DNA of 24,022 bases from a virus. Lineage: Duplodnaviria; Caudoviricetes. The stretch spans positions 1 to 24,022 of IMG/VR virus record IMGVR_UViG_3300033067_000478. The stretch is one strand, 5' to 3'. The position numbers were made by a program, and so were the translations under genes. Of the stretch, positions 1 to 24,022 are shown piece by piece (within the stretch, counting starts at the first letter, position 1; each line of letters starts with the position of its first letter). The notes beneath the pieces are model-generated. The model was not told the origin of the DNA, searched no databases, and worked only from the letters and a program-made list of their open reading frames with translations.

Positions 1-408
1 AATAATTGCGTATCATATTGCGAACGCTTTCAAAGCGATTGGGGGCAAACTCAACAACGCATCATTCAACTAGTACAGAACACACCTGCGTACATCGACT
101 CTACTGGCGTAGGCGACCCTGTCGTAGAACAAATACAACGCGCTTGTTCTCGTGCACAAGGGTTTAAGTTTACATCACAATCAAAACAACAACTCATCGA
201 GGGTCTAGTTCTTGCAGTACAACGCAACGAGATACGGTTTCCCGAAGACCCTATCGGCTACGAGATGGAGTCTTTCGAGTATGAGTACACTCGCACGGGT
301 GTAAGATATAGCGCACCTAGTGGACTACACGACGACTGCGTTTGCTCACTTGCTCTCGCTTTAGATTGTAAGTCAAAAAATAGACCTGGAGTATTTTATT
401 TCGCATAG
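1..408 (+). CDS. terL: Terminase large subunit, C-terminal nuclease domain (5'-truncated by window)
   Basis: Not in ORF track. Frame 1 is open from base 1 to TAG 406-408: ...AYIDSTGVGDPVVEQI...FKFTSQSKQQLIEGL...RYSAPSGLHDDCVCSLALA. The DxTGVG and HDDxVxxLALA motifs are typical of the terminase RNase H-like domain. Confidence 0.9.
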   Translation, partial: NNCVSYCERFQSDWGQTQQRIIQLVQNTPAYIDSTGVGDPVVEQIQRACSRAQGFKFTSQSKQQLIEGLVLAVQRNEIRFPEDPIGYEMESFEYEYTRTGVRYSAPSGLHDDCVCSLALALDCKSKNRPGVFYFA

Positions 409-431
409 TGAAAGTATTTGGAAAAAATACT

Positions 432-439
432 TATATTTG
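432..439 (+). promoter_or_regulatory. Bacteroidota sigma-70 type -7 element (TATATTTG) for the PAPS-reductase-like gene
   Basis: Matches TAnnTTTG, 7 nt before ATG 447. No canonical -33 TTTG at 19-nt spacing. Confidence 0.5.
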
Positions 440-446
440 TAGCGAT

Positions 447-1193
447 ATGAACATCATTAACTTCAGCGGAGGGCGAACCTCTGCGTATATGACAAAACGC
501 CTAATTGAAGAAGGTGGTGACTACTTGGTCACATTTCAAAACACAGGCAAAGAAATGGCACAAACACTTGACTTTGTAAATGAATGCGACAAACGATGGG
601 GATTGAATATAGTGTGGCTAGAATATAGAAAACCGGCTACGTTTGAAGTAGTGACATACGAAACAGCGTCGCGCAAAGGTGAGCCATTCAAACAACTACT
701 AGAGCAAAGACCATCGTCAATACCTAATCAACAATTTAGATATTGTACAATGGAGATGAAGATAGAAACCTTGAGAAGATATTTGAAGTCAATAGGTGTA
801 GTTGATTATACGTCATTTAACGGCATACGATATGACGAGCCTAGAAGATGGCAAAAAGTAAAAGACTCAGACTTTGACGTAGAGTTACCATTGGTAAAAT
901 GGAAAACCACAAAACAAGATGTACTATCGTGGTGGAAAGAGCAAGAGTTTGATTTGCAAGTAAACGAACCATATGGGAATTGTGATTGTTGCTTTTTGAA
1001 AGGGAAAGGCAAACTAGCAATTATTGCAAAGGAAAAACCCGAATTGTTTGATTGGTGGATTGACATAGAAAAATCAAGCGGAAATCGCTTCAAAAAAGAA
1101 ATCACATACGAGCAGTTGAAAGACAAGGCACAAAGTCAAATAGGATTATGGGATGAAGACCCTTCGTTTCAATGCTTTTGCAATGTAGATTGA
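447..1193 (+). CDS. Phage PAPS reductase-like (PP-loop/adenine nucleotide alpha-hydrolase) protein with Cys clusters
   Basis: INFSGGRTS PP-loop, NTGKE, RYCTxxxK, GIRYDExxR, GNCDCCFLK and C-terminal CFC. Start moved from GTG 408 to ATG 447. Confidence 0.8.
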   Translation: MNIINFSGGRTSAYMTKRLIEEGGDYLVTFQNTGKEMAQTLDFVNECDKRWGLNIVWLEYRKPATFEVVTYETASRKGEPFKQLLEQRPSSIPNQQFRYCTMEMKIETLRRYLKSIGVVDYTSFNGIRYDEPRRWQKVKDSDFDVELPLVKWKTTKQDVLSWWKEQEFDLQVNEPYGNCDCCFLKGKGKLAIIAKEKPELFDWWIDIEKSSGNRFKKEITYEQLKDKAQSQIGLWDEDPSFQCFCNVD

Positions 1194-1218
1194 TTAATCC
1201 GTTACAAATTGAAACGCA

Positions 1219-1767
1219 ATGAATTGGAAAAACATAACAATCGAACAACTACAAGAACTCGCTTCTATCAATCACTTTGAAGGAGTAGAGCGTCGTATAC
1301 ATCAAATCGCTATCGTCAATCGCTTAGACATAGACGAAGTAGAAGAGATGTCTCTCAAGAAGATTCTCGAAGAAGTAGAGAAGTTAAATTTCTTGAATGA
1401 GTTACCACAAGAGAAACCGATGTTCGCTTTCAAGCATATGAAGAAACGCTATCGTCTCATCACAAACGCTCAAGAGATGCAAGGTCACCACTTCATCGCT
1501 TTGCAACAAATCAAAGCAGACGACATCATCGAAAACTTACACAAGATTCTGGCGATGCTCTCGTACGAAGTAGACATTTTTGGCTATCGTGTAAAAATCC
1601 CAAAAGGTCAAGTAGCGACTAACTTTGAGGAACGATGCGAGTCGTTCAAGACTTTGAGTTGTTCATTCGCGTATTCATACGCGTCTTTTTTCTTGGCACT
1701 CTATCCGCAGTTGTTGACCGCTATCCTCGATTATTTGAAGCAGGAGATGAGCAACTTGACAAAGTAG
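1219..1767 (+). CDS. Putative tail assembly chaperone (gpG-like)
   Basis: 182 aa acidic/helical ORF containing an in-frame slippery site T TTT TTC (1686-1692) and overlapped by a -1 frame ORF. Confidence 0.6.
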   Translation: MNWKNITIEQLQELASINHFEGVERRIHQIAIVNRLDIDEVEEMSLKKILEEVEKLNFLNELPQEKPMFAFKHMKKRYRLITNAQEMQGHHFIALQQIKADDIIENLHKILAMLSYEVDIFGYRVKIPKGQVATNFEERCESFKTLSCSFAYSYASFFLALYPQLLTAILDYLKQEMSNLTK

Positions 1768-1982
1768 AGGTAAGTCCTTTTTCGTGGCTTGAACTTGTCG
1801 ATAAGATGGCTAATCGTGACAGAACAAAATGGGAGTTCTTCCTACAGATGCCATTGATTGAGTTCTTCAACGCTATCGCATACTACAAAGCACAAACGCA
1901 AGAGCGCAACAAACGACTAGAGCAAAGCGCAAACAAAGGTTTTCAACCTTACGTCATCGCAGTTCTTAACGAGATGCTTTAA
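1686..1982 (+). CDS. -1 frameshift extension of the tail chaperone (gpGT-like; fusion 1219-1982, about 254 aa)
   Basis: ORF 1635-1982 is in the -1 frame relative to 1219. After TTTTTTC it reads FLGTLSAVVDRYPRLF...WLELVDKMA...MPLIEFFNAIAY, resembling a gpT-type helical segment. Confidence 0.6.
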   Translation, partial: FFLGTLSAVVDRYPRLFEAGDEQLDKVEVSPFSWLELVDKMANRDRTKWEFFLQMPLIEFFNAIAYYKAQTQERNKRLEQSANKGFQPYVIAVLNEML

Positions 1983-2110
1983 TTCTTAAGTGTAATTTTT
2001 GTGAAAATGTGTACGTTTTGACATATAAGGTTTCATAAAACGCACAATTTATATGCTTTTTGATACATATATGTCACATTTGTACGAATAAGAGTGACAA
2101 TCACTATTTT

Positions 2111-2136
2111 GAGACGAGAGTGTTGCGATGCTATTT
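2111..2136 (+). promoter_or_regulatory. Putative phage late promoter motif (GAGACG-N14-CTATTT)
   Basis: CTATTT 2131-2136 lies 6 nt before GTG 2143. The same motif and spacing occur at four other structural gene starts. Confidence 0.5.
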
Positions 2137-2142
2137 TAATAC

Positions 2143-3273
2143 GTGGCACTCTCAATCACACAACAACCAAACGCGAACGCACCTGCTTACAATGATACGA
2201 ACTTCGTCATCACAGAGTCAAGCGGTGCAATCTACACGAAAGACAATTTCAAGTTCATTTGTGAAGTAAAGCAGAATACTACGAGTCTTGCAAAACTGAA
2301 AGCACCTATCTACTACGGCTCAACGAACAAAGGTGTCTTCAATATCTCTCGCATTCTAGAGAACTACGTCACCTATGACTTCAACATCAACGACACTCTC
2401 GCTAGTGGTTGCGCAAATAGTGCAATGTCGTATAAAGTAGAGTTCGGATACGAGTATAGCACAAGCCCAACAGGTAGCGTAGTAGAGTACACAAATCTAA
2501 CGAGTGCAACTGGCAACGTATGGAACGCATCACTCAACGCTATTGACTTAGTCAACTACAATGGTCAATACACGATGGATGGTGACGGCAAGTTCTTGAC
2601 ACCGATTCGCTCGAAGATTATACAACGCACACAAAAAGACTTCTTGTACGCAATTAGAAACACCGCTACAAGCGCAGTAGTGACGTATAGCGACGCAAGT
2701 ACACAAACATTGAGTCTACCTACTTCGACGATTGTACGCATCCCTAGCGGTTCTCAGTTGACAATCCCAAGCGGTGCGACATACTACGACATTGTACTCA
2801 AGAACGGAGGTACAACACTAAGCGAGACGTATCGTGTGACGTTAGTAGATGAGTGTTCAAAGTACGAGACAACTGACTTGTTCTTCTTGAACTCTCTAGG
2901 TGGCTTTGATTCTTTCCGATTCAACAAGGTGAGACGAGACACATACGACACTCAACGCAAGACGTACAAAGCAAACCCTTACACACTAGATGCTACTTAC
3001 GCGTACGAAACTTCATCTTTTAAGTCAAGAAATTACGACACAATTTCAACTCATAGGGTTAAATTGTTCTCGAACTGGATTACAGAAGCACAAAGCGAAT
3101 GGCTCAAAGACTTAATCAGTTCGCCTATTGTGTTTGCATACGATGGCACTACACTTGTAGCAGTCAACATCGAGACATCAAACTACGAAGTGAAGAAGCA
3201 CGTACAAGATAAAGTCTTCAATCTAGAAATAGACGTTGTATATTCGTTCGATAGCAAGAGACAAAGACAATGA
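2143..3273 (+). CDS. Putative tail tip/baseplate structural protein
   Basis: 376 aa, Thr/Ser/beta-rich, with FLNSLGGFDSF and LISSPIVF segments. Overlaps (ATGA) a large tail gene. Confidence 0.55.
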   Translation: MALSITQQPNANAPAYNDTNFVITESSGAIYTKDNFKFICEVKQNTTSLAKLKAPIYYGSTNKGVFNISRILENYVTYDFNINDTLASGCANSAMSYKVEFGYEYSTSPTGSVVEYTNLTSATGNVWNASLNAIDLVNYNGQYTMDGDGKFLTPIRSKIIQRTQKDFLYAIRNTATSAVVTYSDASTQTLSLPTSTIVRIPSGSQLTIPSGATYYDIVLKNGGTTLSETYRVTLVDECSKYETTDLFFLNSLGGFDSFRFNKVRRDTYDTQRKTYKANPYTLDATYAYETSSFKSRNYDTISTHRVKLFSNWITEAQSEWLKDLISSPIVFAYDGTTLVAVNIETSNYEVKKHVQDKVFNLEIDVVYSFDSKRQRQ

Positions 3274-6014
3274 TAGAGATTTACGTAAGCGGTGGCACAA
3301 TCACGAATAGAAGACTTGATACTTTCGGTGATGTAAACACACTCATAACACGCTCAATCGCAGACATACGAGAGCCACAATCTCGCTCTAGTGAGTGGTC
3401 GAAGACATTTACTTTGCCAGGTACAAAGGCGAACAATATAATATTCTCGCAACTCTTTGAAGTTGAGCAGGTGATTTCTTCAAGTGTTCAATTCACGCCC
3501 GATTTCAACCCAAATCTAAAAGCAGATGTCATACTATTTAGCGATGGCATTGAGCAGTTGAGAGGGTTCTTGCGTTTGCTCTCAATCAAAGTAGACGACT
3601 CTACGCATATCACCTACGAAGTAACGCTTCACGGACAAACTGCGGATTTATTCACTACACTAAGTGAGCGCAAACTCAATGCTCTAGACTTTAGCGAGTA
3701 CAATCACACTCTCTCTAGTGGAAATGTCATTGATTCGTGGGCGACTCAAATCTACAAGAACGGCTCGACTCAAGCGTTTGCGTATGGTGAGGGCTATATG
3801 TATGCAATGATTGACAAGGGTCACCCTCGCAATATCTCTCTATGGGAGACCAACGAGTTCACTCCTTGCTTGTATGCGAAGACTATCGTCGACAAGATGT
3901 TTGCCAATGCGTCGTACACTTACACAAATGACTCTTTCTTCAATAGCGATAGATTCAAACACTTAGTCATACCACCACCCTCGTCTTTGACCGTCGATGC
4001 TACTGCTCTCGAAGCACGTCGATTCAGAGCGTCTCGCATCACAAGTGCGCAGTCACTAGATTTGTCGTCTACTATTATTTTTCAGAATGACTCAACTAGT
4101 GGAAACTATGACAACGGAAACAACTACAATACAACGACAGGACAATACGTCGTTCCTGTTGGGGGAAACTACGTCTTTGATGTTTCTCTAGATGTCAACT
4201 ACGCATCTACTGGCTACACTCCTATTTTTCAAGAGGACATATGGCTAGTGTTTGGGTTGTACGTAAACGGAATCAAAAAGACTACGTCAACCGTGACCGT
4301 AGACTTTGGCTCTCCTGCGTTTAACATAGACTTGTACTTTGCACCTAGTACGTTGCTCAATGGCGATGTAGTGGAGGTCAAACTCGTTCAAGTATGGGAC
4401 GAAGCAAATCAATACAATCTTTCAAATAGTCAGTTTCAAGTAGATATCGGAGTAGGTTCTAACATCGAGAATAACTTGACGGCTTATACCTATGGCTATA
4501 ATGAGACCGTCGACTTCTCAGTCTTCTTAAATAGCGAAGTAAAACAAAGCGATTTGTTGCTCTCGTTTGTCAAGATGTTCAATTTGTATATTGAAGCAGA
4601 TAGAGACAATCCTAAAGAGTTGAGAATCGTACCTCGTGACGACTTCTATAATGGTGCGCAGGTAGATTGGACACAAAAACTAGATTACTCTCAGAGCGTC
4701 GAGATTGTACCTATGGGAGAACTAGAAGCAAACCCCTACAAGTTTCAATACAAAGAGGGCAAAGATGAAGCAAACGTATTGTATCAAGAGTCTTACCAAA
4801 CTACATACGGCTCACGTACATATCAAGTAGAGAATCAATTCGTAAAAGAAGAGAAAAAGATTGAGGTAGTTTTCTCGCCTACACAAATACGCTCTTACAA
4901 CAATCAAAAGAACTTCGTCTTGTCGTATGTACCAAACGCTCAAGATGGTGACTTACGTGTGATGTATTATAGCGGTTTAGTGAGTGGAGTTAATTGGATG
5001 CTATACGCTCAATATGCAGGTGTAGGATTTAATCGCTCAAATCGGTTCTCTATCCCTATCACTACACATCTTGACTCTATTTCAAACCCTACTTTCGACA
5101 TCAATTTCGGTATGCCTCGTGAGGTTGGTCTAGGTGCAGGATACAAGTACACAAACGCGAATCTTGTCAATACATACTACTATCGCTTCTTGACTGAAAT
5201 CACGTCAAAGAACTCAAAGATTCTGAGAGCGTATTTTCGTATCACTACAAAAGACTATTTGAACTTATCTTTTGCAGACGCTTACTTCTTTGAGGGTCAG
5301 TACTGGCGTTTGAATAAGATAGAAGACTACGACCCGAATGGTGACTCGGTCTATTTGTGCGAGTTCTTACTTGCGCAGTTCATACAACCTGCGACAATCA
5401 CACAAAAGACAATCGGTGCAGGTACAGGGCAAGGGCAACAAGGCGAGACTTATGGCGATATCTACCCAGGTGGAAACATTCCAATCAAGACAGGTATCAA
5501 AGGGGTCAGCGTTGGAACAACAAATGGTGGTTCGGGTGTGTTCGTAGGTGACGGAATAGTACAATCGTCAAACAACGACAACTCAAGCGCTTTCTCTAGC
5601 GTGAACACATCGTTTCTAGAGGGGGCAAATAACTCGACAGCCATTGTGTGTAACGACTTCGAGGTAACGAAAGACAACACTTTCTATGTAGGTAACTACG
5701 AGATGTATCCAAACTTCTTAAGCGGTGGTAAAGTGGTCAACACTCAAGTTAACTACAATGTCACAAAAGACGATTGGTTAATTCTTGCTGACACAAGTTT
5801 GGGAGATATTACTATCACTTTGCCAGACCCAACGGGTTTGAGTGGTAAACATTGGGTAATTAAAAAACCTCAAAGCGGTAACAGCGTAACTATTGACACA
5901 GCAACAACAGCGCAAATCGATAGTAGCGATTCACACACTCAAACAACTCATCATTCGTTTGATTGGATTACAACAGACGGCTCACAATTTTACATAATAA
6001 GCGAAGGACACTAA
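3270..6014 (+). CDS. Large tail protein (tail tip/hub/central fibre-like)
   Basis: 914 aa. N-terminal SIADI...SKTFTLPGTxxNN motif typical of Bacteroidota phage tail proteins, an internal C1q-like strand (YNTTTGQYVVPVGGNYVF) and a C-terminal ITITLP beta domain. Directly precedes the tape measure gene. Confidence 0.65.
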   Translation: MIEIYVSGGTITNRRLDTFGDVNTLITRSIADIREPQSRSSEWSKTFTLPGTKANNIIFSQLFEVEQVISSSVQFTPDFNPNLKADVILFSDGIEQLRGFLRLLSIKVDDSTHITYEVTLHGQTADLFTTLSERKLNALDFSEYNHTLSSGNVIDSWATQIYKNGSTQAFAYGEGYMYAMIDKGHPRNISLWETNEFTPCLYAKTIVDKMFANASYTYTNDSFFNSDRFKHLVIPPPSSLTVDATALEARRFRASRITSAQSLDLSSTIIFQNDSTSGNYDNGNNYNTTTGQYVVPVGGNYVFDVSLDVNYASTGYTPIFQEDIWLVFGLYVNGIKKTTSTVTVDFGSPAFNIDLYFAPSTLLNGDVVEVKLVQVWDEANQYNLSNSQFQVDIGVGSNIENNLTAYTYGYNETVDFSVFLNSEVKQSDLLLSFVKMFNLYIEADRDNPKELRIVPRDDFYNGAQVDWTQKLDYSQSVEIVPMGELEANPYKFQYKEGKDEANVLYQESYQTTYGSRTYQVENQFVKEEKKIEVVFSPTQIRSYNNQKNFVLSYVPNAQDGDLRVMYYSGLVSGVNWMLYAQYAGVGFNRSNRFSIPITTHLDSISNPTFDINFGMPREVGLGAGYKYTNANLVNTYYYRFLTEITSKNSKILRAYFRITTKDYLNLSFADAYFFEGQYWRLNKIEDYDPNGDSVYLCEFLLAQFIQPATITQKTIGAGTGQGQQGETYGDIYPGGNIPIKTGIKGVSVGTTNGGSGVFVGDGIVQSSNNDNSSAFSSVNTSFLEGANNSTAIVCNDFEVTKDNTFYVGNYEMYPNFLSGGKVVNTQVNYNVTKDDWLILADTSLGDITITLPDPTGLSGKHWVIKKPQSGNSVTIDTATTAQIDSSDSHTQTTHHSFDWITTDGSQFYIISEGH

Positions 6015-6016
6015 AA

Positions 6017-7741
6017 ATGGCTATAAAATCAACAGTTGAACTAGAAGTCAAATCGAACCTAAAAGGTTTCAAAGGCGAGATTCGTCAAGCAACGATAGAA
6101 GCACAAGAAGCGGTTCGTACTTTCGGGGAGTTTTCTCCCGAAGCAATAGAAGCGGAGAAGCGTCTTGCTCAACTTCGCGACAGAATGGAAGACTTCAACG
6201 ACCGAGTGTCGGCAGTCAACCCCGATAAGTTCGCGCAGGTTCAAACAATCGTTCAAGGTGTTGCTCGTGGATTTCAAGCGGCTCAAGGGGCGATGGCTCT
6301 CTTTGGTAGCGAGAGTGAAGACCTACAAAAGACAATGGTCAAACTTCAAGGTGCAATGGCTCTCGCTGATGGTCTTGAAGGTCTAGGTAAAATTCAACAG
6401 CAATTTACCGCTATCGCAAAGAACATCAAAGGCGGTGTGATTCAAGCGTTCCAATCTTTAGGACGTATCTCGACTTTGGCGTTTGGTGTCTTGGGCATAG
6501 CATTGACGCTCATCATTGCAAACTTCGACAAAATCAAGAACGCGGTGATGAACTTGATACCAGGTCTTTCTACGTTTGCTAATTTCATCGGAGGTCTAGT
6601 ACAAAAGTTTACAGACTTTGTAGGTATCACTAGCGCAAGTGAGAGAGCGTTGGAGAAGTACAACAAAGCAACCGAGAAAAACAACGAACAACTAGACAGA
6701 GAGATTGCGCTTCTAAAAGCACGAGGTGACGAAATCGGTGTATTTAACAAGCAACGTCAAAAACTCGAGAATGAACTTGCTCAAGCACGTAAGAACTACG
6801 GAAAGAATACAGAGAAAGAGTGGGGAAAAATCGTACTAGACACAAAGAACGCCCTTGCTATTCTCGCAGAAGAAGAGAAAAAGTATAACGCAGATAGAGC
6901 AAAAGAAGCGAATGAAAAAGCAAAAGAGCGTCGTGACCAAGTTCGCACGTTAAATCAAGAATTAAGAGTACTTCAAGCAGATGAAAACGATAGAGATTTA
7001 CTTGCACTTCAACAATGGTATGCAAACTCTCGTCGTCAATATGTAGAGAATCAAGAAGCACTTCTAGTCCTTGAGAACATATACAACTACAAGCGTCAAG
7101 AACTTCGTGATAAAGAATTAAAAGATGTTAGAAAATCAGTTAGAACACAAGTCGCAGAAGTCAAGTTTGGTGAAGAGACAAAAACGAAAATGGCAGAACA
7201 AACCTATCAACGTCAATACACAGACGCTGAGAAGTATCAGTTGTTGATGAAAGCGCACTACGACAAACTCATCGACTTCGCTCAAGGATTCTTTGAGGTG
7301 AGTGCAGAACTTGCAGAGACTTTCGCACGTCAAGACGAAGAGTCACAAAGAAGAGCATTCAACTTCGCGAAAGCGTTGAGAATTGCGTCTACTATTTTGG
7401 CTACAATCGAGGGTGTTCAAAACGCATACACAACGGCTCAAAAATCACCTATAACGGCTGTCGTTCCTGCATACCCTTACATACAAGCAGGTCTCGCAGG
7501 TGCTTTCGGTGCGATTCAAATTGCTAAACTCAAATCAACAAAGTTCAATACACAACAAGCGAGTCAACAAAATGGTGGAGGAGTGCCACAAATGAGCGCA
7601 CCACAAACAACATCTTCACTCTTACAACAAGGAGGGAACGAACAACTCACTCAACAACAACGCGTCTACGTGCTTGAGGGCGATATAACTCGCACACAAC
7701 AACGAGTATCAAACAACAAAAAAGTATCTATTGTCAAATAA
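6017..7741 (+). CDS. Tape measure protein
   Basis: About 574 aa from ATG 6017. Ala/Gly-rich amphipathic helices (GFQAAQGAMALFGSESEDLQKTMVKLQGAMA), a hydrophobic stretch, long coiled coil and C-terminal RVYVLEGDI motif. Confidence 0.8.
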   Translation: MAIKSTVELEVKSNLKGFKGEIRQATIEAQEAVRTFGEFSPEAIEAEKRLAQLRDRMEDFNDRVSAVNPDKFAQVQTIVQGVARGFQAAQGAMALFGSESEDLQKTMVKLQGAMALADGLEGLGKIQQQFTAIAKNIKGGVIQAFQSLGRISTLAFGVLGIALTLIIANFDKIKNAVMNLIPGLSTFANFIGGLVQKFTDFVGITSASERALEKYNKATEKNNEQLDREIALLKARGDEIGVFNKQRQKLENELAQARKNYGKNTEKEWGKIVLDTKNALAILAEEEKKYNADRAKEANEKAKERRDQVRTLNQELRVLQADENDRDLLALQQWYANSRRQYVENQEALLVLENIYNYKRQELRDKELKDVRKSVRTQVAEVKFGEETKTKMAEQTYQRQYTDAEKYQLLMKAHYDKLIDFAQGFFEVSAELAETFARQDEESQRRAFNFAKALRIASTILATIEGVQNAYTTAQKSPITAVVPAYPYIQAGLAGAFGAIQIAKLKSTKFNTQQASQQNGGGVPQMSAPQTTSSLLQQGGNEQLTQQQRVYVLEGDITRTQQRVSNNKKVSIVK

Positions 7742-7751
7742 ACGCTATTTA
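7737..7751 (+). promoter_or_regulatory. Putative phage late promoter motif (AATAAACGCTATTTA)
   Basis: Identical 15-mer at 13513-13527. CTATTT 7745-7750 lies 6 nt before ATG 7757. Confidence 0.55.
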
Positions 7752-7756
7752 TGAGT

Positions 7757-8629
7757 ATGAATCTACCAATCTATCGACTAGACATCAACGAGTTTGACGA
7801 AGAAACTGGCATCGACTTTGTGTCGCTTGTTGAAGCACCCGCAGTCGAAAGAGACTTTCAAGCGTTTGAAGCGTTCGAATCTTACACGGACTACCCCGAA
7901 GGTGCTAAAGCAAACGCAGAGAGAGGCATTCGCTTAAACGAAGAAAACGGCAACAAGTGTGCAACACAAGTCGGAAAGGTAAGAGGTCAACAACTAGCAC
8001 AAGGTGAACCGATAAGCGATGACACAATACAACGAATCTACTCTTACTTGTCAAGAGCAAAAGAATACTACAACGAGAACGATGAAACTGCTTGTGGCAC
8101 TATCTCATATCTCTTGTGGGGCGGTGAAGAAATGCTTCGTTGGACAGAGCGCAAAATAAACTCAAGTAAGTTCGCCATTCAAGATGAAGAAAAGAGAATT
8201 GTTTCGGGAGTTGCTATGGTTGCTGATATGCCTATTTATCGACGCGATGCTATTCGTGGTGAATATTACGTTGTGTTTGATAAGGATTCTATTTTTAAGA
8301 TAGCGAAGAAGTGGGCAAGGTCAAACAAGTACGATAGTGTCAACGCTCATCACAAAACACCAATCGAAGAAGGTGTGTCTTTATTCGAGTCTTACATCGT
8401 AGATAGAGAGAGAGGTGTGATGCCACCTAAAGGGTACGAAGACGTAGCAGACGGTTCGTGGTTCGTGTCTTACTTAATAGACAACGACGATGTGTGGGCA
8501 AAAGTCAAAGCAGGTGAGTTCAAAGGTTTCTCAGTAGAAGGAGTCTTTGATTTCGTGAGCGAAGTAGACGAAGAGATGAAAGTTCTAGAAGAGTTGAAGC
8601 GAGTTCTTGCTCAATGGGATGGTCAATAA
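7757..8629 (+). CDS. XkdF-like putative prohead serine protease with inserted domain
   Basis: IDFVSLVEAPAVE, EEKRIVSGVAM, GSWFVS, VWAKVKAGEFKGFSVEG motifs; sits upstream of scaffold and capsid. Alternative ATG at 7751. Confidence 0.75.
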   Translation: MNLPIYRLDINEFDEETGIDFVSLVEAPAVERDFQAFEAFESYTDYPEGAKANAERGIRLNEENGNKCATQVGKVRGQQLAQGEPISDDTIQRIYSYLSRAKEYYNENDETACGTISYLLWGGEEMLRWTERKINSSKFAIQDEEKRIVSGVAMVADMPIYRRDAIRGEYYVVFDKDSIFKIAKKWARSNKYDSVNAHHKTPIEEGVSLFESYIVDRERGVMPPKGYEDVADGSWFVSYLIDNDDVWAKVKAGEFKGFSVEGVFDFVSEVDEEMKVLEELKRVLAQWDGQ

Positions 8630-8633
8630 AATT

Positions 8634-8659
8634 GCAACACAAAAACAAAAAATATATTT
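8634..8659 (+). promoter_or_regulatory. Putative phage late promoter variant (GCAACA-N14-ATATTT)
   Basis: Same spacing as the motif at 10761 and 13501; 7 nt before ATG 8667. Confidence 0.4.
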
Positions 8660-8663
8660 TACT

Positions 8664-9215
8664 ATGATGAACGCAAAAGAAACTCTAAAACAAGTCCGCA
8701 CTTTGTTGGGATTTGAAGAAGAAAAAAGTATCGCCTTTGAGACTGCAATGTTGAAGGATGGTACTATCGTAAAATGGGAGGGTGAGTTATCAGTAGGAAC
8801 TATCGTAATGGTAGAAACTGCCGAGGGCGATATCCCTGCACCCGACGCAACACACGAAATCGAAGACGGCACTCTTGTGACTACTCTTGATGGCGTTGTA
8901 ACTGAAATCGTGAAGCCAGAGATGGAAACACCAGAAGTAGAAATATCAGTAGAAGCCGAAGAGTTCGCTACCGTTGCTCGTTTCAACGAAGTCGTAGAAA
9001 CTCTTGAGTCTAAGATTGCTCAGTTGACTGCTTCTATCGAATCTTTGGTAAGCGAGAGAGCATCTCACAAAGAAGCGATGTCTAAAGTAGTTGAGTTGGT
9101 TGAGAAAGTAATTGACTTGCCAAGTGACGAACCTACCAAGAAACCTCACACACCTACCAAAGTAGAGTCTCAGTTTGAGAACTTGAAGAAATTTGCAAAC
9201 GCATTAAAGAAATAA
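8664..9215 (+). CDS. Putative capsid scaffolding protein
   Basis: Acidic protein with C-terminal coiled coil and APDATHEIEDG motif, between protease and capsid. Start ATG 8664 or 8667. Confidence 0.6.
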   Translation: MMNAKETLKQVRTLLGFEEEKSIAFETAMLKDGTIVKWEGELSVGTIVMVETAEGDIPAPDATHEIEDGTLVTTLDGVVTEIVKPEMETPEVEISVEAEEFATVARFNEVVETLESKIAQLTASIESLVSERASHKEAMSKVVELVEKVIDLPSDEPTKKPHTPTKVESQFENLKKFANALKK

Positions 9216-9240
9216 ACCAAATAAAAAACAAAAAAATACT

Positions 9241-10170
9241 ATGTCATTCGTTGTATCTTCCCTCAGCAACTACACCAACGAACAGTCTACCGACTTGTTG
9301 GTAAAAGCGTTGTTCGGTTCAAAAACCGCTTCAACTTTGCAAAGCGCAGGTCAAGTGCAGGTAGGCGTTAAATCGTCTGCTTCTTTGAACTTGTTGGCTT
9401 CTACCGTTTTCTTCCAAGCCGACGGCTGTGGTTACAATCCAAGTGGTGCTACTACTTTCACTCAACGTAACATCACCGTTGGTGCAGTTAAAGTAGAAGA
9501 GACATTGTGTCCTAAGACTTTGGAAGCAAAGTGGATGCAAACTCAAATCATGGCTGGTTCTCCAACTATGGTTCCTTTTGAAGAGCAAATCGGTAGCGAA
9601 AAATCTGCGGTTATTGCAGAAGGTATCGAAATTGCAATGTGGCAAGGTGACACAACTAGCGGAAACCCTAACTTGAACCGCTTCGATGGTTTCAACAAAA
9701 TTATCGCCGCCGCTTCTCCAACATTGGGTAATGGTGCGCCAACTACTTTCACTTCTGTAACCGTTACAAATATCGACGATATCTTAGACCAAATCTACGC
9801 TCAAATCCCATCTCGTGTGGCTGCAAAGAGTGACTTGGTTTGTTTCTTGGGAATCGACGCATTCAAATTGATGCTTGTTAACTTGAAGAATGCCAACTTA
9901 TTCCATTACGCAGTAGACGCAAGTCAAACTATGGAAATGGTTTACCCTGGCACTAACATGAAATTGATTGGCGTTGGTGGTTTGAATGGTACTAACAAAA
10001 TCGTTGCAGGTTCTTTGAGTAACTTCTTTGTAGGTACTGACCTTGCAAACGAAGAAGAGTCATATAAATTGTGGTACTCTGAGGACAACGACGAGGTTCG
10101 TTTCCGTACTACTTTCAAGTATGGTGTTCAAGTTGCTTACCCTAGCGAAGTTGTATATTTCACCCTCTAA
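9241..10170 (+). CDS. Major capsid protein
   Basis: 309 aa after protease and scaffold, preceded by an A-rich leader. ETLCPKTLE, MWQGD, FDGF motifs; strongly biased codon usage. Confidence 0.75.
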   Translation: MSFVVSSLSNYTNEQSTDLLVKALFGSKTASTLQSAGQVQVGVKSSASLNLLASTVFFQADGCGYNPSGATTFTQRNITVGAVKVEETLCPKTLEAKWMQTQIMAGSPTMVPFEEQIGSEKSAVIAEGIEIAMWQGDTTSGNPNLNRFDGFNKIIAAASPTLGNGAPTTFTSVTVTNIDDILDQIYAQIPSRVAAKSDLVCFLGIDAFKLMLVNLKNANLFHYAVDASQTMEMVYPGTNMKLIGVGGLNGTNKIVAGSLSNFFVGTDLANEEESYKLWYSEDNDEVRFRTTFKYGVQVAYPSEVVYFTL

Positions 10171-10183
10171 TCTAACATAAACA

Positions 10184-10690
10184 ATGGCTTGTCTTCTCAC
10201 TCAAGGTTTCACTCTAGATTGTAAAGATTCAATCGGAGGTATCAAGAGCATCCACTTAATCTCGTGGACTGCTTCCAAATTCACTATTGCGAGTGGCGAA
10301 GTTACTGCAACCACCGTCGCAAGTGGTGATGTTTATGACTATGAATTGCCAAAGGGTACTGGCTCAATGACTAACACTACAAACGTGTCAGTTGAGAATG
10401 GTACTACTTTCAATCAATGTGACGTAGCATTCAAATTGCGTCGCTTGTCTACTACTAAGCGCAACGAGATGAAACTTCTCGCTCAAGGTCGCACGTACAC
10501 AATCGTGCGTGACAACAACGATGCGTATTGGTTAGTAGGTAACGAGTATGGATGCGATGTGACTGCGATGGTTGCAAATAGCGGTACTGCTATGGGCGAT
10601 TCAAATGGTTACGAAGTGACTTTGTCAGCAATCGAAGCGGAAGCACCTTACAAATTGCAATCTAGCGTAGTGACTGCGTTAGGAATTTAA
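10184..10690 (+). CDS. Putative major tail (tube) protein
   Basis: 168 aa, beta-rich (CKDSIGGIK, DNNDAYWLVG, SGTAMGDSNGYEVTL). Follows the capsid gene with similar codon bias and precedes a terminator. Confidence 0.55.
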   Translation: MACLLTQGFTLDCKDSIGGIKSIHLISWTASKFTIASGEVTATTVASGDVYDYELPKGTGSMTNTTNVSVENGTTFNQCDVAFKLRRLSTTKRNEMKLLAQGRTYTIVRDNNDAYWLVGNEYGCDVTAMVANSGTAMGDSNGYEVTLSAIEAEAPYKLQSSVVTALGI

Positions 10691-10692
10691 CG

Positions 10693-10700
10693 TACATTTG
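10693..10700 (+). promoter_or_regulatory. Bacteroidota -7 element (TACATTTG) upstream of the putative sRNA
   Basis: Matches TAnnTTTG. No ORF lies between it and the terminator 35 nt downstream. The -33 element is weak. Confidence 0.5.
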
Positions 10701-10704
10701 TAGT

Positions 10705-10760
10705 TGTTCTTGATTCATATTAGTTTTCAGAATTGGGAGGGCTTCGGCTCTCCCTTTTTT
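10705..10760 (+). ncRNA. Putative trans-acting antisense sRNA targeting start codons of replication genes
   Basis: 10714-10728 is the exact reverse complement of 19566-19580 (ERF start). 10704-10719 matches 23015-23030 (DnaB start) at 15/16. Bounded by a promoter-like box and an intrinsic terminator. Confidence 0.6.
10735..10760 (+). terminator. Intrinsic terminator
   Basis: GGGAGGGC-TTCG-GCTCTCCC (8-bp stem with one G-U, cUUCGg tetraloop) followed by TTTTTT. Confidence 0.9.
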
Positions 10761-10786
10761 GTTACATCTTTTTGACGTTGCTATTT
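10761..10786 (+). promoter_or_regulatory. Putative phage late promoter (GTTACA-N14-CTATTT)
   Basis: Immediately after a terminator, so a new promoter is needed. CTATTT lies 7 nt before ATG 10794. Confidence 0.55.
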
Positions 10787-10793
10787 ATTTAAG

Positions 10794-11123
10794 ATGCTAA
10801 CTATCAACAAAGGTCAAACGAAGTACTGGTACTTGACACTCACAGAGATTGCGAGTGCATCGTCTTACGTCTTCACCTTTACGCATCGACAAACATTCAC
10901 TCAAGTGACTAGAACTTTGAGCGATGTTTCAACGCATACAGAACGCTACAATCAATTTCAATTCATCGAGGGTACTACTGCTACTCTTCTAGAGGGAGAA
11001 CACGAATATAGCGTCTCTACAAGCGGTGGCACACTATGCGAAACGGGTATTCTAAAAGTAGAAACCACAATAAGTAGCACACAATACACACCAACACTAA
11101 CAGAAAAAATCTACACAACATGA
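10794..11123 (+). CDS. Hypothetical structural protein (Ig/beta-sandwich-like)
   Basis: 109 aa Thr-rich ORF, ATGA-coupled to the next gene in the virion module. Confidence 0.5.
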   Translation: MLTINKGQTKYWYLTLTEIASASSYVFTFTHRQTFTQVTRTLSDVSTHTERYNQFQFIEGTTATLLEGEHEYSVSTSGGTLCETGILKVETTISSTQYTPTLTEKIYTT

Positions 11124-11380
11124 GTACTTCAACAGACATCATCGCAGGTGGCGGGTCATTCACTCGTCATGGCTCGGGAACGGTTACAGGCGTATCATAC
11201 AACGCAGTTATCCCACAAGAAGACACTATCTTTACTTCATTCTCTATCAATGGCGTAAACGTATTGTCTGCTCGTGGTATGAGTGGAGTCACTTTCAAAC
11301 AAGGTGCATACTTGCCAGCAGGTAACGGCTTGAAAATTACGGGCTTTGTAACTTCTTCGGGTAGCGTAATCGGTTATTGA
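11120..11380 (+). CDS. Hypothetical small structural protein
   Basis: 86 aa Gly/Ser/Thr-rich ORF ending in SGSVIGY; coupled to both neighbours. Confidence 0.5.
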   Translation: MSTSTDIIAGGGSFTRHGSGTVTGVSYNAVIPQEDTIFTSFSINGVNVLSARGMSGVTFKQGAYLPAGNGLKITGFVTSSGSVIGY

Positions 11381-12735
11381 TGAGAATGGGCATAGGTTTG
11401 GGCGTTGGAATCAATCGTTCCAATTATGCCCAAGGGATATTTAACGCTTATTCCGCACGAGTTGTGGCGGATGGTGGCGTAACTGAATCGGGTACTTGCG
11501 TTGATGCGGTTAGTAGTTTGTTGCAATCAGCGTCCTTGTTACTCATTCCAAGCGGTTACAAGGGTGGCAAGTTATACTCCGAAATTCCCACAAACGGAAA
11601 CGGAGATTTAACTTGGACAAGAACAAGCACGGCAATTCGCACGAATAGTTCGGGGTTGTTGGAATCAATGGCTACGGGTGTTCCCCGTCTATCCTATATG
11701 TACGGCAGTTGTCCGGCGGTGTTGGCTGAACCGCAGAGGACGAATTTGGACCCGAACTCTCAAACATTTAGTGGTTGGGTTTTAACCAATAGCGGTGGAA
11801 CAACAGTAACAACGGTAAGCGCATCAAATCCTTACAATTTCTCAACGGTTGCAAAAGTAATACCGGACGCAGTACTTGGACAGCATAGACCTTTTACAAC
11901 AATTAACTATTCGGCAGCGGGTAGAATATGGGTAATTGCAAAATCGGCGGGATATGATTATTTATCATTTGGAGAAACAGGGTCAGTTGCGGGTGGGTCA
12001 ATTATTTTTAACCTGTCTAATGGTACAATATCAGGAAGTGCAGCAGGATATACGGGTGAAATTTCTTCATTGGGGGGTGGGTGGTATAAATGTTCGCTAA
12101 ATATAATACAAACGGGTGCTTTTTCTCGATTTATTGTTGTTCGCAATGCCAATTCAACTGCCGACTATACGGGCGACGGAACAAGTGGCGTTTTAATTGC
12201 ACATAAACAAATGGAGGTTGGCGCTTACGATACAACATCCATTTTAACTTCGGGAGCCACCGCAACCCGTGTTGCAGATTCATTCAGTCGCTCAAACATC
12301 TACACCAATGGTTTGATAAGTGCGAGTGGGGGTACTTGGTTTGTGGAGTTGAGGGGGAATATACCTTACACACGCGATGCTTCTATAAATTCTTTATTTG
12401 TAGCCGATACAAATTTAGGCAGTACAAATGGTTTTGTATTCCGAAATCAAGGTTCGGCAAATTCAAGATTATTTTTAGCCAAAAGAGTTGCGGGAGCAGA
12501 AACAACCATATACCAAACAACAACGGACACTGCTAAAATTGCAGTAAAATGGGATGGCACAAGTTGTGATGTTTTTGCAAATGGAACAAAAGTAACTTCT
12601 GCAAGTTCGTTCACAACAACATTAATGGAATTTTTAATAGCAAACGGGAATGATGTACCAAAATTCATCCAACAAATGGCACTTTTCCCAATCCCATTAA
12701 CTGACGCACAATGTCAAACACTAACAACTCTATAA
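11380..12735 (+). CDS. Putative fibre/receptor-binding or head-fibre protein with lectin-like domains
   Basis: N-terminal GIGLGVG, RTSTAIRTNSSGLLE, EPQRTN, GGGWYKCS, TRVADS and a C-terminal LamG-like strand (KIAVKWDG...FANG...LTDAQCQTLT). ATG 11380 overlaps the upstream TGA. Confidence 0.6.
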   Translation: MRMGIGLGVGINRSNYAQGIFNAYSARVVADGGVTESGTCVDAVSSLLQSASLLLIPSGYKGGKLYSEIPTNGNGDLTWTRTSTAIRTNSSGLLESMATGVPRLSYMYGSCPAVLAEPQRTNLDPNSQTFSGWVLTNSGGTTVTTVSASNPYNFSTVAKVIPDAVLGQHRPFTTINYSAAGRIWVIAKSAGYDYLSFGETGSVAGGSIIFNLSNGTISGSAAGYTGEISSLGGGWYKCSLNIIQTGAFSRFIVVRNANSTADYTGDGTSGVLIAHKQMEVGAYDTTSILTSGATATRVADSFSRSNIYTNGLISASGGTWFVELRGNIPYTRDASINSLFVADTNLGSTNGFVFRNQGSANSRLFLAKRVAGAETTIYQTTTDTAKIAVKWDGTSCDVFANGTKVTSASSFTTTLMEFLIANGNDVPKFIQQMALFPIPLTDAQCQTLTTL

Positions 12736-12736
12736 A

Positions 12737-13072
12737 ATGACCTTTTGTAAATATCAATTTTTAAGCGAAACCGAATGGGCAACATACAAAGCCCAAATTA
12801 CGGACACGGACGGCAACCCCGTAAACTGCGCTATCGTAGAAATCGGTAACATCTGCCTTGCTCAAGATGAAGAGGGCAACTGCACCAACCTTTCCCCGTT
12901 GTATGCGGTGGACATTCTTTGGAACGATGAGCCGTTGGAATCATTCAGCACAAAAGAGGTGTTCCCAAATCCAATTGGGGTGCATACTTTTTCGGGTGAT
13001 GATTCACTTTACCTTGACCGCTTTTGTTTGTTTAATCCTGAATCGCCATATTGCACAAATGAGACACTTTGA
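12737..13072 (+). CDS. Hypothetical fibre-associated protein
   Basis: 111 aa acidic ORF directly after the fibre gene (YAVDILW, GVHTFSG). Confidence 0.5.
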   Translation: MTFCKYQFLSETEWATYKAQITDTDGNPVNCAIVEIGNICLAQDEEGNCTNLSPLYAVDILWNDEPLESFSTKEVFPNPIGVHTFSGDDSLYLDRFCLFNPESPYCTNETL

Positions 13073-13250
13073 AAATGATACAATCGCAAACATCGCAACG
13101 GGTATTTCTTGTTCGTCTGCGGTGCTACATTTTGCGACTACTTGGCAACCTCTTTTTTCTCTTATTCTGGCTCTTGTTGGTATTGTATCGGGATTGTTCG
13201 CGATTCGTTACTACGCTAAAAAAATCGAGAAACTAGATGGCAAAGACTAG
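13059..13250 (+). CDS. Small membrane protein, holin/antiholin-like
   Basis: 63 aa from ATG 13059; hydrophobic LFSLILALVGIVSGLFAI followed by a basic C-terminus. Confidence 0.55.
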   Translation: MRHFENDTIANIATGISCSSAVLHFATTWQPLFSLILALVGIVSGLFAIRYYAKKIEKLDGKD

Positions 13251-13356
13251 CAACACTAGTGTATTCAGAGCGAAGCCAAAGAACAAACTTCGTAGACACA
13301 CTAAGCACGTCAACAAGCACAAAAGCGCAAAGCCATACAAAGGTCAAGGCAAATGA
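13237..13356 (+). CDS. Small basic protein ending in YKGQGK
   Basis: Not in ORF track. MAKTSNTSVFRAKPKNKLRRHTKHVNKHKSAKPYKGQGK (39 aa). It fills the gap, and its TGA overlaps the next ATG. Confidence 0.65.
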   Translation: MAKTSNTSVFRAKPKNKLRRHTKHVNKHKSAKPYKGQGK

Positions 13357-13517
13357 TAGATAGAATCTTTAAGAATTGGAAGACTACTGCTCTAGGAATT
13401 GGGGTGATTATCGCTTCATTCGTACTCGTATTCTTTGAGAAAACGACATTGAGCGAGGTTTCTGTATTCTTAGGTGGTGGATTTATGATGCTATTTATCA
13501 AAGACAAAAAAGAATAA
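13353..13517 (+). CDS. Putative two-TM holin
   Basis: Not in ORF track. MIDRIFKNWKTTALGIGVIIASFVLVFFEKTTLSEVSVFLGGGFMMLFIKDKKE (54 aa): two hydrophobic helices and a charged tail. Confidence 0.65.
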   Translation: MIDRIFKNWKTTALGIGVIIASFVLVFFEKTTLSEVSVFLGGGFMMLFIKDKKE

Positions 13518-13527
13518 ACGCTATTTA
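13501..13527 (+). promoter_or_regulatory. Putative phage late promoter (AAGACA-N14-CTATTT)
   Basis: CTATTT 13521-13526 lies 7 nt before the portal ATG 13534; shares a 15-mer with 7737-7751. Confidence 0.55.
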
Positions 13528-13533
13528 CTAGTA

Positions 13534-15420
13534 ATGAACTTCGAGAGACTTCAATTTCACGAGAATAAACTACCGACATTCAAAGAGAATAAGTCGAAAG
13601 ACATATACAACTTTGGAGATGACAACTTGTACCCCGATTTACTAGTAGACTTGTTCTCTAAATCACCCAAACACAACGCTATTGTATCATCAAAAGCGTC
13701 ATATGTTGCAGGTGTAGGAACTGCTATCGTAGGTGAGAACACTCAAGACGTAGCAAAAGCAGAAGCAAAACTAAAGTCAATCAACACATACGAGTCGTTT
13801 GAAGAAGTAAAGCAAAAAATCGCTTACGACTTAGAGTTATTCAATGGCTTTGCAATCGAGGTGATTTGGAATCGTGCGAAGACTGCAATCGCAGAACTTT
13901 ACCACCTACCTTTCAAGAATGTACGAGTAGGTCTTGACGATTGCTACTATTATAGTGAAGATTGGTCGAATCGTAGAGAAGAGATTGTTCATTACAACCC
14001 TTTCAACGAGAACACTCGTGAGTCAAAGCAGTTGTTCTACTATAAGATGTATCGACCAGGTCAAGGAGTTTACCCTTTGCCCGACTATGTAGGTGCGTTG
14101 AAGTACATCGAAATTGACACAGAAGTTTCAAACTGGCATTTGAACTCTATCAAGAATGGCTTCTCAGCGCAAACCTTGATACAAATGTTTAAGGGCGTAC
14201 CAACGCCAGAAGAAGCCAGAAAGGCAAAGCGTAGATTCAAAGACTCATATCAAGGTACAGACAACGCAGGTGGTTTGATATTGATGTATAACGACCCCAA
14301 CGAGAGAGAGTCGATTGTGTCAAACATTCAACCTAGCGACTTTGACAAACAATTTGATATCTTGAACAAGACGGTTCAACAAGAGATTTTTGTAGGTCAC
14401 AAAATCAACTCACCGATGTTGTTCGGTGTTCGTGTAGAAGGTCAACTCGGTGGTCGTAGCGAAATGATTGAAGCATACGAGATGTTTCAACAATCGTATG
14501 TAGAACCTCGTCAAGGTAAAATGGACGAGCAACTATCATATTTGTTCTCTTTCATCTCTCCTGTCAAACTTGAGACCATTAACAAACCACCTCTAGGACT
14601 TGACTACTTAGACTTGTACACTCGTAACTTGATATCAAACGAAGAAGCGCGTAAAGAGTTGGGATTGCCAGAACTTTCTACTGTGAAGATTCAATCAAAC
14701 TTGAACGACGCAATCAACTCTTTGAGTCCTTTGGTAGCGAACAACGTCTTGTCAAATATGACAATCAACGAGAAGCGTCAACTTGCAGGTTTACCACCTA
14801 TCGCAAATGGTGACAACATCGCAGGTGCAGAAGCAGTCGCTCTATCAAAAGCAAATCCTTTCGGTTGGGACGACGAGCGCGACTTGAAAGTCTTCTCTCA
14901 ATTTGGTGAAGATGCTTCTCTCTTTGAAGAGGTTAAAATGAGTTTCGCTAGTGACATCGAGAAAGCAATCTTGAACACAATCAAAGAAAACAAGGGTATC
15001 ACAATAGGCGAAGTTGTTAACATCATAGACGCAGACTTGTTGAAAGTGTCTCAAGCAATAGACAACTTGAATAAGACGGGAATGATTCAACCCGCAGAAG
15101 GTGGCTTGACAATCACAGACGATGGCTTGAGAGAAATCGCAGACATTCAAACTGAGTTACTCGTACGCTATAAATACGAGAAAGCACCAAACACAAAAGG
15201 TGATATCATTATAGACACATCTCGTGAGTTTTGTCGTAGCGTAGTAAGAGTCAATCGTGTATACTCTCGTCAAGATATTAACGATATGAGTGCGCTTCTA
15301 GGTTATGACGTATGGAAGCGTCGTGGTGGTTGGTATACTATCCCCGATTCATCACCTGCCGTGCATCGCCCATCGTGCAGACATATTTGGGCTTCTAAAG
15401 TAGTAAGAAGAAAGAAATGA
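13534..15420 (+). CDS. Portal protein with C-terminal extension
   Basis: FGDDNLYP, SPKHNAI, DLELFNGFAIEV, YPLPDY, NGFS, GTDNAG, HKINSPMLFG, EARKELGLP. The C-terminus carries SREFCR...RGGW...CRHIW. Confidence 0.8.
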   Translation: MNFERLQFHENKLPTFKENKSKDIYNFGDDNLYPDLLVDLFSKSPKHNAIVSSKASYVAGVGTAIVGENTQDVAKAEAKLKSINTYESFEEVKQKIAYDLELFNGFAIEVIWNRAKTAIAELYHLPFKNVRVGLDDCYYYSEDWSNRREEIVHYNPFNENTRESKQLFYYKMYRPGQGVYPLPDYVGALKYIEIDTEVSNWHLNSIKNGFSAQTLIQMFKGVPTPEEARKAKRRFKDSYQGTDNAGGLILMYNDPNERESIVSNIQPSDFDKQFDILNKTVQQEIFVGHKINSPMLFGVRVEGQLGGRSEMIEAYEMFQQSYVEPRQGKMDEQLSYLFSFISPVKLETINKPPLGLDYLDLYTRNLISNEEARKELGLPELSTVKIQSNLNDAINSLSPLVANNVLSNMTINEKRQLAGLPPIANGDNIAGAEAVALSKANPFGWDDERDLKVFSQFGEDASLFEEVKMSFASDIEKAILNTIKENKGITIGEVVNIIDADLLKVSQAIDNLNKTGMIQPAEGGLTITDDGLREIADIQTELLVRYKYEKAPNTKGDIIIDTSREFCRSVVRVNRVYSRQDINDMSALLGYDVWKRRGGWYTIPDSSPAVHRPSCRHIWASKVVRRKK

Positions 15421-15980
15421 CAAACTTTGTATACTTCGTTTCGACAACGTATTTGAAAGACAATACGCCTATCAACGAGAATGTCGATGACAAACTCTTA
15501 AAAAATGCCATCAAAGAGAGTCAAGAGATATACATTCGTGACATCATTGGAAGTGGTATCTATAACGAACTACAAACTCAAGCGTTTGCAGGTACACTCA
15601 CCGCGCTCAATACAACGCTTCTAGACTCTTATATTGCGCCGTGCTTGAAGTACTATACTTTATGTGAAGCGATGCTTCCTATGACGTTCAAATTGATGAA
15701 TAAGAGCGTAGCAAGTAGAGAGAGTGACAACGCTCGTGCAATAAGTGTAGACGAGTTGACTCTTTTAGAGAATCGCTATCGTGATAAAGCAGAGTACTAC
15801 GCGAATCGTTTGAGAGATTACTTGAGAGAATACACAAACGACTACCCGTTGTTCTTAAACCCTGGCTCAACCTTTGATACTATTCGCCCATCAAGCACTA
15901 CTTTTGTAGGAGGTATCTATTTACCCACAGACTATGACGATTGTTTCTGGAACTATGACTTCCCGCCCGACGAGAGATAA
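15417..15980 (+). CDS. Putative head-tail connector/adaptor
   Basis: 187 aa helical ORF, ATGA-coupled to the portal gene. Confidence 0.45.
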   Translation: MTNFVYFVSTTYLKDNTPINENVDDKLLKNAIKESQEIYIRDIIGSGIYNELQTQAFAGTLTALNTTLLDSYIAPCLKYYTLCEAMLPMTFKLMNKSVASRESDNARAISVDELTLLENRYRDKAEYYANRLRDYLREYTNDYPLFLNPGSTFDTIRPSSTTFVGGIYLPTDYDDCFWNYDFPPDER

Positions 15981-16027
15981 TAAGTGGCAAAAAAACAACG
16001 AAGCCAAACTCATTAAATTCTTAAAGA

Positions 16028-16471
16028 ATGACCCTAAATCAAATCATAGCAAAAATACGAACGCAAGTCGAAAGTCATAAGATGGTAGGGAAGTTCTCTG
16101 TTGGCGCAGAGTACAACCTAGCAGTCGACGATGTGAAGTTCTACCCTCTCGTTTGGTTAGTGCCAGACGGCTTTGATTTAGCAACTCGTGACGGGCGATA
16201 TGTGAACTATCGCTTTGCTCTTCTAGTATTCGATAGAGTATTCGAAAGCGAGTCAAACACAATCGAAGTGTTGAGCGATACTGCTCAAATTATTATCGAC
16301 ATTATGTCTCTAATCGACTACCACTACAACAACTTAGAAGATTTTCAGTTGATAGTGAGTAGCACGGCAGAGCCATTCTATGACGCAAAAACAGACATTG
16401 TCGCAGGTTATGGCATCCAATTCCAAATTTCTACTCCTTACTTGGCTAATAGTTGCGTTGTACCTGTGTAG
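16028..16471 (+). CDS. Putative tail terminator/head-tail joining protein
   Basis: 147 aa acidic ORF (YPLVW, EVLSDTAQI, AEPF, VAG) in the head-tail block. Confidence 0.5.
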   Translation: MTLNQIIAKIRTQVESHKMVGKFSVGAEYNLAVDDVKFYPLVWLVPDGFDLATRDGRYVNYRFALLVFDRVFESESNTIEVLSDTAQIIIDIMSLIDYHYNNLEDFQLIVSSTAEPFYDAKTDIVAGYGIQFQISTPYLANSCVVPV

Positions 16472-16715
16472 CATTGTGTATGCTTTCTTCAATTTCAAAC
16501 CGATTGAGAAAGAACCGATGTACATTGAGACAATTTCTTACTATGAAGATACTATCGAGAAAGTGCGATTTAAGAAACAGATTCTACGCGATTCTATTTA
16601 TATGTATGACACGATGTATGTTGACACTTTTTCTCGTACTAGCGACGGGCTTAAAAGGGCAATCAATTTGCATCGACACATTGACTCTCTCACGAGCGAA
16701 TTACTATCTCGTTGA
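16410..16715 (+). CDS. Membrane-anchored protein, inner-spanin-like
   Basis: N-terminal TM (FLLLTWLIVALYLCSIVYAFF) followed by a helical periplasmic-type part; overlaps the next ORF. Confidence 0.45.
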   Translation: MASNSKFLLLTWLIVALYLCSIVYAFFNFKPIEKEPMYIETISYYEDTIEKVRFKKQILRDSIYMYDTMYVDTFSRTSDGLKRAINLHRHIDSLTSELLSR

Positions 16716-16932
16716 GGGTGCAAAAGCGAGACGCAAAGTTCTCGACTACAAAAAGTTGATTTTACTAGATTCTATTGAAATCGCACAAATCGACTCTATT
16801 CGCACAATTCAAGCACGAACAATACAAACTAAGCAAATCGAAATCGAGTCGCTTAGAACGCACGAGAAGACGCTTAAATCGCAAATAGTAGTTTTCTCTA
16901 TCATTGCTTTTGTGCTTGGTCTTATTATATGA
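16606..16932 (+). CDS. Signal peptide + coiled coil + C-terminal TM protein, spanin-like
   Basis: MTRCMLTLFLVLATGLKGQSIC..., a heptad-like middle and C-terminal IVVFSIIAFVLGLII. Start uncertain. Confidence 0.45.
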   Translation: MTRCMLTLFLVLATGLKGQSICIDTLTLSRANYYLVEGAKARRKVLDYKKLILLDSIEIAQIDSIRTIQARTIQTKQIEIESLRTHEKTLKSQIVVFSIIAFVLGLII

Positions 16933-17771
16933 AAAAAAACAACGTCATTCGAATCGACAAAAATTGGGAAGAAACAAAAGTTCTTCTCATCTCTGACTTA
17001 CATTGGGATAATCCTAAATGTGACAGAGCATTACTCAAGAAACATCTTGACGAAGCATTGAAAGGGAATCACGATATTCTCATCAATGGTGACTTGTTTT
17101 GTTTGATGCAAGGTGCTTACGACCCTCGCAAATCGAAGAGCGATATTCGAGAAGAGCATAACGTCGCAAACTACTTCGACGCTATTATCAATACGGCGGT
17201 TGATTGGTTCGCACCTTACGCACATCTCATCAAGTTGGTCGGATATGGCAATCACGAAACCGCAATCTTGAAGCGTCAAGAGACAGACATAATCGAGCGA
17301 TTTGTCACTCTTCTTAACTACAAGTGTGATACACAAATTCAAGTAGGTGGCTATGGTGGATGGATTCGCTACGCTTTTCGTACTGGCGAGAAACACACGA
17401 TAAGTTACGCTATCAAATATATGCACGGATTCGGTGGAGGTGGTGCAGTAACTCGCGGTACAATTCAACACAATCGTATGAGTGTCAACGTCGAGGGCGC
17501 AGACGCGATTTGGATGGGACACGTTCACGAAGACTACGAGTTGACTTACACCGTTGAGTATCTCACACACAAAGACACGGTACAACAACGCGATATCTTA
17601 ATGATTCGCACAAGTGCGTACAAAGAAGAGTATGGAGACGGCTCTAAAGGATGGCACGTCGAGAGAGGTGCGTCACCTAAACCAATCGGAGGGCGTTGGC
17701 TTATTCTTAAACCTGTTAGAGACGAGAATGAAGGTAGAAAGATTCACGCTTACACACACAAAACGCTATGA
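16929..17771 (+). CDS. Calcineurin-like metallophosphoesterase
   Basis: All five motifs are present: SDLH, NGD, GNHE, MHG, GHVH. Confidence 0.85.
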   Translation: MKKNNVIRIDKNWEETKVLLISDLHWDNPKCDRALLKKHLDEALKGNHDILINGDLFCLMQGAYDPRKSKSDIREEHNVANYFDAIINTAVDWFAPYAHLIKLVGYGNHETAILKRQETDIIERFVTLLNYKCDTQIQVGGYGGWIRYAFRTGEKHTISYAIKYMHGFGGGGAVTRGTIQHNRMSVNVEGADAIWMGHVHEDYELTYTVEYLTHKDTVQQRDILMIRTSAYKEEYGDGSKGWHVERGASPKPIGGRWLILKPVRDENEGRKIHAYTHKTL

Positions 17772-18001
17772 TAATTGATGTGTTAATCGTTCACGAAGAG
17801 AGAAACGACAATGCGTTTCTTGAGATGGGAGTAGACCCAGAAATCATAGAGTATCTTGAAGAAGGGCTTGTCGATTTGCGTCAAGTTGTAGCAATTAGCG
17901 CGTATCACGAACACACTCAACTCTTCTTAAATGGCGGTCATTCGTTGATAATTGACGAAGACTTTTATACTTTTGCGTCACGATGGAAAAAGATGCGATA
18001 A
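17768..18001 (+). CDS. Hypothetical protein
   Basis: 77 aa acidic ORF, ATGA-coupled upstream and overlapping the next gene. Confidence 0.55.
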   Translation: MIIDVLIVHEERNDNAFLEMGVDPEIIEYLEEGLVDLRQVVAISAYHEHTQLFLNGGHSLIIDEDFYTFASRWKKMR

Positions 18002-18216
18002 ACCCAAACCACTACAAGACAGGAGATGTCGAAGCAATAGAAGCAATCAAAGCCTCTATGACACAAGAAGCATTTTATGGCTATCTCAAAGGCAACGTGT
18101 TGAAATACGTGTGGAGATTCGAGAAAAAGAATCGTCTTGAAGATTTGAAAAAAGCAAATTGGTACTTAAAACGATTGACAGATGAATATCAAGCAAACAC
18201 CATTCAAGGGCTATAA
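17983..18216 (+). CDS. DUF3310 family protein (T7 gp1.7-like nucleotide kinase family)
   Basis: INPNHY...EAIEAI...GNVLKYVWR...EDLKKANWYL signature. Confidence 0.85.
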   Translation: MEKDAINPNHYKTGDVEAIEAIKASMTQEAFYGYLKGNVLKYVWRFEKKNRLEDLKKANWYLKRLTDEYQANTIQGL

Positions 18217-18796
18217 CAAGAACGAGTCAACAAAAAAACAAATCTATCTTCATCACACCGCAGGTGGTGCGGATGGTGTCGCGGCGTTCAAGTTCTGGGA
18301 TGCAGACCCTCTAAACGTAGGTACTTGTGTTGCAATCTCTCGCAACGGTGAGATAGTACAAGGCTTTGATTCAAAGTATTGGGCGTATCACTTAGGCTTA
18401 AAGTCGTCTCACTTCTTAGGTTTACCCTACGTTAATCTCGATAAGAACTCAATCGGAATCGAGATTTGTAATTGGGGATACTTAGTCGAGAAGAAAGGCA
18501 AATTCTACAACTACGTAGGTAAAGAAGTCAAAGATGTGTGTAAACTAGACAAGCCATTCAAAGACTACACGTACTTTGAGAACTACACAAAAGAACAAAT
18601 TGCTAGTGTGAGAGAATTGCTTTTGCTATGGCGTGACGAATACGCTATTGATATAAAGTACAATGAAGATATCTGGGATGTCACAAAACGCGCATTGAGT
18701 GGGAAGAACGGTGTGTTCACTCACAACTCAGTACGTAAAGACAAAATAGATGTCTATCCACATCCACTATTGATAGATATGTTGAATGACCTTTGA
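18182..18796 (+). CDS. Endolysin, N-acetylmuramoyl-L-alanine amidase (Amidase_2)
   Basis: IYLHHTAG, WAYHLG, NSIGIEI, YTKEQIAS, THNSV..DKID motifs. Confidence 0.85.
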   Translation: MNIKQTPFKGYNKNESTKKQIYLHHTAGGADGVAAFKFWDADPLNVGTCVAISRNGEIVQGFDSKYWAYHLGLKSSHFLGLPYVNLDKNSIGIEICNWGYLVEKKGKFYNYVGKEVKDVCKLDKPFKDYTYFENYTKEQIASVRELLLLWRDEYAIDIKYNEDIWDVTKRALSGKNGVFTHNSVRKDKIDVYPHPLLIDMLNDL

Positions 18797-19334
18797 TGAA
18801 TTTTTGAACGGCTTAGGCGAACGAGCAGACTCTTTCGTCACAAAAGGAGACAGCGAGTTAAATCAAATCATCGCGAACTTCTGGAATGGTGTAACAAAGC
18901 AACTCGAAGAGCAACTTGACAAACCTAAGAAGCGAGGAAAATTCACATACGACTCAAACGCGAGTGGTAGACTACGGCAATCTATCAAACCACTAGAGAC
19001 AACGAGAACTCCTACATCGTTGACAATGCGTCTGGGAATGGAAGACTATGCAGAGTATGTCGACGCAGGTCGTCGACGTGGTAAGCGCCCACCTGTACAA
19101 GCCATCGAACAATGGCTTCTAGACAAAGGTATTCAAACGCGTACAACAAAAGGTCAAGACGTGAACGAAGCACGACGCAACAAAGCACAAGCAATCGCGA
19201 ACGCGATAGGTCGTCGAGGTATCAAACCGACAAAGTTCATACGCAACGTATGGAATCAACAACTTCTAGATGGCATTTCGACAGAACTTGCTACTAAACT
19301 AGGAAACAGAATCTTCTCGATAGATATAAAATAA
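18786..19334 (+). CDS. Putative neck/tail completion protein (HK97 gp10-like)
   Basis: ASGRLRQSI, YAEYVDAG, PPVQAIEQW, GIKPTKF; basic protein. Confidence 0.6.
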   Translation: MTFDEFLNGLGERADSFVTKGDSELNQIIANFWNGVTKQLEEQLDKPKKRGKFTYDSNASGRLRQSIKPLETTRTPTSLTMRLGMEDYAEYVDAGRRRGKRPPVQAIEQWLLDKGIQTRTTKGQDVNEARRNKAQAIANAIGRRGIKPTKFIRNVWNQQLLDGISTELATKLGNRIFSIDIK

Positions 19335-19345
19335 TTTTCTTTTTG

Positions 19346-19376
19346 TTTGCATTATGAAAGAATTGTTGTACTTTTG
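19346..19376 (+). promoter_or_regulatory. Bacteroidota sigma-70 promoter (TTTG-N19-TACTTTTG), early operon 1
   Basis: TTTG 19346-19349 and TACTTTTG 19369-19376; ATG 6 nt later. Confidence 0.8.
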
Positions 19377-19382
19377 TGAGGT

Positions 19383-19574
19383 ATGACAAACATAGAGCAA
19401 ATTCAAGAAGAGTTAAAAAAGAAACACTATCACGGTCTTCAAAAGACTATCCACGAGAGAACAGGTTTGTCTCTCCCTACTATTCGTAAGTATTTGAAAG
19501 GTGACGTATATCACCCTACCGCGGTCAAAGTATTCAAGACGGCAAAAGAAATCATTGAACGAATCGAAAACTAA
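19383..19574 (+). CDS. Small HTH DNA-binding protein (Cro-like)
   Basis: 63 aa with HTH pattern QKTIHERTGLSLPTIRKYLKG; first gene after the early promoter. Confidence 0.65.
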   Translation: MTNIEQIQEELKKKHYHGLQKTIHERTGLSLPTIRKYLKGDVYHPTAVKVFKTAKEIIERIEN

Positions 19575-19575
19575 T

Positions 19576-20109
19576 ATGAACAAAAGCGAATCAATCAAGA
19601 ACATTGGACTTGCTTTATGCAAGTTTCAAGCATCAATCGGCAAGGTGTCGAAAGAAGCAAACAACCCTTTTTTCAAATCTAAGTACGCGTCACTAGCGAA
19701 CATCTTAGACACTATTCAAAAACCATTGAGTGAGTGCGGTCTTGCGTTTGCACAACTCCCAGACGATGACGCTTTGACGACTATCTTAATTCATAGCGAG
19801 AGCGGTGAATGGATTGAAGCGTCGTACAAGATGCCTGTCGCAAAACAAAACGACCCTCAAGCGATGGGTTCTGCAATCACTTACGCACGACGCTACGCTC
19901 TAGGTGCAATCTTAGGTCTTAACATCGACGACGATGACGATGGAGAGAAAGCAATGGGGCGCACACCACAAAAAGAAACTCTCACACCTAAACACCCAAA
20001 CTGGCAACGTGCAGTAGAACACATTCAAAAAGGTGGTAAGATTAGCGACATAACTCAAAAGTACACATTGAGTGAAGTTGACTACAAATTGTTGTCTAGT
20101 GTCAAATGA
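19576..20109 (+). CDS. erf: ERF family single-strand annealing protein
   Basis: NPFFKSKYASL, IHSESGEW, DPQAMGSAITYARRYAL, DDDG. Start moved to ATG 19576. Confidence 0.9.
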   Translation: MNKSESIKNIGLALCKFQASIGKVSKEANNPFFKSKYASLANILDTIQKPLSECGLAFAQLPDDDALTTILIHSESGEWIEASYKMPVAKQNDPQAMGSAITYARRYALGAILGLNIDDDDDGEKAMGRTPQKETLTPKHPNWQRAVEHIQKGGKISDITQKYTLSEVDYKLLSSVK

Positions 20110-20119
20110 ATGATTGAGA

Positions 20120-20749
20120 ATGGTTACGACTACACAAAGTGAAGAGCAATGGCTAGAGTTGCGACGCACAAGATTTACCGCTTCACAGATTCACAAGTTG
20201 ATGGGTACTCCGAGAAACAAATCGGAGTACTTGAGCGAGACCGCGAAGACTTTTATCTACGAGAAAGGCGCAGAGATTCTCACAAACCAAAGAAACGAAA
20301 TCTATGGTCGCGCTCTCGATTGGGGTAAAGAACACGAGAAACAAGCATACGAAGCGTTTGACCCTTTCAACACTCTCGCTACTTACTACGGAGGTGAGAC
20401 GTTCGTCTTCATCGAGTATGGTGAGTTTGGTGGGTATTCTCCCGATGCGCTAGGTGATGACTTTATCGTTGAGATAAAATGTCCTTTCAATAGCGGTGTT
20501 CATCTTCGCAACTTCTCAATCAAAACAAACGAAGACTTGAAGTCGCTTCATAGCGAGTACTACTGGCAGATGCAAATGGGTATGATTGCTAGTGCTTGCG
20601 AGAATGCGTTCTTTGTTTCTTATGACCCTAGATTTGAAGACTCACACAAGTTGCACGTAGTGAATATCACACTTGACGATGTGAAAGACTTGATTGATGA
20701 GAAGTTGTACTACGCAGGTCATATGCTTAGAAATGTCATAGAATTGTAA
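20120..20749 (+). CDS. YqaJ/lambda-type exonuclease
   Basis: QSEEQWLELR..FTAS, WGKEHE, SPDA, EIKCP, YYWQMQ; adjacent to ERF. Confidence 0.88.
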   Translation: MVTTTQSEEQWLELRRTRFTASQIHKLMGTPRNKSEYLSETAKTFIYEKGAEILTNQRNEIYGRALDWGKEHEKQAYEAFDPFNTLATYYGGETFVFIEYGEFGGYSPDALGDDFIVEIKCPFNSGVHLRNFSIKTNEDLKSLHSEYYWQMQMGMIASACENAFFVSYDPRFEDSHKLHVVNITLDDVKDLIDEKLYYAGHMLRNVIEL

Positions 20750-20786
20750 AAAACAAAAGCAAATAGAAAAAAAAGTTTTCGAGTGT

Positions 20787-20817
20787 GTTGCATATGTCGG
20801 AAATAGTTGTACTTTTG
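20787..20817 (+). promoter_or_regulatory. Bacteroidota sigma-70 promoter (GTTG-N19-TACTTTTG), early operon 2
   Basis: GTTG 20787-20790 and TACTTTTG 20810-20817; shares GTTGTACTTTTG with the 19365-19376 promoter. Confidence 0.75.
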
Positions 20818-20821
20818 AAAC

Positions 20822-21010
20822 ATGATACAAACAAATATGAAAAACAACACACAGAACATCGCTCGTCAATTAGAAGTTTTAGAAATTGAATTGACAGGAA
20901 TTATCGCAATCACAAGAAAGCCAAATTTGCTTTGCCGTGAATTGTACGAAAACAGAATCGCTTTATTGCTTTCACGTAAAAATCAACTTCTTCAAACATT
21001 GGGGGCTTAA
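20822..21010 (+). CDS. Hypothetical protein
   Basis: 62 aa ORF after the promoter; ATG 20837 is an alternative start. Confidence 0.55.
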   Translation: MIQTNMKNNTQNIARQLEVLEIELTGIIAITRKPNLLCRELYENRIALLLSRKNQLLQTLGA

Positions 21011-21027
21011 TCGCCCCCACTATTTAT
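21000..21027 (+). terminator. GC-rich hairpin, weak terminator or mRNA-stabilising stem
   Basis: TGGGGGC-TTAATC-GCCCCCA followed by CTATTTAT (imperfect U tract); the stop codon lies in the loop. Confidence 0.5.
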
Positions 21028-21033
21028 ACGACT

Positions 21034-21246
21034 ATGGCACTAGACATCATTTATCTAATCATTGGCACACCTGTTGCGTTTGCGATAGGTTATGCTCACC
21101 ATTGCATCAAAAGAAACTCTAAGAGACTTCGTGAGATGCCAGAGGCAACACCTTATCAATTCGAGAAAGACGAACCAATCGCGAATTTCGATGAGTTCTC
21201 AAAAGCAATCTATGACTTCAAATTCTATAAAGGAAAAGCAAGATGA
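21034..21246 (+). CDS. Hypothetical membrane-anchored protein
   Basis: 70 aa with an N-terminal hydrophobic helix (IIYLIIGTPVAFAIGY). Confidence 0.55.
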   Translation: MALDIIYLIIGTPVAFAIGYAHHCIKRNSKRLREMPEATPYQFEKDEPIANFDEFSKAIYDFKFYKGKAR

Positions 21247-21575
21247 CACAAATCGTAGAAGCAATCGTCAACAACAAGATTGAGTATCGTGTGTACTTCA
21301 ATCAAGAAATAGTAGGTAGATTCGAAAAGAAGATATTTGCTGAGTTCTTATCAAATCGTTTGAATGGGATGTCTTATGTTCTAGTAAACGAAGACAACGA
21401 TGTGATTTGTGTGTTTGATAGCGAACCACAAATAGAAGATGTATGCTTTCAACTAGAAGAAAGTTATTCAATGGAGTTGCAAATATTCCCTTTGGGTGGT
21501 TTATACACTCACTACGAAGTATACGGTGACAATTTTTACGAAGTAGTACAAGTAGTTAAAACTAGAATCATATGA
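21243..21575 (+). CDS. Hypothetical protein
   Basis: 110 aa, ATGA-coupled on both sides. Confidence 0.55.
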   Translation: MTQIVEAIVNNKIEYRVYFNQEIVGRFEKKIFAEFLSNRLNGMSYVLVNEDNDVICVFDSEPQIEDVCFQLEESYSMELQIFPLGGLYTHYEVYGDNFYEVVQVVKTRII

Positions 21576-21664
21576 CAAATACACAACTAGCAATTTGGTA
21601 CGGGTTCATTCTCATGGCTTTTGTTCTTGGCTTTTACATAGGCAAATACGATGACCAGAAGTGA
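21572..21664 (+). CDS. Small single-TM protein
   Basis: Not in ORF track. MTNTQLAIWYGFILMAFVLGFYIGKYDDQK (30 aa); ATGA overlap upstream and fills the gap. Confidence 0.6.
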   Translation: MTNTQLAIWYGFILMAFVLGFYIGKYDDQK

Positions 21665-22040
21665 ACAATTCGATGTGATGTATATGGACATCGCACATAT
21701 CGTCGCTAAACTTTCAAGGTGCAATCGTGCAAAAGTCGGCGCAATTATAGTCAAAGATGGCAATATCATATCATTTGGCTACAATGGTACACCGACAGGA
21801 TTTTGCAACGAATGTGAAGAGAACGATGTGACGAAAGACGAAGTCATTCACGCAGAAATGAACGCTATCTTAAAAGCGGGTATAAACGCTCAAGGTGCAA
21901 CGATGTACGTCACGATGTCTCCTTGTATACAATGCTCTAAGATAATCAAACAGAGCGGTTTAGAATGCGTTATATTCGACAATTTATATAGAGACACTCA
22001 AGGACTGGATAAACTAAAAATAAATTATAGACAACTATGA
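21651..22040 (+). CDS. dCMP deaminase (ComEB-like)
   Basis: SRCxRxKVGA, GYNG, HAEMNAI and SPCIQC zinc-binding motifs. Confidence 0.9.
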   Translation: MTRSEQFDVMYMDIAHIVAKLSRCNRAKVGAIIVKDGNIISFGYNGTPTGFCNECEENDVTKDEVIHAEMNAILKAGINAQGATMYVTMSPCIQCSKIIKQSGLECVIFDNLYRDTQGLDKLKINYRQL

Positions 22041-22237
22041 AGAAGGAATCGCAACTCAAGAAAGTGAAGACTCACTTGATGAATGGTAAGTCAATCACAC
22101 CAATCGACGCTTTGAATTTGTACGGCTCATTTCGACTTGCCGCGCTTATTCATACGCTCAGACACAAAGAAGGTCTTGACATTGTATGTGATGAGACCGA
22201 GGGATTTGGTAGATATTCAATCGCAACAAAAAAATAG
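22037..22237 (+). CDS. Small winged-HTH protein
   Basis: HLMNGKSITPIDALNLYGSFRLAALIHTLR, a common phage wHTH family. Confidence 0.7.
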   Translation: MKKESQLKKVKTHLMNGKSITPIDALNLYGSFRLAALIHTLRHKEGLDIVCDETEGFGRYSIATKK

Positions 22238-22268
22238 TTTGCTATTTATCTACAAATCATTACTTTTG
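22238..22268 (+). promoter_or_regulatory. Bacteroidota sigma-70 promoter (TTTG-N19-TACTTTTG) of the replication operon
   Basis: TTTG 22238-22241 and TACTTTTG 22261-22268. Confidence 0.8.
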
Positions 22269-22273
22269 TAAAG

Positions 22274-22363
22274 TATTAGAGTTGTGTGCGAGACAACTAT
22301 CCAAAGACATTTGCCCTCGGCAAGTATCGAACTCGCACTTCGGTATTTGTACGAGGGTTTTTT
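22274..22363 (+). ncRNA. Structured leader RNA: two hairpins with complementary loops, ending in a terminator-like U tract
   Basis: AGTTGT/ACAACT stem with loop GTGCGAG; 18-bp stem 22314-22357 with loop CTCGCAC; TTTTTT at 22358-22363. Confidence 0.7.
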
Positions 22364-22368
22364 AATTT

Positions 22369-23019
22369 ATGAAAGAACAAAACGAAGAACTGGGAATGTT
22401 TGTACTATTCCCAACAAACTATCTAGAGCATATGACTCCAAGACAAGCAGTCTTAATGGGTATGTTGATAGGTATGTCAAAGAGAAGTGGATACGCCTAT
22501 CCATCGAATAAAACTATCGGGACTATTCTCAATATGACGACAATCACCGTACAAAGAGAATTGGCAATACTAGAAGAAAAGGGATTTTTGACACGTCAAC
22601 TTATACGAGATGACAACAACCAGGTAGTATCAAGACGGATATACCCTCACATCAAAACTGATACTACCCTCATATCAAATCTGATACCACCCTCATATCA
22701 GAATTGCAATAGTAATAAGGATAATACTATATGTATAAATGATAAATATACATTCGATTATTTTTGGGATTTATACAAAAAGAAAGGAGTCAAAGAAACT
22801 GCTAAAAAAGCATTTAAGAAATTGAATGACTCAGAAAAAGAATTACTTGTGACGTTTATACCAAAATACATAGAGCATCATACAAAAGCGGACAAGATAG
22901 ATTTCTTACCACACTTTTCGACTTTCTTAAATCAAAAGAGGTGGAATGATGAACTACCGTACAAAATAAAAGAAGTAGCACAAATTACACCGAATAAACC
23001 TAAACTTGCAACACTATGA
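22369..23019 (+). CDS. Phage replication initiator (N-terminal HTH, lambda O-like organisation)
   Basis: GYAYPSNKTIG...TVQRELAILEEKGFL HTH; C-terminal FDYFWDLY...AKKAF...PHFSTFLNQKRW; internal iterons; ATGA-coupled to DnaB. Confidence 0.8.
   Translation: MKEQNEELGMFVLFPTNYLEHMTPRQAVLMGMLIGMSKRSGYAYPSNKTIGTILNMTTITVQRELAILEEKGFLTRQLIRDDNNQVVSRRIYPHIKTDTTLISNLIPPSYQNCNSNKDNTICINDKYTFDYFWDLYKKKGVKETAKKAFKKLNDSEKELLVTFIPKYIEHHTKADKIDFLPHFSTFLNQKRWNDELPYKIKEVAQITPNKPKLATL
22642..22710 (+). repeat. Three 23-bp tandem repeats (iterons, probable replication origin)
   Basis: TACCCTCACATCAAAACTGATAC / TACCCTCATATCAAATCTGATAC / CACCCTCATATCAGAATTGCAAT, followed by an AT-rich tract. Confidence 0.8.
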
Positions 23020-24022
23020 ATCTAGAACAAATGATACTATCAAACTTGCTCTTCTACAATGATGCAAGACACTTCTTACCACAAATCAATAAGAATTGGT
23101 TTACTCAAGATTTATCTCGTAGAGTTGTAGACGCGATGACAGAACTCTACTACGAGAATCAACCTGTCGACCTTGTTACTTTATCAAAGTATTTCACACG
23201 AGTAGAAGTTCTTGAGATTATTCGTATTCAACAAGAAGCAAGTGGGATGTCAAATATCAAAGTACACTTGAAGACTCTTGAGTACGAGTATATAAAGAGA
23301 ACGCTTGTCGACAGAGTTACTAACTTAAACTTGACAAAAGACTTGAGCGAGATGGTCAAAGATATTCAAAACATTCTTGAAGAGACTACATTCTCAACTC
23401 ACAAAGAGCCAGACTCAATCGTCAAAGTCACAAACAAAGTCGTTGACCAAATCATAGACAATAGTCTCAAAGGTGGTGCGCTCACAGGTAAACAAACAGG
23501 ATGGAGATATCTTGACAAATACATCGGAGGTTACAACGAAGGTGATTTGATTGTAGTAGCAGGTAGACCTGGAATGGGAAAGACTGCAATCGCTCTCACG
23601 CTCACAAAAGACTTCGCGATGTATAATCAAAAAGCGTTGTTCTTATCGCTTGAGATGTCGAATGAGCAACTCGCAAAACGATACTTGTCGTTGATTGGCA
23701 ATATCGAAAATTGGAAGATTCGAAATGGTCGTCTTGAGCGCATTGAGATTGATAATGTCATCAACGTAGCAAACAATCAATCTATCGAGTTCTTCATAGA
23801 CGACGACGTTGATACATCACTTGCACAAATCAAAGCGAAAGCGAAGTTGCACAAATCTCGCAAAGGTCTAGACTTGCTTGTCATTGACTACATTCAATTA
23901 ATCAAAGGAACAAAAGCCAATCGTGAGCAGGAGATAGCAGAAATCTCACGAGGTTTGAAACTACTTGCAAAAGAGTTGAAAATCACGGTTATCGTTCTCG
24001 CGCAATTATCTCGTAAGAGCGA
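23016..24022 (+). CDS. dnaB: DnaB-like replicative helicase (3'-truncated by window)
   Basis: Not in ORF track. MNLEQMILSNLL...TGWRYLDKYIGGYNEGDLIVVAGRPGMGKT (Walker A), FLSLEMS, LLVIDYIQLI (Walker B), NREQEIAEISRGLKLLAKEL, LAQLSR. Confidence 0.95.
   Translation, partial: MNLEQMILSNLLFYNDARHFLPQINKNWFTQDLSRRVVDAMTELYYENQPVDLVTLSKYFTRVEVLEIIRIQQEASGMSNIKVHLKTLEYEYIKRTLVDRVTNLNLTKDLSEMVKDIQNILEETTFSTHKEPDSIVKVTNKVVDQIIDNSLKGGALTGKQTGWRYLDKYIGGYNEGDLIVVAGRPGMGKTAIALTLTKDFAMYNQKALFLSLEMSNEQLAKRYLSLIGNIENWKIRNGRLERIEIDNVINVANNQSIEFFIDDDVDTSLAQIKAKAKLHKSRKGLDLLVIDYIQLIKGTKANREQEIAEISRGLKLLAKELKITVIVLAQLSRKS

Follow-up and report, generated by a model that had tools for sequence, protein, structure and literature searches.

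The stretch of DNA analyzed here, referred to as the window, is a virus record of 24,022 bases with an estimated completeness of 77%. All of its called genes are on the plus strand. The gene order runs from the end of the terminase gene through the tail genes, a head protease gene, a probable scaffold gene, the capsid and tube genes, and the portal gene to the lysis genes, which are followed by an early block composed of an HTH-like gene, erf, a YqaJ exonuclease gene, the initiator gene (phrog_270), and DnaB, the name of which was confirmed by a family search. At 13534-16471 of the window, the portal gene follows the tail-fibre block and is set apart from the terminase and capsid genes, an order shared by the relatives compared. 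Accessory genes in the window encode PAPS-reductase-like (408-1193), metallophosphoesterase/exonuclease-like (16929-17771), and dCMP deaminase (21651-22040) proteins. Relevant coordinates are provided in Table 1. The scaffold, capsid, and tube names are probable assignments. Family searches returned no named family for the scaffold or capsid, and sequence searches of solved structures returned no match for the capsid or tube. The nearest named Atlas cluster for the tube gene is Phage_TTP_16 at 0.85, which is a lead only, and the structure model of its product is mostly β with a pLDDT of 74.

Table 1 Features of the window and related units in other genomes
Feature	Position	Strand	Basis or remark
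Probable scaffold gene	8664/8667-9215	+	ORF; position behind head protease, size, conservation; forms, with the capsid gene (8664..10170), the 5' portion of the probable late operon terminated by the antisense element
Probable major capsid gene	9241-10170	+	ORF; position behind head protease, size, conservation
Probable tail tube gene	10184..10690	+	phrog_19091, unknown function; stop codon opens the 3' UTR
TAnnTTTG box, TACATTTG	10693..10700	+	without -33 TTG; possible weak promoter
Antisense block B	10705..10714	+	complementary to erf coding bases 19594-19603
Antisense block A, with anti-AUG	10715..10728	+	antisense to the leader and start codon of erf
Intrinsic terminator: hairpin with U run	10735..10760	+	fold; two-sided changes
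Late-promoter-like motif of next gene (ends GCTATTT)	10761..10786	+	recurs before virion-gene starts; promoter role inferred
Host-type early promoter of erf operon	19347..19376	+	TTG, 19 nt, TACTTTTG
First early gene, HTH-like, nearly leaderless	19383..19574	+	Atlas lead, LacI 32% / HTH_3 12% of members
Predicted target site: leader and AUG of erf, the stop codon upstream, and the region of codons 7-10	19566..19603	+	duplex prediction
erf, single-strand annealing recombinase	19576..20109	+	ERF PF04404, E 1.6e-27
YqaJ-like exonuclease, directly 3' of erf, partner gene	20120..20749	+	PF09588, E 3.6e-13
DnaB start match	23015..23030	+	15/16; not maintained in relatives
Stand-alone units in other genomes	G045 31031; G046 8289; G047 20555; G048 7745; G049 23630; G050 14682	tube-oriented	

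The family to which the window belongs is made up of uncultured aquatic phages; runs with small word shares were left out of the habitat assignment. A search of 50,697 phage records with the tube protein yielded no cultured matches other than the Nonlabens phages P12024S and L, at 31-32%. On the basis of these matches and of TAnnTTTG-type promoters (-33 TTG/-7), which we take to be the host consensus, before the early genes, the host is inferred to belong to the Bacteroidota. Complete host-type promoters are found in the window at 17968, 19369, 20810, and 22261, and that of the erf operon occupies the same position in the 11 genomes compared. A search for an informative prophage for host assignment found none. 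Three matches in assemblies labelled Gammaproteobacteria or Pseudomonadales resemble co-assembled phage contigs. A single 45-kb contig (L477/L478) from a Gammaproteobacteria-labelled assembly carries a family phage twice in inverted orientation and is probably a co-assembled or amplified contaminant.

The element of interest is located between the probable tube stop codon and the operon terminator. Its anti-AUG, CAT, lies at 10716-10718. The terminator hairpin (10735-10754) has a UUCG loop, is followed by six T, and displays a fold z of about -3.2. Four of its eight pairs show two-sided changes among 26 diverse loci and hence covary. No ORF of at least 50 residues was present in the ORF list for this region. 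The first-pass annotation of the window had described a TAnnTTTG box, a U-rich stretch around an anti-AUG, and a cUUCGg terminator with no ORF, and all of these statements about the sequence hold. The Rfam search that it proposed gave no covariance-model match at the element up to an E value of 5, and one unrelated sub-threshold match elsewhere. Two other identities for the element were considered and rejected. The first was a small protein gene on the minus strand, for which all three frames offer 3-29 residues and shift between near-identical genomes, and the second was mimicry of the initiator-tRNA anticodon loop, in that the CAU is not contained within a hairpin loop.

Loci were gathered by querying with the tube protein along with five homologues. 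This resulted in 358 family loci (69-100% tube identity), 346 of which are complete, the other 12 being cut short. An anti-AUG, scored as TCAT no more than 37 nt from the stop codon, occurs in 345 of the 346 complete loci versus 0.11 expected from shuffles, and in 115 of the 116 distinct family sequences. The conserved core among 26 diverse loci is TTCAT, and its flanks vary. In the distant P12024S group (67 loci, about 32% tube identity), the motif is not enriched: it was found in 16 of 62 complete loci and in 11 of 39 distinct sequences, with 0.23 expected. TTCAT also lies upstream of 2 of 11 other terminators. One of these is the duplicated element of genome G049 and the other is a second anti-erf unit. 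In G049 (L283), an HNH-family gene and a further gene have been inserted behind the tube gene, and an antisense element precedes both terminators.

Positions 10714-10728 are the exact reverse complement (15/15) of 19566-19580 at the start of erf, 8.9 kb away on the same strand. No further match to 10714-10728 occurs in the window at two or fewer mismatches, 0.19 being expected by chance. A second block of the element matches 19593-19603, and a single predicted duplex between 10705-10728 and the erf start accommodates 24 bp, of which 14 span -10 to +4 and 10 span 19594-19603. The two blocks are contiguous in the element and 14 nt apart in the target, where the intervening bases form a loop. The erf site is predicted to be accessible, with an opening cost of 4.0 kcal/mol. 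For the seed, the cost is 3.6-5.6 kcal/mol within the long message and 1.5-1.6 kcal/mol, or nearly free, in a 56-61 nt form. When accessibility was taken into account for 35 starts of the window, erf scored -16.2 kcal/mol, the next start, DnaB, -6.3 kcal/mol, and the initiator +4.2 kcal/mol. Of 200 shuffles of the window's element, 1 reached the erf energy when paired with erf and 3 did so when the best start of any gene was taken. The earlier report of a 15/15 match plus 9 more bp at the erf start is thereby confirmed as 24 bp and as above chance, and it survives the shuffled controls suggested at that time. The arrangement, by prediction, is that of an accessible seed followed by an intrinsic terminator, and the complementarity, imperfect and lying over the translation start of a target encoded elsewhere, is of the trans type.

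For comparison, 46 relatives were read nearly whole or in part, along with the window and P12024S. Gene calling relied on a simple coding model, with starts settled by voting within families, and each element was paired with all of the start regions of its own genome. In the 41 genomes holding erf, this gene ranked first in 25, among the top three in 28, among the top five in 29, and outside the top five in 12. With accessibility included, erf was first in 14 of 18 genomes, and 2nd, 4th, 9th, and 10th in the others. It was first in all six genomes of the window's clade when starts were taken from -20 to +30. Viewed from the erf side, across the whole plus strand of 26 genomes, the tube UTR was the top partner in 8 and among the top two in 15, and ranked only 44th-59th in three. 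Dinucleotide shuffles reached the erf energy against erf in at most 1 of 200 cases in each of eight genomes. Against the best of all starts the corresponding counts per 200 were 3, 76, 0, 0, 2, 11, 26, and 83, and single genomes are therefore not always convincing. Pairing of the element with its own operon was rejected: the lowest-ranked targets are the capsid, post-tube, scaffold, and tube starts, with mean rank fractions of 0.82 for the capsid, 0.72 for the scaffold, and 0.66 for the tube, and the scaffold contrasts on the tree described below are positive at 8 of 9 nodes, which argues against self-pairing.

In a swap test with 27 genomes from 10 clades, own pairs of element and erf start had a mean of -16.0 kcal/mol and foreign pairs one of -10.3 kcal/mol, a result equalled in 0 of 5000 permutations, and erf was the only one of 34 gene families to pass correction. 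On a capsid and tube tree, own erf pairing was the better at 9 of 9 nodes (mean -4.3), although the clades were drawn by hand, nested contrasts reuse clades, and the tree, built by a quick method, has two unresolved nodes, so that these counts are not fully independent. The states before the AUG are matched clade by clade as TAAT, CCT, TCT, GAT, and ACT. At position -3, 26 of 36 distinct pairs are complementary versus 11.8 expected, and at position -2, 25 of the 36 are complementary, plus five wobbles, versus 16.1 expected. One of the ten clades (G035, G036, and G041) fails in that its erf match has been lost (own pairing -5.5). In this clade the element instead matches the HTH-like gene, over nine bases within its first codons.

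Eleven records, eight from the family and three distant, were fetched after the hypothesis had been fixed. The erf ranks in the eight family genomes were 4/53, 5/54, 7/58, 1/57, 1/33, 3/25, 8/26, and 1/35. Thus erf was first in only three, and for four of the eight elements a foreign erf start was a better pairing partner than the cognate one. The new genomes contributed the matched states CACAT-ATGAA and TACAACT-ATGAA, and in one with a clade-4-type UTR both sides had switched to CCT. None of the three distant genomes, all from the P12024S group, showed an erf match (ranks 22/54, 34/59, and 17/38). Compensatory change between the element and the erf start, put forward in the first-pass annotation as a check, was thus observed in the swap test, on the tree, and in the matched states. 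To judge from these sequence comparisons, it is very probable that RNA pairing with the start of erf has been under selection.

It had also been proposed that DnaB and the initiator are targets. Matches to both are indeed present in the window, that to DnaB with 0.09 expected by chance and that to the initiator consisting of 13 bp with a 3-nt bulge (22368-22380). As conserved co-targets they were rejected on the basis of the swap test, the tree contrasts, and a one-base insertion in close relatives. The uncorrected swap-test p values, among 34 families, were 0.003 for the HTH-like gene, 0.02 for the initiator, and 0.30 for DnaB, the DnaB ranking and swap figures including five wrong starts that were corrected for the tree contrasts. 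In those contrasts, the HTH-like gene paired better with its own element at 8 of 9 nodes (mean -1.6), the initiator did so at 7 of 8 (mean -1.2), and DnaB at 5 of 8. In all six of the closest genomes erf is first. Three of them have an extra T that leaves the erf duplex fully paired, whereas DnaB falls from rank 5-8 to rank 13-17. The six place the initiator at ranks 11-45, and its start has been exchanged between genomes. The DnaB match may provide weak binding in the window genome. A likelier second target, in some clades only and not in the window genome, would be the first early gene, and in G039 and G040 the second of two anti-AUGs fits the start of this HTH-like gene.

With respect to the source of the RNA, the GCTATTT motif is positioned at 2130, 7744, 10780, and 13520, a few bases before the starts at 2143, 7751, 10794, and 13534, and is probably a late promoter that yields nearly leaderless messages. 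Given that it precedes the gene immediately after the terminator, the latter likely closes a late scaffold-capsid-tube operon. The TAnnTTTG box at 10693 has no TTG 17-23 nt upstream (-33) and is found in only 27 of the 346 complete loci, and for these reasons the late operon's 3' end is a likelier source of the RNA than a promoter of its own. The first-pass annotation had allowed for both sources; the capsid/tube 3' end probably stands, and an own promoter is a weak option for most of the family. The window contains 34 TAnnTTTG sites, and the box alone is not beyond chance. A sigma-70 scan found no promoter at the element, sigma-70 being the wrong promoter type for the inferred host, and a proposed phage sigma factor could not be confirmed. 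Contigs from three RNA-labelled runs end at 10642, 10656, and 10668, and one runs through; the ends differ and the strains are divergent. Assembled contigs from other runs span the site.

The same pairing might be carried out by a stand-alone RNA of ∼55 nt, transcribed from the TAnnTTTG box by the host polymerase, that, rather than providing late feedback, buffers or caps Erf from an early stage or protects a carrier cell. The box, although confined to the window's clade and one other lineage, is present in all six genomes of that clade, and in such a short form the seed would be nearly free. In addition, six genomes from two other clades contain a second box-seed-terminator unit elsewhere, before tail genes, with the same box-to-seed distance, and five of these have a -33 TTG 18-20 nt upstream of the box. 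The window has no such unit at the matching place. The seeds of these units favor erf, with ranks of 1, 1, 1, 2, 4, and 6; a seventh unit at the same site ranks erf 35/39 and a further unit in G050 ranks it 12/43. They are candidate promoter-driven small RNAs whose recurrence suggests repeated selection for an anti-erf RNA, and they keep the possibility of an own promoter alive for the window's clade. Against it are the missing TTG at 10693, the occurrence of the box in 27 loci versus that of the seed in 345, and the anti-AUG in some clades only 7 nt behind the tube stop codon. Neither an integrase nor a repressor was encountered among the families scanned, the scan not extending to rarer genes. 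Overall, a stand-alone RNA at this site appears rather unlikely.

Other units were noted before the initiator gene. In G035, G036, G038, G039, G040, and G058 a conserved promoter box is followed by a 14-17 nt leader and a strong hairpin with a U run, possibly an attenuator or a small structured RNA. The eight promoter-hairpin units at this location rank erf 27-46.

Covariation by itself provides no direction. The early erf message could bind the late tail and so alter its termination or stability, or, at the DNA level, both sites could be bound by a phage protein with a specificity that drifts between clades; the HTH-like protein is not the same in all clades (about 43% identity). In nearly all clades, however, the match has the erf AUG at its center, and neither the element nor the erf site is at a promoter or palindromic. 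Two blocks that are contiguous in the element and separated in the target suit an RNA duplex rather than an operator. Near the core (-4 to +7), the count of wobbles versus A-C pairs, 20 versus 9, leans toward wobble, with rows that are not independent and too few independent events. Both of these explanations are considered improbable.

Even less credence is given to a broad mask of Bacteroidota-type start regions, by which host translation would be damped and erf would be one of many targets. In several clades the reverse complement of the element is indeed near an A-rich leader plus ATGAAA, and there 1-4% of foreign phage starts (4-25 of 600) pair as well as the cognate erf. ATGAA, moreover, opens 15 of 117 structural versus 93 of 313 other starts. 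In the window's clade and three others, however, equally good matches are limited to 0-1 of 600 foreign starts, foreign phage starts serving here as a proxy for those of the host. The flanks follow erf away from the consensus (to CCT, TCT, and GAT), and the probable scaffold gene itself starts with ATGAA in 9 of 10 clades. Finally, a chance match ahead of a terminator or a small gene beginning on the minus strand, to which the A/U-richness of both sites, the commonness of ATGAA, and the two TTCAT-bearing terminators might lend some color, is very improbable and largely refuted by the swap test, the tree contrasts, the frame check, and the conservation counts: those two terminators are the G049 duplicate and a second anti-erf unit, shuffles with TTCAT held fixed reach the erf energy in only 0-6 of 200 cases, and the distant relatives show no enrichment.

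We thus favor, as fairly probable, a trans-acting antisense RNA at the 3' end of the capsid-tube message that is predicted to turn down erf late in infection. Of the early-to-late antisense control proposed previously, what stands is that the element is directed against a start codon at a distance of 9 kb and that matched changes in relatives maintain the complementarity. According to this model, the scaffold-capsid-tube operon would be transcribed late and abundantly and would end at 10760. Its U-rich tail, either whole or as a processed piece of 55-70 nt, would pair with erf over its leader, AUG, and early codons, forming two blocks. Shine-Dalgarno sequences are absent from Bacteroidetes, in which initiation is described as tuned by structure and by the bases upstream of the AUG (PMC6847099). 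Given this mode of initiation and the start-codon pairing of GibS discussed below, the 24-bp duplex over the leader and AUG is predicted to block initiation; ribosome loading and re-initiation would both be hindered, with possible polarity on the exonuclease gene. Phage recombinases serve in repair, circularization, and replication, and Erf-type proteins sensitize lactococcal phages to AbiK, as described in PMC2896510. Lowering of Erf as the capsid message accumulates would constitute a negative feedback that limits annealing-driven recombination while genomes are being packaged, and might leave less branched DNA at packaging and less exposure to AbiK-like defenses. The antisense RNA would also hinder a superinfecting close relative, and in some clades the first early gene could serve as the second target.

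The known phage small RNAs are mostly from Proteobacteria and are Hfq-dependent or cis-encoded, and to our knowledge early-gene shut-off in Bacteroidota phages has been little described. OOP and aQ of lambda and sar of P22 are encoded in cis to their targets. These RNAs resemble the element in that phage RNA blocks or destabilizes phage mRNA by pairing, and differ from it in being antisense to their own target genes, which are regulators of lysis and lysogeny according to PMC12197685, whereas the element would act in trans, through imperfect pairing, on a recombinase. The same-strand location of its target 8.9 kb away and the split duplex set it apart from the cis-antisense type. The closest likeness within the phylum is GibS of Bacteroides thetaiotaomicron, which places a long, unstructured, AU-rich seed over start codons and is described as working without an Hfq or ProQ homologue (PMC7366714). 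A second Bacteroides case involves pairing in the 5' coding region (PMC10994844). Unlike the element, GibS is a host-encoded, stand-alone RNA of 145 nt acting on metabolic genes, as reported in PMC7366714, whereas the element is a phage structural-operon 3' UTR directed at the phage's own recombinase; the absence of an Rfam match likewise provides no sequence family link between the two. CisR of Vibrio cholerae also has its seed at an mRNA 3' end, shares the terminator, and represses a phage mRNA in trans, but it is host-encoded and Hfq-assisted in the account given (PMC13250501), whereas both source and target are phage genes here. In the icaR message of Staphylococcus aureus, the 3' UTR similarly masks a translation start region; this occurs on its own message through an anti-Shine-Dalgarno motif (PMC3868564), whereas the element addresses an AUG region 9 kb away and its own operon ranks at the bottom. 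Two lambda RNAs, LPR2 and 6S, likewise lie in the late operon, and the one early-operon RIL-seq target reported for 6S is a hint of late-to-early RNA contact (10.1101/2024.10.31.621285). In contrast to the element, lambda PreS, LPR2, and 6S are Hfq-bound, PreS acts mainly on host genes, and the functions of LPR2 and 6S are described in that report as unexplored. In the literature covered, with most subscription journals outside its scope, no phage structural-operon 3' UTR was found described as repressing an early phage gene in trans.

If confirmed, the model would mean that a structural mRNA regulates a recombinase in trans, would be relevant to the means by which phages curb recombination and mosaic exchange at late stages of infection, and would provide gene knock-down in this Hfq-less phylum with a compact scaffold of seed plus terminator. 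One seed and one target that track each other across about ten lineages supply natural own and swapped pairs for tests of specificity. A wider picture, which we regard as possible rather than probable, is that Bacteroidota phages time their genes by RNA, the tail of the most abundant late message being a protein-free feedback switch on the recombinase AUG, with which it co-evolves from clade to clade, and also a means of kin-specific superinfection exclusion, within an undescribed, phylum-wide layer of mRNA-to-mRNA control of which the present family would be a clear example. Such a layer, if real, would suit ribosomes that ignore Shine-Dalgarno sequences.

Elsewhere in the window, the intergenic stretch at 1982-2143 is variable, contains short AT-rich repeated motifs, and is a hot spot for inserted DNA. 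Similar repeats are present in many relatives. In G039, G048, and G059, tRNA-like sequences, recognized by eye, lie in the variable intergenic region upstream of the first tail gene.

What the first reader, a model, noticed from the sequence alone, without database searches (positions are those of the whole stretch)
22274..22363. Kissing-loop leader RNA/attenuator upstream of the replication initiator-helicase operon
Seen: between a consensus promoter and ATG 22369 lie hairpin 1 (AGTTGT 22280-22285 / ACAACT 22293-22298, loop GTGCGAG) and hairpin 2 (22314-22331 / 22339-22357, 18 bp, three G-U pairs, one bulged A, loop CTCGCAC), then six T. The two 7-nt loops are exact reverse complements, and the G-U pairs work only on the + strand RNA. 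Inference: a pseudoknotted cis-regulator (attenuator, riboswitch-like or protein-responsive) or a stand-alone ~90-nt RNA controlling replication gene expression. I cannot assign it to a known family. Together with the anti-AUG sRNA it suggests two-layer RNA control of replication.
Basis: partly seen in the sequence, partly recalled or inferred. Interest (0 to 1): 0.75.

Follow-up and report, generated by a model that had tools for sequence, protein, structure and literature searches.

The report
Kissing-loop terminator gating phage replication genes
In front of the DNA-replication genes of this and well over a hundred other phage sequences, including six cultured phages of Flavobacteria, lies a ~90-base two-hairpin leader whose loop tips match letter for letter and change together, and that loop-to-loop pairing likely props open a predicted transcription-stop hairpin so that it would set how much replication initiator and helicase is made.

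Summary
Observation confirmed base for base. A Bacteroidota-type promoter (22238-41/22261-68) precedes P1 (loop GUGCGAG), an 18-bp hairpin P2 (loop CUCGCAC), U6 and the rep-dnaB genes. The loop match is not chance. Patterns that fixed only the P2 frame found the perfect complement upstream in 57/58, 14/14 and 76/93 viral leaders, at near-fixed spacing (cross-controls 0.3% or less), with 27 different loop words. All six cultured Flavobacterium/Cellulophaga/Olleya phages checked carry it. An initiator-like gene is first or second downstream in 54 of 70 loci. No Rfam family matches.

The topology is that of the guanidine-IV riboswitch. A rough model says the linker is too short for kiss plus full terminator in 32 of 34 members (this window is borderline). 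Best reading (0.6): a self-contained kissing-loop antiterminator. No conserved antisense promoter, third site or linked Rep was found, and a lytic phage carries it. The input is unproven: kinetics, a protein, or its own terminated RNA. The anti-AUG sRNA I found targets ERF, not rep.

This scan noted such leaders before on other DNA. Fremin 2023 may list it anonymously. No RNA evidence was obtained.

The parts
22238..22241 (+). -33 element TTTG of a Bacteroidota-type promoter
   Evidence: sequence; consensus from PMC6847099 passages
22261..22268 (+). -7 element TACTTTTG; predicted +1 at 22273-22274
   Evidence: a TA..TT[TC]G box lies upstream in 55/58, 87/93 and 14/14 leaders found by P2-only patterns
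22280..22298 (+). P1 hairpin, 6 bp
   Evidence: 5 of 5 modelled pairs show changes on both sides, 95.5% of cells paired
22286..22292 (+). Loop L1 GUGCGAG (kissing partner)
22299..22313 (+). Single-stranded linker; L1-end to L2-start distance 39 nt (39 in 14/14 of this lineage, 42-44 in the sister lineage)
22310..22324 (+). Optional transient hairpin inside the P2 5' arm that would hide the terminator's CCC; accessory, not universal
   Evidence: -5.0 kcal/mol here; 23 of 41 subtype-A members vs 15.2 expected, 9 of 37 subtype-B vs 9.9 expected; appears in co-transcriptional folds
22314..22357 (+). P2, 18-bp terminator-type hairpin with basal CCC/GGG
   Evidence: 16 of 19 modelled pairs with changes on both sides
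22332..22338 (+). Loop L2 CUCGCAC, exact complement of L1 (7-bp duplex -10.5 kcal/mol)
22358..22363 (+). U6 tract, predicted termination site
   Evidence: U-run stays beside the hairpin in all 6 cultured phages whatever the distance to ATG
22369..23019 (+). Replication initiator, 216 aa (HTH_36; phrog_270)
22643..22706 (+). Three 18-nt direct repeats at 23-nt spacing inside rep, probable iterons of the origin
   Evidence: family D2; origin role inferred from the lambda O layout (recalled)
23016..24022 (+). DnaB-like replicative helicase, cut by the window end

Best explanation
This is a self-contained, roughly 90-nt leader of Bacteroidota phages, with a promoter box, a small hairpin P1 and a long hairpin P2 plus U-tract whose two loops are exactly complementary and covary, and the loop-loop kiss likely acts as an antiterminator: it would form while L2 is being transcribed, hold P2 from closing its basal CCC/GGG pairs, and so let RNA polymerase into the initiator-helicase genes. 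When the kiss does not form in time, P2 would zip fully and transcription would stop at U22358-63, releasing the short RNA. Shown: sequence, covariation, fixed spacing, gene context, modularity. Inferred: transcription, termination, that kiss means ON, and that the outcome is set mainly by folding kinetics against polymerase speed with no dedicated partner gene.
For: Blind covariation: 57/58, 14/14 and 76/93 perfect complements with patterns fixing only the P2 frame; cross-controls 8/2858, 0/48, 24/7422. Loop-blind promoter+terminator pattern: 92 of 112 unique viral hits have a 7-nt or longer match, against 4.3% cross-paired, 1.5% shuffled and 5 of 120 hits in cellular genomes. RNA strand: G-U 36 vs A-C 11; P2 more stable on + in 84 of 94. 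Context: initiator-like gene first in 31 and second in 23 of 70 loci; 6 of 6 cultured phages. Only 11 nt separate P2 from the AUG here, so rep transcripts must pass the terminator. Rough geometry: full P1 + kiss + full P2 needs more reach than the linker gives in 32 of 34 subtype-A members, median shortfall about 5 pairs. Precedent: in guanidine-IV the same kiss blocks the full terminator (PMC11611296, PMC7736828 passages). Self-contained: leader and first gene swap freely (19 pairs with leader at least 90% alike and unrelated gene 1; 47 pairs with gene 1 at least 85% alike and leader under 75%; pairs are not independent).
Against: No RNA end, read-through or probing data. At equilibrium P1+P2 (-30.9) beats the nested L1-L2 helix state (-17.6 to -18.4; pseudoknots cannot be scored), so the ON state must be kinetic. 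In this window the geometry is borderline (needs about 78 A, has 90 A at 6 A/nt), and the model is crude. Some U-tracts are weak (5 T of 9 in L012, L015, L016). 16 of 70 loci showed no initiator-like gene in the 1.2 kb held, and 7 of the reference initiators there were chosen by my judgement. A purely kinetic valve does not explain why such an elaborate cassette is kept instead of a weaker promoter.
Confidence: 0.6

Rival explanations
1. Same antiterminator, but switched in trans by its own terminated ~90-nt product: accumulated short RNAs would capture L1 or L2 of nascent leaders, block the cis kiss and shut rep-dnaB off after an early burst, and would also interfere with co-infecting phages that share the loop word (P4 CI-like timer and exclusion code).
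For: No separate partner was found: own loop word occurs only at the two loops in whole records G001 and G005; no antisense promoter or third site. Near-identical Reps carry different loop words. Some words change in bursts (4-6 loop changes with 1-2 elsewhere). G004 has two such leaders with different words. P4 precedent (PMC4825925 passage).
Against: Kissing positions change less per site than stems (0.041 vs about 0.08 in subtype A; 0.052 vs 0.074 in B), which is not what diversifying selection predicts. The same words recur in unlike leaders. The element is in a lytic phage (tooticki6-1; PMC7077304 passages), and 47 ORFs of complete relative G002 gave no integrase or repressor hit, so lysogenic immunity is not its general role. 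An intramolecular kiss could hide both loops in the free RNA.
Confidence: 0.18
2. A phage or host protein reads the kissing fold (as Rop/Rom does for ColE1 RNAI-RNAII, recalled) or the paused complex and tips termination.
For: Geometry is conserved more than sequence. One relative has a weak Q-like antiterminator hit (phrog_79, E 5.7e-6).
Against: Leader alleles do not travel with Rep or with the first gene, so sequence-specific Rep autoregulation is unlikely. No such hit among 47 G002 ORFs. No co-segregating gene was identified, but flanks were short and this was not tested genome-wide.
Confidence: 0.12
3. Small-molecule or ion riboswitch of the guanidine-IV type.
For: Same topology as guanidine-IV. 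Within subtype A, L1 positions 1-2 are nearly fixed (GU in 33 of 34).
Against: Guanidine-IV binding depends on highly conserved loop nucleotides and its genes are sugE-type transporters. Here 27 distinct loop words occur in the three blind sets, loop sizes differ and purine/pyrimidine polarity is reversed between subtypes; downstream genes are replication initiators.
Confidence: 0.06
4. The kiss works the other way or after transcription: it favours termination, or it tunes translation of rep, whose AUG lies about 12 nt after P2.
For: GGG-to-ATG distance is 12-13 nt in 31 elements; Bacteroidetes initiation is sensitive to structure at -20 to +20 (PMC6847099).
Against: In 25 elements the ATG is 22 nt or more away while the U-run stays on the hairpin (6.8 T of 9 vs 4.3 before ATG; partly biased by the search pattern); the cultured phages show the same. 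Geometry predicts conflict, not cooperation.
Confidence: 0.08

Closest known systems
Guanidine-IV (GGAM-1/mepA) riboswitch
   Same: P1 loop kisses the loop of an intrinsic terminator; the kiss is proposed to stretch the linker so the outer terminator pairs cannot form, giving read-through (PMC7736828 and PMC11611296, passages). Similar size.
   Different: No conserved ligand-pocket nucleotides across subtypes; loop words vary; in Bacteroidota phages before replication initiators, not before guanidine exporters; no ligand known.
Satellite phage P4 immunity (CI RNA with seqA/seqC)
   Same: Leader of a phage replication operon controlled by premature termination through complementary RNA segments (PMC4825925 passage).
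   Different: Only two complementary sites, no seqC-like third site; no sign of a processed internal RNA; found in lytic phage and in a complete relative without integrase or repressor hits.
I-complex plasmid rep control (ColIb-P9 pseudoknot with antisense RNAI)
   Same: RNA structure in a rep leader; possible incompatibility-like code (PMC10286972 passages; pseudoknot detail from a reference title there and recall).
   Different: No conserved antisense promoter (0 of 93 with both boxes), no conserved leader peptide seen, no Shine-Dalgarno; the kiss targets a terminator loop.
Lambda tR1/N and HK022 put (recalled, not checked in a paper)
   Same: A termination checkpoint in front of initiator (with internal iterons) and helicase genes; put is a factor-independent two-hairpin antiterminator.
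   Different: Here the terminator is part of the structure and the loops pair with each other; no nut or N-like partner identified.
Rfam 23S-methyl motif (RF01065)
   Same: Two hairpins, the second a terminator; best weak Rfam hit in one homolog (27.3 bits).
   Different: Far below the gathering score of 50; Lactobacillales, before rRNA methyltransferases, no kissing loop described (PMC1950547 passage).
Anonymous candidates DNAVirus_1270 and DNAVirus_187 of Fremin et al. 2023 (PMC10690425)
   Same: 80 nt/115 sequences and 49 nt/122 sequences, mostly freshwater phages, directly before Phg_2220_C/HTH_36 or DUF1376/DUF4373 genes (supplement rows); may be this family or part of it.
   Different: Listed as not terminators; 'kissing' does not occur in the main text; alignments and coordinates could not be read, so identity is untested.

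Membership tests
Guanidine-IV riboswitch | P1 loop pairs with the terminator loop | tested here: met
Guanidine-IV riboswitch | Highly conserved loop nucleotides forming a pocket | tested here: not met
   27 distinct loop words in three blind sets, different loop sizes, reversed polarity
Guanidine-IV riboswitch | Upstream of guanidine export/metabolism genes | tested here: not met
Guanidine-IV riboswitch | Ligand-dependent read-through | not testable with these tools
   needs probing and transcription assays
Any Rfam 15 family | Score at or above gathering threshold | tested here: not met
   0 hits in the window; only weak hits at E up to 10 and in 20 homolog loci; whether Rfam 15 holds a guanidine-IV model was not checked
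P4 CI / seqA-seqB-seqC immunity | Third complementary site downstream | tested here: not met
   a seqC-like site repeats the L1 word: own 6-mer within 600 nt downstream in 10 of 94 vs 4.8% for other words, a small excess only; its complement 6 of 94 vs 5.1%; extra copies in long loci 4 vs 8.8 expected
P4 CI / seqA-seqB-seqC immunity | Temperate element with an immunity state | tested here: not met
   tooticki6-1 described as lytic; no integrase or repressor hit in 47 of 61 listed G002 ORFs; 0 of 151 genomes of the order of a Flavobacterium genome match subtype-A model R1 (strict filters, no positive control)
P4 CI / seqA-seqB-seqC immunity | Short RNA acts in trans on nascent transcripts | not testable with these tools
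   needs trans-addition assays
Antisense-controlled plasmid rep leaders (I-complex, pT181-like) | Conserved counter-transcript promoter across the leader | tested here: not met
   0 of 93 with both boxes; -7 box alone 24 of 93, scattered, vs 11 of 68 background
Intrinsic terminator | GC-closed hairpin followed by a U-run | tested here: met
   the simple scanner did not list it
Intrinsic terminator | RNA 3' ends at the U-run | tested here: inconclusive
   only assembled contigs were available; RNA runs do not cover the leader
Fremin 2023 DNAVirus_1270/187 | Same sequences or model | not testable with these tools
   alignment and bed files too large to read

The most novel reading that the evidence does not exclude
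A widespread, protein-free and ligand-free phage replication switch: a kissing-loop antiterminator whose own terminated 90-nt product jams the kiss in trans, giving lytic Bacteroidota phages a self-timed burst of initiator and helicase and a swappable 6-8-letter code for interfering with co-infecting phages of the same type.
Probability: 0.18. Interest if true: 0.88.

Novelty: new variant of a known kind. Interest (0 to 1): 0.68.

Why it matters
It is an uncatalogued, strongly covarying RNA family sitting at the entry to the replication genes across many Flavobacteria-type phages, including cultured ones. It shows the unusual guanidine-IV switching architecture with no sign of a ligand pocket, so it would separate that mechanism from ligand sensing and allow a direct test of kiss-versus-terminator competition. 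If trans action holds, it is a new form of RNA timing and exclusion in lytic phages. Many natural loop words in one scaffold would also be orthogonal regulatory parts for Bacteroidota genetics. Tempering this: function is untested, the scan has flagged such leaders several times, and a 2023 catalogue may hold it unnamed.

Tried and rejected
Rfam: no family.

RNA evidence: 17 runs listed, 3 on record as RNA, all as contigs. X9, X11 and X12 gave only 1-2 short pieces each, none over the leader; one search confirms sequence only. Neither shows expression or ends.

Cultured relatives by the window's own Rep: only weak Firmicutes-phage hits. I reached cultured phages through two other initiators that follow the same leader and checked 6 records chosen as one per group.

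Host chromosomes: model R1 (subtype A) found 0 of 3 and 0 of 151 genomes and misses most subtype-B and cultured examples, so this is weak. The pattern scan of genomes gave 3 clear members among 120 (L233, L256, L289), two in bins of unrelated taxa, probably mis-binned phage contigs (inference).

Rejected: antisense promoter and third site; the 5'-arm hairpin as a universal antiterminator; faster loop evolution; the anti-AUG sRNA as a rep regulator; a DNA-level cruciform (loops only, G-U bias).

Alignment A2 misregistered the loops and was dropped. A3 was chosen for perfect loops, so its 100% kiss pairing is circular and the blind sets are used instead. One hit (L026 minus strand) was dropped as spurious.

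Literature: ten searches found no description of this element; subscription journals are mostly not covered.

Full report
1. Observation. P1 is AGTTGT/ACAACT around loop GTGCGAG (22286-22292). P2 spans 22314-22357 with 18 bp, three G-U pairs, bulged A22351 and loop CTCGCAC (22332-22338). Six T follow, and the ATG is at 22369. The fold is -30.9 kcal/mol, z -4.79. The promoter is the Bacteroidetes type, TTTG 22238-41 and TACTTTTG 22261-68; the sigma70 scan misses it. PMC6847099 (passages) gives the consensus and a 4-5 nt gap to +1, so the RNA would run from about 22273 to 22363. Downstream are a 216-aa initiator (HTH_36, phrog_270) with three internal repeats at 22643-22706 and a DnaB helicase. 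Contigs from other runs cover the leader with 0-3 differences in their main pieces.

2. Is the loop match more than chance? Yes, on three tests. (a) Rep homologs (79 loci): nearly all close relatives with enough upstream DNA, and several distant ones, carry the same layout with different matching loop pairs. (b) A pattern fixing promoter, CCC/GGG and U-run but not the loops gave 120 viral loci (about 730 estimated). Of 112 unique leaders, 101 have at least 6 and 92 at least 7 complementary bases between the P2 apex and the upstream leader; cross-pairing gives 10.6% and 4.3%, shuffling 6.0% and 1.5%. The same pattern in cellular genomes gives 12 and 5 of 120. (c) Three patterns fixing only the P2 frame: the full complement of the loop lay upstream in 57 of 58, 14 of 14 (the window's lineage, always 39 nt away) and 76 of 93 unique leaders; 16 of the 17 misses in the last set match 7 of 8. 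Cross-controls were 8/2858, 0/48 and 24/7422, and 27 distinct loop words occur. On a 31-sequence alignment, 27 of 31 pairs show changes on both sides and no shuffle of 500 reaches that; that set was chosen for perfect loops, so only its stem figures are independent. G-U pairs outnumber A-C 36 to 11 and P2 is more stable on the + strand in 84 of 94, so the structure is RNA of the + strand.

3. Range and context. There are two subtypes: A (6-7-nt loops, this window) and B (8-base kiss, longer loops, reversed purine polarity). An initiator-like gene is first in 31 and second in 23 of 70 loci with 1.2 kb held; Pfam first genes DUF6291, 2 HTH_36 and 1 DUF1376 of 68 scanned. Seven further reference initiators were my choice, one backed. 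All six cultured phages checked have it before the replication genes: Flavobacterium tooticki6-1, lillamy9-1 and elemoA, Cellulophaga phi19:3 and phi18:3, Olleya Harreka_1 (loop matches of 6-8 bases, two read by eye from the printed sequence). Tooticki6-1 is described as lytic (PMC7077304 passages). In the complete relative G002, 47 of 61 listed ORFs gave no integrase or repressor hit, nor did 25 of 65 in G001. Leaders and first genes are shuffled independently: 19 pairs share a leader but not the gene, 47 share the gene but not the leader (pairs not independent).

4. Mechanism. Only 11 nt separate P2 from the AUG, so every rep transcript must pass the hairpin. The U-run stays with the hairpin when the AUG is far, which fits a terminator. 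L2 emerges before the P2 3' arm and can pair with L1 first (nested folds only). A rough length model says full P1, kiss and full P2 cannot coexist in 32 of 34 subtype-A members, falling short by about 5 pairs, which are the basal terminator pairs; this window and L142 are borderline. This is the mechanism proposed for the guanidine-IV riboswitch, where the kiss stretches the linker so the outer terminator pairs fail (PMC7736828 and PMC11611296, passages). I therefore commit to kiss = read-through (0.6). At equilibrium the terminator wins, so the ON state would be kinetic. A small hairpin in the P2 5' arm (22310-22324) could help here but is not general.

5. What flips it? Not shown. A ligand is unlikely, since guanidine-IV depends on conserved loop bases and these vary. 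No conserved antisense promoter exists (0 of 93 with both boxes). A third site has little support: the loop word recurs downstream in 10 of 94 against 4.8% for other words, but long loci hold fewer extra copies than expected, and the word occurs only twice in G001 and G005. Rep autoregulation is unlikely given the shuffling. The boldest reading is P4-like trans action by the terminated RNA itself (PMC4825925 passage). For it: burst-like loop changes, different words on near-identical Reps, and two differently coded leaders in G004. Against it: kissing positions change less per site than stems, and lysogenic immunity does not fit lytic carriers. I give it 0.18.

6. The second layer. The anti-AUG sRNA candidate I found (promoter 10693, terminator near 10735-10763) matches the ERF start over 15 nt (-23.5 kcal/mol), not rep (-10.7).

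7. Known or new. No Rfam family matches the window or 20 homolog loci. Ten literature searches found no description; I read passages of PMC5737381 and PMC1950547 without finding it. Fremin 2023 (PMC10690425) lists anonymous freshwater-phage candidates before the same gene families (DNAVirus_1270, DNAVirus_187); its alignment and coordinate archives could not be read, so they may be this family. This scan's earlier notes describe similar leaders in other genomes, seven judging them real and one chance; these are AI notes, not support. It works like guanidine-IV but fails that family's defining features, so I class it as a new variant of a known kind.

8. Limits. No transcript ends or expression were seen: all runs were contigs and the RNA runs miss the leader. 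Counts are of sequences, not independent events. The geometry model is crude. Lambda, HK022 put, Rop and pRNA comparisons are recalled. Verdict: real, widespread, testable in cultured phages, mechanism inferred; interest 0.68.

Noticed in passing
window 10693-10763 (+): Promoter box TACATTTG, about 58-nt RNA and strong terminator right after a structural gene; 15-nt perfect complement to the ERF recombinase start at 19566-19580 plus an 11-nt match at 19593. Candidate late-made antisense repressor of the early recombination genes.
   Followed up: partly
G001:C1:5592 (minus); same layout in L008-L013, L015, L028, L036: Divergent promoter back to back with the leader promoter drives a ~57-nt RNA with terminator, complementary to several GATATGACAA start regions in the same genome (3713, 4971, 7986, 14488). 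Possible multi-target anti-AUG sRNA; absent at that place in the window.
   Followed up: partly
window 22643-22706 and the AT-rich stretch after it: Three 18-nt repeats at 23-nt spacing inside rep, probable origin; read-through of the leader would also transcribe it.
   Followed up: no
G004:C1:9025 and 12585 (+): Two kissing-loop leaders 3.5 kb apart in one phage record with different loop words (ATGCGAC, CTGGCA).
   Followed up: partly
G003:C1:861 and 59620: Two subtype-A leaders before two unrelated initiators in a 62-kb record; may be two ~31-kb phages joined.
   Followed up: no
window 19346-19376, 20810-20817 (+); 20088-20056 (-): Further Bacteroidota-type promoters: before the 63-aa ORF at 19383, before ORF 20822, and a full antisense promoter at the end of ERF.
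   Followed up: no
window 21000-21019: GC-rich hairpin between ORFs 20822 and 21034, resembling the terminator hairpins of the divergent sRNAs in relatives.
   Followed up: no
L333:9044-9559: Weak hit to a Q-like antitermination protein family (phrog_79, E 5.7e-6) downstream of the replication genes in G001.
   Followed up: no
L088, L096, L100, L105, L114, L126, L130, L133, L136, L138, L140, L145, L147, L154; cultured L320, L321, L324, L325: Small unrelated ORFs of 55-75 aa are often inserted between the leader and the initiator, as if the spot were a moron hot spot.
   Followed up: no
L115: Subtype-B leader in an IMG/VR record whose id style suggests an isolate genome, so some carriers may be prophages (inference from the id).
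   Followed up: no
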